Made by a program: the position numbers and the translations under genes
Assembly (NCBI GenBank): GCA_963771885.1
Contig: CAVYVF010000002.1
Span: 64,001-128,000, forward strand
Direction: 5' to 3'
From: Candidatus Bathyarchaeota archaeon
Lineage (GTDB): Archaea > Thermoproteota > Bathyarchaeia > TCS64
DNA: 64,000 nucleotides
Shown here: positions 1 to 64,000 of the stretch, one piece after another
Layout: every line of letters starts with the position of its first letter
Position numbering within the stretch: the stretch's first letter is position 1
Notes under the pieces: generated by a model
The model's input: the letters and a program-made list of their open reading frames with translations, nothing else
The model's database searches: none
Told to the model about the DNA's origin: nothing

Positions 1-312
1 TTCATTCCGGAGGCTTTCCACAATGCCACCGTTGCCTCGGAGGGAGACCAAGCTATCCTAAGGCACCTCTGCGCCGTCCTCCTCAAAGATCCCATGGAGG
101 GTGAACACCTCGTCGCGAAGACACACCGCTTCATCGACCTCCTCAGGCCCGGCTTCGGCAAGATACTTGAGGTCCAGGCGAGGGGCGAGGGACGCCTAGC
201 CCGCATGTTAAGCGCCCTCTACATCGGCGACTATGTAAGCACCTACCTCGGAATCCTCTACGGCAAAGACCCGAGCACCGTCGAGTCAATTAACCAGCTT
301 AAGCGTGTTTAG
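1..312 (+). CDS. Bifunctional phosphoglucose/phosphomannose isomerase, C-terminal part (gene begins before the window)
   Basis: Frame is open from base 1 (FIPEAFHNATV...). PExxHN motif and C-terminal GDYVSTYLG...DP...I..LK are typical of archaeal PGI/PMI. Confidence 0.8.
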   Translation, partial: FIPEAFHNATVASEGDQAILRHLCAVLLKDPMEGEHLVAKTHRFIDLLRPGFGKILEVQARGEGRLARMLSALYIGDYVSTYLGILYGKDPSTVESINQLKRV

Positions 313-352
313 GGCGGCCCCCTTTTAACCCCCCATGCGGTTTAATCGAGCA

Positions 353-868
353 ATGGTTGTTGAGGTTGACGACTCCGGCTGGGGTGACCTCGTGGGCGGC
401 GCAGTGATTGTGATGAGGCGCCTCGGAAGGAACGAGAAGTACGTAGGCGGTGTGCCCGTCGAGGCCTTCCAGGGACAGGCGTTCAAGGCGAAAGCATACC
501 TCCCATATGTCCTCCGAATCGTCAGGGAAGGCGCAGAAGCCCTCGGCATCGAAAAAGACGAGCCTGTCCACATATGCACCGGTTACATCCTCAGCGAGGT
601 TAGAAAGGCGCTCACCAACGAGGGCTACAAGGTCGTTCCCTCTCGTATAGTCGGTGCAACCCAAGAGTTAGCTGAGGCGGAGTATATCAAACACCTGAGC
701 CGCCTCGGTGTCGGCACTCCTGAGGAGGCGAGGAGGATCAGGGGATTCGACGCCAGCCTCGCTTGGGTGCTCCGAGACGTTGATAAGCGGGAGCGCCTCG
801 TAAAGACGGGCTGGAAGAGCTGGCCTAGACTCAAGACTGGTGAGGATGTTGATCCCAAGCAGGCGTAA
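353..868 (+). CDS. Uncharacterised protein with an RNase HII-like N-terminal motif (DDSGWGDL); paralogue of 24157-24669
   Basis: ORF 335..868. ATG at 353 preferred because TTTTAA lies at 323-328. Motifs shared with the paralogue. Confidence 0.7.
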   Translation: MVVEVDDSGWGDLVGGAVIVMRRLGRNEKYVGGVPVEAFQGQAFKAKAYLPYVLRIVREGAEALGIEKDEPVHICTGYILSEVRKALTNEGYKVVPSRIVGATQELAEAEYIKHLSRLGVGTPEEARRIRGFDASLAWVLRDVDKRERLVKTGWKSWPRLKTGEDVDPKQA

Positions 869-1688
869 GGCTAAACTGTCGATCGCGGTTCCCGCGTCCC
901 TCGTCGGCGAGTACGCGAACCTCAGGGACAAGACTGAGGTGATTGGCCGCGTTGCTCGCAGCGCCGCCATATTCCGGGCGGAAGAGATAGTCATCTACCC
1001 CGACCAACCCGACGAGTCCGGTCTCATCAAGCTCATTCTCGGTTATGTCGAGACCCCTCAGTACCTTCGCAAGTACTTATACAAGGTTCGTCCCGAGTTG
1101 CAGTACGCGGGTACGCTCCCGCCGCTCCGCACAGCCCACCACCAATTGGAGGCGCATATCGCCAACCTACGCGTCGGCGAGTTCCGCGAGGGTATCCTCA
1201 GCGACCAGCAAGGCGTAAACGTCGTCGACATAGGCGTCGAGAAGCCGATCCGGATGATCGGCAAGGCGCCCTCGATGGGCAGCAGGGTAACAGTGAAGAT
1301 CACGGAGACCGGTCTCGAGCCGCGTTGTGAGATGGCGAGGCGGGCTGAGATACCCACATACTGGGGCTACGAGATACAGGCGTCGAAGAAGACCCTCGGC
1401 GACCTAGCCACTGGTGGCTACTACGACCTAACGATCGCGACGAGCAGAACTGGCGCGCCAATCGCCCAAGAGTCGGAACTCCTCAAGGAAAAACTCATTG
1501 AAGCTAATACAGTGCTAGTCGCCTTCGGTAGCCCCCGCACTGGGATACAGGAGATACTCAGGCGGGAGCACAGGGAGATCGCCGACTGCTTCAAGTTCAA
1601 CATCAACACCATCCCCGAGCAGGGCACAGAAACCGTCCGCACCGACGAAGCAGTCCACGCCACCCTCGCCGTCCTCAACCTCTACTAG
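846..1688 (+). CDS. SPOUT-family RNA methyltransferase (MTH1/DUF171 type)
   Basis: IGRVARSAAIF, ETPQYLRK, LPPLRT and NTIPEQGTETVRTDEA motifs. Overlaps the upstream gene, suggesting an operon. Confidence 0.9.
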   Translation: MLIPSRRKAKLSIAVPASLVGEYANLRDKTEVIGRVARSAAIFRAEEIVIYPDQPDESGLIKLILGYVETPQYLRKYLYKVRPELQYAGTLPPLRTAHHQLEAHIANLRVGEFREGILSDQQGVNVVDIGVEKPIRMIGKAPSMGSRVTVKITETGLEPRCEMARRAEIPTYWGYEIQASKKTLGDLATGGYYDLTIATSRTGAPIAQESELLKEKLIEANTVLVAFGSPRTGIQEILRREHREIADCFKFNINTIPEQGTETVRTDEAVHATLAVLNLY

Positions 1689-1732
1689 CGCCAATGTTAA
1701 ATCCCTCACATTTTTCTTAAAGGTGAAGCCAC

Positions 1733-2167
1733 TTGGACGACGCCCACATCGAGTCGGAGTTAAAGGGCAAAACACTCCTAGTCTACATGCATATCCTCAA
1801 GGCGGGGCAGGACACCGTCGGGGTCCGCGAGGTTCAGCGAGCCCTCGGCTTCAGCAGCCCAAGCGTCGCCGCCTACCACCTCCAGAAGCTCCAGGATCTC
1901 GGCCTCATAGAGAACGCCTACGGCGACTACCGGCTCATCAAGGAGATCAAGGTGGGCGTCCTACGCAGCTTCGTCAGCGTCGGCGGGGTAATGCTCCCCC
2001 GCTTTCTCTTCTATGCCGTCCTCGTCACCTCGATGCTCGTCACCTTCGTCGCCTCCTTTCCCTTCATCCCATCACGCGAGTATATCACCACCCTAATCAT
2101 GGGCTTCGTCCCCGCCGCTGTCTTCTGGTACGAGACCGTCAAGATATGGAGGGAGAAGCCGAGCTGA
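1733..2167 (+). CDS. Winged-helix transcriptional regulator with two C-terminal TM helices
   Basis: GVREVQRALGFSSPSVAAYHLQKL HTH segment followed by two hydrophobic segments. TTG start. Confidence 0.8.
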   Translation: MDDAHIESELKGKTLLVYMHILKAGQDTVGVREVQRALGFSSPSVAAYHLQKLQDLGLIENAYGDYRLIKEIKVGVLRSFVSVGGVMLPRFLFYAVLVTSMLVTFVASFPFIPSREYITTLIMGFVPAAVFWYETVKIWREKPS

Positions 2168-2231
2168 CCGTTCTAACATTAGAACAGCTGTTCGGAAGTC
2201 TAGCATTAAGAGCCCCGGGGGTACGCTCTAG

Positions 2232-2612
2232 TTGACAACGATGAAGAACAGTCTCTACGCCCTCGTCGCGGTGCTCGCGGGCGTCATGCTTGTCGGCCTC
2301 CTCCCTGGCCAACTCTCAAATCTAGCCTCCCCAACGGTAACATTGCAGGCTAATGATCCTTTAGGACACAACATCACAATCACTGGTAGCGGGAGTACGA
2401 CTAAGGGGTATAACGATACACTCACACCAGCTGAACAGGAGGCAGCTATAGCTGCGTCTGATGCTCAATCAAGGGCGGATGATGGTGCTACATTTGTATT
2501 GGCTGGAGACACCGCTAATCCATATGCTGACTTAATTTACTACGGCATGATGTGTGTTGGCCTAGTCGTCGCCCTTGGGGTCTACTTCGCCGCTAGGCGG
2601 ATGTTAGGATAG
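2232..2612 (+). CDS. Hypothetical membrane protein with N- and C-terminal TM helices
   Basis: 126-aa ORF with hydrophobic ends and a polar Thr/Ala-rich middle. Confidence 0.65.
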   Translation: MTTMKNSLYALVAVLAGVMLVGLLPGQLSNLASPTVTLQANDPLGHNITITGSGSTTKGYNDTLTPAEQEAAIAASDAQSRADDGATFVLAGDTANPYADLIYYGMMCVGLVVALGVYFAARRMLG

Positions 2613-2788
2613 AAACCTCAACCCTTCGAGGATCTTTTTAGCCCTCTCAAGGAGTTCGCTCTTACCGATCTTCATCTTTGGCCCGGTCGTCTCCACGACC
2701 GCTGAGGCCCGCTGCTGAGCCCACCGCGGTGTGCACGCTTCACCTTTTCTAGGAAACCAATAAAAACAACCTTCCCGCTGATCCACTA

Positions 2789-3349
2789 GTGAAAAACTTG
2801 GTCAAAGCAATGACTGAGCAGAACCTTATAAGCGCTTTCAGCGGTGAGAGCCAGGCACACATGAGGTACCAAGTATTCTCGAAGAGAGCGAAGGAATCGG
2901 GTTTCCCTAACATTAGCCGCCTCTTCACAGCCGTCTCCTACGCGGAGAGGATACACGCGGGCAACCATTACCGAAATATAGTGACGAAGGGTCCCCAGAG
3001 CACATTCGGCGGCGCCCTCTTTGGCGCTCGGACGACGGTCGAGGACCTGCAGCAAGGTATCGACGGGGAAAACCACGAGGTCGAAGAGATGTACCCCGCC
3101 TACATGGCGGTGGCAAAGGACCAGAAGGAGTACGGAGCCGAGGTCACCTTCCGATACGCCTGGGAGGCGGAGAAGACACACGCCGGCCTCTACGCCAAGG
3201 CGAAGGGATATGCGGAGCAGAAAAAGGACGCTGACTTCAAGCAGCTAGGCGTCTGCGACATTTGCGGTTGGACTTTCGAGGGTGACGCCCCTGACCAATG
3301 CCCCATATGCAAGGCGAAGAAGGACAAGTTCACCCTCTTTCCCCCCTAA
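2789..3349 (+). CDS. rbr: Rubrerythrin
   Basis: AFSGESQA, ExxH motifs (ERIH, EKTH), EMYP, and C-terminal CxxCG...CPxC rubredoxin-like site. Confidence 0.93.
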   Translation: MKNLVKAMTEQNLISAFSGESQAHMRYQVFSKRAKESGFPNISRLFTAVSYAERIHAGNHYRNIVTKGPQSTFGGALFGARTTVEDLQQGIDGENHEVEEMYPAYMAVAKDQKEYGAEVTFRYAWEAEKTHAGLYAKAKGYAEQKKDADFKQLGVCDICGWTFEGDAPDQCPICKAKKDKFTLFPP

Positions 3350-3555
3350 AGCCCCTGACTGCAATGCTTCTAACCGACGACCCAATTTATGAGTTGATCT
3401 ACATGAGGGTCAGCGCAAGCATCCTTCTCAATAATGTCTCTTGCATCGACCCTTGTGGCCATTTCGTCAACTGGGTGATTATACCGGAGTCTCGTTGATC
3501 CTTATTACCCCATAAAAATAAGAAACCGCAGCCAGCATACAGTTCTTGAACCCCA

Positions 3556-4812
3556 TTGGTCGAATGCTGGCTCCCCTACGGAAACACCGAAGTATACGTC
3601 ACTGTTGACATAAAGGAACTACTGAGCATAGCGGAGCCGGCTCGAGTCGACCCACAGCAGCACCCCCGCGAGATCGTCTCCAAGGCGCTCGACCAACCGA
3701 GAGGCGCAAAGAAGCTCTCAGAGTTGGTCGGTCCTGATTGCACCGTCGCGATAGCAGTTGAGGGCACGACCGCCCCCGCGAACGCCATCGCCGTCTTAGT
3801 GCCCATAGTCACACAACTCGTCAACCTCATCGTTCCCCGAGACAAGATCACGGTAATAGTAGCGAACGGCGTGAGAGAACGCAGTGGCAGGGAACTTCTA
3901 AAGGCGCTCAAGACTGCTGATGAACTCAAAGGAGTCAACCTCGTCGAACACACCAAGGCGTCCACAGGAATCACTAACCTCGGCGAGACGAGGCAAAAGA
4001 CTCCCGTGTCAATGAACAAATCATACACCGAAGCCAAGGTAAAGATAGCCGTGGGTGAGGTCGAGATAAATCCCTACACTGGCTTCACCGGCGCTCACAC
4101 GGCGCTAGTCCCCGGCATATCCTCTCCGTCGACAGTTGAGACCTATAGAAAGCTAGTCCTAAAAGGCGGCGTTAAGCCTGGCGTTGTCGAGGCGAACCAA
4201 GTCAAGGAGGACGTCCTCGAAGCGGCGAAGATGGCAGGCTGCGATATGGCGGTGCAGCTCGTTACGAATCCTCGAGGTAAGTTGCTCCACGCATTCGTAG
4301 GCGCAATAGAGGAGACGTGGGGGCAGGCAATCTATGCGCTAGGCGCGAGCTACCAAATAAACGCCGAGGCAGGGGCAGACGTCGTCGTCGTGAGCGCCGG
4401 AGGCGCAAAGCATGACAATGACCTATACGCCGCATCATGGGCGTTGCTGAACTCGGCGAGGATTGCTAAAAAGGGAGGCGCCATAATTCTGTTAGCTGAG
4501 TGTCCCGAGGGGCTCGGCCCCGAGTCCTACACCAACCTCGCACACATCGAACAGCAGAGCGAATTGGAGAGGCGCTACGCCCTCGGAGCCGAAGCACTTC
4601 AGATCTTAAAGACGGCAACTGCTAAGTGCCAAGTCATGCTCGTTTCAAGCCTCCCAAAGTACATGGTCGAGCCCTTAGGTCTCACGGTGGCGCGTACGGC
4701 GAACGACGCTTATCAAAAAGCCATAGACGGGAGGAGGGGGCGCAGGACACTAGTAATCCCCTATGGCTGCTCGACAGTCCCCATCGGAGCTAAGCCTGAA
4801 GCAGCACTATAA
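3556..4812 (+). CDS. Lactate racemase (LarA/DUF2088)-fold protein with a degenerate active site
   Basis: LPYG N-terminus, LGETRQKTPV, VVVSAGG, AECPEGLG. Canonical His/Lys ligands are not seen. Confidence 0.8.
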   Translation: MVECWLPYGNTEVYVTVDIKELLSIAEPARVDPQQHPREIVSKALDQPRGAKKLSELVGPDCTVAIAVEGTTAPANAIAVLVPIVTQLVNLIVPRDKITVIVANGVRERSGRELLKALKTADELKGVNLVEHTKASTGITNLGETRQKTPVSMNKSYTEAKVKIAVGEVEINPYTGFTGAHTALVPGISSPSTVETYRKLVLKGGVKPGVVEANQVKEDVLEAAKMAGCDMAVQLVTNPRGKLLHAFVGAIEETWGQAIYALGASYQINAEAGADVVVVSAGGAKHDNDLYAASWALLNSARIAKKGGAIILLAECPEGLGPESYTNLAHIEQQSELERRYALGAEALQILKTATAKCQVMLVSSLPKYMVEPLGLTVARTANDAYQKAIDGRRGRRTLVIPYGCSTVPIGAKPEAAL

Positions 4813-5908
4813 GGGACAGCCCCATGAGGACCGCGTAGCCGACTAAGCCTAGTTTCCTTGTGAAGCTCGTCGGGGACACATCGTCAAGGGGTGCCATCGA
4901 CTCGGTGCCCTCCCTCATCAGGAAGAATGCTATGATCACTGCCATTATGACGTAGCCGGATATCATTAGGAGGAAGACGCCGGTTATTGAGATTATTTTA
5001 TGCGTTTCCCGCCCGAAGAGTGCTCTTATGACGTGGCCGCCGTCGAGCTGCCAACTCGGTATCAGGTTGACGAAGGTGACGAGAAAGCCGACCCAGGATG
5101 CGAAGGCGAGGGGGTGGAGCACGAGGACGCTTCCCTCGGCCACGGGGCGGATGAAATCTGAGACTACCTGCAAGGCGATGGGCATCGGTATCTGCTGGAA
5201 GCGTATCTCAGGGTATGCAACAGCCCACTGCGCTACCTGCCACACAGGCACCGTGAAGCTCAGCATGATGCCGACAACGCCCACGACGAGTGAGGCTACG
5301 AAGCCGAAGACTGGCCCCGCTATGCCGAGGTCGAAGAGGTCGTCCCGATTCGTCGGGGGTTCGTCTTGGCTTATCACAGCGCCGAAAGTCCCGCCCATGC
5401 CCGGGGGCGCGGGAATGAAGAATGGCAGCGAAGCCCTGACGCCCCTCCTCTCCGAGGCGAGCTTATGCCCCATCTCGTGGACCCCAAAGACAAGCATGAT
5501 GCCTATTGTGAATATGAGGGCGTTCATGAAGACGGGCGTCCCAGTCATGAGGGCTTGGGTGAGTACAGGGTTATTGCTCCTCAGATAGCCGTCGATAAAA
5601 ACCGTCACCACAGTCGCCGCGAAGAGCAGCATGTTCCGCGCTTTGCTCCGCCCCTTCTCAGGCGGCCTCGGGCTGAGCGTGACATAATACCTGCCGACTA
5701 TCCACCTAAACTCAGCGAGGTATCCGAGGTGGCGCAACCCGTCTGCGAGTGTCCTAAAGGATCTCTTCAGCACCTGCTGCTTGTCCCCCTCCGACTTCTG
5801 TGAGACTATGTAGTTGGGGGTCTCCTTGTCCATGAAGCGGTCCTCGACGAGGAAAAAGGACTCGACGAGTCCATCGACCTCCGCATTGACGAGGATGCCC
5901 TGCGACAT
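4790..5908 (-). CDS. Site-2 protease (peptidase M50)
   Basis: HEMGH zinc motif, GTFGAVI, IAGP, NLIPSWQLDGGH, multiple TM helices. Confidence 0.93.
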   Translation of the reverse strand: MSQGILVNAEVDGLVESFFLVEDRFMDKETPNYIVSQKSEGDKQQVLKRSFRTLADGLRHLGYLAEFRWIVGRYYVTLSPRPPEKGRSKARNMLLFAATVVTVFIDGYLRSNNPVLTQALMTGTPVFMNALIFTIGIMLVFGVHEMGHKLASERRGVRASLPFFIPAPPGMGGTFGAVISQDEPPTNRDDLFDLGIAGPVFGFVASLVVGVVGIMLSFTVPVWQVAQWAVAYPEIRFQQIPMPIALQVVSDFIRPVAEGSVLVLHPLAFASWVGFLVTFVNLIPSWQLDGGHVIRALFGRETHKIISITGVFLLMISGYVIMAVIIAFFLMREGTESMAPLDDVSPTSFTRKLGLVGYAVLMGLSLIVLLQA

Positions 5909-6006
5909 GGCCGATCAAAGACCCTGAGGAAGCGACCCCATAAAAGGCTTGCAGCCTCCGACGCGTTTAAATCCGCGGGGTTCTCCGCTTGAAAGAGGTA
6001 TCGGGG

Positions 6007-6507
6007 ATGAGCGAGGGCTACACTTTGAGGACATTCAAAGGAGAGGACCTGAACCGCGTCATGGCGATAAACTTCGAGTGCCTCCCCGAGAACTACAGCA
6101 GCAGCTTCTACAGGGAGCTCTACAGTAGATTCCCGGAGACCTTCATAGTCGCGGAGGCGGACGACGAGGTTCAGGGCTATATAATGTGCCGTGTCGAGAG
6201 GGGCTTCAGCAAGCTCAGGAACCTCAGCCCTGCACGGCTTCTGCATGTTGTCTCCATCGCTACACGCGAGCAGTATAGGCGCCGCGGCATCGCCAAGGTA
6301 CTTATGCTCGAGGCTATGAAGAAAGGCGCCGCTTTCTACGAGGCGACGGAGTGCTACCTCGAGGTACGCGTTGGCAACGAGCCCGCGATAAAGCTCTATG
6401 AGAACCTCGGCTTCACGAAGTCGAAGAGAAACTATGGATACTACCTCGACGGTGAGGATGCCTGGGTCATGGCGCTACCGATCACCGGTAAAGGGAAGCT
6501 TCAATAG
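6007..6507 (+). CDS. ard1: N-alpha-acetyltransferase (Ard1/RimI, GNAT)
   Basis: CLPENY, HVVSIA, RRRGIA, LEVRVGN..AI.LY, YY.DGEDA. ATG at 6007 is in frame with ORF 5989..6507. Confidence 0.9.
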   Translation: MSEGYTLRTFKGEDLNRVMAINFECLPENYSSSFYRELYSRFPETFIVAEADDEVQGYIMCRVERGFSKLRNLSPARLLHVVSIATREQYRRRGIAKVLMLEAMKKGAAFYEATECYLEVRVGNEPAIKLYENLGFTKSKRNYGYYLDGEDAWVMALPITGKGKLQ

Positions 6508-6538
6508 CCCCCGAGACACAACGCAGGATGGTGCAAAG

Positions 6539-6706
6539 ATGGACATCGTACTCGCTTGGACGATAGTCATCTACATCGCCGCATTCCTACTGCTGGGCTT
6601 GTTCGCCATGTTCACGAGGAAGCTGATCAAGCAGCACAACGACATCTACCCTCTCCTCTACGCGATGGAGGAGTCGGATAAGAAGAAGGAGCGCGGCAAT
6701 TCCTAG
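6539..6706 (+). CDS. Small single-pass membrane protein (55 aa)
   Basis: MDIVLAWTIVIYIAAFLLLGLFAMF TM helix followed by a charged tail. Confidence 0.6.
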   Translation: MDIVLAWTIVIYIAAFLLLGLFAMFTRKLIKQHNDIYPLLYAMEESDKKKERGNS

Positions 6707-7836
6707 ACATACTGGAGTAGCGACTCCGGGTGTGCCTTCTTGTAATTCTCATACCTCAGGCACAGCCTCCAGAGTATAGCTAGTCCTATGAGCCAGAATG
6801 CGATCGTGGTCTCTATATCAGTCCTGAACAGCGGTTCCTTATCCCAGAGGGGGCGTACCCTGTATAGGATGAGGTGAGTGACGTAGAAGAATAGTGGCGT
6901 CCTCCCGAAAACGAGGATGACGCCGGTGACGCCCTTGCCGTACCAGCTCCGTCCTTCAATGGCGAGGCCGAGGGCGAGTAGCAGGCACATGCCGCCGAAT
7001 GTCACCGTGAGGAAGGCGAGGTCGGGTGGGTACTTCGACACCGCAAGCCATGCTTGTATCGTGTTGCCCTGCCTTGAAACGAGGTTGCCGTACCCGTTGA
7101 GCCACCTAATCACAATGAAGGTGGCGATGGACAGCACACCGCTCAATGTGATGGGTACTACTAACCTCTTAATCCGGTAGCCGTCGAGCCGGTTGAGGTA
7201 AACACCGAAGCACCAGCCTAGCCCCATTACGCCAGCCCAAGGGATTATCGGGTACAGGACCTGGAAGGGGTAACTGTTCAGGTTAGGCTCATGCATATAC
7301 ATCCGCAGCAGTGGCCAAAAAGCCGTGTCCGGGAGGGAACTCAGGTCGAGGAGCGGGTGGAGTAGCACGACCAACACAGACACAGCCAGAATAATCTGCC
7401 AGGGCAGCCGGCGGAGGACACTGAAGATGAGGAAGCACGCAGCGAAACAGCCGAGTACTCCGAAGTAGAGTGGGCTCAGGTCGAAGGCGTTTCCCTCTAT
7501 GAAGACCATGAAGAGGACCAGAACCCCTGCTCGTTTGACTAGGTGGAGGCTGATCTCCCGTTGACTCACACCCCTCTGCAGCCTCCTCGCTGTGGAGATG
7601 GCGATGGATGTTCCCGATAGAAAGAAGAACGTTGGAGCGCAGAAATGAGTTATGAAGCGCGCGAGGTAGGGAACCAGCGGCGCTCCAAGGTAGGGGAACC
7701 CGCCGCCGAGGCCCTCGCCCCCATAATGCTGCTCAAACCAGAAACCCGCAACGTGGTCCCACGCCATCAGCGCCATGATGACGCCACGGGCGAAGTCGAT
7801 TGACCCGAACCTTCCCCGAGGAGTCTGCGCCTGCAT
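6703..7836 (-). CDS. DUF1624 / HGSNAT-like membrane acyltransferase
   Basis: IDFARG..MALMAWDH, RFITHFCAPTFFFLSG, YPIIPW, KYPP, FGRTPLFFY..H. Confidence 0.85.
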   Translation of the reverse strand: MQAQTPRGRFGSIDFARGVIMALMAWDHVAGFWFEQHYGGEGLGGGFPYLGAPLVPYLARFITHFCAPTFFFLSGTSIAISTARRLQRGVSQREISLHLVKRAGVLVLFMVFIEGNAFDLSPLYFGVLGCFAACFLIFSVLRRLPWQIILAVSVLVVLLHPLLDLSSLPDTAFWPLLRMYMHEPNLNSYPFQVLYPIIPWAGVMGLGWCFGVYLNRLDGYRIKRLVVPITLSGVLSIATFIVIRWLNGYGNLVSRQGNTIQAWLAVSKYPPDLAFLTVTFGGMCLLLALGLAIEGRSWYGKGVTGVILVFGRTPLFFYVTHLILYRVRPLWDKEPLFRTDIETTIAFWLIGLAILWRLCLRYENYKKAHPESLLQYV

Positions 7837-7948
7837 GGAATCAACTTCATTTACCGGAGATAAAACGTTTCCAATGCCCGATGCTGTGCCTCAAGTATCC
7901 AGCCGGCAAAGGTATTTAGGCGTCCGGCTCACATGCCTGTAGAACGCA

Positions 7949-8452
7949 ATGGGGGACAAAGCTCTCATACCCTGGCGTGAGGTCGCGAACTGGGGCTGCC
8001 GCGCATGCGGAAACTGCTGCGTCGGCTACAGGGTCCCCCTGAAGATGGACGAGTTCGTAAAGATCGGTAACGCCTGCGGCCAGGAGGTCTTCGAATACGG
8101 CATGGGCAAAGTCTACCTGCGCAACGGCATGAACCGCAGATGCGTGCTCCAGCGCCCACTCATGGACAGGTGGATATGCACCGTACAGGGCATGAAACCC
8201 ACAGCATGCCGCCTATTCCCGTTCCGTATACAACACAAGCCCGTATACCCCCGCGGCGACAACAGCGCATACAGCCTCGGCGACAAGGTCTACTACATCT
8301 ACCTCGACCCCGACTGCGAGGGCATCGTCCCAGGGCAACCCACGGAGAGGTTCGCAATGCAGATACTCCCCGAGATAATCAGGAGCGGCTTCGGCGTCGC
8401 AGGGAAGCAGAGGTTCACAACGTCCAAGTACATCAGCTGGACGCCGCCATGA
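7949..8452 (+). CDS. YkgJ/UPF0153 cysteine-cluster (CxxCxxCC) protein
   Basis: CRACGNCC...C...C....KPTACRLFPF. Confidence 0.85.
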   Translation: MGDKALIPWREVANWGCRACGNCCVGYRVPLKMDEFVKIGNACGQEVFEYGMGKVYLRNGMNRRCVLQRPLMDRWICTVQGMKPTACRLFPFRIQHKPVYPRGDNSAYSLGDKVYYIYLDPDCEGIVPGQPTERFAMQILPEIIRSGFGVAGKQRFTTSKYISWTPP

Positions 8453-8545
8453 CGCCGCCGAAAGCTGATGTTAATAGGAATTAAACCTGTTAATCGAGTT
8501 CCACGAAGCCAGTCCTCGTTTTAGCGGCGCCGACAATTATTCGTC

Positions 8546-8563
8546 GTCCCATCATGATGGGAC
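8546..8563. repeat. Perfect 18-bp palindrome GTCCCATCATGATGGGAC
   Basis: Read directly from the sequence; it is self-complementary. Confidence 0.9.
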
Positions 8564-8672
8564 ATTATTAACTGATGGAGGACAATAATCCAGCGGGATC
8601 GCGGGGAATACTCGAAGAAGTTGTCACACCGGGACAACGCAGCCACTAAATCCGTTAAGATCAATGTATGAA

Positions 8673-8816
8673 TTGCCCAGGTGGGAGCGCCTCAAGGGTC
8701 GGAGCAGCGTTCAAGACCCCCGCGAGACGCAGAACCCAGAGGGACGGGCTGCATAAGGCCCCGGGGGCTTAGGCTCTTGGGAATCCTTCGTCCCCTCGGT
8801 GAGAACACCTGGGCAA
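8673..8816. ncRNA. Candidate structured ncRNA or MITE, about 145 nt, closed by an 11-bp stem
   Basis: TTGCCCAGGTG pairs with CACCTGGGCAA and encloses two long GC-rich hairpins. It lies between convergent genes with no credible ORF. Confidence 0.45.
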
Positions 8817-8846
8817 CTCCATTTTATCTGGAAAAATTAATTCCGG

Positions 8847-9449
8847 TTATCCGCCACGCATGCCGAAGAGGCCGCCCGGGTTCGCCTGAGCCGCTGTGTT
8901 GACCATCCTCAGCGAGAATAATCCTAAGGCAAGTGAGAGGATAATGGGGATGAGCGCTACGAAGGCAGCCTTTTTTGCTGTTAGGCCGTAATTGAGCATT
9001 ACCGCTACCCCAATGAGGACCAGGCTGATTATCGTGAAGACGTTGAAGTAGTCGACCAGCAACTCGATAAGATTCGTCGTCGTCAGCGGCATGCTGCCTA
9101 GAAGCCAGTAGCTAACGAATCGCAGCATCTGCTGGATGAGCGCCGGGATAGAGGCATACGCCGTGAGAGCGAACATCCTGTTTCTGTCACCCTTACCGCC
9201 GAGTATATGCGCCGCTGCGTGGTAGATGAGCGTCGTTATGACCCAGCCCAAATAGACCCCGAGAACCGCGCCGACCGATGTCGCGGCTCCAATGGTACCG
9301 CCCATGCCCGCGAGCTCCGGTATAACCAGCTTCGACGCCACAACATATGCAGTCGCCGCAGCAAAGGCCGCAGTGAGAGTAACTATCCCAGCGCCTTTCA
9401 TGAGGTCCTTATCTGTGACACCGTCGAGCCACCTTGTTACCGGCGCCAA
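8847..9449 (-). CDS. Yip1-family membrane protein
   Basis: Five TM segments with HILGGKG and AYASIPA. The true start may lie slightly upstream across a frameshift (GAGGTG SD followed by TTG, MAEKQY...). Confidence 0.8.
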   Translation of the reverse strand: MAPVTRWLDGVTDKDLMKGAGIVTLTAAFAAATAYVVASKLVIPELAGMGGTIGAATSVGAVLGVYLGWVITTLIYHAAAHILGGKGDRNRMFALTAYASIPALIQQMLRFVSYWLLGSMPLTTTNLIELLVDYFNVFTIISLVLIGVAVMLNYGLTAKKAAFVALIPIILSLALGLFSLRMVNTAAQANPGGLFGMRGG

Positions 9450-9589
9450 TCTGCCCCGTATATTGCTTCTCGGCCAAGGATCTGCACCTCTCTATGCTCC
9501 TTCAGGGCTCGGATATATAGTTGACCTCTACCTAGTCAGCTGGCTCTGCCCCTCCTGCTTATATTTTCTGGGGCGTGGATAGTTACGTT

Positions 9590-10051
9590 ATGGTCGCGTC
9601 TGATGACGTCAGGAGCCACACCGCAATCCACGTACTCAAGGGGGCGGTGGTTCATGTTCTCGGGAGGGGAGCAAAGTGGTCTTCAAGCGCCTACAGCCAG
9701 GACACACACGGCGGGCTCACCGTCCAGTTCGACAGAAAACCGACGGACGAGGAGATGCAGCGGATAGAGGAGGCGGCGAACGCCAAGATAAAGGAGGATG
9801 CCGCTACCGAGATGCACGAGATGGCGAGAAGCGACGCCGAGGCGCGGTGGGGTGACGACATGTATGACCTCTTTCCCCTCCCCGCGGAGCTTGAGATCGT
9901 CAAAGTCTTCCACCTCCCAGGTTGGAACGTCAACACCTGTGGTAAGCAGCACTGCGAGAAGACTGGCGAGGTCGGCGGCATCAAGGTCGCCAAGTGGCGA
10001 TACCGCGCCAACAAGCAGCTCCTAGAGATGAGCTTCGACGTAACAGGTTAA
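9590..10051 (+). CDS. alaXS: Single-domain alanyl-tRNA editing protein AlaX-S
   Basis: HxxxH (HTAIH) and CxxxH (CGKQH) zinc motifs, MYDLFP. TTATAT about 28 nt upstream of ATG 9590. Confidence 0.88.
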   Translation: MVASDDVRSHTAIHVLKGAVVHVLGRGAKWSSSAYSQDTHGGLTVQFDRKPTDEEMQRIEEAANAKIKEDAATEMHEMARSDAEARWGDDMYDLFPLPAELEIVKVFHLPGWNVNTCGKQHCEKTGEVGGIKVAKWRYRANKQLLEMSFDVTG

Positions 10052-10089
10052 ATCCGCGACCTGACTAAGCAGTAACCGGTGTAACTGGT

Positions 10090-11091
10090 TTGAAGTTCAG
10101 TAGATACCTCTCGTGCATCGACACCCACTGTAGCGGCGAGTCCACGAGGATCGTCGTCGGCGGGCTGCCGAAGCTCAGGGGAAAGACGATGGCGGAGAAG
10201 CAGAAGTACTTCCAGGACCACTACCACAGCCTCCTCGGGACGCTGATGAAGGAGCCACGCGGCTTCGACGGCATGCTTGGCAGCATCCTCACCGAGTCGA
10301 CGGTCCCCGAGGCGGACGTTGGCGTCATCTACCTCTGGACCGACGGCTACTTCAGCGCCTGCGGCGACTCGACGTACAGCTGCAGCGCTGCCCTCGTCAA
10401 CACGGGGATGGTGGATGTAAAGGAGCCGTACACGGAGATCACATTCGACACAGTCTCCGGCCTCGTCAAGACGAAGGTCGAGGTCAAGGACGGTGTTGCC
10501 AAGAGCATCGCCATGCAGGGCGTCCCTAGCTTCTACTGGAAGACGATGAAGTTCGACGTCCCCAAGGTGGGCGAGGTCGAGGCGGACATCGCATACGGCG
10601 GCCTCTGGTACGCCTTCGTGAACGCGGACAGCATCGGCCTCAAGCCAACACTAGAGAACAAGGGGGAGTGGATACCCCTCGGCTGGAAGATAAGGAACTT
10701 CATAGCCGACCAAATCAAGGTGGACCACCCCGAGTACCCCAACCTCAACATACTTGACCTCGTCACCTTCTACACGAAGCCGAGCAAGAAGGAGTACACG
10801 AGCAGGCACTGGAACGTCTTTGGTCCCAAGCAGACATGCCGTAGCCCAGCGGGCACGTGCACCAACGCCAGGATGGCGGCGCTCTACGGTAAAGGTGAAC
10901 TCAAGCCCGGGCAGGAGGTCAAGTTCGAGTCCACTATCAGCACCGTGATGACGGGGAGGATAGCGAAGGAGGTTAAGGTGGGCAAGTACAAGGCGATAGT
11001 CCCCGACGTCCTCGCCTCAGCCTACATAACCGGCTTCACGCAGGTGGTCATCGACCCCGACGACCCCCTCAAGGGCGGGTTCCTACTCTAA
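10090..11091 (+). CDS. Proline racemase / hydroxyproline epimerase family protein with atypical catalytic pair
   Basis: IDTHCSGESTR, EPRG, DIAYGG, RSPxGT, DPDDPLKGGF. Confidence 0.9.
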   Translation: MKFSRYLSCIDTHCSGESTRIVVGGLPKLRGKTMAEKQKYFQDHYHSLLGTLMKEPRGFDGMLGSILTESTVPEADVGVIYLWTDGYFSACGDSTYSCSAALVNTGMVDVKEPYTEITFDTVSGLVKTKVEVKDGVAKSIAMQGVPSFYWKTMKFDVPKVGEVEADIAYGGLWYAFVNADSIGLKPTLENKGEWIPLGWKIRNFIADQIKVDHPEYPNLNILDLVTFYTKPSKKEYTSRHWNVFGPKQTCRSPAGTCTNARMAALYGKGELKPGQEVKFESTISTVMTGRIAKEVKVGKYKAIVPDVLASAYITGFTQVVIDPDDPLKGGFLL

Positions 11092-11092
11092 G

Positions 11093-11855
11093 CTATTTAT
11101 GGGGCTTGGGAAGTAACTCCTCGAGCCTCGCTTTCTTTAATTCTTCCGCGAAGGCGCACAGCTCGTCGACGTGTGCCTTCAGAATCTCCTCACCATGCGT
11201 AGCTGTGGCTTTCGTTGCCTCGATGGTCTTTCCCGCTGCGCCGAAGACGCCGGTTGTGCTCAGATCGATGGTGTCCCAACCGAAGTCAGCTGGCCCCGCC
11301 TTCTGCGACTTCATCTATGATGCCGGCGATCTCCTCGCTCTGCTTCGTGTCGACGGCCTTCTTCATGTTTACGAGGTCGGGGCGGAGGTGGAGCATGAGG
11401 CTGGTCTCATCCTCGCCGGCGTGGCCATCGAGCTTCGAGGGGTAGGCTGTCACGATTGCGACGAATATTTCGTCATCGCTGCGTAGCTCCTCTGCGATCT
11501 CCTTGAGGCTCGGGGTGTTACCGCCGTGGCCGTTGACGACGAGGAACTTGCGGGAGCCGTGGCTCGCGGCGCTGAGTATCACCGACTTGACGTAGTCGCG
11601 GAAGACGGTGGGGGGCACCCAGAGAGTGCCGGGGAACTGCCTGTGGTGGCTGCTGACGCCGACGGGGATCACAGGGAGGACAGGTAGCTTCGCGCTGTCC
11701 CCGACCATATTGGCGACGGCGTCCGCCGTAATGTGGTCCGTGCCAAGCGGGCAGTGGGGGCCGTGCTGCTCCGTACTCCCCACAGGCAGGACGACCGTGT
11801 CGACCTTCTTGAGCGCCATCTGCGCCTCGACCCACGATAACTCGGCGAGCCTCAT
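11093..11855 (-). CDS. Creatininase-family amidohydrolase, split by a frameshift near 11316
   Basis: GSTEQHGPH.PLGTD, NGHGGN, HAGEDETS. The C-terminus (TGVFG...ATATHGE) continues in ORF 11093..11314. Confidence 0.85.
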
Positions 11856-11938
11856 GGATCAGAGCACACGCCCCGGCTTGGCTTAAGTCTGTCCGCTCCA
11901 CCTGCTAACTTTTCAACCCGAGGGCGCGAATAGTTCAC

Positions 11939-12367
11939 GTGTCCTCCGCCGAGCCGGGGCTTGTCGTCGTCTTCGAGGGGAGGCGCACCCGTGTCAGGGT
12001 GTATCGCCGCTTCTTCTACCCCGTGCAGGCGAGGGACGAGGACGTCGAGGTGATCGTCTACTCCGACACGGGGAGGGAGAGGGAGGTCACTTACAGCAGG
12101 GCCGATGACTACGACCTCGACAGCCCTTTCCGCCTCGTCGCCATGATCAGGCTGGCGCGCGCCTTGCGCGTCTTGAAGACGCAGCCGACAACGAACAGCG
12201 TCCAGAACCTCAGCTTCACAATCTGCCGGAGCACCGAGCTTATCGGCCCCGATGCGGAGAAGGACGAGTGGATGCCCTTCGACCCGACGCGCATGAAGCC
12301 GCTCGATGAGCGTATCCGGGACGCGAAGAAGAGGGCGCGCTGGAAGCAGCGGCTTAAGCAGCGTTGA
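11939..12367 (+). CDS. Hypothetical protein
   Basis: 142-aa ORF with typical codon use. TTTTCAA about 28 nt upstream. Fills the gap between flanking genes. Confidence 0.65.
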   Translation: MSSAEPGLVVVFEGRRTRVRVYRRFFYPVQARDEDVEVIVYSDTGREREVTYSRADDYDLDSPFRLVAMIRLARALRVLKTQPTTNSVQNLSFTICRSTELIGPDAEKDEWMPFDPTRMKPLDERIRDAKKRARWKQRLKQR

Positions 12368-13317
12368 GTGCCGCCGCGAGGTCATCGATGAAGGCGTCGA
12401 GCTTGTCCCGCGGCACCTTTGCCCCGCTCGCGCGGGCATGCCCGCCGCCGAAGCCGCCGTATTTCTTCGAGAGTCGCGAGGCGAGGTCGCCAAGGTGCTC
12501 GGGGAGTCGCCTCTCGCCGCGGAGGCTGATGTTCACCATCTCCCCCTGATCCTTCCAGCACATTGCCGACGGCGACGAGGAGCGTATCCATCACTATGTT
12601 TGCGACCTCTCCCGTGGAGGAGGCATCTTCGCACTCCATCACGGCGAGCCTCCCCATCCTCTTGGCCCTACCGAGAACTGTCTCCTTGATCTTGACTATC
12701 TTCTCGAGCTGGGCAACGGACGCCTCGACGACTCCCTTAATCCTGTGGGGGTAAGCGTATTGGCTTAGCTCATCGAGTAGCCGCCTCTTGAATGATTCCG
12801 ACTGGTCTGCACCGAGGGCAGCGCTCAACATCAGAGCCTCGTGCTGCACGAACTTCCTATCCATGCCATCCATGAGGCGGCTAGCGACGGGGCCGTCCTC
12901 GAACATGTCCGAGACGGCGGCGTAGGCGGCAAGGCGCGCCGCGTCCGGCTCCAGCCTTTCCTTAAAGTGGTCGTAGACGAGGGCTGAGGCGCAATCGCGT
13001 GTGTCGTGGACGATCTCGACGCCTAGCGCTTTGAGGGCGTCGGTCAGTCCCTCGTCCATGGGGTGGTGGTCGATGATGGTGACCACGGCGTGCTCCCTGA
13101 TATCCGCTATTAGTGGCAGAAGCGCCTCACGGAGGTTCAGGTCAGTTATGAAAAGCCTGTCCACATTACCCACAACGCCTCTGAGTGCCTCCTCGAGGTC
13201 GTCGTAGTTGGCAGGTATCACCTTTGCCTTGAAGAGCCTGATGAGGAATGCGCCAGATGTGAGGCCGTCGACGTCATCGCCGTGGGTGATGCTAACTATC
13301 GGCAAAGTGTGCTTCAA
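12354..13317 (-). CDS. DHH/DHHA1 phosphoesterase (RecJ/NrnA-like), frameshift near 12564
   Basis: HGDDVDG, TDL and IDHH motifs. DHHA1 motifs (ISLR, GGGHARASG) lie in ORF 12354..12563. Confidence 0.85.
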
Positions 13318-13354
13318 AACAAGGCGCCGGTTCTACGTGATAAATACATCCCCG

Positions 13355-14203
13355 CTAGAGTTTTCGGCCTTGCGGGGTGGAGGCAGAGACCTCTTCGAAG
13401 TAGGTTTGAATGTGTATCGTCGCTCCGGTGAGGGCGTTGAGTGCGTTGACCATGTGGAGATCCGAGGCGGGGATATGTTTGGCGAGAAGCGCCACAGCGT
13501 AGGGGCGCTTCGGCTGGTAGACTATACCCGCGTCTAGAGTTGCGCCGCCGACCCAGCCCGACTTGTCCGCAACCTCGACGGCGTCGGGGACAGCGTTCCT
13601 TATCACGCCTTGAACCATGCCCTCCTTGGGTCTCCTAAGCATCTTCAGTGTCTCGCCACAGACGAAGGGCGTGAGCACCTTGCATGTGTGCAGCTCCTCG
13701 AACATGGCGACCATCTCGCGGGGCGTCGTGAAGCTGTCTTTCCCTGCCTTGAACGCCTCCATGTCCATCATCTTGCGGGCAAGGCGCGTCGTCCTGAGCC
13801 CCATCAGTGCGCAGACGTCGTTTATCTTCTCCATGCCGAGGACGTCGATGAGATGGTTAGTCGCGCTGTTGTCGCTGACGTTGATCATTAGGGAAGCGTA
13901 GTCGATCAGCGGCATCGTGACGGCGCCGGGTGTGAGCGTCTTGATGACGCCGCTGCCCCCCGCCTTGTGGGACTCGACATACTTCACGGGAGCCATAGGG
14001 TCGAGGGTCTTTGCCTCGATGCGCCTGTAGAACTCTATGAGTATCGGCACCTTGATAGTGCTCGCGACGGGGAATACCTCGTCGCCGTTGATGAGTATCG
14101 CCTCGCCGGTTGTGAGGTCCTTGACGGCGGCGCCCATCACGCCCTCGTACCGTGCTGACGCCTCCTCGAGTGCCAGGCGGAGCTTTCCGAAGAGCAGAGA
14201 CAT
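13355..14203 (-). CDS. Class A beta-lactamase-fold serine hydrolase
   Basis: SxxK (ASTIK), SDN and KSG motifs, plus GGSG and TTPREM. Confidence 0.88.
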   Translation of the reverse strand: MSLLFGKLRLALEEASARYEGVMGAAVKDLTTGEAILINGDEVFPVASTIKVPILIEFYRRIEAKTLDPMAPVKYVESHKAGGSGVIKTLTPGAVTMPLIDYASLMINVSDNSATNHLIDVLGMEKINDVCALMGLRTTRLARKMMDMEAFKAGKDSFTTPREMVAMFEELHTCKVLTPFVCGETLKMLRRPKEGMVQGVIRNAVPDAVEVADKSGWVGGATLDAGIVYQPKRPYAVALLAKHIPASDLHMVNALNALTGATIHIQTYFEEVSASTPQGRKL

Positions 14204-14234
14204 TGCAGAAAAGATAGAAGCAAATACTATTTAA

Positions 14235-15251
14235 TTAATAGCCCTTGCGGGGGTCGCAGACATTCTGCAGAGGCTCCCCCGCCGCGTATCTTCTGAGGTT
14301 CTCGCAGAACTGGGCGACGAGCCTGTCCCCTATCTTTGTACTGGAGTGGCTGTCGTGAGGCACGACGAAGACATTCGGTAGACCCCAAAGTGGGCTGCTG
14401 CTTGGAAGCGGCTCTACATTGAAACAGTCGAGGTAAGCCCCGGCGATCCTGTTCCCCTCGAGTGTCTGGATCATCGCGTCCTCGTCAGCTACAGCGCCAC
14501 GCCCCACGTTAATCAGGTAACTCGTCTCCTTCATCGTCGCGAACTCCTCCTCGCCGAGGAGCCCCTCCGTTTCTGACGTGTGTGGCGCAACGACCACAAC
14601 GAAGTCGGCCTCAGGGAGATGCCTCTTCAGCTCCGTCGCAGGGAAGACCTTGTCGACGTTCTCAACTGGCCCAGGCCTCCTCTTAGTGCCGATGACCCTC
14701 ATATCGAACGCCTTGCAGAGATGCGCGATCCGCTTCCCGAGGTTACCGAGCCCTATGAGGAGTACGGTCGAGCCCTCTAGATCGTTGCAGTAGACCTGCC
14801 TCCAGAGGCGAGCCTTCTGGTCCACCCTCCTCTGGCTGAACCGCTTCGCATGTTCCAGCATAGCGGCGACGGCGCTCTCCGCGATGGGGATCGTGTGTAT
14901 ACCGGGGCTATTCGTGAGCGTGACGCGCCCGTCGATTATCTCGGGTGTGATATTGTCGCTGAAGCCGGTGCTGCAGAGCTGCATCCACTTGAGACTTGGG
15001 GTGAAAAACTTCTCGTAGTCAGACCTATCGAGTTCCCCAGCGTAATGCGTCATGTTTCCGCCCTCGGTTAGGGCGACCTCGATGCCCTCTACGCTCTTCA
15101 TGCCGTGGACGACTGTCTCTGGCAGCTCGACGAGCTCAATTTTCGGTGAGACCGCGAGTATCTGTTTCCTATGTTTATCCTGGAGCCAGTTTCCGTCTGG
15201 ACGGGGGAACTGGTACCCCCTCGGTATACCGCTGACTGCGACTCGGATCAA
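14235..15251 (-). CDS. D-2-hydroxyacid dehydrogenase family protein
   Basis: GLGNLG NAD motif, INVGRG, LDCF.VEPLP, PH. Start codon uncertain (15251 or 15275). Confidence 0.9.
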   Translation of the reverse strand: MIRVAVSGIPRGYQFPRPDGNWLQDKHRKQILAVSPKIELVELPETVVHGMKSVEGIEVALTEGGNMTHYAGELDRSDYEKFFTPSLKWMQLCSTGFSDNITPEIIDGRVTLTNSPGIHTIPIAESAVAAMLEHAKRFSQRRVDQKARLWRQVYCNDLEGSTVLLIGLGNLGKRIAHLCKAFDMRVIGTKRRPGPVENVDKVFPATELKRHLPEADFVVVVAPHTSETEGLLGEEEFATMKETSYLINVGRGAVADEDAMIQTLEGNRIAGAYLDCFNVEPLPSSSPLWGLPNVFVVPHDSHSSTKIGDRLVAQFCENLRRYAAGEPLQNVCDPRKGY

Positions 15252-15287
15252 TGCACCGAGAATAGGCGGGCACACGGATAAAACACT

Positions 15288-15560
15288 AGTTAGGCGCCGG
15301 CGCTTGCTTCACCTCAGCGCGCGCCTCCCTGAACCTGACTATCGATTGGAGAACGCTTAGCGTAACAGCGCCGATTGTGAGATAAATGAAGATGCGCAGG
15401 TCGATGGCTATATCCGTCGCCACCTTCCCCTGCTTTAGACTGAAGCTGCTCAGGCCAGGCTTCCAATGTTGCCGACGCCGACGATCAGCAGTGCAAACGC
15501 CAGCGTGAAGACGTTAACAGATACATCGAGTATCAGGTATCAGAATCACGATGCCGAGTG
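15288..15560 (-). pseudogene. Possible decayed membrane-protein gene fragment
   Basis: Minus-strand hydrophobic pieces YLILDVSVNVFTLAFALLIVGVG and IAIDLRIFIYLTIGAVTLSVLQSIVRF are separated by a stop or frameshift. Confidence 0.3.
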
Positions 15561-15625
15561 CCCGGGATGTCTTCATTAACGCGCCCAAACCTATGTGGAG
15601 ATGGGGAGCGTAAAAGATGGTGGGT

Positions 15626-16720
15626 CTACTTCCTGTAGACCTCGACGGTGTGCTTGAGGTCGCTCTTATCGAGAGCTTTTATTGTCGCAGCGATGAGTTT
15701 GCCCGCATTCGTGAGGTCGCTGAGACTGACGACCTCGTTAGGGCTGTGCATGTAGCGGTTTGGCAGACTGACTAACCCCGTGATCGTGCCGCCGCGAGTG
15801 ACCTGTATAGCCCACGCATCCGTGCCGCTTGCGGAGGGAACGCCTTGTCGTTGTACGGGTATCTTAGCCTTTTTCGCCTCCTTCTCCATCATCTCCCAGA
15901 GAGCTCGTGTGAAGTTGGCGCCCACCCCTACAACGGGGCCTTTCCCGATCTGTACATCACTGACCCTGTTAGCGTCAACACCTGGTGCTACTGCGTGAGT
16001 TACATCCGCTGCGATGGCAGCCCAGGGCTGAATGTTGTAGGCGCAGACCTGCGCGCCTCTCATACCGATCTCCTCCTGGGTAGTCGCGACGGCGTAGACT
16101 TTGAGCTTCTTTGGCGGGTCCTTGGCGAGTATGTCGAGTGCCTCGATGAAGGCTGCGACTGCGCAGACGTCGTCGAAGGCGGGGCCGATTACAAGATCTG
16201 AGCCCTCCTTTCCAAGGTACTCGACCTCGGCTAAGGGTGTGCATGGGCAGCCTATTTTGACCCCCATCTTGGCCGCGGCCTCGGCCGATGAGGCGCCGAA
16301 GTCAATTCTCATATCCTTGAGTGGGATAGCCTTCTCCCTCTCGCTCAGCTCTGTGAGGTGGGCCGCCTTCGTACCGATTATGCCGACGATGTAGTCGCTT
16401 GGCTCGTCTCCTATCCATATCTTGACCCTTGTCCCGTAGGCGACGCGTGGGTCCCAGCCACCGACCTGGTCGAAGCTTGCGTAGCCCTTCTCGTCCACGT
16501 ATTTGACGAGGAAGCCGATTTGGTCGTAGTGCCCAGCGAGCATCACGGCCTTCTCCCCTTTACCTATCGTCCCGATGACGTTGCCGATCACGTCGACGGT
16601 GACGGAGTCGCAATACTTGGAGTATGCCTCTATGATCTTCTTTCGGCGTGGCTCCTCGAACCCCGTCACGGCGGGGGCGCTCATGAGTTCCTTCAGGACC
16701 TTGTGCATGTCAACGGGCAT
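15626..16720 (-). CDS. M42 (TET-like) aminopeptidase
   Basis: GHYDQIG, VGGWD, AFDD, QEEIGMRGA, DVT, GTDA, RYMHSP.E. Confidence 0.93.
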   Translation of the reverse strand: MPVDMHKVLKELMSAPAVTGFEEPRRKKIIEAYSKYCDSVTVDVIGNVIGTIGKGEKAVMLAGHYDQIGFLVKYVDEKGYASFDQVGGWDPRVAYGTRVKIWIGDEPSDYIVGIIGTKAAHLTELSEREKAIPLKDMRIDFGASSAEAAAKMGVKIGCPCTPLAEVEYLGKEGSDLVIGPAFDDVCAVAAFIEALDILAKDPPKKLKVYAVATTQEEIGMRGAQVCAYNIQPWAAIAADVTHAVAPGVDANRVSDVQIGKGPVVGVGANFTRALWEMMEKEAKKAKIPVQRQGVPSASGTDAWAIQVTRGGTITGLVSLPNRYMHSPNEVVSLSDLTNAGKLIAATIKALDKSDLKHTVEVYRK

Positions 16721-16808
16721 TACTATTCACGGCTAATGTTGGGTTCCGTTGGGCGTTTAAGGTTTGGCGGGTCTCAACTGTTTTAAGAGGACGAGGCAAT
16801 GAGAAGCC

Positions 16809-17573
16809 ATGACAATCAGGGAGCCGCGTAGAGCACTCGTTAGGGACATTGGGGACAAGTATAAGAGCTGCCTTTCGACCCACCCACTGCACGCGACCCT
16901 CGACCTCGCGCTGGCGAGGAAGCAGCACGCTGCATACTGCAAGGCAATCGCTGAGCTCGGACTAGAAATAATCAGGGTTCCACGGGATGATGAGCACCCA
17001 GACTCCGTCTTCGTCGAGGACAACGTTGTCGCTTTCGGAGGTAAGGCGCTCATCTGCAGGATGGCAAAGACGAGCCGCCGCGGCGAGGAGACCGGCGTCG
17101 AGGCCGTCCTCAAGCAGTACCTTTCCGTGAAGAGGGCTACGAGCCCCGCAACAGTCGAGGGTGGTGACGTCGTCCACCTCCCCGACAGGCTCATCAGTGG
17201 TATAAGCCAGCGCACGAACCCGGAAGGCGTAGCGCAGATGCAGGAGTGGCTCGGCGTCCCCGTCGCCACAGTCTTCGACCCCGGCATAATGCACCTTAAG
17301 AGCTATGTCACATACCTCGGAAAGAACCTCATGATAGCTACAGAGAGATATGCGTCCCACCCCGCACTGGAGGGCTTCCAGATTATAGTTCCGCCCAGTA
17401 AAGACGAATACGCCGCGGACACCCTCACCATTGGCGACACCGTCCTCATGGCTGAGGGGTACCCCGAGGCTCAAATCCTGGTCGAGGAAGCCGGTTTCGA
17501 AGTAGTCACGTTGAACGTCTCGGAAATACAGAAGTGCGATGGCGCCCTTACATGCATGAGCGTTCTATTCTAG
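16809..17573 (+). CDS. Dimethylarginine dimethylaminohydrolase (amidinotransferase fold)
   Basis: PDSVFVED, RRGE, EGGDV, RTN.EG, HLKS, DGALTCMS (Cys-His-Asp triad). Confidence 0.9.
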   Translation: MTIREPRRALVRDIGDKYKSCLSTHPLHATLDLALARKQHAAYCKAIAELGLEIIRVPRDDEHPDSVFVEDNVVAFGGKALICRMAKTSRRGEETGVEAVLKQYLSVKRATSPATVEGGDVVHLPDRLISGISQRTNPEGVAQMQEWLGVPVATVFDPGIMHLKSYVTYLGKNLMIATERYASHPALEGFQIIVPPSKDEYAADTLTIGDTVLMAEGYPEAQILVEEAGFEVVTLNVSEIQKCDGALTCMSVLF

Positions 17574-17637
17574 GCACAACTCTTTTCACTTCGAATCAGG
17601 CACTTTTCACCGCGTACTGTTAGATAGGGGTCGTTGA

Positions 17638-19071
17638 ATGGTCGACACGATTGTGGAGTGGGTCCTCGTTGTACTCTACTTCACCTTCACACTCCTGCTC
17701 ATCCCCTATGGCTACAACTGCTTCTACATGGTCTACTTCTCCCAAAAGTACAAGCCTCCTCGCTATGAGGCTGTGAAGAACCACGCTTTCGTGACCGTCC
17801 AGCTCCCTGTCTACAACGAGAAGAACGTCGTGGAGAGGCTGATCAACTCCGTTTGCGAAATGGAGTGGCCACGGAATCGGCTAGAGATATTCGTCCTAGA
17901 CGACAGCACTGACGAGACTAACGGACTCGTCGATGTGGAGATTGAGAAGCAGCGCGCTCGCGGCATCGACATCAGGGCGATACGCAGGGGGAATCGCGAG
18001 GGCTACAAGGCGGGTGCCCTGCAGAACGCCCTACAGCAGACGCGGGGCAAGTACATCGCAATAATTGACGCAGACTTCACGCCCCCCCGCGACTTCCTCG
18101 AGAGGACTGTCGCGGCAATGGATGCTGACCCCGAGCTCGGCTTTGTGCAGGCTCGCTGGGACCACATAAACAGGTCGTACAGTATGTACACGGAGGCCTT
18201 CAGCCTCGCCATAGATGGCTACCACGTCGTGGAGCAGTCGGCGAGGAGTGCCTCGGGGCTCCTCCTCAACTTCAACGGCTCCGCTGGGTTGCTGCGAGTC
18301 GACGCCATCAATGACGTCGGGGGATGGAGCTGGGACACGCTAAGCGAGGACATGGATCTCAGTTACCAGATGCAGCTTAAAGGGTGGAAGAGCCTCTACC
18401 TGCGAGACCTCACGGTCAAGGGTGAGATACCCCCGACGATGTCCGCCTTCAGAACCCAGCAGGGGAGATGGGCGCGTGGCAGCGTCCAGTGCGCTAAGAA
18501 GCTCCTCTCCCCCCTCTGGCTAAGTGACAAGACCCCCCTGCAAAAAGTCGAGTCGACGCTCCACCTCACCTATTATATGGTGAGCCTCTGGATGTTCCTC
18601 TGTCTCGTCGTCACCGTTCCCCTACTCGCACTGAACAAGTTCCCATACGTCACCGCGCCTTGGTACGTGGGATTGTTGAGCCTCTGCACGGTAAGCAGCT
18701 TCGCCCTCTACTACTCCGCGATAAGGGGACAGGGATTCAGCCTGAGGAAGAAGCTACCATACATCGGGCTCCTCGCGCTCATAGGCTACGGTATTTCCGC
18801 GAAGGTTTCTGTCGAGATGCTTAGAGGCCTTCTGAAAAAGGGAGGCAATTACCAGAGGGTCCCAAAGTTCAACATAGTCAAGAAGGGTGACCGCGTCGAC
18901 ATCTCCTACAACACACTACGCGAGTTACCGTGGCTGGAGATGGTTATGCTCGTCTACACTGCCTTAGGGATAATGTTCGCCTTCATGAACAGCAGCTGGG
19001 GAATAATGTTATACCTCTTCATCTACTTCATGGGCTACTTCGCCATCGCCTACAGCATCTCGCCCCTTTGA
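17638..19071 (+). CDS. GT2 processive glycosyltransferase (cellulose-synthase-like)
   Basis: QLPVYNE, DDSTD, GYKAGAL, DADF, SED, QQGRW (QxxRW) and TM helices. Confidence 0.92.
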   Translation: MVDTIVEWVLVVLYFTFTLLLIPYGYNCFYMVYFSQKYKPPRYEAVKNHAFVTVQLPVYNEKNVVERLINSVCEMEWPRNRLEIFVLDDSTDETNGLVDVEIEKQRARGIDIRAIRRGNREGYKAGALQNALQQTRGKYIAIIDADFTPPRDFLERTVAAMDADPELGFVQARWDHINRSYSMYTEAFSLAIDGYHVVEQSARSASGLLLNFNGSAGLLRVDAINDVGGWSWDTLSEDMDLSYQMQLKGWKSLYLRDLTVKGEIPPTMSAFRTQQGRWARGSVQCAKKLLSPLWLSDKTPLQKVESTLHLTYYMVSLWMFLCLVVTVPLLALNKFPYVTAPWYVGLLSLCTVSSFALYYSAIRGQGFSLRKKLPYIGLLALIGYGISAKVSVEMLRGLLKKGGNYQRVPKFNIVKKGDRVDISYNTLRELPWLEMVMLVYTALGIMFAFMNSSWGIMLYLFIYFMGYFAIAYSISPL

Positions 19072-19138
19072 GTAAAGATAATATTAAAATGAAGTCTATT
19101 TAGATAAATGTTATATTGCGGGTCATATAGATTAATAC

Positions 19139-19575
19139 ATGGGAGAGACGATTAGGTACTCTTTATCTGATTATCTCAGACAATATAGAAAATCCGGAAC
19201 AAGGAAAATATATTTCGTACATGCGAAAAACTTCTTCAACCAATTATATCCAGAACTAAAAGATAACACAGATAGACTAGATGAAATGAGCCTCATCTAT
19301 GTCACCAAACAACATGACTACAAAAACGACCTGATAAACTATCGCGACAGCAACGAGAGACCACGCCCAAAACGGTCCAATTAAAACTACAAGCTATACT
19401 TAACTTTCTACACTATAACGACATTACACTCCCCTATTCCTTCAGGAAAAATCTCATAGGGGACGCGGAAACCATCTCTGAGGAACACCTACCTACACCA
19501 CTTGAGCTGAGAAGGATATGCGAGTTCCTTCCGCTAGGGGCAAAGGCTCTCACGTTTTTCTTAGCTCATCTGCGT
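19139..19575 (+). pseudogene. Tyrosine recombinase/integrase N-terminal remnant, frameshifted and truncated
   Basis: AT-rich. ORF 19139..19384 continues in another frame as PKTVQLKLQAILNFLHYNDITLP...EEHLPTPLELRRICEFLPLGAKALTFFLA and breaks where the catalytic-Arg motif is expected. Confidence 0.65.
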
Positions 19576-19646
19576 CGTATGGTGAGAGTAAAGATAATAT
19601 ACCCCGAGCCGTATAGCTTCAGAGCCCGTTAGAAAGGTGGATCGAT

Positions 19647-19820
19647 ATGTCTCTACGTGACCCGTTTAAAATAGAACTAAGCCGCGAGGCAAACCTAGTC
19701 AAGACAGTCTGCAGGCAGTGCGGCGCCACCAACTCCAAGGCAGCGGTAAAATGCCGAAAGTGCCATAGCAAGAACCTCCGCCCCAAGCGGACGAAGAGCA
19801 GAGGCCGCTCAGGTGGATAA
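19647..19820 (+). CDS. rpl40e: 50S ribosomal protein L40e
   Basis: 57 aa, missing from the ORF track: [57 protein letters not shown], with the CxxC-A-N...CRKC...LRPK signature. Confidence 0.93.
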
Positions 19821-19910
19821 AAACCGCTAACTTCTGGATATATCGCGCGTATCCCATCACTTCTTCGACTTAACTTGTTTAATCAGAACACGCGGCACAG
19901 AGGAAGGCGC

Positions 19911-22568
19911 TCATTGCAGATACGATGCATAGGAGCAGTGCCCAAGCGTCAAGGGCGACACCTTGAAGATGTCCTCAAGTGGCGCCCAGTAGACGACCAT
20001 GAGTTGGAGAAGCATCGACGCGACAGTCGCTACGAAGAGCATCCTGTTACCCGTCAGCCCCTTCCACCCCTGGCTGAAGAGGTGTTTATCGTCAGACCTC
20101 ACCATATAGGCTAGGAATAGCTCGAAGAAGACGATGGTCGTCAGCGCCGCAGACCTAGCCACGGCTACATCACCTGTCTCGTTGTAGACGAGGTAGTATG
20201 TGATGAAGTCCGCGGCGAAGGCTATGAAGGCCGCGGTTATTATGAAGAGCCAGTACCTCGAGAGGAGCCCCTCCTTTGGGTTACGGGGCGGGCGCCTCAT
20301 GAGCCCCTCCTCGGCGGGGTCGACGCTGAGCGCGACGGCGGGAAGACCGTCTGTGACTAGGTTGACCCAGAGGACGTGTATGGGTAGGAAGGGGAGCGGC
20401 AGCCCCATCGAGATGGAGACGAGTATCATGAGGAACTCGTCAAAGTTGGCGGATAGCATCAGCCTAACGTACTTGCTTATATTGGCGTAGATGGTTCGCC
20501 CGCCCTCGACGGCGCGGACGATGGTGGCGTAGTTGTCGTCTTCGAGGACCATGTCGGAGGCCTCGCGTGTCACGTCGGCTCCCTTTATCCCCATGGCGAC
20601 TCCTATGTCGGCGGCTTTCACGGCAGGGGCGTCGTTTACGCCGTCGCCCGTCATGGCGACGATGTCCCCATTCCTCCTGAGCGCAGAGGCTATCCTCATC
20701 TTGTGCTCGGGGGAGACGCGAGCGCATACCCTGAGGCTCTCCACGAGCCTGTCGAGGTCGGCGTCACTGAGCTTTTCAATCTCAAAGCCCTCGGCGACTG
20801 TCACCTCACTAATCTCTTCGAGTATGCCGACCTGCTTTGCGACGGCGACCGCGGTTATCTTATGGTCCCCTGTCAGCATCATCGTCCTTATCCCGGCTTG
20901 GGTGGCGACGCGTATCGCCTCCTTGACCTCCTCGCGTGGTGGGTCGATCATGCCGGCGAGTCCGACGAAGGTCAGCCCCTTCTCCGCATCCTTTAATCCA
21001 ACCTCGTCGTTGCCCTGAGGGAGCTTCCTGTAGGCGAGCCCGATGACGCGGAGCGCCTCGTTTGCCCACCTCTTCATGGTGGCGTCATACTCAGCCCTGT
21101 CGTCTTTTGTGATCTCTTTCTCACGGCCCGCGTCGAAGATAGAGACGCTGTCATCGAGCATCTCCTCAGGGGCTCCCTTGACGTAGGAGACGCGTGTCCC
21201 GTCCTCGAGCCGGTAGATCGTGCTCATGCGTTTTCTGCCCGAGTCGAATGAGTTCTCCTGTAGGAGCGTCTCCTTCAGTGCGGATATGGCAAAGCCCGCC
21301 TTCGTGGCGGTGACTAAGAGTGCACCGTCTGTCGGGTCGCCGTGGATGCTCCATATGCCGTCATGCTCGTTGAGGGTTGAGCTGTTTGAGAGAGCCCCGA
21401 TCTTCAGCGCGAGCGCGAGTCCCTTGTCTTCGAGCGGCTTGATTGTTGAGCCGGCCTCACTGAAGTCTCCTCTCGGCTCGTAGCCTGCGCCGCTGATCTC
21501 CAACTCCCTCCCCCTCAGGGCGAGCTTAGTGACTGTCATCTCGTTCTTGGTAATTGTGCCCGTCTTATCGGTGCAGATCACCGTGGTGCTGCCGAGTGTC
21601 TCGACGGAGGCGAGGCGTCTTACTATTGCCTTCTGTTTCGCCATCGCTGAGACGCCGAGGGCGAGAGTGATCGTGAGGACGGCGGGCAGCCCTTCGGGTA
21701 TCGCTGAGACTGCGAGGCTGATGCTTGTCATGAGCGTCTCCTCGAGGGGGGTGCTGTAGAAGACGACGCCGACGATGAAAACCCAGGCACAGAGGGCGAG
21801 GCTGATACCTCCAAGTTGGCGCCCGAGGACCTCGAGCTTGTGCTTTAAGGGTGGCTCGTCCGAGTCGATAGTCGTGACCATTTCGGCGATCCCACCGAAG
21901 ACCGTGGACATCCCTGTCGTGGTGACGACGGCGTGTACGCGGCCACCTGTAACGCTGGTGCCCATGAAGAGCATATTCGACTTATCCTCAGCGCCTTCGG
22001 GGAGCGTCGCCGTCTTCTTCGAGACGGGCATCGACTCGCCCGTGAGGATAGCTTCGTCGATCTCTAGGCTGAACTCCTCGAAGATGCGCGCATCCGCCGG
22101 TACCCTTTCTCCTGCCTGAAGGACTATGACGTCTCCGGGCACTACCTCCGAGGAGTCGATCTCCTCCTCAAATCCTCCCCGGATGACGAAGACCTTGGGT
22201 GAGACCATCTTTTTCAGTGCCTCGACCGCCTTCTCCGCCCGATACTCCTGCACGAAGCCGAGGACAGCGTTCAGGACGAGAATGGTGACGATGACATACG
22301 AGTCTGTCAGGGGCTCCCCCTCGACGACGGCGAGGTAACCCGAGACGGCCGCCGCGATGGCGAGTATGACGACGAGTACGCTCTTGAACTGGCCTAAGAA
22401 GATGGATAAGGGAGATATCTTGTGCTTCTCCGTCAGCACGTTTGGCCCGTATATGCCGAGACGCTTCTTCGCCTCGTCGGGTGCCAGGCCTTCTTTGCCA
22501 GTTTCGAGTTTCTTGAAAACGTCCTCTACATTAAGCGTGTGCCAGGGTGTTTTCGTTTTGTCTGCCAA
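19911..22568 (-). CDS. Cation-transporting P-type ATPase (type IIA, Ca2+-like)
   Basis: TGES, IPEGLP, DKTGT, KGAPE, TGDH, MTGDGVNDAPA, WVNLVTDGLPA. Probable frameshift near 19938 truncates the last TM helix. Confidence 0.95.
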   Translation of the reverse strand: MADKTKTPWHTLNVEDVFKKLETGKEGLAPDEAKKRLGIYGPNVLTEKHKISPLSIFLGQFKSVLVVILAIAAAVSGYLAVVEGEPLTDSYVIVTILVLNAVLGFVQEYRAEKAVEALKKMVSPKVFVIRGGFEEEIDSSEVVPGDVIVLQAGERVPADARIFEEFSLEIDEAILTGESMPVSKKTATLPEGAEDKSNMLFMGTSVTGGRVHAVVTTTGMSTVFGGIAEMVTTIDSDEPPLKHKLEVLGRQLGGISLALCAWVFIVGVVFYSTPLEETLMTSISLAVSAIPEGLPAVLTITLALGVSAMAKQKAIVRRLASVETLGSTTVICTDKTGTITKNEMTVTKLALRGRELEISGAGYEPRGDFSEAGSTIKPLEDKGLALALKIGALSNSSTLNEHDGIWSIHGDPTDGALLVTATKAGFAISALKETLLQENSFDSGRKRMSTIYRLEDGTRVSYVKGAPEEMLDDSVSIFDAGREKEITKDDRAEYDATMKRWANEALRVIGLAYRKLPQGNDEVGLKDAEKGLTFVGLAGMIDPPREEVKEAIRVATQAGIRTMMLTGDHKITAVAVAKQVGILEEISEVTVAEGFEIEKLSDADLDRLVESLRVCARVSPEHKMRIASALRRNGDIVAMTGDGVNDAPAVKAADIGVAMGIKGADVTREASDMVLEDDNYATIVRAVEGGRTIYANISKYVRLMLSANFDEFLMILVSISMGLPLPFLPIHVLWVNLVTDGLPAVALSVDPAEEGLMRRPPRNPKEGLLSRYWLFIITAAFIAFAADFITYYLVYNETGDVAVARSAALTTIVFFELFLAYMVRSDDKHLFSQGWKGLTGNRMLFVATVASMLLQLMVVYWAPLEDIFKVSPLTLGHCSYASYLQ

Positions 22569-22825
22569 ATGGTAGACCCACTCAGGTGAAGCTAGAAATG
22601 AACGCAGGGAAAAAGGGGTTTCGGTCTATTCTATAACGACCTTGACGACACTTCTTGGGGTAGTCCAGGCCGCTTTGATGGCGATGATTACGCCCTATAG
22701 TGATATTAGATCCACTTTTTTCGTGATAAATGTTAATCAAACCTTACGCGCCGAATGGGACTAACCAGCGTGAGACTAACAGGGAAGGGGTAAACGTCTT
22801 AACGCCCCTCCCCGGTACCCTATCC

Positions 22826-23599
22826 ATGGTCAGCTTCACGCTCTTCGCCTCGATGCTCGTCGCCGGGCTCCTCGAGATATTCGTGCCCGTCATACTCGGC
22901 CTCCTACTCTGGACGAGGCTGAAGACAAAGTGGGTCTACTTCATCATCGGCGGAGCACTCTGGCTCGTCGCCCTCGTAGTGAGATTGCCTATAAACTCCA
23001 CCTTCTCCCTCTGGCTGGTCGACAACTTCAGCGGCGCCTCACTCATCTACCTCGGCATCGCATTCCCGTCGCTGACGGCGGGGATATTCGAGGAGGGCGC
23101 TAGGTGGCTCGCATTTAGGTTCGCCATCAAGGATCACAGGCTAGAGAACGGGCTGATGTATGGGGCAGGACATGGCGGCGTGGAGGCGATGCTCCTTGTC
23201 GGGATCAACGTCCTCGGCACGGCTATACTCGCCTACTTCTACCCCCAGACATTCACTGAGACTCAGCTCGCGGCAATCGGCGCGACACCCGAGTGGACGG
23301 TCTTCATCGGCGTCTGGGAGCGTCTCGCCGCGATAACGTTCCATATCGCCATGAGTGTCCTCGTCCTTGAGTCCTTCAGGCAGAAGCAGGTGTGGTACGT
23401 CGGCGTCGCGGTTGGCGCCCACTTCTTCCTAAACTTCGCCGCTGCCTACGCTATCCGATGGGGCATAATACAATCCGAACTCGTCGTCACGGCCTTCGCC
23501 GCTGTCTCGGCGTGGTACATCTGGACGACGTGGAAGAACTACAAGGCGGCGCCTGCGCCGCAGGTCCCCGATACGACCATCCCGCCAACTACGGTTTGA
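22826..23599 (+). CDS. YhfC-family (PrsW-like) intramembrane metalloprotease
   Basis: AGIFEEGAR, GAGHGGVEA, ERLAAITFH, AH. ATG at 22826 is in frame with ORF 22730. Confidence 0.88.
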   Translation: MVSFTLFASMLVAGLLEIFVPVILGLLLWTRLKTKWVYFIIGGALWLVALVVRLPINSTFSLWLVDNFSGASLIYLGIAFPSLTAGIFEEGARWLAFRFAIKDHRLENGLMYGAGHGGVEAMLLVGINVLGTAILAYFYPQTFTETQLAAIGATPEWTVFIGVWERLAAITFHIAMSVLVLESFRQKQVWYVGVAVGAHFFLNFAAAYAIRWGIIQSELVVTAFAAVSAWYIWTTWKNYKAAPAPQVPDTTIPPTTV

Positions 23600-24113
23600 A
23601 GGGCTTACCGCATGTAAGGACAGCGTCCGGGACAATCTTCTGCCACTTCTTCAACCAGGTGAGGTCCTTATCCTCTTCCCTCAGCTCATCCGGCATCAAC
23701 TCGGGTATGCCCTCGACGGCGCTGCCGATGGGGTACCACCTCTTGCACTCGGGGCAGAAGAGAAGCCCCTCGGCGAGCTCCAGGGCATTCATGTAGCTGT
23801 AGAGGGTGTCTAGGTCCTCCGCCTTCTCGGGTTTGCCTCCGAGGAGCTTGAGTGCCTTAGCGTGGAGTGAGGCGACCGCCTTCGACCCCGTGTGGTCGTG
23901 TACAGCCACTATCGCCGGCGGGCTTACTGTGCCGTCCCTAAGCTGCTTCTTGAGGATAATATACCTGTCATCCAGCCCCTTCTTGGGCTTCCCCGCCTCC
24001 GCGACGACCTTTTCGATGTCCTCGGTCTTCGTCTCCCACCTGAAGAAATAGGCTTCTAATGGGTGGTGCTTGTCAATGGGGCAGGCGAGCAAGTTGAGGA
24101 GCCACGGCTTCAA
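23589..24113 (-). CDS. trm112: Trm112-family methyltransferase activator with a long helical insert
   Basis: LLNLLACPIDK..PL...GLLFCPECKRWYPI...GIPELMPDELR. Confidence 0.82.
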   Translation of the reverse strand: MKPWLLNLLACPIDKHHPLEAYFFRWETKTEDIEKVVAEAGKPKKGLDDRYIILKKQLRDGTVSPPAIVAVHDHTGSKAVASLHAKALKLLGGKPEKAEDLDTLYSYMNALELAEGLLFCPECKRWYPIGSAVEGIPELMPDELREEDKDLTWLKKWQKIVPDAVLTCGKPFKP

Positions 24114-24156
24114 TGCTGTTCGATGGATCTGGGCACAAACCCAATATATGAGGCTA

Positions 24157-24669
24157 TCAGCGCACCTGGAAAATTTTAAACTTTTTCAGGTTTGGGAAGC
24201 CAGTCTTCACCCACTTGACTCGCCCTCTGGGGTCCTTCTTGACCCAGTCGTACATATGCCAGAAGCTCTTGCCCCACCTCTCTGTTCTGTCCGGCATCGG
24301 CTCGTAGCCGAGGTTGCGTATCTCGTCCGTGTAGGCACCTTCGATGAGCTCTTGTGCCCTTCCCTCGACATGTACACGCTCGATAACGTCCTCGCCGTAC
24401 TTCTCCTTGAGCTTCTCGGCGGAGACATTGAGAATATCCCCCTGGCAGACCTTGATCTTCTCGTTTTGCTTCAAGCCGAGTCTCTCGACGAGTTCGAGGG
24501 TTATATTGGCCGCCTCCTCGTAGTGGACCTTCTCCTCGAATGCTCCCGGCTTGAAGAAGGAGACGTCTATAATGTCATAGAAGAAGGTGTCTGTCTCAGG
24601 CTGGTAGGCGCCGATGACGACCCCCCAGAGGAGGTCGCCGGTCCCGGCGTCGTCTATGAGTATCGTCAA
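24157..24669 (-). CDS. Uncharacterised protein with an RNase HII-like N-terminal motif (DDAGTGDL); paralogue of 353-868
   Basis: Shared DDxGxGDL, CxGxIL, QELxE and WVxxD...R...VKTG motifs. Confidence 0.72.
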   Translation of the reverse strand: MTILIDDAGTGDLLWGVVIGAYQPETDTFFYDIIDVSFFKPGAFEEKVHYEEAANITLELVERLGLKQNEKIKVCQGDILNVSAEKLKEKYGEDVIERVHVEGRAQELIEGAYTDEIRNLGYEPMPDRTERWGKSFWHMYDWVKKDPRGRVKWVKTGFPNLKKFKIFQVR

Positions 24670-24670
24670 G

Positions 24671-25937
24671 CTACTGACCTTTGAGTTTGGCGACTATCTC
24701 TTGCGCCTTGGGGAAGCGTATCTGGCCGGACTCGACGAGCTGCTTCACTGCCTCGTCCATCATCTCGGGCGTTGCGCCGGCCATCACGACGAGGTTCCGG
24801 GCGTGTAGCCTCATGTGGCCCTGCTGTATGCCCTCCTGGGTGAGGGCGCGTAAGGCGCCGAGGTTCTGAGCTAGCCCCACGGCGACCATCGCCTCTCCGA
24901 GCTCTTGCGCCTTTGTGCAGCCGAGTATTTTGACGGCTATCTGCGCCATTGGGTGGCTCTTAGTGGCGCCGCCTACTAGGCCGACGGCCATCGGCATCTC
25001 CAACTCGCCGACGAGGTCCCCGTCCTTGTTCTTACTCCACTTGCTGAGACTGCGGTACCTACCTGTCTTGGCGGCGTACGCGTGTGCTCCCGCCTCTATT
25101 GCGCGGTGGTCCTGCGCGAAGGCTAAGGCGACGGCGATTGTGCCGTTCATTATACCCTTGTTGTGGGTCGATGCCCTGTAGGGATCGGCGTCAGCGAAGG
25201 CCCACGCCTTGACGATCCTGTCCACCTTGTCCTCGCCGCCTATGTCCTCCTTCTTAATGACCGCCTCCGCCTTACAGGTGCGCCTATCGGCGAGGTTGCT
25301 GATGATGCGTAGTAGTGACTTGCCGCCTGTCAGCTCGGCTAGCATGGGGGCTAGTGTCTCGGCCATTGTGTTTACGGCGTTTGCGCCCATGGCGTCGCGG
25401 CAATCGACTAATAGGTGGCAGATGAGCATGGGTCCCGCGGGCGTTTCCAGCGGGCGTAGCTCTAGGTCCTTGGCGCCTCCGCCGAACTTGACGAGTACTG
25501 GGTCGACCTCGTTCGCCATGTCGAGTATCTTCTGCTTCCTCTCCATGAGGGTTGCGATGGCCTTCTTCATGTCTGGGATGTCGGTGAGTTGTATCTGCCC
25601 GATCATGATGGGCGGGCTACTGGTGACCTTGATGCCTGGGCCGTTCCTCATTATCCGCGCCATGTTGCTGGCCGCGGCGACGACGCTGGGCTCCTCTCCT
25701 GCCATGGGGATGAGCAGGTCCTTACCGTTTAGCATGAAGTTGACTGCGACGCTGAAGGGGTACGCTATTGTGCCGACGACGTTCTCCGTCATGTGGTCGG
25801 CCTGGTCGATCATGCAAGCCGCCGCCGGATTTGAGGGTCTTAACCTCGTCCGAGGTTAGGCCGACCTGCTCGGCGACTATCTTCACCCTCTCGTCTACCG
25901 GCATCTTGTAGAATCCTGAAATCCTGCTTGATACCAT
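24671..25937 (-). CDS. mvaA: Class II HMG-CoA reductase, frameshift near 25814
   Basis: SRISGFYK N-terminus in ORF 25722..25946. ENVVG, EEPSVVAAAS, DAMGAN, THNKGIMNG, GIQQGHMRLH. Confidence 0.93.
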
Positions 25938-25988
25938 GCCTTTCACTCTTCTTTGCAGTAGCTTCCACGACCACTGATAAAAGGTAGG

Positions 25989-26012
25989 CGATGGGGGTCG
26001 ATTCCCCCATCG
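25989..26012. promoter_or_regulatory. 9-bp inverted repeat CGATGGGGG-N6-CCCCCATCG upstream of the HMG-CoA reductase promoter
   Basis: Read directly. Sits next to a minus-strand TTTTAT at about 25977-25982. Confidence 0.4.
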
Positions 26013-26027
26013 ACAACTGTCTAAGGG

Positions 26028-27209
26028 CTAGTTGAAGGGGCTCTCGAAGCTCTCGGTTATCTTAATGCCGCGCTTCGCCATCTCAGCGAAGAATGTGTCG
26101 CTGAGTTTCTCGTCGTAACCGATCTTCGCCGGGTGAATGACGCCTGGCGTATCCATCTGACCCTTAGCTATCATCTGGGCGACGATGCTGCACGGGAAGG
26201 CGGTGGTCTTCGCCATCGCGGAGAGGTCAGCCTTGAAGTCCTGGAACTCGACGAACTCATATGTGTACTTCGCCTTTGCTCCGTCTTTCTTGCCCTCCAC
26301 GATTACGCGTTGGCAGATGGCATCCCCCTCATCGGGCTCGTACTGGAGGTACTTGTTGCCCCACGCCTCGAAGAAGTCCATCGGACTGATCTCGGTGCCT
26401 TTGACCTTCATGGGCTCTTTGTCAAGGAAGTGGAGGTCCTTGAGCTTGTTCCACATGTCGCAGTGGCCGGGCCATCTGATCGTCTGCCCGTAGGCGTCCC
26501 TCACACCCTTGAGACCGAGGTGGTTGACCACGTCCATGAGGCCGCTGTTTGTGAAAGCCTCAAGGTGGCCGAGAGGCTCGGGGAAGTCGATGGGAGAGGG
26601 GTCGCTGAGGACCTTGACCTCGACCGTCTTACCGTTCCGTAGTATCTTGCATGTGCCGACGCTGCCGCCGATCGCGAAAAGCCAGCTCCAACTGATCTTG
26701 TAGTTGATCGGGTTGTAGTAGCCGGGTGTTCCCTTCTGTGGGAAACCGCCGCAGGCGACGTAGAGCTTCTCGACGCTGTCGAGCTTCCGGGCGCCGACTC
26801 CGAGTAGGACTCGGTCTGTGCCCACATCGAGCCCGATGTGTGGGACGACAGTGACGCCAGCGTTCGCTGCGGCATCGTTCATCGAGAATACAGTGTTGAA
26901 GTCAGCAGCGATATCAGCCCAACTGACTCCCGCCTCGATGGTGGCGCTGATTGCCTGGTCGCAGAACGTCCTCGGGATCGCGGCAGCAACGATATCAAAG
27001 CCTTTGATGAGCTTGACAGTCGCCTTCTTGTCGGTGACATCGAGCTTCTCGGCGCCCTTGACCTTTTCGCTACCGATCCTCTTCACCGTCGCCTTCGCCG
27101 CCTCGACGTTAGCGTCCGCGGCGACTATCTCATCAACCTCCTTCTGGGTCGTTAGGTCCTTTAGGAGACCGTAGCCCATCTTGCCCGTTCCTAGGACGAG
27201 TACCTTCAT
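26028..27209 (-). CDS. Saccharopine dehydrogenase / lysine 6-dehydrogenase family oxidoreductase
   Basis: LGTGKMG, CGGFP, PINYKISWS, LEAF, TIRWPGH, AMAKTTAFP. Confidence 0.87.
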   Translation of the reverse strand: MKVLVLGTGKMGYGLLKDLTTQKEVDEIVAADANVEAAKATVKRIGSEKVKGAEKLDVTDKKATVKLIKGFDIVAAAIPRTFCDQAISATIEAGVSWADIAADFNTVFSMNDAAANAGVTVVPHIGLDVGTDRVLLGVGARKLDSVEKLYVACGGFPQKGTPGYYNPINYKISWSWLFAIGGSVGTCKILRNGKTVEVKVLSDPSPIDFPEPLGHLEAFTNSGLMDVVNHLGLKGVRDAYGQTIRWPGHCDMWNKLKDLHFLDKEPMKVKGTEISPMDFFEAWGNKYLQYEPDEGDAICQRVIVEGKKDGAKAKYTYEFVEFQDFKADLSAMAKTTAFPCSIVAQMIAKGQMDTPGVIHPAKIGYDEKLSDTFFAEMAKRGIKITESFESPFN

Positions 27210-27251
27210 TTATTATCCCGAGTAGGGGGACACGGGTTGTGGATAAAACTC

Positions 27252-28022
27252 CTACTGTTTAGCCGGTTGCCGGTCGACCTCCCAGCTGTCCCTGTCCATG
27301 TCGTGGACAAAGGAGACGAGGTGGTCGACGAGGGCGTCCCACATCAGTATACCCTTCTCTGACGTTGCCTTCGTGGGATCGCCGGTCACGCCGTAGGGGG
27401 CGACCTCGTGGAAGAGCCACTTGACCTGCACGTGCTCGGGGAGGACGGGTATGTGGCCTCTCGCCCTGCTCATGTTAACGAGCTCCGGGGCGACCCTCAG
27501 CATCATACTCGTTTCACCCTCGCCTGCATGGCCGAGGCCTCCCCACGCCTCGAATGTGCCTTCTGGGAGGAGCTTCGGTGCTGTCTCCCACCAAGCTTCA
27601 AGGGCTGCTATCTTCATCTCGGGGTGCTCTATACGGAATTCTCGCCCTGCTGCCTCGATTGCTGGGATGTTGCCGTCGTGGCCGTTTATTATGAGCAGCC
27701 TTTTCATGCCATGCATGTCGAGGGAGGCAAAGATCTGCTTGAGCACCCTAGTCAATGTCTCTATATCTAGCGTCAGTACCATGGGGAAATGCGCGTAGTG
27801 GTTGCTCACGCCATAAGGTAGCAGGGGAAGCTTCACCATCCCCTCGACCCTGTCCGTCACCGCCGCGGCGAGGCTGTCCGCGACCAGCGAATCAGTACCG
27901 AGCGGTAGGTGCTCGCCGTGGTACTCGGTTGAACCTATTGGAAGAATTGCCTTGTCGTAGAAAGCCTCATTCAACTTGTACCCAGTCATTCTGAGTAACT
28001 CGTTATCTGTCAAGCCTATCAT
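27252..28022 (-). CDS. Creatininase-family amidohydrolase
   Basis: GSTEYHGEHLPLGTD, NGHDGN, HAGEGETS, GVTGDP..A..EKG. Confidence 0.9.
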   Translation of the reverse strand: MIGLTDNELLRMTGYKLNEAFYDKAILPIGSTEYHGEHLPLGTDSLVADSLAAAVTDRVEGMVKLPLLPYGVSNHYAHFPMVLTLDIETLTRVLKQIFASLDMHGMKRLLIINGHDGNIPAIEAAGREFRIEHPEMKIAALEAWWETAPKLLPEGTFEAWGGLGHAGEGETSMMLRVAPELVNMSRARGHIPVLPEHVQVKWLFHEVAPYGVTGDPTKATSEKGILMWDALVDHLVSFVHDMDRDSWEVDRQPAKQ

Positions 28023-28042
28023 TTACGAATGGGGATTCTGGA

Positions 28043-28408
28043 TTAAAGAACTCTGCCCGGGAGTACCTCAGCGATTGTCCTAATTATGATGTCCGGAGGT
28101 ACGGGCTTCAGCAGGACCCTGTCATAGAGGTTGTTCCCAGCCTCGTCGTTATTCATATATCCAGTGAGAAGGATTATCCTCGCCTCGGGCTTAATCGATT
28201 TGAGCATTTTCGCCACCTCGAGCCCCTTCATATCTGGGAGTATATAGTCGAGAAGGACGAGGTCATACTTCTTCTCCGTGAATTTTTCAACCGCAGTGGC
28301 GCCTGTCGTCACTGTGTCCGCCTCGTAGCCCTCGTCGGTTAGGATGTAGCCAAGGATCTGGCTGCTCATCTCGTCGTCGTCTACGAGAAGCAGGGCGGCT
28401 CGGGTCAT
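28043..28408 (-). CDS. Stand-alone response-regulator receiver (CheY-like)
   Basis: LVDDD, LLD (phospho-Asp), PDMKG, LTG and KP motifs. Confidence 0.9.
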   Translation of the reverse strand: MTRAALLLVDDDEMSSQILGYILTDEGYEADTVTTGATAVEKFTEKKYDLVLLDYILPDMKGLEVAKMLKSIKPEARIILLTGYMNNDEAGNNLYDRVLLKPVPPDIIIRTIAEVLPGRVL

Positions 28409-28705
28409 AGTTGATTCTGCCCGTAGCCCTTTTTTAAAGGTGACTATGGATGACGATACGGGTTAAGAGTATTTTTTGAGGGCAACATTGTGATCTTCGT
28501 TCTGGATTGATGCGCATATTGTTCATGTGCCTAGGAAAAGAAGTTGGCTTAAAGTCTCCTATCTGATCGTGGCTAGTTATATTTGATAAAAACCTGTCTC
28601 TAGTTACCAATCCAAGTTGCGTGCGAGATGCTAATGGAATGTTATCATATTCCGATTACGCTGATTGAATGGATAAGTATTCGTCTAAGATTCAATTCGT
28701 TTTCA

Positions 28706-29836
28706 TTAAATTGTTTTTACTTTTCCCACTTGACTGAAAACGTTACCCACGCCGGGACGGGTTGTGTTGAAGCCCGGCTCGAGCTCCGCTATGGCAGTCG
28801 CCACAATCTCGATGAGGTTTTCTAGGTCGCTTGGGGCGAAGACCTCGACAGGACTGTGACTGTAGCGGCGCGGTATGCCTATTGTGCATGCGGGTATGCC
28901 TCCGCGGGTCTGCATGAGAGTCATGGCATCGGTGCCGCCGCTCATGATGCCGACTTGGTGGGGTATGTTATGCGCCTCCGCGGTGCGACGGAGCCATCTG
29001 TGGACCTGTTGGCTCTGGATCCTCACCCTGTCCCCTTGCTCGCCGACGTGGAGCCCCGCGCCTCTGCCGACCTCGTAGAATAAGTCGCGCATGTTGACGT
29101 CTGGCTGGAAGCCTGAGGGGAAGGTGTCTATGGCGACGGCCATGTCTACGTCGATGTCGTGTAAACACGTTTCGGCGCCGCGGAGTCCTATCTCCTCCTC
29201 GACTGAGCCGATGTAATATACTGTTGCTTTGGTTCGCTTGTTTGCGAACATCTTAGCGATGGTTATGAGTGCGGCGCAGCCGGCTCGGTCGTCGATGCTC
29301 GGGCTTGCTATGAGGCCGTTCGCAAGCTTGACCGGAGATGTTGCGTAGGTGATAGGCGTGCCATTTATGACGCCCATGGCTACCGCCTCCTCCCTGCTTC
29401 TCGCGCCGATGTCGATATACATTTCCTCAATGGGTGGAATTGTGTTCGCCTCAGCGGGGGTGGTTATGTGGCCCGGCTTCATCCCTACGACGCCGACGAT
29501 TGGCCCCTTCTCGGTGAGTATCTGTAGGTGCTGCCCCTGTATGGCGCGCGTGACGCTGCCTCCGATCTTCCTGAAACGAATGAAACCCGTCGCGTCTATG
29601 TTGAAGACTATGAAGCCTATCTGGTCTAGGTGGGAGACGAGCGCCACCTTGGGTGCCATGGGGTCCCCTCCCTTCTGGATGGCTATCACGTTGCCGCGGG
29701 GCGTCCCATATACCTCGTCGACGTAGGGCTTGATTTCGTCGATGAACGTCCTCATCATAGGCTCCTCGAAACCTGAGGGAGCCTGAACCTCAACAAGTCT
29801 GTAGAATAGGTCTAGAATCGAGTCCTTGCCACTCAT
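28706..29836 (-). CDS. M42 aminopeptidase
   Basis: HLDQIG, IDDRAG, EEEIGLRGA, GGTDA, RYSHSP.E. Confidence 0.92.
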   Translation of the reverse strand: MSGKDSILDLFYRLVEVQAPSGFEEPMMRTFIDEIKPYVDEVYGTPRGNVIAIQKGGDPMAPKVALVSHLDQIGFIVFNIDATGFIRFRKIGGSVTRAIQGQHLQILTEKGPIVGVVGMKPGHITTPAEANTIPPIEEMYIDIGARSREEAVAMGVINGTPITYATSPVKLANGLIASPSIDDRAGCAALITIAKMFANKRTKATVYYIGSVEEEIGLRGAETCLHDIDVDMAVAIDTFPSGFQPDVNMRDLFYEVGRGAGLHVGEQGDRVRIQSQQVHRWLRRTAEAHNIPHQVGIMSGGTDAMTLMQTRGGIPACTIGIPRRYSHSPVEVFAPSDLENLIEIVATAIAELEPGFNTTRPGVGNVFSQVGKVKTI

Positions 29837-29874
29837 AAGGAAGGGGTGACTGTTGGGGAAAAGAGGTTTTGGGT

Positions 29875-30201
29875 CTAGATATCAATGATATCGTCTTCGA
29901 GACCTCCCCTCTGCTTCTTCTGAGTAGCGGGGTTGACCTTCTCAAGCATCTCGAAGACGGTCTCCATCTTGCTGTTGCTTAGTATCTCCTTGAACTCCTC
30001 GTACTCGGAGACGTCGCGTATAAGGAGGCCCTTGCGCTTAGTTGGGGCGCCGCTGGCGTCGACGGGATTTACCTCTATGGCGAGTCGCGCGGGCTGGCCG
30101 CGGTATGAGGGTAGTTTCTGTATGAAGACTCCAGGGATGGTAGTTTTGACCTTCGCCCAGTCTTTTCCTGTTGCTAGGAACTCCTGTAGTTTCTCGGACA
30201 T
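29875..30201 (-). CDS. Conserved hypothetical protein
   Basis: 108-aa ORF with typical codon use (DW....T.IPGVFIQKLP...IEVNPVD..G.PTKRKGL). Confidence 0.75.
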   Translation of the reverse strand: MSEKLQEFLATGKDWAKVKTTIPGVFIQKLPSYRGQPARLAIEVNPVDASGAPTKRKGLLIRDVSEYEEFKEILSNSKMETVFEMLEKVNPATQKKQRGGLEDDIIDI

Positions 30202-30280
30202 GGGTATGGCTACACTGTGCCGGTATTCAAGTTTAGCCCTACGGGGATAGTGGTTTAAACGGGATTAACAACTTCATATT

Positions 30281-31972
30281 ATGTCTGATTCTCTGTTCGT
30301 CTACCAGCTGCGGCGATGGGCTGGTCCGGGGAGACACGACGGTGTCGCCCAGAACGGGATGGTAGCATCGAAGCACACCTTGATCGGGGAGGCGGGGTGT
30401 AAGATGATCAGCCGTGGCGGTAATGCTGTGGACGCCGCTGTCGCTGGGGGCTTCATGGACTGCGTCGTCGAGCCCGCTATGAACGGCATCGGAGGAGAGG
30501 GCGTCATGGCGATACACCTCCACACTGGTGAGAACGTCATCATTGACTATGTTGGCAGGCCCTCGAAGGATTGCACACCGGATATGTATGAGCTGTCCGA
30601 CTCGAAGGAGCCGGGCTGGATGGGGTGGCGCGCCGTAAAGAGGGACGCCAACGTCATCGGACACAAGGCTTGCGTCACACCCGGCACAGTGGCGGGACTC
30701 ACCGAAGCACTGGATCGTTATGGCACGATGAAGCTCATGGACGTTATGGCCCCTGCCATAAGCGTCGCGGAGGAGGGTTTCCCCGTCGGCTGGTGGACCG
30801 CTGGTTACATCTTCCAGAGGATGAAGACCTTCGCCCACCTCCCTGAGTGGGGCAAGAAGTTCCTCCACGACGGCAAGTACCCCTACATACCCTTCACCTA
30901 CGATATGCAGAAGCCCGAGATGTTCATCCAGAAGAACCTCGCCAAGTCACTCAAGGCGATCGCGGAGGGCGGCAGGGACGCTTTCTACAAGGGGTGGATA
31001 GCTGACGCGATAGCCGACGAGATGGCGGCGCACAACGGTCTCATCACGCGTGAAGACCTCGCTATGTACGAGCCTATCATCAGCAGCCCCGAGCCAGGTT
31101 ACTACAGGGGATGCGGGTTAGTCTACGACCCGACACATGGAGGCACGACCCTCGTCGAGATGCTCAACATCCTCGAGGGATACAACCTCGCCGGCTACGG
31201 CTTCGGCTCCCCAGAGTACCTGCACCTAGTCGGAGACGCTATAGGACTCGCGTACGCTGACCGTTTCGAGTTTATGGGTGACCCCGACTGGGTCAAGGTC
31301 CCACAAAAGGCGTTGGTCTCCAAGAAGTACGCCGAAGAGCTAAGGAAGAGGATCAGCGTTGACAAGGCGTCGAGGATAGGATTTGGGAAGCCGTGGCCGT
31401 TCGAGCCCGACCACACGACCAGCCTCGCCGTCGGGGACAAGGCGGGGAACATGGTCTGCATAAACCAAACACTAGTCAATCTCTTTGGCTCTGGTGTCGT
31501 CGTCCCAGGGACGGGCATCACGATGAACAACGCCATGTACGGGCTTAATCCCGAGCCGGGTCACGCTAACTCAATCGACGGGAGGAAGAGGCGAATTCAG
31601 AATGTCTGCCCGATTATCCTACTCAAGGATGGCGAAGGGTTTCTCGCAGTCGGCGCGCCGGGCGGGCGCAACATCCCAGTAGCGGTTATGCAGATGGTTC
31701 TACACGTCGTCGACTTTAAGATGGGCATACAGGAGGCTATTGAAGCGCCGAGGTGCACGCGCGAGACTGGGCGTCTATTCATCGACAGTAGGTTCCCGCC
31801 TGAGACCCGGGACAGGCTCAGGGCGATGGGCCACGACCTCGACTGGGTCGACGAGGAGCTCCGGAGCTGGGCGCGCCCCGTCGGGGTGATTAGAGATCCC
31901 GAGACTAGGCTGCTCCATGGTGGTGTCACGACTACTCTCACTAATTTCGAGTCCCGCGCCGTCGGCTGCTAA
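30281..31972 (+). CDS. ggt: Gamma-glutamyltransferase
   Basis: GGNAVDAAVA, EP..NGIGG, PGTVAG, HTT (Thr nucleophile), FGSG, GAPGG, APR. Confidence 0.93.
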   Translation: MSDSLFVYQLRRWAGPGRHDGVAQNGMVASKHTLIGEAGCKMISRGGNAVDAAVAGGFMDCVVEPAMNGIGGEGVMAIHLHTGENVIIDYVGRPSKDCTPDMYELSDSKEPGWMGWRAVKRDANVIGHKACVTPGTVAGLTEALDRYGTMKLMDVMAPAISVAEEGFPVGWWTAGYIFQRMKTFAHLPEWGKKFLHDGKYPYIPFTYDMQKPEMFIQKNLAKSLKAIAEGGRDAFYKGWIADAIADEMAAHNGLITREDLAMYEPIISSPEPGYYRGCGLVYDPTHGGTTLVEMLNILEGYNLAGYGFGSPEYLHLVGDAIGLAYADRFEFMGDPDWVKVPQKALVSKKYAEELRKRISVDKASRIGFGKPWPFEPDHTTSLAVGDKAGNMVCINQTLVNLFGSGVVVPGTGITMNNAMYGLNPEPGHANSIDGRKRRIQNVCPIILLKDGEGFLAVGAPGGRNIPVAVMQMVLHVVDFKMGIQEAIEAPRCTRETGRLFIDSRFPPETRDRLRAMGHDLDWVDEELRSWARPVGVIRDPETRLLHGGVTTTLTNFESRAVGC

Positions 31973-33066
31973 ATTTTCCAGTCGAGGTTGAAGCCGTTTC
32001 TCCAGATTATTACCCTGAAGAGTGTCGCGATGGATATCGTGAGCCAGAGGGGATTATAGACTATGAAGAAGAAGGCGAACTCTGGTAGCGAGAAAGCGTA
32101 GCCGAGGCGCCGCGCGAAGTAGTAGAATACGACCGCGAATACTGAGAATACGGTGAGAAACGCCGCGAAGGCCTTGAATGTGGCGACCCCTGTGAGCATG
32201 GCGACGATTGGAGGTATGAAGAGCAGCTCCTTGCCCGCGACTAAGAGGAATACAAAACTCACAGCATTCACATAGAGGGTATCAGGGAATGCCAGCGTCG
32301 CGGCGAACATGGGCAAGCTAGGGAAGATGATGAGCAGCGCCGCGAATAGAATCTTCGGGTGGCTGACGATGCTGTCGAGAAGCATCATATACCGGCTTGT
32401 TAGCCAGTGCGCCTGCCCCGCTGCCCAACGCCTCCTCTGCCTGACCCAGACGCGCCAACTCGGAGAGACCTTGTTATAGACCTCAATCGCCTCTGCGTAC
32501 CCGAAGCGTAGCCCCCCGATGTAGGCGCGAGTCGCCATGTCGAGGTCCTCGCAAATCTCCTTCCCGAAGCCGTTTAGGCTCCCCCACGCCTCCCTCCTTA
32601 TGGCGAAGGCGGAGCCGTTGAAACCAAGGCATCTCCCCAGGTACTTAGAGAAGACGAGGTTCGTAAAGTTGGCGCTCAGATAGTCATAGTTCACTATCCG
32701 CGCCACGAAGGAGTCCCTGATGATCTTCTTCTTTATCTCGATGAGGTCGAAGTCATCCATCTCCTCGACGACGCGTCCAATGAAGCCCTCCTGGCGGACC
32801 TCGATGTCGCTGTCGAGGAATACGATGACGTCGCAGGGGTGCTCAGCGACCGCGGCGTTCAACGCGTTTACTTTACCGAGTCTTTCCTCGCTAACCCTCC
32901 AAACGACACCCCCCGTCTCGGCGATAAGCGTCCTCGTCATTTCCGTGGGCTCGTCTGCACAGACAACTATCTCCTTATCTTGATAAGGGTCGGCTATGAG
33001 AGCCCTGAGCAGGGGCTTAAGCTGCTCCGACTCTTTATAGACGGGAACGAAAACGCCGACCTTCAT
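31969..33066 (-). CDS. GT2 glycosyltransferase with C-terminal TM helices
   Basis: VPVYKE, GKVNALN, DSD, EDLD, QRRRW. ATG at 33066 chosen as start. Confidence 0.88.
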   Translation of the reverse strand: MKVGVFVPVYKESEQLKPLLRALIADPYQDKEIVVCADEPTEMTRTLIAETGGVVWRVSEERLGKVNALNAAVAEHPCDVIVFLDSDIEVRQEGFIGRVVEEMDDFDLIEIKKKIIRDSFVARIVNYDYLSANFTNLVFSKYLGRCLGFNGSAFAIRREAWGSLNGFGKEICEDLDMATRAYIGGLRFGYAEAIEVYNKVSPSWRVWVRQRRRWAAGQAHWLTSRYMMLLDSIVSHPKILFAALLIIFPSLPMFAATLAFPDTLYVNAVSFVFLLVAGKELLFIPPIVAMLTGVATFKAFAAFLTVFSVFAVVFYYFARRLGYAFSLPEFAFFFIVYNPLWLTISIATLFRVIIWRNGFNLDWKI

Positions 33067-33200
33067 TATGACCCTCTTGTGGTAGATGATAGGGATACGT
33101 GTCGCCAATATATTGCATTCGCAACGCACACGCGTTAACCCCGGCACACAAATGCCCCTCAACCGCCGCCCCTTTTTAACGCCCAACTACATATACATCC

Positions 33201-34283
33201 ATGGCTCCTAGAAGCTACCAATCACTAACAAAGGACGAGACGGCGCACGCCGAAGCGCTGCACCGGGAGAGCATAGTAATAGACGCCAGCATCGTCGCCT
33301 TCATCGAGGGTGTCGGCGAGGACATGATGCTCGAGGACCTACTGAAGGGCGGCGTCACCGCGAGTAACGCGACGGTCTGCATGCAGAGGAACCTCAGCGA
33401 GGCTATGAGGGAGGTAGCCGACGTCCACGAGTGGGCTGAGAAGAAGAAGTCGAAGACACTCGTTGTCCGCAAGGCGGAAGACATAGAGAAGGCGAAGAAG
33501 GAGGGGAAAACCGCCCTCATCCTCGGCCCCCAGGACAGCATGTTCCTCGAGGCGAAGACAGCCTTTCTAGAGATCGCCTGGGAGATGGGCATTCGCATCA
33601 TACAGCTCAGCTACCTCCGCAGCGATGCCGCCGACGGGTGCTGGGACCGCGTAGATGGCGGGCTCACTAACTTCGGAGTCGCCCTCGTCGAGGCCATGAA
33701 CAAGCGTGGTATGCTCATCGACCTCAGTCACGTCGGCGACAAGAGCACCATGGAGACGATAGAACTCTCGAAGCAGCCCGTTAGCTTCACACATGTCATC
33801 CCCCGCGCCACAACGCCTCGCGACCTCAGCCCATACGCGAAGTGGGCTGGGAGTGAAAAGTTCGTGAAGCTAGCAATCGGGCGCGGGCGCACCGACGAGG
33901 CTCTGAAAGCCTGCACCGAGAAGGGCGGTATGGTCGGAGTCACACCATTCTTCGCCAAGACTGGTAAACCCACAACCCTCACCGACGACCTCATGGACCA
34001 AGTCGACTACGTCGTCAACCTAGTCGGCGCCGAGCATGTCGGCTTCGGAAGCGACCTCGACTATCGCAACTCCGTAACCCGCGGCTGCTACATCTGGAAA
34101 TACCCCGAGCGGGTTGACGTCACCTACCACACGGCGATGGACAAGACATGGGGATACGGTTGGCTTGAAAATATGCCCAACTTCACAAAGGGTTTAGTCG
34201 CCCGTGGCTACTCCGATAAGGAGATCAAGGGCATACTTGGCGCTAACTGGGTTAGCCTCTTCAAAAAGGTCTGGGGTGCATAA
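33201..34283 (+). CDS. Membrane dipeptidase (M19) family protein, paralogue 1
   Basis: GLTNFG..LV..MN..GMLIDLSH, SFTH, HVGFGSD, RGYSD.EI..ILG.N. Confidence 0.88.
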   Translation: MAPRSYQSLTKDETAHAEALHRESIVIDASIVAFIEGVGEDMMLEDLLKGGVTASNATVCMQRNLSEAMREVADVHEWAEKKKSKTLVVRKAEDIEKAKKEGKTALILGPQDSMFLEAKTAFLEIAWEMGIRIIQLSYLRSDAADGCWDRVDGGLTNFGVALVEAMNKRGMLIDLSHVGDKSTMETIELSKQPVSFTHVIPRATTPRDLSPYAKWAGSEKFVKLAIGRGRTDEALKACTEKGGMVGVTPFFAKTGKPTTLTDDLMDQVDYVVNLVGAEHVGFGSDLDYRNSVTRGCYIWKYPERVDVTYHTAMDKTWGYGWLENMPNFTKGLVARGYSDKEIKGILGANWVSLFKKVWGA

Positions 34284-34288
34284 CCGAG

Positions 34289-34831
34289 TTGGACAAGCCC
34301 CTCCGCTTCACCGACGCCGGCGAGTGGAGGCTATGGCTTGAAGCCAACCCGAAGGCGAAGGCGGTGTGGCTCACCATTAGGAAGAAAGGGTCAATGCGCC
34401 TCGGCATCGGTTACGAGGAAGCCGTCGAGGAGGCACTCGCCCATGGCTGGATCGACAGTAAGATGAAGTCAGTCGACGCCGACGAGTTCATCCAGCGATT
34501 CACACCCCGCAGAGACGACAGTCCATGGTCCCTTAGGAACAAGGAAATCGCCGAGAGACTCATCGCTGAGGGGCGGATGACCCAACCAGGGCTCGTCTGT
34601 ATCGAAACTGCGAAGAAGAACGGCTGGTGGGACTCCGCCTACACCTCGAAGATCCCCCCAAAGGTGCCCGATTACATAGAGGCAGAGCTGATGAAGTGGA
34701 ACGCATGGGAAAAGTTCAGCGCTTTGTCAAACTCCGCTCGTCTACAGTATGTCTACTGGATAGAGGAGGCGAAGAGGCCGGAGACGAGGATGAGGCGAAT
34801 CATTAAGACTGTAGAGAGAATAACTAAGTGA
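34289..34831 (+). CDS. YdeI/OmpD-associated family protein
   Basis: WRLWL, EAL.HGWIDS, FTPRR..S.WS..N, AKRPETR..RI. Confidence 0.88.
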   Translation: MDKPLRFTDAGEWRLWLEANPKAKAVWLTIRKKGSMRLGIGYEEAVEEALAHGWIDSKMKSVDADEFIQRFTPRRDDSPWSLRNKEIAERLIAEGRMTQPGLVCIETAKKNGWWDSAYTSKIPPKVPDYIEAELMKWNAWEKFSALSNSARLQYVYWIEEAKRPETRMRRIIKTVERITK

Positions 34832-34878
34832 CTGGTCTCTATTTTTTATACCGATTCGCCCCCGTTTCCCTGATTATC

Positions 34879-35970
34879 ATGAGCAGTTACATGAAGCTCA
34901 GCAAGGATCAGAAGGAGCACGCTCTCAACCTCCACAGGGAGAGTGTTGTAATCGACAGTAGCATAGTCGCCGTCATCGATTATGTCGCTGAGAATATGTG
35001 GCTCACCGACGTACTCAAAGGTGGTCTGACAGCCTCAAACCTAACAGTCTGCATGCAGAGGAGCTTCTCCGAGGCGCTGGCGCAGCTCATCGAACATAAC
35101 CACTGGGCGGCGAAGAACAAAGACCGTGTACTCGTCGTGAAGAAGGCAGCGGACATTGAGAAGGCGAAGAAGGAGGGCAAACACGGCGTCATCTATGGGC
35201 CTCAGGACTCGATGTTCCTTGAGCGAAACGTCGACTTCTTAGACGTCGCTTACGACCAGGGACTGCGCGCCATGCAGCTCACGTACAACTGGCTAAACGA
35301 GGTAGGCGCCGGCTGCAGAGAGAAGAAGGACCCCGGCCTCAGCGTCTTCGGGCAACGCGTCGTCGAGAGGATGAACAAACTAGGCATACTCATTGACCTC
35401 AGTCATACAGGCGACCAGACGTGCTGGGACGCTATAGAGCAGTCGAAGGACCCAGTCAGTTTCACACACATCATCCCACGTAAGTCCGCTCCTGAGAAGC
35501 CAGGCGGCTACGCGGAATGGGCTAACAGGAGCACCAGCCTCTGGGGTGATTTCGTCGCCTACTCGAAGCAAAGAGGAAAGCCCGACGACATGATGAAGGC
35601 TTGTGCCGAGAAGGGCGGAGTTATCGGCGTGACTCCCTTCTTCGTCAAGAAAGCGGGGAAGAGCACCCTCACAGACGACCTGATGGATCAACTCGACGTC
35701 CTCGTCGATGTCGTGGGCGTGGACAACGTGGGCTTCGGCAGCGACCTGGAGTTCCCCAACTCAGTCACCCGCGCCGCGTTCATCTGGAAGAACCCACAGC
35801 GCATCGACGTCGACTACTTCACCCCAATGGATAAGTCGTGGGGCTACGGATGGATGGAGAACATGCCCAATTTCACCATGGGCCTAGTGGCGCGCGGCTA
35901 CTCGGACCAGGAGATAAAGAAGATATTGGGCCTGAACTTCGTCAGGCTCTTCAAGAGCGTATGGGGCTAG
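34879..35970 (+). CDS. Membrane dipeptidase (M19) family protein, paralogue 2
   Basis: QLTYN, IDLSH, SFTH, GFGSD. ATG at 34879 follows TTTTATA. Confidence 0.88.
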   Translation: MSSYMKLSKDQKEHALNLHRESVVIDSSIVAVIDYVAENMWLTDVLKGGLTASNLTVCMQRSFSEALAQLIEHNHWAAKNKDRVLVVKKAADIEKAKKEGKHGVIYGPQDSMFLERNVDFLDVAYDQGLRAMQLTYNWLNEVGAGCREKKDPGLSVFGQRVVERMNKLGILIDLSHTGDQTCWDAIEQSKDPVSFTHIIPRKSAPEKPGGYAEWANRSTSLWGDFVAYSKQRGKPDDMMKACAEKGGVIGVTPFFVKKAGKSTLTDDLMDQLDVLVDVVGVDNVGFGSDLEFPNSVTRAAFIWKNPQRIDVDYFTPMDKSWGYGWMENMPNFTMGLVARGYSDQEIKKILGLNFVRLFKSVWG

Positions 35971-36025
35971 CCCTTTCATTCTCGAATCTTATTTACTAGT
36001 CGCGGCATTTTATCAGGGATTAGGC

Positions 36026-36502
36026 ATGGATAGACGGTCCCTTGTCGCTGTGTTCTTCGGGTTGGTTGCGGCACTCTCCCTGTGGGTAGTTTTTTCTTTT
36101 CAATATCCCTTCGTCGCAGGCGGGTTTGAGATAGTCTCAACCCAAGACGACACAATCGTCGTGCAGGACGGCGACATCGCGGGCTACAACGTGGCACGTC
36201 ATGAATTTATTTTATCCGTCGAGGGCGTTGAGAGGATAATGAAGGTAAAAGGGTATCTTGAAGGGCCGTTCACTATTATCGTGGGCGGGGAAGAGGTCCT
36301 TAAAGGAATATTCGTGCCACCGACAATCTCACGATCATACCCCTCGAGCCAGATTGTAATTACGTACCCAACCTTCGACTCGAATTACGGGGTAATGAAG
36401 ATACAGATGGGTTACCCGTGGGACGAGCCCGTGAACCCTGATCCCCGAGACGACCCGAGGATCGCCCAGTACTTCGAATCTACGGGCAGACTGATTGAAT
36501 AA
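36026..36502 (+). CDS. Hypothetical membrane-anchored or exported protein
   Basis: N-terminal TM helix; C-terminal DPRDDPRI...GRL. Confidence 0.7.
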   Translation: MDRRSLVAVFFGLVAALSLWVVFSFQYPFVAGGFEIVSTQDDTIVVQDGDIAGYNVARHEFILSVEGVERIMKVKGYLEGPFTIIVGGEEVLKGIFVPPTISRSYPSSQIVITYPTFDSNYGVMKIQMGYPWDEPVNPDPRDDPRIAQYFESTGRLIE

Positions 36503-36507
36503 ATAGG

Positions 36508-37299
36508 TTACAGGAAGTACTCTGGCTCCCTGCGCTTGCTGTACTCGGTGTGCAGCCACGTCGCCGCCTTTTTTATACCCTCATTGGTCCAGACGCGGGC
36601 GCCGGTCGGGCACGCCTTAACGCAAGCCGAGCATGCCGTGCACTTCTCCTTCGCCGTCTCGACCTTGTCGTCGACCGTGATCGCCCCCGTAGGGCAGACC
36701 TCGGCGCAGGCGCCACATAGTGTGCAGGTCTCGACGTTCGTTTCAGGGAACCGTGGGCCTGATGGGTTCCTCTCCTTGTAGGGTTTGTTGCCGGGGACTG
36801 TGATCTCGACAATCTTGGTTATGTCTTCGAGTTTATTTTTGACCTGTTCGCCGAATTTTTTCGCCTTCTCGATATCCTCCGAGTCGGGACGACCAGGGGC
36901 GATGGGGGTGGCATCGTTTGAGAAGCTGTGCTCCCCGATGAAGGAGGCGGCTGCGACCGTCTTGAACCCCTGCTCGGTTGTGATGTCCTTGAGCTCGATG
37001 AGGGCGTCCTCGATCGCCCTGTTGCCGTAGACTGCGACGAGGACGGCGGGTGTGCCGTTTCCCTTCACCGTCTTGAACCTCTGCGCGGCTACGATTGGTA
37101 CGCGTCCGCCGTAGACGGGTGTTGCGATAATCGCCAGCTCTCCAGCGGGGATCGAGTGGCTCTTCGAAGCCTCCTCGGCGGGAGTCAGGTCGATTTGCCC
37201 GACGTTCTTGATGCCCAGACCCTTCGCGATGCCCTCGAGCACCTTCTTCGATGTGCCTGTTGGTGAGTAGTAGATCAGGTTGACCTTGCTTGCTTTCAT
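36508..37299 (-). CDS. EFR1-family flavodoxin-ferredoxin fusion
   Basis: YYSPTGTS, PVYGGRVP, VYGNR, GEHS, and two CxxCxxCxxxCP motifs. Confidence 0.9.
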   Translation of the reverse strand: MKASKVNLIYYSPTGTSKKVLEGIAKGLGIKNVGQIDLTPAEEASKSHSIPAGELAIIATPVYGGRVPIVAAQRFKTVKGNGTPAVLVAVYGNRAIEDALIELKDITTEQGFKTVAAASFIGEHSFSNDATPIAPGRPDSEDIEKAKKFGEQVKNKLEDITKIVEITVPGNKPYKERNPSGPRFPETNVETCTLCGACAEVCPTGAITVDDKVETAKEKCTACSACVKACPTGARVWTNEGIKKAATWLHTEYSKRREPEYFL

Positions 37300-37339
37300 G
37301 TCGTAGCTACTGTGGCGACACCGTTCTATTATACTACCG

Positions 37340-37366
37340 GGTAACTGGGTTAACCCAACGGTTACC
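37340..37366. promoter_or_regulatory. Nested palindrome (GGTAAC-TGGGTTAACCCA-ACG-GTTACC) between divergent promoters
   Basis: Read directly. Flanked by TATA-like TATTATA on the left and TTTTATA on the right. Confidence 0.5.
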
Positions 37367-37404
37367 AATTTTTATACTGGATACCTGAGTGTTGTTCGAT
37401 ATTC

Positions 37405-38496
37405 ATGAGAAGCTATCTTGACCTAACCAAGGATGAAATCGCACACGCGATGGCGCTTCACAAGGAGAGCTACGTCATAGACGCGAGCCTCGTCGCGTAC
37501 CTTGACTATGTGGGCGAGGACATCTGGGTCGACGACATGCTCAGAGGAGGCTTGACCGCCTCCAACGTGACAGTCGGTATGCAGACTAGCCTGACCGAGG
37601 CACTGAACGAGATGAGCCAGTACCACTCCTGGGCCGAGAAGACGAAGGAGAAGGCACTCCTAGTCAGGAAGGCGGAGGACATCAAGAAGGCGAAGAGGGA
37701 GGGCAAGCACGGCGTCATTTTTGGTCCACAGGACAGCAGCTTCCTCGAGGGGAATACGGGCTTCCTCAAGATCGCCTACGACTACGGTATACGCGTCATC
37801 CAGATCACCTACAATAACCGAGGTTTGGCTGGAGACGGGTGCAAGGAGAGGTGCAACGCGGGGCTGAGCAACTTCGGTGTCGCCCTCGTTGAGGAGATGA
37901 ACCGCCTCGGCGTCCTCGTAGACCTCAGCCACAGTGGTGACCAGACAAGCATGGACGCCATTGAGATGTCGAAGGATCCCGTTGCCTTCACACACATCTG
38001 CCCAAGGGTATCGACGCCCCGTGAGCTCAGCGATTGGGCTAAGTGGAACAACCGCCACACCTTCTATGGCGAGTTCACAAGCTACTCTCTGCAGAGGGCT
38101 AAGACTGACGAGGCGATAAAAGCTTGCGCCGAGAAGGGTGGAATCATAGGTATCACCCCATACTTCGCTAAGAAGCCGGGCAAGTCGACACTCACAGACG
38201 ACATCGTCGACCAGATCGAGTACACCGCCGACCTCGTCGGCGCCGACCACGTCGGCTTCGGCAGCGACGTCGACTACAACAGCACCCTCGACCGCATGGC
38301 ATACATACAGAGGTACCCGGAAACCGTCGACGTCTCATACTTCTCCGCCCTCGACAAGGACTGGGGTTATGGGTGGCTCGGCTACATGCCGAATCTCACT
38401 AAGGGGCTCGTCGCCCGCGGCTACTCCGACGGCGATATCAGGGGCATCCTCGGCGGGAACTGGCTGCGCCTCTTCGAGCGCGTCTGGCGTGGATAG
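37405..38496 (+). CDS. Membrane dipeptidase (M19) family protein, paralogue 3
   Basis: QITYN, VDLSH, AFTH, HVGFGSD. Closely similar to paralogues 1 and 2. Confidence 0.88.
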   Translation: MRSYLDLTKDEIAHAMALHKESYVIDASLVAYLDYVGEDIWVDDMLRGGLTASNVTVGMQTSLTEALNEMSQYHSWAEKTKEKALLVRKAEDIKKAKREGKHGVIFGPQDSSFLEGNTGFLKIAYDYGIRVIQITYNNRGLAGDGCKERCNAGLSNFGVALVEEMNRLGVLVDLSHSGDQTSMDAIEMSKDPVAFTHICPRVSTPRELSDWAKWNNRHTFYGEFTSYSLQRAKTDEAIKACAEKGGIIGITPYFAKKPGKSTLTDDIVDQIEYTADLVGADHVGFGSDVDYNSTLDRMAYIQRYPETVDVSYFSALDKDWGYGWLGYMPNLTKGLVARGYSDGDIRGILGGNWLRLFERVWRG

Positions 38497-38656
38497 GCAA
38501 ATTTTTCATCGTGTCTCTTCGAAGAAAGCGGTAGTGAATTGAGGCTTGTATTCAAGATAGGCATAGAGACCTATATGGTCCTCTTCGCCGCTGTGCATAT
38601 GCGTTTTTTGCCTAAAACCCATTTTTTTAAACGGTGTCACTAACCAATTTAATTGT

Positions 38657-39010
38657 ATGGTCGAGGTAGTGACTATTGGTTACGGCGGGAAGAAGCCCGA
38701 CGCATTCTTCGCCGAGTTGGAGGCGCTCGGCGCGGATCTAGTTGTGGATGTCAGGGTTGATCCATTCCACGCCTTCCTCGGCGTCTACACCAAGAATGGG
38801 CTCGAAGCGAGGCTCGGCGACAGATACGTCTGGGTCAGGGAGCTTGGAAACAGCACTCGTGAACTCCCGCCGACGCTCGTGGACGAGGAGGTGGGACTGG
38901 CGAAGCTCAGGGCTCTAATGGTGGGGCGCCGCCGTATTGCTTTGCTCTGCGCCGAGAAGGACGAAACCCAGTGCCACCGCAGCTATGTCAAAGCCAAGAT
39001 CACTGCTTAG
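38657..39010 (+). CDS. DUF488-family protein
   Basis: TIGY, VVDVR, ELG, LLCAE.....CHR. Confidence 0.85.
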   Translation: MVEVVTIGYGGKKPDAFFAELEALGADLVVDVRVDPFHAFLGVYTKNGLEARLGDRYVWVRELGNSTRELPPTLVDEEVGLAKLRALMVGRRRIALLCAEKDETQCHRSYVKAKITA

Positions 39011-39097
39011 ACGATGTAATGAGCATCGACTGGCGTCGAAGCCGCGTCCCCCGAGTGTAGGAAACCGTTAAAGAGGGACGGGGTGTAGCCCTCCGCA

Positions 39098-40084
39098 ATG
39101 AAGCCTATCGGCATAGCAGGCACCGGGAGCCACGTCGCCCCCAATGTTATGACAAACAAGGACTGGCTCAAGTATGTCGAGACCAGTGATGAGTGGATTT
39201 ACACGAAGACGGGGATAAGGGAGCGCCGCATTGCGGATCCAGGCGTGGCTACTAGCGACCTCGCCGTCGAGGCGGCGAAGAAGGCTCTCACCGATGCACA
39301 AATCGAGGCGAAGGACCTCGGGCTCATTATCCTTGCCACGAGCAGCCCCGACGTGCCCCTAAGCGCCACTGCCTGCATAGTCCAGCACAAGCTCGGCGCA
39401 GCCAACGCCGCCGCTCTCGACATAAACAACGTCTGTAGCGGTTTCGTCTACGGCCTCGACATAGGCTGGAAGATGGCGGCCGCCGACACTTACAAGAACG
39501 TTCTCGTCGTCGGTGCTGAAACATACAGCAGGATTCTCAACTGGAAGGACAGAGCCACCTGCGTCTTCTTCGGGGACGGCGCGGGCGCCGTGGTGCTGAA
39601 TGAGTGCAAACCCGGCGTGGGTCTTCTCGCCTCGACACTCTACGCCGATGGCTCAGGGCACAAGGTCATCGAGATACCCGCCGGAGGCTCGCGCATGCCT
39701 ACGACGAAGGAGACTATGGAGAAGGGGCTCAACTACTTCTTCATGGACGGGAAGGCGGTCTGGGACTTCGCAACCGTCAAGTTCCCCGAGTCCGTCCGCG
39801 ATGTAGTCGCCAAGTCCGGGCACAGTCTGGAGGACGTCGATGTCATCATCCCCCACCAATCAAACGTCAACATTATCAAGAAGAGCATGGAGGTCCTCGG
39901 GCTGCCGATGGAGAAGGCATTCTGTCACATTCACAAGTACGGTAACATGGCGGGGGCTAGCGTCCCCGTCGCCCTCGACGAGGCGGTTAAGGAGGGCAAG
40001 GTCAAGAAGGGGGACCTCGTCGTAACCTGCGGCTACGGTGGCGGTCTCGCCTGGGGCGCCAACGCCTTTATCTGGGGCAAGTGA
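39098..40084 (+). CDS. fabH: 3-oxoacyl-ACP synthase III (KAS III)
   Basis: TSDEWI..KTGIRERR, CSGF (Cys), DRATCVFFGDGAGA, PHQSN (His), YGN (Asn), GGGLAWG. Confidence 0.93.
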   Translation: MKPIGIAGTGSHVAPNVMTNKDWLKYVETSDEWIYTKTGIRERRIADPGVATSDLAVEAAKKALTDAQIEAKDLGLIILATSSPDVPLSATACIVQHKLGAANAAALDINNVCSGFVYGLDIGWKMAAADTYKNVLVVGAETYSRILNWKDRATCVFFGDGAGAVVLNECKPGVGLLASTLYADGSGHKVIEIPAGGSRMPTTKETMEKGLNYFFMDGKAVWDFATVKFPESVRDVVAKSGHSLEDVDVIIPHQSNVNIIKKSMEVLGLPMEKAFCHIHKYGNMAGASVPVALDEAVKEGKVKKGDLVVTCGYGGGLAWGANAFIWGK

Positions 40085-40123
40085 CCCGCCAACCCTAAAT
40101 TTTCGGCGAGCACCATCTCCCCC

Positions 40124-41319
40124 ATGACGAGTCCGCCGCCCCTTAGGGGGATAAGAGTACTTGACCTGAGCCGCGTCCTCGCCGGCCCATTCTGCAGTAT
40201 GAACCTCGCCGACCTTGGCGCCGAGGTGATTAAGGTGGAGATGCCCGGATCGGGCGACGACACCCGCGCCTACCCCCCCTACATCGGTAGTCAGAGCAGC
40301 TACTTCATGAGCGCCAACAGGAACAAGAAGAGCATAACACTCGACCTCAAGGCAAAGGAGGGACAGGAGGTGCTGCATCGCCTAGCGGTGAAGAGCGACA
40401 TCATCCTCGAGAACTTTCGCCCCGGTGTCACGGCGCGCCTCGCCGCCGACTACGAGACCCTCAGTAAACTCAACCCAAGCCTCATCTACTGCAGCATAAG
40501 CAGCTTCGGCCAGACGGGGCCATACGCGGAGAAGCCAGGGTACGACCTCATAATACAGGGTATGGGTGGCCTCATGGGAATAACCGGCGAGCCCGGTGGG
40601 GCCCCGGTGCGTATAGGCGTCGCCATCACAGACCTTGGCGCCGGCATGTGGGCGACCATCGCCATCCTCGCGGCGCTCCAGGCGCGCGCACGCGACGGCA
40701 AGGGACAGTACCTCGACGTGTCCATGATGGATGGAAGCGTCGCCTGGATGACCTATGTGGCGGGGAATTACTTCGCCACGGGTAAGGTGCCGCCGAAGAT
40801 GGGGAGCGCCCACCCCAGCATCGTCCCCTACCAGGGCTTCGTGACCTTGGACGGCAAGAGCCTGCTTCTCGGCGGTGGGAACGACCGCCTCTTCGTCGCC
40901 CTCTGCGAGGGACTCGGCATGCCCGAGCTGGCGAAGGACTCGAAGTATACGGGCAACGAGAACAGGGTAAAGAACAGGGGTGAGTTAATACCCATCCTCG
41001 AGAAGAGGTTCGGGGAGAAGCCCCGCGACGAGTGGATTGGGATTCTCGAGGGGCTCGGCGTCCCCGTCGCCCCCGTCTACTCGATCGACGAGATATTTGC
41101 CGACCCGCAGGTCCAGCACAGGGGGCTGATGATGGAGGTGCCTCACCCGGAACTTGGCAAGGTTAAGCAGATCGCCCCCGCGATAAGGCTCAGCGAGACG
41201 CCCTGCGTCGTCGAGTCCCCGCCACCCCTCCTCGGTGAGCATACGGACGAGGTGCTGCGCGCCGTCGCAGGCTACACGGATGAGGAGATTAAGGTCTTCG
41301 CGAGAGGAAAGCGGTCTAA
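40124..41319 (+). CDS. Class III (CaiB/BaiF) CoA-transferase; frameshift near 41295
   Basis: LDLSRVLAGP, LADLGAEVIKVE, NRNKKS, ENFRPG, GYD, PPLLGEH. The ORF reads on to 41488, but a natural end LRERKAV* stops at 41319. Confidence 0.92.
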
Positions 41320-42474
41320 GCGTCCACTCTTTTTCTCCCCAGCATGTACGCGAGGGGGAGCATCGTCAGTGCTAGCGCGGCTAGGAGCCTGTAGAGTGTC
41401 GGGGGTCCCCAAACCTCCGCGATGGTCCCGCCGATCATGGGGCCTAGGCACATACCGACGCCGTAGACACCTTCATGAAGGCCCATAGCCGCCCCGAGGT
41501 TCTCCTTATCGCAGTTCTTGGCTATGTAGTCGAGCATGACTGGCGTCATGATGCCCGCGGCTATCCCGTAGAGGACGAGCGGAATAGCATATTCAATCAG
41601 CGACGTGGCGTAGGAGAAGACAATCATGCCGACGAAGAGGAGGACTGCGGCGAGGCTCACGGACCTGCGGATCCCGAGGGCGATGGACCTCTCCGAGTTG
41701 AAGAATCCGATGCCGCGGACGCCGTTCGTCATAGTCAGCAGGAGCCCCACGAGGGCGGGGGCGAGCCCGACGAGCTTGAGGTACCCGGGCATTATCGCCA
41801 TGTAGATGCCGAGGACGCATGTGAAGGGGATTAAGTGTCAGGTAGGCGAGGCCGAGCCGGCGTAGCGGAGCGAGGCTAAGCCCCTTCGTCTCGCTCCTGT
41901 TCAGGAGTGTGATGGCGGGCCTGATCCTCCACATGATGACGCCGATGCTGACGACGATTAGGGCGGCGAGGCAGAGGTAGAGCGCTTGGTAACCAAGAAC
42001 CTCCGAGATGTAGCCGCCCGCCGTGGGGCCGACGACGAAGCCGAGTATCCAGCTGAGGTTGTATCTGCCCATCGACTGGCTGAGCCGGTCGGGGGGCGAG
42101 ATGTTCGCGGTGAGTGTGCTGGCGGTGACCCAGAAGGCGGCGGAGACGAGGCCGAGTAGGCTGCTCCACGCGATGAGTAGTGCGACCTGCGTCACTGCCC
42201 CGAAAAGCGCCACGACGACTACCCCAAGCACCATACCCGCGATGTAGATGCGTATCCTCTCGAAGCGGTCGAGGAGGTAGCCGACTGTGAGTGTCATCAC
42301 GGTGTAGACGACGTTCCTTATGGCGCCCATGAGGCCGAGGTCGACGTAGCCGGCGCCGAGGCTCGTTGCATAGACGGGGAGCATGAAGGATGCGGTGCCG
42401 AGCCCCGTCGCGGTGAGGAAGATGGTGACATAAAGGATTTTGAGGAGCCCTGTCCTGTCACCGGTTGCCGCCAT
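41316..42474 (-). CDS. MFS transporter, frameshift near 41833
   Basis: Twelve TM helices across ORFs 41593..42474 and 41316..41801; motif A-like GYLLDRFER. Confidence 0.85.
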
Positions 42475-42550
42475 GGAGTTTATGCCCGTCGACCCCTCTA
42501 TAAGGTCTAGGTAGAGCTTATCTAGGAGAAACAGGGTCTTTCAGGGTGCT

Positions 42551-42628
42551 GGGTCCGTGGTCTAGCCAGGATATGACATCAGCCTGCGGAGTTGATAGTC
42601 GTGGGTTCGAATCCCACCGGGCCCGCCA
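42551..42628 (+). tRNA. tRNA-Arg(GCG), CCA encoded, no intron
   Basis: Acceptor stem GGGTCCG/CGGGCCC, anticodon arm TCAGC-CTGCGGA-GTTGA, T arm GTGGG-TTCGAAT-CCCAC, then G-CCA. Confidence 0.95.
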
Positions 42629-42654
42629 AATTATTGAACCGGGCCCTCTCTGTC

Positions 42655-42805
42655 ACTGTTCTCTTCCTGTACAGGTGGATTCCATGGATCTCGTTGACGT
42701 ACTCGAAGCCTACTTCGATTAACTGCCTCGCCTTCTGAGCCGTTGGGCTGTCTTGCATGCGTAGTCGTCCTGGAAGAGGGACTCCTCGAGCTCCTGAACA
42801 TAAGG
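42655..42805 (-). pseudogene. Tyrosine integrase C-terminal remnant abutting the tRNA 3' end
   Basis: Minus strand reads YVQELEESLFQDDYACKTA, then after a frameshift TAQKARQLIEVGFEYVNEIHGIHLYRKR. This resembles from memory the C-terminal tail of archaeal tRNA-targeting integrases. Confidence 0.65.
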
Positions 42806-43180
42806 CTAAGTACGCCTCCCCCTGTCAACGGGGGCACGAACCTTGCCACGCTTCGGAAACGACCTCAAACGCGTTGTCTAGCCGAGCATATATCTGTTAC
42901 CCGGGCGACCGAACCGGGGTAGTGAATGTGTAAAGTGCACCCGCGAATCCATGCGCCACGCGAAGCGAACCCCGTTAACCCACATCGGCATTGTAACACA
43001 TCCAAACCGCTGTTAACCAGCGATGGATGCGTCACCCCGATCACTGCAGCCCATGGTCTGTAAAGAAAAGTAGCGCCTATTCAGTGCGTAATGCTATCAG
43101 AATAGGCTCTAGTCGCATCTTCCAGTACACTGCCGTACCACGCTAGGAGGGTTTTCCAGGAAAATTCGACTTGACACTTT

Positions 43181-43277
43181 TTACAGATTGAAGGACTACA
43201 ACTAACATCTTAACACGTTCATTTACACCATTTACACGCTAACAGCGCTTAACAGAGGACATAACACTGGCTTAACA
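43181..43277 (+). repeat. Array of TWACA pentamers at about 10-bp spacing
   Basis: TAACA/TTACA at 43181, 43203, 43211, 43223, 43232, 43240, 43250, 43262 and 43273. Confidence 0.7.
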
Positions 43278-43487
43278 CCTGAGACCACGCGCATGATCAA
43301 GCGGATCAAATCATCGTGTTCTCGGCGCGCGTATGCGAATAAAATATGGAATTTCTATACCCCCAGTACTGGGGAGCAAACCCGTAGAACGGATGGCGTC
43401 GGGGAAGATAATCGTTCGAATCGGGGGAATCGGCGCACATCGGGGTCGATGGAAAAACATTTTGTGCTATGCGTCCCTTAACAGGGG

Positions 43488-44738
43488 ATGGTAGACCCTG
43501 ACTCCACTAGAGCGAGGAGGCTTGAGTATCTCTCTCTCGCCGCGCTCGCCCTGGTGGCTCTCGCCGTAAGGGTGCTTCTCTATCCCATCCCCGGTTACAA
43601 AGCTGACATGAACATTTTCGTCGTGTGGCTGGGACAGGCAGCGGATGGTATATCTGGGTTCTACGCTAGGGGCTTTTGCGACTACCCGCCGCTCAACGTC
43701 TACCTCTTCTGGCTCTTCGGCTCAGCGGCGGATCGCCTCAGTCTATTCGGCACCGACGCGGTAACCTACGCCGTCAAGCTCATTCCGAGTATATTCGACG
43801 TCGCGACGGCACTACTCATTTTCGGCTACCTCAGGTCCCGAACAGGCTTCAAGGTATCCATACTCTCCGCAGCGGTCTACGCACTCAACCCCGCTGTCAT
43901 TTTCAATTCCTCAATCTGGGGGCAATTCGACTCAATTTACACATTCCTCCTACTCGCCTCATTCATGCTAATCCTCCGTGGACAGCCCATGACCGCGTGT
44001 TCCGTCTTCACGCTAGCGGTGCTCACCAAGCCTCAGAGCGTCGCACTCGCCCCCCTGATGGCGTACCTGGTATACAGCAGGCACGGGATCCGACGAACCC
44101 TTGAGTCGACCCTCGTCATCGCTGCCACGACCCTCATCGTCGTCCTCCCCATAAACTGGGGTGACCCCCTCTCCTTCCTCTTCAACATCTATTTCGGCGG
44201 CTACAGCGCCTACCGCTACACGTCGGTGAACGCCTTCAACCTCTGGGGGCTATTCGGCATGTGGAAACCGGATACAGTCGGCTTCCTCTTCCTCACCCCA
44301 TTCACGGCGGGGTGGATCATGTTTGTCATCGCTACCTTTGTGGCGATATACATGCTCGACAAGCACCGGGATAAACCTGGAGACGCCATAGTGCTTTTTA
44401 CTGCATTTCTCCTCCTCTTCAGCTTCTTTATGCTGCCAACACGCATACACGAGCGGTACATCTACCCGTCCCTCGCCTTCCTCGCCCTGCTCTCCCCGTT
44501 CTGGCGTAAGCTGAAACCAATATACGGCATCCTTTCAGTCACCCTGTTCATCAACCTAGTCTATGCGCTAGTCACGCTCAACGCCTTGACCCCCATCCGG
44601 GACGGCGACCCTATAGTGCTAGCGGTTAGCGCCATCAACACGCTTGTCTTCGCGTACTCACTAAGCCTGCTGAGAAAATATGAAGTGCCGGAGATCAGTC
44701 CGCCTTCGACTCTTCCTTTGAAGGCTTCTTCTCCTTGA
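43488..44738 (+). CDS. GT-C fold membrane glycosyltransferase (mannosyltransferase-like)
   Basis: DYPP, KLIPSIFD, NPAV...S.IWGQFDS, KPQ, NAFNLW, HERY; many TM helices. Confidence 0.85.
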   Translation: MVDPDSTRARRLEYLSLAALALVALAVRVLLYPIPGYKADMNIFVVWLGQAADGISGFYARGFCDYPPLNVYLFWLFGSAADRLSLFGTDAVTYAVKLIPSIFDVATALLIFGYLRSRTGFKVSILSAAVYALNPAVIFNSSIWGQFDSIYTFLLLASFMLILRGQPMTACSVFTLAVLTKPQSVALAPLMAYLVYSRHGIRRTLESTLVIAATTLIVVLPINWGDPLSFLFNIYFGGYSAYRYTSVNAFNLWGLFGMWKPDTVGFLFLTPFTAGWIMFVIATFVAIYMLDKHRDKPGDAIVLFTAFLLLFSFFMLPTRIHERYIYPSLAFLALLSPFWRKLKPIYGILSVTLFINLVYALVTLNALTPIRDGDPIVLAVSAINTLVFAYSLSLLRKYEVPEISPPSTLPLKASSP

Positions 44739-45873
44739 GCAGGTAGGTCAGCGGAAGCGCGAGGGCGTAGATGACCGCCGAGGCAAGGAAGGGGATCGAC
44801 GACCCAGGCACCATGTAGAGGGCTCCCATGATCATAGGGCCGAGGGTAAAGCCGAGGCGCGACCCAGTCATATTCAACCCAAAGCCGGTTCCCCTGAGGC
44901 GCGGGGGCAGCAAATCACTCAATATGGCGAGGATCGGCGGCCACGTCAGGCTCCAGAGGCCAAACGCGACACAGTAGACCGCGAGCAACGCCACCCAGCT
45001 GTCGAAGAGTACCCACGACGCGATGGCAACAGGGGCGAGGGCGCCGCAGATGAGGAGAAGCCTCCTCCGCCCGTGTCTGTCCGCTAGGTAACCGCCACCA
45101 AGCTGCGTGAAGACGAGGAGAATATTCGACCCCGTGAAGAAAGCGCCTATCACAGCGTAGCTGAGGCCGAACCTGTCCCTCAGGTAGAGGGGGAGTATCA
45201 TGTTTACCCCCGCCATGCTCGTGGTGACGAGGGTCTGGAGGACGAAGAGCGTCGAGATGGGACCCATGTACTTCCTCTCGCGTATCGACTCACCCTTCTC
45301 GGCCTCCTGCTGCTCAACCTTGTCCTCCACCTTCACCTTGAGGGATGGATAGATTGCGAGGAGGCTCATTACGGCGGCGATTATGAAGACACTGTTCCAG
45401 CCGACGCTCTCAGCAAGGTAACCGCCAAGCAACGGCCCGATGATTCCGCCGATGGGCCAGGCGAGGTTCATTAACCCGAAGAGGTAAGCACGATTCGTCG
45501 GCGTTGCGTTCTCTGCGATAATTGCGAGTCGAGAGGGAACGAAGAAGCACGTCGAGGCATTCAGAAGCATGTTGAGGGGGACGACTATCGTCCAGCTGTT
45601 CGTGAAAGCCATGAGGAGGACTGAGACTCCCGAGGTAACCGAGGCGAGGACTAGGAATGCCCTCTTACCGAACCTGTTCATCAGGACACCACTCGGCAGC
45701 ATAAGCAGCGTCGACGTCAGGTTCCCCACGCTTATCACGAGGGCGTTCTCGATGCCAGTCGCCCCGATGTCCTTCAGGTACAAGGGGAAGAGCGGCTGAA
45801 CTAGCTGCGCCGTCATCCCGATGGCGACGTTCACCAGAAACAGGATCGTGAGCTCCCTGTTAAGGACCTTCAA
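44695..45873 (-). CDS. MFS transporter
   Basis: Twelve TM helices; GYLADRHGRR motif A. Confidence 0.9.
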   Translation of the reverse strand: MKVLNRELTILFLVNVAIGMTAQLVQPLFPLYLKDIGATGIENALVISVGNLTSTLLMLPSGVLMNRFGKRAFLVLASVTSGVSVLLMAFTNSWTIVVPLNMLLNASTCFFVPSRLAIIAENATPTNRAYLFGLMNLAWPIGGIIGPLLGGYLAESVGWNSVFIIAAVMSLLAIYPSLKVKVEDKVEQQEAEKGESIRERKYMGPISTLFVLQTLVTTSMAGVNMILPLYLRDRFGLSYAVIGAFFTGSNILLVFTQLGGGYLADRHGRRRLLLICGALAPVAIASWVLFDSWVALLAVYCVAFGLWSLTWPPILAILSDLLPPRLRGTGFGLNMTGSRLGFTLGPMIMGALYMVPGSSIPFLASAVIYALALPLTYLLKEKKPSKEESKAD

Positions 45874-45915
45874 TGCTCTTGTTTACGGCAGTTCGGCGAG
45901 ATAAATGTAGGGCAT

Positions 45916-47172
45916 CTACCAGGCTTCCTTTAGGAGCCTGAGGGCGTTGCCCCCGATCACTTTGTCGACCTCAGAGTCTGAGTAGCCGTGCTTAACCATC
46001 CACCGTGCCACATTCTGTATACTGTCCGTCGGGTTCTCCATACCCCGGACATATCGTAGGTTCTTTAGCGCCTCGACATCCATGTCGATGCCGAGGTGCT
46101 GGGGCTTCTTGGTCACCCGGTCGGGGCGCTGGTGGTGGCCAAGCCCCTTCTTCATCCCCGTCTCCAGGCTCCAGAGGTAATTGCCGACGTGGTCGTAGTA
46201 GCCCGTGTCTGGGCCGCAGCCCACGTAGTCTATCCCAACTTGGTCGATGATGTGCTCGATGTGCTCCATATAGGAGTCGATGCCGTGGACGGGGTGATTC
46301 GCCGTGACGGTGAGGTTGGGCGCAGCCTCGACGCCAATGACTCCCCTCTTCTCGGCGAGTGCCTTGATGACCTCGTCTGGGATCATCCTCGTCGTGGGAG
46401 TGAGCGTGCGGGAGCCGCTGTGGCTGAGAGTGATGGGTCTCTTGCTCAGGTTGATGGTGTCGAGGGCTGTCTGTGGGCTAACGTGCGCCGTATCGATGAG
46501 CATTCCCAGCTTGTTCATACGGACGACGCAGTCATAGCCGAAGTCTGTGAGGCCCCCATCACGTAGCTCCTTGAGCCCCGATCCGAGCATGTTCGACTCG
46601 CTGTAGTTGATGCCCATACAGCGGACGCCGAGGCCATAGAGGACGTCGAGGCGATCCACCTCATTCTCAATGCAGCTACACGACTCTACGCTTGCAACCC
46701 AGGCGAGGCGCCCCGTCTCGTGGGCGTAGAGAATGTCGGCGACGCTCTTCGCATGTATCACAAAGTCCTGCTTAACTATGTCGCAGAGCTTCATGCCGAG
46801 GTCGTGGATTGTGCTCAACCAGTCCCAGCCGTGCTTCGTGTTGACGAAGTTGCTGCCATTCATCATGTTGTCGAGTACGCAGTCGAGCCCAGACGCGGCG
46901 AGGCTCTCGTAGGCGAGGAACTCGCGTCCTTCGCGGCTGTACTCCTCCCGCTCAGAGATGTTCTCCGGCCTCCTGCTCGGGTGGTCGTGGAGGCTGATCA
47001 CTACGCTCTTCTCCATGATCGATTCGAAGCGTTCCTCCTCCGCCTTCGTGAGTGGTACCCACTCGATCATGTCTTCAGGCATCTCCTCCCTGAGCCTGAA
47101 CTCTTTGTAATCGACACCGGGCTCGAGGAACTGGAACGCCCTATATCCGCTGTACCGCTTGTTTCTCCCCAT
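45916..47172 (-). CDS. Membrane dipeptidase (M19), distinct clade with HxH and Glu ligands
   Basis: SLHDHP, VES, GLTDFG, IDTAH, LSH, GCGPD, GGNALR. Confidence 0.88.
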   Translation of the reverse strand: MGRNKRYSGYRAFQFLEPGVDYKEFRLREEMPEDMIEWVPLTKAEEERFESIMEKSVVISLHDHPSRRPENISEREEYSREGREFLAYESLAASGLDCVLDNMMNGSNFVNTKHGWDWLSTIHDLGMKLCDIVKQDFVIHAKSVADILYAHETGRLAWVASVESCSCIENEVDRLDVLYGLGVRCMGINYSESNMLGSGLKELRDGGLTDFGYDCVVRMNKLGMLIDTAHVSPQTALDTINLSKRPITLSHSGSRTLTPTTRMIPDEVIKALAEKRGVIGVEAAPNLTVTANHPVHGIDSYMEHIEHIIDQVGIDYVGCGPDTGYYDHVGNYLWSLETGMKKGLGHHQRPDRVTKKPQHLGIDMDVEALKNLRYVRGMENPTDSIQNVARWMVKHGYSDSEVDKVIGGNALRLLKEAW

Positions 47173-47287
47173 CTAGATCACTGTATTGTTGCCCCGGGTG
47201 TATTAGATTCACTCGCTCTCGTACCATTGCCCTGCATTTTTGGGAACATCCAAATAAAACGGCGTCAGGAAGCCTTACGAGGCTACG

Positions 47288-47683
47288 ATGAGGCGAAACG
47301 TCCTGTTGCGCGCGGTCTTTTTCCTCGCGGGTACTGTCTGCCTCTTTCTCGCGGCCGTAGGTGTTTTCCTCCCAATCCTGCCGACGATTCCATTCCTGCT
47401 GCTCAGCGCCGCCTTCTACCTTAGGAGCTCGGAGCGCATGCATACGTGGCTATACGAGAACAAATACTTCGGCGAGTACCTGAGGAACTACCGTGACGGC
47501 AGAGGCATACCACTCGCCACAAAGCTCGTCGTAGCCGCGATGCTCTGGACCGCAATATCCTACTCGATACTCTTCATATCGACACACTGGGCAGTGAGTG
47601 TCCTCCTCGCCATGATCGCAGTGGCTGTCAGCATGCACATTCTCCAAATCCCAACCCTAGAGAACGAGCTGAACGCAGGGTAG
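47288..47683 (+). CDS. YbaN/DUF454 membrane protein
   Basis: G.FLPILPTIPFLLL....RSS.R...WL....FG.Y..N. Confidence 0.9.
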   Translation: MRRNVLLRAVFFLAGTVCLFLAAVGVFLPILPTIPFLLLSAAFYLRSSERMHTWLYENKYFGEYLRNYRDGRGIPLATKLVVAAMLWTAISYSILFISTHWAVSVLLAMIAVAVSMHILQIPTLENELNAG

Positions 47684-47723
47684 AGCAAAACCATTTTACA
47701 GCCGGACCAACACCCGAAATACA

Positions 47724-48230
47724 ATGCTCAACTCCAAGGCGATCAAACAACTCATAGAGGCCCATCAACTCGTCACAGGCTACGTCGACCTCGAAAAGCA
47801 GCTTCAACCCGCAGGCTTCGACCTCAGCCTCAAGGAGGTTCACTCCTACTGGGGCGCCGGCGCGATAGACTTCGACAACAAGGAGCGCAAGCTAGCGCCG
47901 ACGAGGCAGCTGAAGCCCAACGCTGAGGGGTGGTACGTCCTCCCCGAAGGTTGCTACATGATCGTCTACAACGAGGCGGTCAAGATGCCACTAAACGTCG
48001 TCGCCCTGGCGCGGAGCAGGAGCACAATCCTCAGGAATGCGGCAGCAGTCGGGACAGCCGTCTGGGACCCTGGCTACGAGGGGAGGAGCAGCAGCCTGCT
48101 CACCGTCCACAATCCAAGCGGTATCAAGCTGAAGCAGGACGCCCGCGTCGCCCAACTCGTCTTCTTCACGACGGACGAGGTGGAGAAGGGGTACAGCGGC
48201 GTCTACCAGAACGAGCGGATGAAATCCTAA
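47724..48230 (+). CDS. dut: Archaeal trimeric dUTPase (dCTP deaminase family)
   Basis: QLQPAGFDL, RSTILR, AVWDPGYEGR, RVAQL, YSGVYQ. Confidence 0.85.
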   Translation: MLNSKAIKQLIEAHQLVTGYVDLEKQLQPAGFDLSLKEVHSYWGAGAIDFDNKERKLAPTRQLKPNAEGWYVLPEGCYMIVYNEAVKMPLNVVALARSRSTILRNAAAVGTAVWDPGYEGRSSSLLTVHNPSGIKLKQDARVAQLVFFTTDEVEKGYSGVYQNERMKS

Positions 48231-48880
48231 GGGATACCTGCAAAGCAGTCTATCTGCCTGTGCCACTCGACAGTATCGGTGACCTGCGGCTCCGTCTCCT
48301 CCCCGAATAGAAGATCGACCAAGTATCGCGGCTTCCTGCCGCCGATCGCCATAGATTTTATGCATGAGACGCAGTAAACGGCGACGTCTTCCTCGGGCAT
48401 CGAGGCGGCGCGGCTCCTCATCATGGCATGGACATCGGCGAGTGGACGCGCGGGGAATAGGGCGTCGCCGCAGCAGATGGTGATTGTTTTAGTCCTCTCA
48501 GGCTCGACGACCTCGACGTTCATCTTTTTCAGTAATGTTCGGATCGCCTCGTGGACGCGCGGCTGGCTGCGCGTGGGGCAGGCGTCCTGTACGCTAATTC
48601 GAGCGCCGTGATAATCTGGATACTTGAACCAGTCGGCCTCAGCTATTACCTCCTAGAGGGAGACCGTCGTCGAGTCCTCATAGTAGGTCCTATAGCGTCT
48701 GTCGCAGCCGGGGCAAGTGTTTATGACGCATGTGCCTGAGGGTAGCGGCGGTATTTTGCGGCAGCAGGTATCGAGGCGGGGCATCTCGCCGAGGTGTTCA
48801 CTGAGTGTGGCGTGCAACCTCTCTGCGAGGTGTGGCTTGTAGATTATTAGGGCGCAGCCGGGAGCGTAGACGTACTTCAA
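48227..48880 (-). CDS. CCG-domain Fe-S protein interrupted by an in-frame TAG at 48653-48655
   Basis: PGCAL, TCC, CPGC, then TAG, then EVIAEADWFKYPDYHG..ISVQDACP...CCGD...YCVSC in the same frame. Confidence 0.75.
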
Positions 48881-48992
48881 GTTGGTTCACAATGACGCCC
48901 TGCGCCTCGGTTTATAGGGGTTTCATCGGTTTCTTGCGGTCGAAGCCCGGTAGTCGTTTATACGCATGTGGTGAAAAATACTGCGATAGGGC

Positions 48993-50126
48993 ATGATGGG
49001 CAAGATTCTACTGATCGGCTCGGCGGGCAGCGTCGCCCACGACATGATGTACCAGATAGCTAGCATGACGGACAAGATACGCGTCGTCGGCGCTGACTAT
49101 AACGAGGTCAAGGGAAAGTATGAAGTGGACGAGTGCCTCCACGTGGCGCATAACTTCGGTCTTTACCCAGATCTCGGTTTCCGCAAGATCAACCTCTTTG
49201 ACGTCGACGGGACTGCAGAGCTCCTCAAGGAGGAGCAGCCGACGGTAATCTGCAGCCTCGCCAGCCTCGGCGCGTGGTGGGTAACCCGCCTGCTCCCCAG
49301 CGAGGTTTACAAGAAGATAAGCCCTATCGGGCCTTGGATACCCTTTCACTTCACCCTCACCCACAAGCTGATGCAGGCAGTGAAGAAGAGCGGCATAGAG
49401 ACGCGGGTCGTGAACGGCGCTTACCCGGACTTAACGAACGTGATCCTTGGCAAGATGGACATGGCCCCAGTCTGCGGCGGCGGTAACATGGACCTCGGCG
49501 CTAGTAGGCTCAGGAAGATCGTGGCGGCGGAGAGGAAGATCCCCGTCCGTGACGTCCAGGTTCTCGCTGTCGGTCACCACGGCACATTCTATACGGCGAA
49601 GATGGACGGCCCAAGCTGGTACAGGATAATCGCCGCAGGCGAGGACGTCAGCAAGGACTACCCAATCAAGACGGTCGCCAAACTCTACGACAAGTACGGC
49701 TACGCAAACATGCCCAGCTTCCCCGGGCCACTCGTCGACCAGATGAAAACGGCGAGTAGCTTCCTAAAGATCACACTCGCCGCCTACTACAACACGGGCG
49801 AGGTGATACAGTGTCTCCCCGCTCCGAATGGGTTACCCGGCGGCTACCCCTGCATCCTCGACTACGAAGGAGCGAAGCCTATCCACCCCGGCATCACGCT
49901 GAAGGAGGCGGTCAAGATCAATGAAGACGGCGCCAAGATCGACGGCATCGAGAAGGTCAAGGCGGATGGCACTGTCGTCTTCTGCGAGGAGAACGCTAAG
50001 CTGATGCGCGAGGTCGTCGGATACGAATGCCCTGAGATCAAGCCCTCAGAGCACGAGGAGCGCGCCAAGGAGCTAGATGAGAAGCTTAAGAAACTCTATG
50101 CGAAGCACAACGTCGGGAAGAACTGA
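48993..50126 (+). CDS. Uncharacterised NAD(P)-binding oxidoreductase (LDH/MDH-like architecture)
   Basis: N-terminal Rossmann IGSAGSVA, VNGAYPD, GGGN, PNGLPGGYP. Confidence 0.7.
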   Translation: MMGKILLIGSAGSVAHDMMYQIASMTDKIRVVGADYNEVKGKYEVDECLHVAHNFGLYPDLGFRKINLFDVDGTAELLKEEQPTVICSLASLGAWWVTRLLPSEVYKKISPIGPWIPFHFTLTHKLMQAVKKSGIETRVVNGAYPDLTNVILGKMDMAPVCGGGNMDLGASRLRKIVAAERKIPVRDVQVLAVGHHGTFYTAKMDGPSWYRIIAAGEDVSKDYPIKTVAKLYDKYGYANMPSFPGPLVDQMKTASSFLKITLAAYYNTGEVIQCLPAPNGLPGGYPCILDYEGAKPIHPGITLKEAVKINEDGAKIDGIEKVKADGTVVFCEENAKLMREVVGYECPEIKPSEHEERAKELDEKLKKLYAKHNVGKN

Positions 50127-50277
50127 CTTTATCTTTTTCCTAGTTGCCCTTTTTCACCACGATCTGACGATAAGGTTACAAACATAACTATCATAGTTCC
50201 TTTTGCGACAATGATGCCGCGAAATGCTACACGCGAGTCGCAATGGATATTAACGAATTACAGGAAAGGGGTAGCCA

Positions 50278-51786
50278 ATGTCCAAACCCGTCACACAGGG
50301 AAGCCTATTCCGGTCACGCATCGCCAAGGAGTTCGACAAGAAGACTGCCGAGTTCCACACCAGTGCAAACGAGGACCTACGCATATTCGAGGACGACCTC
50401 AACTGCACCACCGCTCACGATATTATGCTCCACGAGCAGGGCATCATCCCTGCCAAGGAGCTCAAGCTTATACTCACAGCCCTTGACGGGATCCGCCAGA
50501 GGTGGCGCGCCGGAGAAGTCACAGTAGGGGCAGAGTATGAGGACGTGCACGAGTACATTGAGACAACAGTCATCAAGCAGATAGGCATCGAAGCCGGCGG
50601 CATGATCCATACCGGTAGGAGCCGTAACGATCAGGTCGTAACCGACATAAAACTCCGCCTCCGCGAGGACATCCTCGCCCTCGGCGAGGCGACCCTTGAC
50701 GCCGTCGACGCACTCCAGAAGCGCGCTGCTGAGCACGCGGATACCCCCATGATCCTCTACACACACGGCCAACACGCCCAGGTCGGCACTATGGGCGCTT
50801 ACCTCAGCAGCCACGCAGACATTCTCTTTCGCGACGCCCAGAGGCTCGTCGAGCTCTACACGCGTGTCAACACGAATCCCCTCGGCGCGGGACCCGTTGG
50901 CGGGACGAGCATTAATATCAACCGTAAGCGAACCACAGAGCTCCTCGGCTTCGATGGGATCCATGAGAATGCGATCGATGCAACGAGCGCCCGCGACTGG
51001 GCAGTCGAGACCGCATCGGTTTGTGCAATAATCCTCTGCGACCTCAGCAGGCTAAGCGCCGACATACTTGAGTGGAGTACCGTCGAGTTCGGCTACATCG
51101 AGCTCAGCGATGAGTTCTCCTCGAGCAGCAGCATTATGCCCCAGAAGAAGAACCCGAGCACCATCGAGCTCCTAAGGGGAAAGTCAGGGGAAGCCACAGG
51201 AGCACTAATGGAGCTCCTCACTATGACGAAGGGGCTCGGCTCAGGCTACGTCCAGGACCTACAGGAAACCAAGCTCACCCTCTGGCGTACCGTCTACAAC
51301 ACCCAAATATGCCTCGAGATCATGGCCGGTGCCGTCGCCACGATGAAGATTAAGAATGAGAAACTCGCCAAGCCCCTCGTCGGCAACTTCGCTCTCGCGA
51401 CCGAGCTCGCTGAGACACTCGTCAACGAGACTCCTCTCAGTTTCCGCGAGGCATACAAGATCACCGCCGACCTCGTAAACACTACCATAAGCCGCGGTTC
51501 AACACTCGACAAACTCACCCCTAAGGACGTCGAGGAGAGCGCTGAGAAGCTCTACAAGAAGAAAATCAAGATCACGCCTGCCCTAGTCGAGAAAGCGACA
51601 GATCCCATACAGAGCCTCAAACGCAGAAAGAGCCTCGGTGCCCCAAGCCCAGCGGAGGTAAAGAGGATGGTCAAGGAGCACGGTGCAGCAGTAAAGGAAC
51701 AACGCATGGAGCTCGAAGCAAGGAAGAAGGCAGTCGAATTGGCGCTGAAGAACCTCTACGATACCGCCGCTAGGCTCTCGAAGTAA
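50278..51786 (+). CDS. argH: Argininosuccinate lyase
   Basis: EDVH..IE, HTGRSRNDQ, YTH.Q.AQ, SSIMPQKKNP, FREAY. Confidence 0.95.
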   Translation: MSKPVTQGSLFRSRIAKEFDKKTAEFHTSANEDLRIFEDDLNCTTAHDIMLHEQGIIPAKELKLILTALDGIRQRWRAGEVTVGAEYEDVHEYIETTVIKQIGIEAGGMIHTGRSRNDQVVTDIKLRLREDILALGEATLDAVDALQKRAAEHADTPMILYTHGQHAQVGTMGAYLSSHADILFRDAQRLVELYTRVNTNPLGAGPVGGTSININRKRTTELLGFDGIHENAIDATSARDWAVETASVCAIILCDLSRLSADILEWSTVEFGYIELSDEFSSSSSIMPQKKNPSTIELLRGKSGEATGALMELLTMTKGLGSGYVQDLQETKLTLWRTVYNTQICLEIMAGAVATMKIKNEKLAKPLVGNFALATELAETLVNETPLSFREAYKITADLVNTTISRGSTLDKLTPKDVEESAEKLYKKKIKITPALVEKATDPIQSLKRRKSLGAPSPAEVKRMVKEHGAAVKEQRMELEARKKAVELALKNLYDTAARLSK

Positions 51787-51824
51787 CCCTTTAAGCCCCA
51801 AACCCCCCATCTACCTGGACCCTG

Positions 51825-52571
51825 TTGAACAGCCGCGACATACTAATCATCGGCGCACTCATCCTCGGAGGCGCCATCGCACTGGAGCTCTATACAAACT
51901 ACGCCGACCCATTCATAGACTACACCCCAAAATCATTCACAAACCTGCTCACCGACGCCCCCCAGCGCTTCTCCTTCTACAAGGACGGCGAGCGCATCGG
52001 TAACTACTCGTACACGCTCACAGCCCTGAACAGCGGCGGGCAGACGTTGTATACGTTATCGACCTCCGTCGACGCCGTGTATCAGGGCTCGGTACTCCTC
52101 CTGAACACGACGCACAGGTTCCTCGCCGCTACCAGCCACCTCGGGTACACGGTGGACACCGACCTAGCTGGGCAAGAGTCGCACGTCGAGTGCGTATTCC
52201 TCGGTGACACCGCCGGGATAAGCACGTCATCGCAGGGGAAAAGCCAGAACACGACCCTGACCCTGAAGCCGAACACCGTTATTGTGGACAACAACGACCC
52301 TGCCCACTGGGAGCTGCTTACGAAGAGCTTCTCCCCTGAGCCGGGGAAGAAGTACAAGGTGAACGCCCTCGTCCCCCAGGGTGCGATTATACAGACCCTC
52401 GAATTTGGTGTAGATACCGCTCACCAGTTCGTTAACATCGGCTCGAAGAGCTATGAGTGCGTCGTCGCTCGGGAGCCAAACTATGAGATAACCCTCTTCT
52501 TCTACGAGGGTCACATGATACAATACAAGAATGAACCTGATGGCATCGTTATAGTTAAGCAGATGCCCTAG
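51825..52571 (+). CDS. Hypothetical membrane-anchored, beta-rich exported protein
   Basis: N-terminal TM helix; 248-aa ORF after TTTAAG. Confidence 0.7.
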   Translation: MNSRDILIIGALILGGAIALELYTNYADPFIDYTPKSFTNLLTDAPQRFSFYKDGERIGNYSYTLTALNSGGQTLYTLSTSVDAVYQGSVLLLNTTHRFLAATSHLGYTVDTDLAGQESHVECVFLGDTAGISTSSQGKSQNTTLTLKPNTVIVDNNDPAHWELLTKSFSPEPGKKYKVNALVPQGAIIQTLEFGVDTAHQFVNIGSKSYECVVAREPNYEITLFFYEGHMIQYKNEPDGIVIVKQMP

Positions 52572-53499
52572 TGAGCTTTCCTGCGACCGCCAGCCCACCG
52601 TAGAGGACGATGTCCGCCCCAAGGGGTGTTAACTTGATCTCGGGCTTCCTGTTGATCAGATGCTTGTCTATGCCCTTCTTGATCGGCTCCAAAATCAGCT
52701 CCGGATTGTTAAGAGCCACCGAGCCGCCGATTGTAATAAGCTCGGGGTCGAACGCGTTCACTATATCGGCGAAACCCACCGCGTTCACATTCCCTATCTC
52801 TTCGACAACGTGGAGGGCGTCTTTATCCCACTTCCTAGCCGCGTCGAACACCATCTCCGATGTTAGCCTCTCGAGGTCGCCACCGACCATTTTGAGCAGT
52901 TGACCCCCATCAAGATCACTGTTCCTAAGCAATACACGTGCAAATTTTGGTATGTTTGCGCCGCTGCAGTGCGCCTCCCAGTGCCCCTTGCAACCGCAGC
53001 CGCAGACAAGCTCCGAGTCCGGGTCTACCGTGAGGTGCCCTATCTCGGGAGCATTACCGTCCTTCCCGTTCAGCGGTTTACCATCTACTATCGCTCCACC
53101 CCCAAGCCCCGTGCTCATGGTGACATAGAAGATGTTATCGAGCCCCCTCCCCGCCCCGTAGAGGTGCTCTCCGACGACGGCGGCGTTACAGTCATTCACT
53201 ATCCTGACGGGAACGCCGAACTCTTCCTCAAGTGGCGCGACGATCGGTATGTGTTTGAATGCAAAGTTCGGAGTAGCGCCTATGGACCCCCTCTTGACAT
53301 CGAGTGGTCCGATCGAGCCGATCCCGACCGCCCTCGGCTCAGCGCCTAGGCTTCTTATCATCCTCGCGATCTGCCGCGGAACCCCCTCAGGCCCGTTAAG
53401 CCGGTCAGTAGCCTCGGACCTCTTCGCCTTTAGGCTTTTCTCGTCACCAACGGCGACGCGAATGTTCGTGGCGCCGATATCCACCGCTACGAGGGACAA
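52555..53499 (-). CDS. ROK-family sugar kinase (glucokinase-like)
   Basis: VDIGAT, NDCNAA..GE, STGLGGG, EIGH, CGCG..GHWEA. TTG at 53499 taken as start. Confidence 0.92.
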   Translation of the reverse strand: MSLVAVDIGATNIRVAVGDEKSLKAKRSEATDRLNGPEGVPRQIARMIRSLGAEPRAVGIGSIGPLDVKRGSIGATPNFAFKHIPIVAPLEEEFGVPVRIVNDCNAAVVGEHLYGAGRGLDNIFYVTMSTGLGGGAIVDGKPLNGKDGNAPEIGHLTVDPDSELVCGCGCKGHWEAHCSGANIPKFARVLLRNSDLDGGQLLKMVGGDLERLTSEMVFDAARKWDKDALHVVEEIGNVNAVGFADIVNAFDPELITIGGSVALNNPELILEPIKKGIDKHLINRKPEIKLTPLGADIVLYGGLAVAGKLTRASA

Positions 53500-53533
53500 C
53501 TCATGCAAAAAGACGCTGGGTAAATAAAAGAGG

Positions 53534-54547
53534 TTACTTCGCGACGATCGTCGTGCGGAGCTTGCCGATGCCAGGAACTTCCGCCTCCAGTACGTCACCC
53601 ACCTTAAGGAAGTTGTCAGGCTTCGTCTTCCCATCAACAACGGGACTAGTATCGAGTGCGGTGCCCGAGCAGGTGCCGCCGCAGACGATATCACCAGCAT
53701 AGAGGCACATGTCCCTGCTCAGCCAAGCGATCCACCACGGGTACTTCCTGATCATGCTCTCCATCGAACCGTTCTGGCGGACTTTGCCGCTGATGGTCTG
53801 CTTGAGCTTGAGCTTGTAAACGTCCTCGATCTCATCCTTAGTGACTATGCAGGGGCCCATTGGGGCGCAGCCGTCGAAGTTCTTTGCGAAGAAGAACCCG
53901 TCGGGTCCGCCGAAGCGTCCGCCGTCACGTATACTCAGGTCATTGACGATCGTGAACCCGTAGATGTAGGACTCGCCGTCCCCTTCCTTAATGTCCTTTC
54001 CACCCTTGCAAAGGACGGCGCCGACCTCTACCTCATAGTCGAGGCGCTGCGTCCTCGCGGGGTAAGGAGTGCAGCCGTCGGGGTCGACAACGTTGCGAGC
54101 CTGCTTCCAGAAGCCCCACGCGTGGTAGGTCCCCTCCTTGACCTGCTTCTTTATCTCCTCAACTGTTGTGGGGCGCCCCATCATCTTGGAGACGTCCGCG
54201 CTGTGGTCGTAGAAGTTGGCGCCGGCCATCGCGATCCTGCTCGCCGGGCTTGGGAGAGGCGCGTGCAGTTTCGCCTCATCGGCTTTGTAGACGAGTTTTT
54301 CGCCGCACGAGTCGACCTTCGCCTTCTTCGCGTAGGTGACAGCCTTCGCGGCTGCCTTGAGTCCTGCGTCTCCTTCCTCGATGAAGCTTAGCAGGTTGGA
54401 AGGCACCTCCGCGTCTGCCTTGGCGCAGGCGCGTGCCTCGCCATTGCTCTCGAGCAGTGCAGCGTAGGCGTGGTTGAGGTCGACGACCGAGCCGTCTTCG
54501 AGCCATGCGCCGAGCCTCTTCTTTGGACCGAATACAACGAGCTTCAT
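53534..54547 (-). CDS. Fumarylacetoacetate hydrolase family protein
   Basis: GANF..H, LDYEVE, GFTIVNDLSIRD, KNFD..PMGP, GT..G. Confidence 0.9.
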   Translation of the reverse strand: MKLVVFGPKKRLGAWLEDGSVVDLNHAYAALLESNGEARACAKADAEVPSNLLSFIEEGDAGLKAAAKAVTYAKKAKVDSCGEKLVYKADEAKLHAPLPSPASRIAMAGANFYDHSADVSKMMGRPTTVEEIKKQVKEGTYHAWGFWKQARNVVDPDGCTPYPARTQRLDYEVEVGAVLCKGGKDIKEGDGESYIYGFTIVNDLSIRDGGRFGGPDGFFFAKNFDGCAPMGPCIVTKDEIEDVYKLKLKQTISGKVRQNGSMESMIRKYPWWIAWLSRDMCLYAGDIVCGGTCSGTALDTSPVVDGKTKPDNFLKVGDVLEAEVPGIGKLRTTIVAK

Positions 54548-54581
54548 AAAGGGTCGCTGAATAATCGCCCCGACCCACGAT

Positions 54582-55331
54582 TTAAGTGTGAGCAGGCTTT
54601 CTGCCGACGGGGCAGGCGTCGAGGCATCTTGTGCACTCGATGAAGCTCCCCGGAGTCGGCCTGATTATCAATTTCTCGGTCAGCTCCCTCACGTCTCCGT
54701 CAACGTCCTTCGATTCGGGACTCTCCAGCGCGTATACCATGCACCTCTTTATCGTGATGTTGTGTGGCTTCAGCGCCTTCGTCGGGCATGCCCCGATGCA
54801 TCGAGTGCAGTCTCCACAGAGGTCACCGGAGAAGGGTGAGTCTGGTTCCAGCTCTGCCGATGTGAGGACAGCACCTAGCCTAATCTTTGACCCGAATTCC
54901 CTCGTTACGACGACGGTGTTCTTCCCCTGCATCCCCAGCCCGGCGAGAGCAGCTGCAGGTTTCAGAGGCAGCCCCTCAGCTGGAACGGCGTCGAAGCCCT
55001 TCTCCCTGAGCCACTCGGCGAGCTGCCAAGTCTTCTTACCCACGACCTCCGAGTATAGTTGATGAAACTCGAACTTATTACCCGATTCGTGTAGACCGAT
55101 CCCCTTCCAGCGTGGGTCGAGGGTATGGACGTTGAAGATTGGGTCCCAGATATGGTAGCCAAGCACGATAGCCGATTTTACTGTGGGCAACTCCTCCTCT
55201 GCCGCTACGAGCGTATGCACGCCTTCGACATCCCCCTTGGGCAGGCGTTTTAACCTCTCAAGCGGCACGATACCGACAAGCTGGAATCCTATTTCACATG
55301 CCTTATCCTTGACCTCGCGGCTCGTAACCAT
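54582..55331 (-). CDS. Epoxyqueuosine reductase (QueG)-like 4Fe-4S protein
   Basis: KPAAALAGLG..GKN....T.EFG..IRLG, CxxCxxCxxxCP and CxxCxxxCP. Confidence 0.82.
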   Translation of the reverse strand: MVTSREVKDKACEIGFQLVGIVPLERLKRLPKGDVEGVHTLVAAEEELPTVKSAIVLGYHIWDPIFNVHTLDPRWKGIGLHESGNKFEFHQLYSEVVGKKTWQLAEWLREKGFDAVPAEGLPLKPAAALAGLGMQGKNTVVVTREFGSKIRLGAVLTSAELEPDSPFSGDLCGDCTRCIGACPTKALKPHNITIKRCMVYALESPESKDVDGDVRELTEKLIIRPTPGSFIECTRCLDACPVGRKPAHT

Positions 55332-55388
55332 GAAATAAACAACTCCCCCCAGGGAAAATACTTAGCGACGTCACATGACTGTGATGGT

Positions 55389-55853
55389 TTATGCCGGCTT
55401 CGGTTTCTTGATCAACCCTCTTGCGAAGTCCTTCGCCGCTTCGATATCACGTTCGTTTGGTCTGCCCTTGTTTATACCCCCGAGCAACTTGTAGAACCCA
55501 TAGGTGTCGAAGCCGAGACAATACCATTCGCCCACAACCATGAATCCCTTGTCCCCGAGGTACTTCTTGAGCTCATCATGCGCCGCCTTTTGGCCAAATC
55601 CACCATATGTGCTGAACACGAAGGCGTTCTTCCCATCATACCTCGGAAGCTCCTCAATGAACTTGATGAGCCTCTTGTCGAATCTGCCGAAGTAGTTGCC
55701 CGAGGCGAAGCCGACGAGATCGTAGTCGGTTAGCTGCCCCGGCTTGACGGCGGCGGGGCTCCTCAGCTCCGCGTCTAGGACCGTTCCCATAGCTCTCGCG
55801 ACAGCCTCGGTGTTACCGTGATGGTACGAAATGTAGACGATAAGCGTCTTCAC
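55389..55853 (-). CDS. Flavodoxin-family protein
   Basis: Y.S.HHGNT..VA, GFASG.YFG, FSTYG, GGINKGRP. GTG start at 55853. Confidence 0.88.
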   Translation of the reverse strand: MKTLIVYISYHHGNTEAVARAMGTVLDAELRSPAAVKPGQLTDYDLVGFASGNYFGRFDKRLIKFIEELPRYDGKNAFVFSTYGGFGQKAAHDELKKYLGDKGFMVVGEWYCLGFDTYGFYKLLGGINKGRPNERDIEAAKDFARGLIKKPKPA

Positions 55854-55993
55854 AGGCAACCCGAAGCGATGCCCGCATATCAATCTCCCCGTAATTACTG
55901 CAATTATCGGCAATTTTCAAGCATTTACTTCGTGGGAACGGTTATATCCCGCGAGAGGAGATGTAAACGGATTCATCAAGGGAGATTACCACG

Positions 55994-56809
55994 ATGATGG
56001 AGATCAGGTTCCACGGAAGGGGCGGCCAAGGCGCCGTCACCGGAGTTAGGCTCCTCTCAACCGCCATGTACTACGAGGGAAAGTACACCCTCGGCATACC
56101 CATGTACGGCACCGAGAGGCGCGGAGCACCGGTCCAATCGTTCCTCAGGGTCAGCGATGACAAGATTTGGGAGCGCGACCTCGTCCACGAGCCAGACATG
56201 GTCGTCGTCCTAGACCCACTCCTCGCGAAGACCGTCCCCGTCACACAGGGACTCAAGAAGGGCGGACTCGTTCTCGTCAATCACCCACATGGCGGTCTCG
56301 AGACGGGCATCGGCGGCCCATACAAGGTCGCCACCGTCGACGCGACGAAGGTCGCCATGGAGACAATCGGCAGGCCCATCACCAACACCGCCATCCTCGG
56401 CGCATTCGCCAAGGTGACTGGTATGGTCAAGCTTGAGAGCCTCGAAAAAGCTGCGCACCACCAGTGGAGCGGGCGCATCGGCGAGATGAACATAAAGGCT
56501 ATGCAGAAGGCATACGAGGTCGCCACCCCCGTCGTCGACGTCTCAAAGGTCAAGATGGAGGAGGTCAAGCTCGAGGGTCGCGCACGCAAGGCAGGCGAGA
56601 GAGACGTCTCCAGCTGGAGGCTCTACCGTCCAGTCTTCAACGACGCCAAGTGCGTCGGCTGCAAGCGCTGCTTCATACTCTGCCCCGAGGTCGCAATCGG
56701 CATGCAGAACAACAAGGCCGTCGTCAACTATAAGCACTGCAAGGGCTGCGGAATCTGCTTCGAGGAGTGCCCAACAAAGGCGATCAGCTGGGTCCAGGAG
56801 ACCATCTAA
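55994..56809 (+). CDS. porC: 2-oxoacid:ferredoxin oxidoreductase gamma subunit fused to delta (ferredoxin) subunit
   Basis: EIRFHGRGGQGAVT, YGTERRGAPV, NTAILGA, then WR..RPV and two CxxCxxCxxxCP motifs. Confidence 0.92.
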   Translation: MMEIRFHGRGGQGAVTGVRLLSTAMYYEGKYTLGIPMYGTERRGAPVQSFLRVSDDKIWERDLVHEPDMVVVLDPLLAKTVPVTQGLKKGGLVLVNHPHGGLETGIGGPYKVATVDATKVAMETIGRPITNTAILGAFAKVTGMVKLESLEKAAHHQWSGRIGEMNIKAMQKAYEVATPVVDVSKVKMEEVKLEGRARKAGERDVSSWRLYRPVFNDAKCVGCKRCFILCPEVAIGMQNNKAVVNYKHCKGCGICFEECPTKAISWVQETI

Positions 56810-56824
56810 GGAGGAGAATGATAC

Positions 56825-58021
56825 ATGCCAGAAAAGTTCGAGGTTATGGTCGGTAACAAGGCGGTCGCCCACGCCGTAAGGCTCTCGAGGGCGAAGTTCA
56901 TCTCCGCCTTCCCAATCACCCCCCAGACAACCATCGTCCAATACATCGCAGACATGGTCGCAAGTGGGGAGATCGACGCTGACTACGTCACGACTGAAGG
57001 CGAACTTACCGCTCAGGCATCCGCGTTCACCGCGGGCGCCGCAGGCGTACGCGCCTTCACAGCAACCGCGGGACCAGGACTACTCTACATGCACCACCCG
57101 ATGCTCGCCACCCGTAACAACAGGGTCCCAGTCGTCATGGCGCTCATGCACAGAGGCATCAAGGGTATGGACCCCGACCAGACCGACATGATGGCGCAGC
57201 GCGAGACCGGCTGGATGATGCTCGAGTGCGAGAGCGGCCAGGAGATACTCGACACCGGCCTCATGGCGTACAAGATCGCCGAGGACGAGCGCGTCCGCCT
57301 CCCAATCATCTTCGCAGGCGACGGCTACATACTCAGCTACACTGACGAGCCCATCAACATCCCTGACGAGGCAAAGGTCGACGCCTTCCTGCCCCCATAC
57401 AAGACGACGATCCCCCTCCTCCCAGACCAGGGACCAGAGAGCAAGGTATACCAGATGAAGGCTTGGAGCGTCGGACGCGACCCACAGGCAACCTTCCAGG
57501 ACGACCAGCAGGCGATGGAGAACGCCAAGAAGGTCATCAAGGAAGTCAACGCCGAGTACAAGAAGATGTTCGGCCGCGGCTACGGAAACGGCCTCGTCGA
57601 GGAGTACAAGACGAAGGACGTCGACGCAGTCATCGTCGCCATGGGAACGATAGCGAGCACAGCGCGCGTCGCAGTCGACAAGCTCCAGGCAGATGGCAAG
57701 AAAGTCGGCCTCGTGAAGCTCAAGACCATCAAGCCCTTCCCCGCCGAAGAGTTCGAGAAGCTCGGCCCTAGGTTCAAGGCGATGGGCATCGTCGACCGCA
57801 ACATAAGCATCGGCTCCGGAGGCTGGACCTTCGGCGAGATAAGGAACGCCATGTACGAGCTCGACGAGAGGCCCAAGACACTCCAGTTCCACGCGGGACT
57901 AAACGGCAAGGAAGTCCGAGTACAAGACATCATGAAGATAGGCGAGAAGACCCTCAAAGGCCGCGAGTGGCTCCAAGGTCTCTCCCCTAGTGGAGTGGGT
58001 CTAAGGAGGATAATGAAATGA
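56825..58021 (+). CDS. porA: 2-oxoacid:ferredoxin oxidoreductase alpha subunit; probable frameshift near 57958 (natural stop 58004)
   Basis: GN.AVA, FPITPQT, FTATAGPGL, DGYILS. GGAGGA SD upstream. Alternative-frame tail AASGSKVSPLVEWV*. Confidence 0.92.
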   Translation: MPEKFEVMVGNKAVAHAVRLSRAKFISAFPITPQTTIVQYIADMVASGEIDADYVTTEGELTAQASAFTAGAAGVRAFTATAGPGLLYMHHPMLATRNNRVPVVMALMHRGIKGMDPDQTDMMAQRETGWMMLECESGQEILDTGLMAYKIAEDERVRLPIIFAGDGYILSYTDEPINIPDEAKVDAFLPPYKTTIPLLPDQGPESKVYQMKAWSVGRDPQATFQDDQQAMENAKKVIKEVNAEYKKMFGRGYGNGLVEEYKTKDVDAVIVAMGTIASTARVAVDKLQADGKKVGLVKLKTIKPFPAEEFEKLGPRFKAMGIVDRNISIGSGGWTFGEIRNAMYELDERPKTLQFHAGLNGKEVRVQDIMKIGEKTLKGREWLQGLSPSGVGLRRIMK

Positions 58022-58914
58022 GCAAACCAGTTCCACTCGTGAAGCTAGACGAGAAAGAGTACATCTCAGCTGCGAACCAGTCCTGCCAGGGATGCACCGG
58101 CGCATCCGTCGCAAGGATCGTCGCAAAGGTCCTGAAGGACAAGATGGTCCGCCAGGAGGTCGCCTGCTGTGGACCAGCGTTCGGCAACCTAGAGCAGCCA
58201 AGCATCTACGGAGAAGTCTTCGAAGGCGCAGGCGCAATGTCCACGGGACTCGCCCACGCCTTCAAGAGGATGAACCGCGAGGACGCCATCGTCACCACCA
58301 TCGTCGGTGACGGAGGCACGACCGACATCGGCTTCCAGGGACTCTCAGGCGCAGCTGAGCGCAACGAGAACGTCCTCTGGGTCTGCTACGACAACGAGGC
58401 ATACATGAACACCGGCGGCCAGCGTAGTAGCGCCACCAGCAAGTACGCAGAGACGACCACCACTCCGGTCGGCGAGTTCAGCCGAGGCAAGAAGGAGAGG
58501 AAGAAGAACGTCGCCGCCATGGTCGCCCTCCACAGGGTGCCCTACATGGCGACGGCAAGCATCGCCTACCCCGAGGACTTCATCGGTAAGCTCGAGTACG
58601 CTAAGAACATCAAGGGCTTCCGCTTCATCCAGATCTCCGCGCCATGCCCGACAGGCTGGAGGTTCGACCCCCAGTACGCGGTCAAAATAGCGAAGGAGAT
58701 GGTCCTCAGTGGCATGTGGCCACTCTACGAGGTCATCAACGGCGAGAGCTTCCGCCTCACCTACAAGCCGAAGGAGATCAAGCCGATAAAGGACGTCCTC
58801 AAGATGCAGGGCAGGTTCCGCCATATCACCGAGGATGAGATAAAGGACATGCAGGACGATGTGACCGCTTACTGGGGCCGCCTCGTCTCAAAGGATGGTA
58901 AGGAGTTCTTCTAA
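58018..58914 (+). CDS. porB: 2-oxoacid:ferredoxin oxidoreductase beta subunit
   Basis: CQGC, GDGGT.DIGFQ.LSG, DNEAYMNTG.QRS (TPP binding), PCPTGW, QGRF.H. Confidence 0.94.
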   Translation: MSKPVPLVKLDEKEYISAANQSCQGCTGASVARIVAKVLKDKMVRQEVACCGPAFGNLEQPSIYGEVFEGAGAMSTGLAHAFKRMNREDAIVTTIVGDGGTTDIGFQGLSGAAERNENVLWVCYDNEAYMNTGGQRSSATSKYAETTTTPVGEFSRGKKERKKNVAAMVALHRVPYMATASIAYPEDFIGKLEYAKNIKGFRFIQISAPCPTGWRFDPQYAVKIAKEMVLSGMWPLYEVINGESFRLTYKPKEIKPIKDVLKMQGRFRHITEDEIKDMQDDVTAYWGRLVSKDGKEFF

Positions 58915-58945
58915 ACTTCTTTATCATTTCCACTTTATTCTTCTA
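58915..58945 (+). terminator. Pyrimidine/T-rich tract after porB (archaeal-type terminator candidate)
   Basis: ACTTCTTTATCATTTCCACTTTATTCTTCT directly follows the stop codon. Confidence 0.35.
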
Positions 58946-59124
58946 GTCAGGTTTTTCCGGTTACAATCAGTAAATAGTTTCCATACGCCGTTTTTTCAGG
59001 GGAATTTTTACTCACCAGATATTATTCTCTATACCAACATAAACAATATAAACAGTCATTAGAATAAATACTGATTCCTATTGCCGCACTCCGGATTCAG
59101 GGCAAAGGTTAGGCTGATGTAAAC

Positions 59125-59994
59125 ATGGCGAAGATACTGCTTCTAGGTCTCTCGGGAGACACTGGGTGCCAGGTAGCGACTGTTGGGCTACATGAAGCCC
59201 TACTCGGCATTCTCAAGGCGAACGAGCTAGTCTACGCGCCGACGCTGATGGACGCGAAGACGATCCCAGACAAGATCGACGTCGCTATAATCGAGGGCGG
59301 GTTACGTACCGAGCACGAGGTCGAGATCGCGAAGACGATCCGGGAGCGTTCCGGCGTCCTGATAACGCTCGGCTCCTGCGCCTGCTTCGGCGGAGTCCCC
59401 GGACTCGCCAACCTCAAACAGGGCGAGGAACTTCTCAAGAAGATCTACTCTCAGAAAGGGACAGTCGCCGCTGAGATGCCTACTCTTGATCGCCTTCTCG
59501 AAAAGCAGCAGGCGATCGGGGACTACGTCAAGGTTGACTTCAAGATACCAGGATGCCCACCGGAGACCGGAGAAATCGCCACCATACTGACGTCACTGTT
59601 GAGCGGAAAGATCCCTGAGCTTAGTAAGACTGATGTCTGTGAGCTATGCCCACGGGAGCGGATTGGCGAGTACAGTAAAAAGCTGAAGAGGATTTACGAG
59701 GAGGTCGACGACCCTGGCAGGTGCCTGCTTGAGCAAGGTTTCCTCTGTATGGGTCCTGCGACCATGGGCGGATGCGGCGCGCCATGCCCACAGGCAGGGA
59801 TGCCCTGCGACGGCTGCCGCGGGCCTACGGCGGGCAACAGCGATCAGGGACTCACCATGCTCGACGCCCTAACGAGCTTAACTCGCGAGGCGAATGAGAA
59901 TTTCAGTCTCCCCCAGTACGCGGGAACGCTCTACAGGTACACGTATCCAAGTAGTAAACTCGCGAAGGTTCTGAACGGAGGCGGCAAGAAGTGA
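59125..59994 (+). CDS. mvhG: Group 3c [NiFe]-hydrogenase small subunit
   Basis: EGG, GSCACFGGVPGLAN, PGCPP, C..C, CLL.QG..CMGPAT..GC.A.CP....PC.GC.GP. Confidence 0.88.
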   Translation: MAKILLLGLSGDTGCQVATVGLHEALLGILKANELVYAPTLMDAKTIPDKIDVAIIEGGLRTEHEVEIAKTIRERSGVLITLGSCACFGGVPGLANLKQGEELLKKIYSQKGTVAAEMPTLDRLLEKQQAIGDYVKVDFKIPGCPPETGEIATILTSLLSGKIPELSKTDVCELCPRERIGEYSKKLKRIYEEVDDPGRCLLEQGFLCMGPATMGGCGAPCPQAGMPCDGCRGPTAGNSDQGLTMLDALTSLTREANENFSLPQYAGTLYRYTYPSSKLAKVLNGGGKK

Positions 59995-61391
59995 CGGAAA
60001 CCATAACGATCAACCCCCTGACCCGGCTCGAGGGAACCGGTAAGGTCAAGATAGAGGTCGAGAACGGCGCGATTAAAGACCTCCAGCTCAACGTCGCCGT
60101 CGGGCCTAGGTTCTTCGAGTACCTGCTCACGAACAAGCAAGCGGAGGACGCTCCGAGGATAAGTGAGCGGATCTGCGGTATCTGCTACGTTAACCATCAC
60201 CTGGTCTCGGTGAAAGCTGTAGAGGACGCGTGGGGTGTACAAGTGCCAGAGGTCGCCACACTACTAAGGCGCACGCTGAACGCGGCGAGTTTCGTGACGA
60301 GCCACGCGCTCCACCTCGCCTTCTTGGCGCTCCCTGACCTCTTGCCCATACAGAGCCGCAACGTAATAGGCGTCGCCGACGCCAACCCGGAGCTCGCAAA
60401 CGCGGCGCTCCAACTCCACGAGTACGGAAACAGGGTCGTAACCGAGATAGGCGGGAGACTCGTCCACGTCGTCACGAGCGTTCCTGGAGGGCAGACGAAG
60501 GGTCTCACCGGCGAGGCACGGTACAAGCTCCTCAGGGAGGGTCGCATTGCGCTCACGAACGTGAGGAAGATCGCGGACGCCTTCTTCTCCCTCTACGAGA
60601 AGCGCGCGAACGACCCGACGGAGTACATGCACCTCAAAGCACCCTACATGGCGATGGTCAACAAGAGCGGCGGATATGAGCTCTATGACGGCGACATAAG
60701 AGTCAAGAATGGAGATGGGACCCAGCTCTTCCAGTTCCCAGCGCAGGAGTATTACAAACGTCTCGAGGAGACTACGAGTGCACACAGCTTCACCAAGATA
60801 CAGTACCTCAAGGACTTGGGTCCTAAGGACGGCTTGATGCGCGTCGGGCCCCTCGCTAGGATGAACGTCATCGACAGTATGCAGTGGGACACAACCGCCG
60901 AGTACATGAGGCGATACGAGAAATTATTCAAGCGTCCCACGGACGACACGGCAGCATACAACCTAGCCCGAACCGTCGAACTCGTAGCGTCGGTCGATGA
61001 GGTCCTCGATGGGCTGGGCAACGACGTCATCATGACGGAGCGGACACGCGAGCCAGTCAAGGCTCGAGCAGGCACAGGCTACGCCTTCGTCGAGGCACCC
61101 CGCGGGCTTCTCTTCCATAGCTACGAGATAGACGATAAGGGCATCATCAAGGAAGCGAACATCGTCGCGCCGACTACCTTCAACCACAAGAGCATCGAGA
61201 ACAATCTGAGATGCTGGGCCGATGCCCACGCCTCGGCGTTCACAAGGAAGGAGACGAGGCAGGATGCGATGTGGGGCATCGAAAAAATCGTCCGCGCCTA
61301 CGACCCCTGCCTGAGCTGCAGCGTCCACATGGTCGAGGTTGACGTGACAGTGGATGGAGAGGAGTACACGAACAGGAGGCAGGCACAATGA
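59991..61391 (+). CDS. mvhA: Group 3c [NiFe]-hydrogenase large subunit
   Basis: TRLEG, L1 motif RICGIC, EAPRG, L2 motif DPCLSCSVH, plus a C-terminal extension for maturation cleavage. Confidence 0.92.
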   Translation: MTETITINPLTRLEGTGKVKIEVENGAIKDLQLNVAVGPRFFEYLLTNKQAEDAPRISERICGICYVNHHLVSVKAVEDAWGVQVPEVATLLRRTLNAASFVTSHALHLAFLALPDLLPIQSRNVIGVADANPELANAALQLHEYGNRVVTEIGGRLVHVVTSVPGGQTKGLTGEARYKLLREGRIALTNVRKIADAFFSLYEKRANDPTEYMHLKAPYMAMVNKSGGYELYDGDIRVKNGDGTQLFQFPAQEYYKRLEETTSAHSFTKIQYLKDLGPKDGLMRVGPLARMNVIDSMQWDTTAEYMRRYEKLFKRPTDDTAAYNLARTVELVASVDEVLDGLGNDVIMTERTREPVKARAGTGYAFVEAPRGLLFHSYEIDDKGIIKEANIVAPTTFNHKSIENNLRCWADAHASAFTRKETRQDAMWGIEKIVRAYDPCLSCSVHMVEVDVTVDGEEYTNRRQAQ

Positions 61392-63712
61392 GTGCACTCG
61401 TATTCTTCGAGACATTCGGCGAGACCCTGAAGGAGAAGCTCGACGTCGACGCCCTGGAGAGGTACGCGAAGAAGATCGAGGGCGTCTACGACACCTACCA
61501 GATGCCTCTGCTCAACCAGAAGCTGATGCTCGAGAAGCTCATCGAGGTGAAGCAGAACGGCGGAAAGGATGTTTCAAGCGTCGTCGCAGTCACCGGATCA
61601 AGAGTAAGGCTCGAAAAACCCCTGCAGAGGGCGATGGAAGGCGCCGGTCTTGACCCGAACCAACTCGTCATCACGAACGTCCGCGAGCAGTGCGCCCTCG
61701 TCCATGATAGGGTGGAAGCAACTGAGAAGGCAAAGAGCCTCCTCCGCGTAGCCGTCAAGAAGGCGAGGCTCAGCACGCCCCTCGAGAGGAAGGTCGTGCA
61801 GCGCTTCAACGAGGTCCTGGTCATCGGTGGAGGCGTCGCGGGTATCCAGGCGTCACTCGACCTAGCAAAGCTCGGTGTCATGGTGCACCTAGTCGAGCGC
61901 GAGCCGACCATCGGGGGAATGATGCCACTGCTCGGTAAGACGTTTCCAGAGGATAGCTGCGCCATCTGCATCGGCGGTCCCAAGATGATGGACGTCGGCA
62001 ACGAGCCGAGCATAGAGGTGCTCGACAACAGCGAGGTCGAGGCAGTCATCAGGATGCCTGTGGGCTACCGCGTACACGTGAAGCGGAAGCCACGATACGT
62101 CGACGCGGAGAAGTGCGTAGCCTGTGGGCAGTGCACGGAGAGGTGTCCGGTTAGTGTTCCCGACCAGATAAACGGGGGCATCAACATGCGTAAGGCGGTG
62201 TACCTCCCCAACCCAAACGCCGTGCCGAGGAAGCATATCATCGACCCCGAAGCCTGCCTATACCTTACAAAGGGCAGCTGCCGCCTCTGCGAGCGCGTCT
62301 GCCCCAATCAGGCCATAAACTTCAAGGACGAGGAAAAGTACCGGGATTTTTATGTCGGCTCGATAATCGTCGCTACCGGCGTTGACAACTGGGATGCACG
62401 AAAGCACCCCAAGTATGGGGCGCAGTACCCGAATGTTATTGACCAGTTCCAGCTGGCACGTTACCTGGACGGTGAAGGGCCGACGGCAGGCATACTAACC
62501 AAGCCGAGCGATGGACAAAAGCCGAAGAAGATCGTAATGATCCAATGCGCAGGAAGCCGCGACCCTGAGATCAACCCTTGGTGCAGCCGATACTGCTGCA
62601 TGGCAGCGATGAAGCACGCCGAGGAGATCAAACTCCACCACGGTTCCGATATCGACATCACGATACTCTATAAGGACATACGCGCCGGCGGCAAGTACTA
62701 CGAGGAGTTCTATAACCGCGTAAAAACAGTGGGCATCAACTTCGTCCACGGCAACCTCGACGTCGTTAAAGAGGTCGAGGGCGGGGAGCTCATCGTCGAG
62801 TACACCGATGGGAAAGGACAGAGGACATCGACGCCTAGCGACCTAGTCGTCCTCAGCACCGGCATGGTGCCAAGCAAAGGGACGCTCGACCTCGCAGAGA
62901 GGCTCGGTATCGAGATCGGTGCCGACGGCTTCTTCAAGGAGGTGGACACGAAGGTCGCGAGCACAGTAACGAAGAGGCCGGGCATCTACCTCGCCGGGGC
63001 ATGTCACTCCCCGAAGGACATACCCGAGTCCGTCTCCCAGGCAAGCGCCGCGGCAGCGATGGCCGGACTTCACCTAATGAAGGAGGTCGATGCAAACAGG
63101 CCGATCCTGACACCGAAGGTCGACGAGGCGAGGTGCGGGCGCTGTGGTGTCTGCCCAACAGTCTGCCCATACCAGGCGATCACCATGCCCGCGGAAGGCC
63201 CCGTTCGCATAGACGAGACGCTATGTCAGAGCTGCGGTCTATGCATATCCAGCTGTCCGACGCGCGCCTTAGACAACCCGAACTTCGGCTTCGACCTCGT
63301 CGACGCCCAAGTAAAGGCGGCACTCGAAGGGCGAAAAGGGACAACTGTTGTAGGCTTCGCCTGCGCCGACTGCGGCTACAGACTGCTCGACATCGCGGGT
63401 GTCACAGGGGCCAAGTATAGTTCCTCATTTATCCCCATTTACGTCCCCTGCATGAGCACGATCAGCCTACGCCACATAGTTGGGGCCCTCGACCACGGGG
63501 CAGACGGTGTGATGCTCATCGGGTGTGTGAAGGATCGCTGTCACTTTGAGAAGGGCGTGGATCACGCCGAGGGGCAGCTTAGGTTCATGGAGAACCTCTA
63601 CGGAGAGGCGGGTATGCCAATCAGAGTGCTGAAGAGCTGCGGCTCGATGCTTGAACAGTTCCTCACCGAATTGGATGGGTTGGTCAAGCAGATTGAGGAG
63701 GCTAAGAAATGA
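61388..63712 (+). CDS. hdrA: Heterodisulfide reductase subunit A-like flavoprotein fused to MvhD
   Basis: IGGGVAG, KTFP, inserted ferredoxin, QCAGSRD, CSRYCC...K, PKDIP, C-terminal ferredoxin, then MvhD motifs (GFAC..CGY, PC, GADGV...GC....CHF..G). Confidence 0.92.
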   Translation: MSALVFFETFGETLKEKLDVDALERYAKKIEGVYDTYQMPLLNQKLMLEKLIEVKQNGGKDVSSVVAVTGSRVRLEKPLQRAMEGAGLDPNQLVITNVREQCALVHDRVEATEKAKSLLRVAVKKARLSTPLERKVVQRFNEVLVIGGGVAGIQASLDLAKLGVMVHLVEREPTIGGMMPLLGKTFPEDSCAICIGGPKMMDVGNEPSIEVLDNSEVEAVIRMPVGYRVHVKRKPRYVDAEKCVACGQCTERCPVSVPDQINGGINMRKAVYLPNPNAVPRKHIIDPEACLYLTKGSCRLCERVCPNQAINFKDEEKYRDFYVGSIIVATGVDNWDARKHPKYGAQYPNVIDQFQLARYLDGEGPTAGILTKPSDGQKPKKIVMIQCAGSRDPEINPWCSRYCCMAAMKHAEEIKLHHGSDIDITILYKDIRAGGKYYEEFYNRVKTVGINFVHGNLDVVKEVEGGELIVEYTDGKGQRTSTPSDLVVLSTGMVPSKGTLDLAERLGIEIGADGFFKEVDTKVASTVTKRPGIYLAGACHSPKDIPESVSQASAAAAMAGLHLMKEVDANRPILTPKVDEARCGRCGVCPTVCPYQAITMPAEGPVRIDETLCQSCGLCISSCPTRALDNPNFGFDLVDAQVKAALEGRKGTTVVGFACADCGYRLLDIAGVTGAKYSSSFIPIYVPCMSTISLRHIVGALDHGADGVMLIGCVKDRCHFEKGVDHAEGQLRFMENLYGEAGMPIRVLKSCGSMLEQFLTELDGLVKQIEEAKK

Positions 63713-64000
63713 GCAACAACAAGGAAGAGCCACGCGTAGGAGTCTTCGTCTGCAGATGCGGCCTTAACGTGGCAAAGTCGGTTGATACGACGAGCCTAAA
63801 GGAGTTCGCCTCTAAGCTGCCAGGCGTTGTCTACACGGAGGAGAGCGACTTCGCCTGCAGTGACGCCGGTGTCAAGTCGATAAGTGAGGCGATTAAAGCG
63901 AACGGTGTGAACCGCGTCGTCGTCGCAGGTTGCTCCCCGTGGCTTCACGAGCCCACATTCCAGCGCATGATGGAGCGCGTCAGGCTCAATAAGTACCTTC
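63709..64000 (+). CDS. hdrA: Second HdrA-family protein, N-terminus (runs off the window)
   Basis: MSNNKEEPRVGVFVCRCGLNVA...FACS...NRVVVAGCSPWLHEPTF. ATGA overlap with the preceding gene. Confidence 0.9.
   Translation, partial: MSNNKEEPRVGVFVCRCGLNVAKSVDTTSLKEFASKLPGVVYTEESDFACSDAGVKSISEAIKANGVNRVVVAGCSPWLHEPTFQRMMERVRLNKYL

Follow-up and report, generated by a model that had tools for sequence, protein, structure and literature searches.

Within the window, i.e., the 64,000 nucleotides of a Candidatus Bathyarchaeota archaeon contig (CAVYVF010000002.1) analyzed here, positions 8673 to 8816 almost certainly hold a real gene for a structured non-coding RNA. This RNA, termed family 1, is an independent gene on the + strand with a TATA box, an upstream dyad and a U-tract. 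It belongs to a very small regulon which further comprises a second RNA, family 2, and a gene for an HTH-zinc-ribbon protein. No description of family 1 was found in the articles and abstracts searched. It thus seems to be new to the literature, and the small regulon to which it belongs is centred on RNA. An earlier note, made from the sequence alone, had proposed a stand-alone, possibly undescribed archaeal ncRNA. This proposal is borne out by the lack of an Rfam match, by covariation, by promoter and terminator signals of its own and by bounded RNA contigs. The features are as follows:

7949..8452, + strand: CxxCxxCC protein gene, the upstream neighbour, ending towards the element
8471..8493, + strand: distal AT-rich block, conserved among type A promoters
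8546..8586, + strand: upstream promoter element at about -129, dyad plus TT...CAA block (18-bp dyad at 8546-8563), common to family 2 and the HTH gene
8620..8638, + strand: TTG-N11-CAA inverted repeat directly 5' of BRE/TATA
8647..8651, + strand: TATA-like box, -26 to -22
8673..8816, + strand: family 1 structured ncRNA, type A, from fold, model matches and RNA contigs
8674..8683, + strand: 5' strand of the closing helix P1, pairing with 8806-8815
8684..8686, + strand: junction strand J1/2 (G-R-A)
8687..8730, + strand: arm P2, with P2a 8687-8693/8724-8730, P2b 8696-8700/8715-8719 and loop 8701-8714
8704..8708, + strand: 5' strand of the pseudoknot, in the P2 loop
8731..8733, + strand: junction strand J2/3 (N-G-A), its G and A being candidates for G1b and A2b in a k-junction
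8734..8800, + strand: arm P3/P4
8748..8752, + strand: 3' strand of the pseudoknot, in the internal loop of arm 2
8766..8775, + strand: conserved hairpin tip (G-U, G-C and C-G pairs; UUWG-type loop), resembling the tips of family 2 and the HTH leader
8801..8805, + strand: junction strand J3/1 (R-A-G-A-A/C), in 136 of 139 sequences
8817..8826, + strand: oligo-T terminator-like tract
8847..9449, - strand: Yip1-domain protein gene, the convergent downstream neighbour, ending towards the element

Both flanking genes end towards the element, just as had been claimed. The CxxCxxCC gene keeps its synteny within the genus only and is outside the RNA system; the Yip1-domain gene is absent from this locus in some relatives. 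The genes around the element, between 2789 and 14203 of the window, are unremarkable in Pfam and code for rubrerythrin, LarA-like, M50 peptidase, GNAT, HGSNAT, tRNA_SAD, proline racemase, creatininase, DHH and beta-lactamase-fold proteins, and one tRNA is located at 42551-42625. Could the element be a riboswitch or leader acting in cis? An RNA of the family 2 type does form the 5' leader at the HTH gene, and at 50 of 90 family 1 loci the next gene downstream is on the same strand. Yet a convergent gene follows at 36 of the 90, the window locus included (the other four are contig ends). No steady position 5' of related genes was seen at these loci, the downstream genes are unrelated across genera, and the U-tract sits directly 3' of the stem. 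A cis-acting role appears extremely improbable.

The strand had been left undecided in the earlier note. It is now assigned as + because G-U exceeds A-C in the paired columns of family 1 (156 vs 59), TATA-like words lie upstream and TTTT follows the stem. At -33 to -18 such TATA-like words occur at 74 of 86 family 1 loci, compared with 8 of 86 in a control window. The metagenome copies behave likewise (61/70 vs 7/70), and in 64 of 74 of them TTTT stands right 3' of the stem. Judged from the TATA spacing and an invariant T-G step, the RNA likely starts at G8675; its 3' end is at 8813-8816 or slightly past.

All stems that had been reported from the sequence are present where they had been placed, and the three-way junction which they were said to form is supported by the + strand fold (-70.8 kcal/mol, z -2.83, equally stable shuffles 0/200) as well as by both-sided changes. 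The - strand folds at -66.4 kcal/mol (z -2.05, 3/200). Two details of the initial description require adjustment. The closing stem of 11 perfect base pairs exists in this sequence, yet only 10 bp of it are conserved (8674-8683/8806-8815), the outermost T-A pair being lost in most homologues. The AAGG/CCTT helix of arm 2 exists too, yet it is the weakest helix with 72-76% of cells paired. In P1 99% of cells are paired and 5 of 10 pairs show both-sided changes. Over the entire nested fold, 90.3% of cells pair in 47 sequences with a mean identity of 66%, and both-sided changes are found at 34 of 49 pairs; none of 500 shuffles does as well, and in slid controls 29-42% of cells pair. These figures overstate significance, since the sequences had been aligned to the nested structure and the relatives are not independent.

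A 5-bp pseudoknot, 8704-8708/8748-8752, was missed in the first reading. It is among the top mutual-information pairs and is absent from the covariance model used. In the metagenome set, i.e., the 80 loci listed out of at least 119 matched by a pattern scan (68 new sequences; all 80 scored by the model), 378 of 379 pseudoknot cells are paired, with both-sided changes at three of five pairs. Of the pseudoknot, the scan pattern prescribed some 3' strand positions and left the loop strand free. The junction purines which the pattern left free are invariant or nearly so. Across the 47 sequences J1/2 reads G in 42, G/A in 43 and A in 46. The G and A of J2/3, free in the search pattern, are present in 68 of 68 new metagenome sequences, as are the R and the A with which they would form the pairs G1b-A1n and A2b-G/A2n (68/68 each). 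Sequence conservation is concentrated in the junction, pseudoknot, tip and terminal helix; outside the junction invariant unpaired bases are few. A variable single-stranded guide segment was not seen in the family 1 alignments.

From these sequence patterns family 1 probably carries a k-junction in conjunction with the pseudoknot. It agrees with the definition in PMC4005666, i.e., G-A pairs next to the NC helix and a third helix in the non-bulged strand. Only 1-2 unpaired nt are located 5' of G1b compared with 3-4 nt in the canonical k-junction loop; in known k-junctions part of the loop 5' of G1b is paired. We propose that P2 is the C helix, P3 the NC helix and P1 the T helix. Such a k-junction would set the two arms side by side and so permit the pseudoknot. 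The first assignment, with P1 as NC helix, was dropped because P2 and P3 would then be coaxial, at odds with the pseudoknot.

A junction of this type also brings to mind a protein-independent RNA, ligand-binding or catalytic, which acts in trans and whose arms are juxtaposed as in TPP riboswitches. There, according to PMC4005666 and PMC10573300, the k-junction sets the arms which form the pocket. The multi-stem junction and the pseudoknot with invariant core purines would suit such an RNA. It is disfavoured by the lack of any Rfam riboswitch or ribozyme match, by the scarcity of invariant unpaired bases outside the junction and by the lack of an associated pathway gene. The hammerhead core word is present in only 5 of 139 sequences. 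We consider this reading unlikely.

The element stretch is on record in 14 RNA runs, in small shares. Four of these, from four studies, were mapped to 7900-9500. Their contigs cover 8683-8815, spanning from 8683, 8685 or 8692 to 8813 or 8815. In three of the four nothing else is covered in 7900-9500; the fourth adds two low-depth coding pieces. In three runs the contigs end at 8813 with sequencing adapter beyond it, and two have adapter before 8685. Shared, adapter-bounded ends are what a discrete molecule of about 140 nt would give. These runs were found via the element stretch, the contigs give neither strand nor level, and DNA carry-over is possible; contig depth is unsuited to ranking expression, and blank flanking genes were not taken as silent.

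Rfam 15 at gathering score yields one tRNA only in the window and nothing at the element; even with E up to 10 merely chance matches surround it. Canonical 5S, SRP and RNase P RNAs reside elsewhere in the genome, above cut-off, and ARAGORN reports no tRNA or tmRNA at any copy. The opinion that the element fits none of tRNA, 5S, SRP or RNase P holds. A T-loop word was encountered in 16 of 139 sequences, never in a T arm. A tRNA-like 3' end was contemplated due to C-C 3' of the stem in 25 of 66 parsed copies; it was ruled out as there is no T arm. A conserved ORF over the element was likewise ruled out since orthologues differ by single-base indels. For a retron, no PF00078 reverse transcriptase was found in the genome and the neighbours are unrelated.

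A guide RNA (C/D, H/ACA or TnpB/IscB omega RNA) or a Y/vault-like RNA might be suspected from the k-turn-like G-A motifs, the terminal helix, the small size and the presence of L7Ae-family genes. However, the C box RUGAUGA is present in 0 of 139 sequences, a terminal D box CUGA in 2 of 139 and ACA 3' of the stem in 0 of 139. The 92% complete genome has no match to PF05731 (TROVE/Ro60), the Y RNA partner, and none over cut-off to PF07282 (TnpB); a conserved U-tract stands where the guide of an omega RNA is expected, and family 1 has no variable guide. Such an identity is very improbable.

How widespread is family 1? By BLAST, 14 of the 17 genomes in the genus, this one included, have the element, and the top orthologues are 83-95% identical to it. 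A covariance model recovers it from 51 of 71 genomes of the same Bathyarchaeia family, with 1-6 copies each. Individual genera differ: 16/17, 4/5, 1/1, 1/1 and 28/32 genomes are positive in five genera and 0/14 in seven others. A second covariance model added one weak match (E 0.035), found family 1 in 0 of 8 genomes of other families of the order, and in class samples outside the family 0/122 and 0/115 genomes were positive. Among 185,579 species genomes, a pattern scan with complete listing detected 65 matches, 62 in records of Bathyarchaeia or Bathyarchaeota and one in another archaeal record. One match on a 5-kb contig of a bacterial bin has flanking genes matching Bathyarchaeia loci and is probably a mis-bin; one in Planctomycetota was rejected by the covariance model. 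Loose pattern scans produced mostly chance bacterial matches among the matches listed, and those in Thermoplasmata and Firmicutes were rejected. From the loose-scan loci listed the model accepted 4 of 80, all Bathyarchaeia; in another listing 30 of 80 were accepted at high score. Viral contigs gave 0 family 1 matches. The family range is a lower bound: in a 'negative' genus the promoter alone led to L437 (G020:C23), a diverged, family-1-like RNA which shares terminal helix, U-tract and promoter with family 1 and had been missed by both models. Another locus, L453 (G032:C12:139395-139518), is a weak model match (E 0.035) with terminal helix and terminator-like tail and no clear core or promoter; possibly it is a remnant. 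Small contigs in bacterial-labelled bins also carry these RNAs (L303/L495, L461); the neighbours of L303 are of Bathyarchaeia type, and both cases are probable mis-bins.

The genome has five copies: the window copy, C2:169327(-), C2:172642(-), C23:967549(+) and C23:512952(-). Paralogues of types B and C, about 169 and about 202 nt long, respectively, have extra helices in arm 2, inserted in the 3' bulge of P3/P4. Long type C RNAs were noted at L211 and L237. The tRNA_SAD (AlaX-like) gene which lies downstream of type A in other genomes lies downstream of type C at L211; a single locus can thus acquire or lose the extra domain. The type A locus is syntenic across the genus, and neighbours are not common across genera. 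A dispersed repeat of about 26 bp occurs between accessory genes in one orientation (L042, L043, L044, L048 and nine sites in this genome, G000). Of 21 type B/C copies, 7 have the repeat within 500 nt, as against 1 of the 70 remaining copies, and several type B copies have it on either side. This suggests that the RNA gene and its promoter move in a cassette-like manner.

The multiple copies, up to six per genome, the location of types B and C at unrelated loci and the nearby 26-bp repeat are the observations which a MITE or another selfish repeat would explain, its terminal inverted repeat being the closing stem. The earlier note had kept this option, to be decided by many dispersed copies with target-site duplications. 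It does not stand up to the low numbers of copies, the genus-wide synteny of type A, selection for pairing instead of terminal DNA repeats, the internal compensatory changes, the conserved pseudoknot, the bias of G-U to one strand and a promoter conserved 130-200 nt outside the stem. The 92% complete genome has no reverse transcriptase and no TnpB over cut-off, and no target-site duplication was evident by eye in flank alignments. For type A the MITE reading is already largely refuted, and overall it is highly unlikely.

A dyad followed by a TT...CAA block is present in 45 of 86 upstream regions of family 1, in 44 at -127 to -130 (shuffles 0-5), and in 46 of 70 metagenome copies (reversed control 0). 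Types B and C and the fifth copy have a different upstream sequence, which is conserved in types B and C. Scanning this genome with the element gives three strong matches with scores of 59, 37 and 22, the next being 9.5: the window copy, a D-type paralogue and an HTH gene at C2:253075(-). The element was detected in 58 of 63 family genomes compared with 8 of 237 others, in which the reversed-pattern control gives 14; by these sequence matches it is family-specific, and within the family one genus is without it. Fifteen more promoter matches comprise six family 2 loci, one truncated family 1 and two unreadable at contig ends; the other six precede protein genes without structured RNA, five being one orthologous site. 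In G027:C53 (L425/L429) the promoter element is duplicated together with about 460 nt adjoining. Family 2 follows just one of the two copies, and the duplication may be an assembly artefact.

The product of the HTH gene is 112 aa long and combines a GcrA/Myb-like HTH with a zinc ribbon of four cysteines. Similarities are to the GcrA DNA-binding domain (E 7e-5) and c-Myb (E 6e-4), and Pfam GcrA is reported for 10 of 15 members. AlphaFold predicts three helices and a beta-ribbon with a mean pLDDT of 70; a search of representatives returned mainly multi-repeat HTH proteins. Of 79 genomes from the order, 65 contain the gene, the promoter of which carries the element at 29 of 30 loci. A structured leader, mostly 150-270 nt, follows at the same spacing; its closing helix is conserved, its interior variable. 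The gene also occurs in genera and in a sister family without family 1 and the promoter element, and within its own genus no copy was seen in 5 of 17 genomes, four of them with family 1 (incomplete genomes). In this genome (252405-253075 of contig C2, - strand; L367) a leader of about 185 nt precedes it, and a CBS-domain gene and two more genes follow, which by eye resemble Mut7-C and AMMECR1. In one relative the leader is nearly deleted, with promoter and HTH gene remaining (L377/L395).

Family 2 is a stand-alone RNA of about 220 nt in relatives. At 13 loci it converges on Pcc1/DHH genes behind the same promoter element (L423-L426, L432, L435, L436, L446, L448-L452). Thirteen of 33 predicted pairs are compensatory in nine sequences. 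Neither family 2 nor the HTH leader has an Rfam match, and a family 2 profile search detected no stand-alone copy in this genome. The same profile matches three HTH leaders at E ~1e-16. Named family 2 records are from Bathyarchaeia, bar one probable mis-bin and three probable chance matches; one match on a viral contig, apparently in a coding stretch, was taken as chance. The hairpin tip of family 1 recurs in similar form. It is present in 65 of 71 family 1 copies, 18 of 29 HTH leaders (shuffles: mean 0.16, maximum 2) and 10 of 12 parsed family 2 copies. The leader count is a lower bound, some leaders having been truncated by the rule that set their ends; one genus contributes 10 of the 18. 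The motif is short, with 102 occurrences in the genome, and the loop-closing pair is C-G vs G-C between families.

What, then, does family 1 do? Action in trans via the fold is proposed because there is no conserved neighbour, no guide boxes and no Ro60, reverse transcriptase or TnpB partner. A shared RNA-binding protein with feedback is the most economical solution because the sole consistently co-promoted protein gene has a related RNA and the tip in its leader. Family 1 would then be a stable, compactly folded RNA working by binding a protein, with the exposed, conserved hairpin tip as putative binding site. Free RNAs may act as decoys or scaffolds for a protein which also reads the HTH leader, possibly the HTH protein itself, and a feedback loop of CsrB/6S-like logic would be closed. 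Such a protein-binding trans RNA in a circuit with the HTH protein is our preferred reading, held with somewhat less than even confidence. It draws on the own-genome promoter scan, which singles out RNA copies and the HTH gene, on the element and tip common to both RNA families and the HTH gene, and on the homology of family 2 with HTH leaders. It has to contend with lineages that have the HTH gene without family 1 or the element, with a short tip common in the genome and leader matches of which 10 of 18 are from one genus, with the other upstream sequence of types B and C and the fifth copy, and with the lack of any antisense match >9 nt between family 1 and HTH leader or mRNA. Furthermore, GcrA/Myb domains usually bind DNA, and CsrB sponges carry many sites whereas one family 1 copy has one tip. 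An L7Ae-bound RNP was downgraded since, according to PMC10573300, L7Ae did not fold two k-junctions tested.

A broader formulation, held a little more tentatively, is a dedicated promoter class which arose in this one archaeal family, is defined by the dyad at a fixed 129 nt upstream and serves almost only structured ncRNAs. It might drive two unrelated folds and the HTH mRNA with its RNA leader. Through a shared hairpin handle for one protein, these RNAs would form a feedback circuit with that protein or make up a new class of RNP. Instead, family 1 may be a stable RNA acting on core machinery, i.e., RNA polymerase, the ribosome or another RNP, in stress or growth phase, and be merely co-regulated with the HTH gene. 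The record in 14 RNA runs with the element alone covered in three of four, the compact pseudoknotted fold and the presence in most genomes of the two largest genera would be expected of it. The restriction to one family speaks against it, and 6S RNA is a long irregular hairpin from which family 1 differs. We rate this possible and rather doubtful.

Known structured RNAs of archaea are mostly RNAs of translation and processing and modification guides. Two apparently undescribed, covariation-supported families from a widespread sediment lineage are now added. With its probable natural k-junction and pseudoknot, family 1 lends itself at once to structural studies. Since a candidate regulator can be named and the promoter element is precisely defined, what this orphan RNA does can be addressed directly in vitro; the promoter shared by two RNAs and the HTH gene points to an unrecognised RNA-based regulatory system. 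If the dedicated promoter class is real, these would loosely resemble eukaryotic snRNA-type genes, the promoters of which have upstream elements read by the Myb-domain SNAPc. As an analogy only, both have an upstream element at fixed spacing, mostly ncRNA genes and a Myb-like protein. The analogy implies no homology, and in the present case the Myb/GcrA-like gene itself belongs to the regulon, its product being a putative binder of the element.

Other systems share individual traits. CsrB/RsmZ sponges and 6S RNA are regulatory RNAs which also stand alone, often occur in several copies and are tied to a protein that regulates. Unlike these, family 1 is archaeal, has no repeated GGA loops or open-promoter-like hairpin and no Rfam match. 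IMES, OLE, ROOL and GOLLD are orphan structured RNAs of unknown function, found by covariation and seen in environmental RNA. Family 1 differs by its fold, its archaeal origin, the lack of an Rfam match and a dedicated promoter shared with a second RNA and the HTH gene. With 5S rRNA (RF00001) it has in common the size and a three-way junction closed by the 5' and 3' ends, yet it does not match at E up to 10 and has a pseudoknot and dispersed copies with their own promoter. In architecture family 1 resembles the known k-junction systems: a three-way junction in which a helix is capped by conserved tandem G-A pairs and the arms come to lie side by side. Family 1 matches neither of the two Rfam families concerned and has only 1-2 unpaired nt 5' of G1b. 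In contrast to these systems it is a stand-alone gene, with a second set of G-A pairs on P1 and a Watson-Crick pseudoknot joining the arms.
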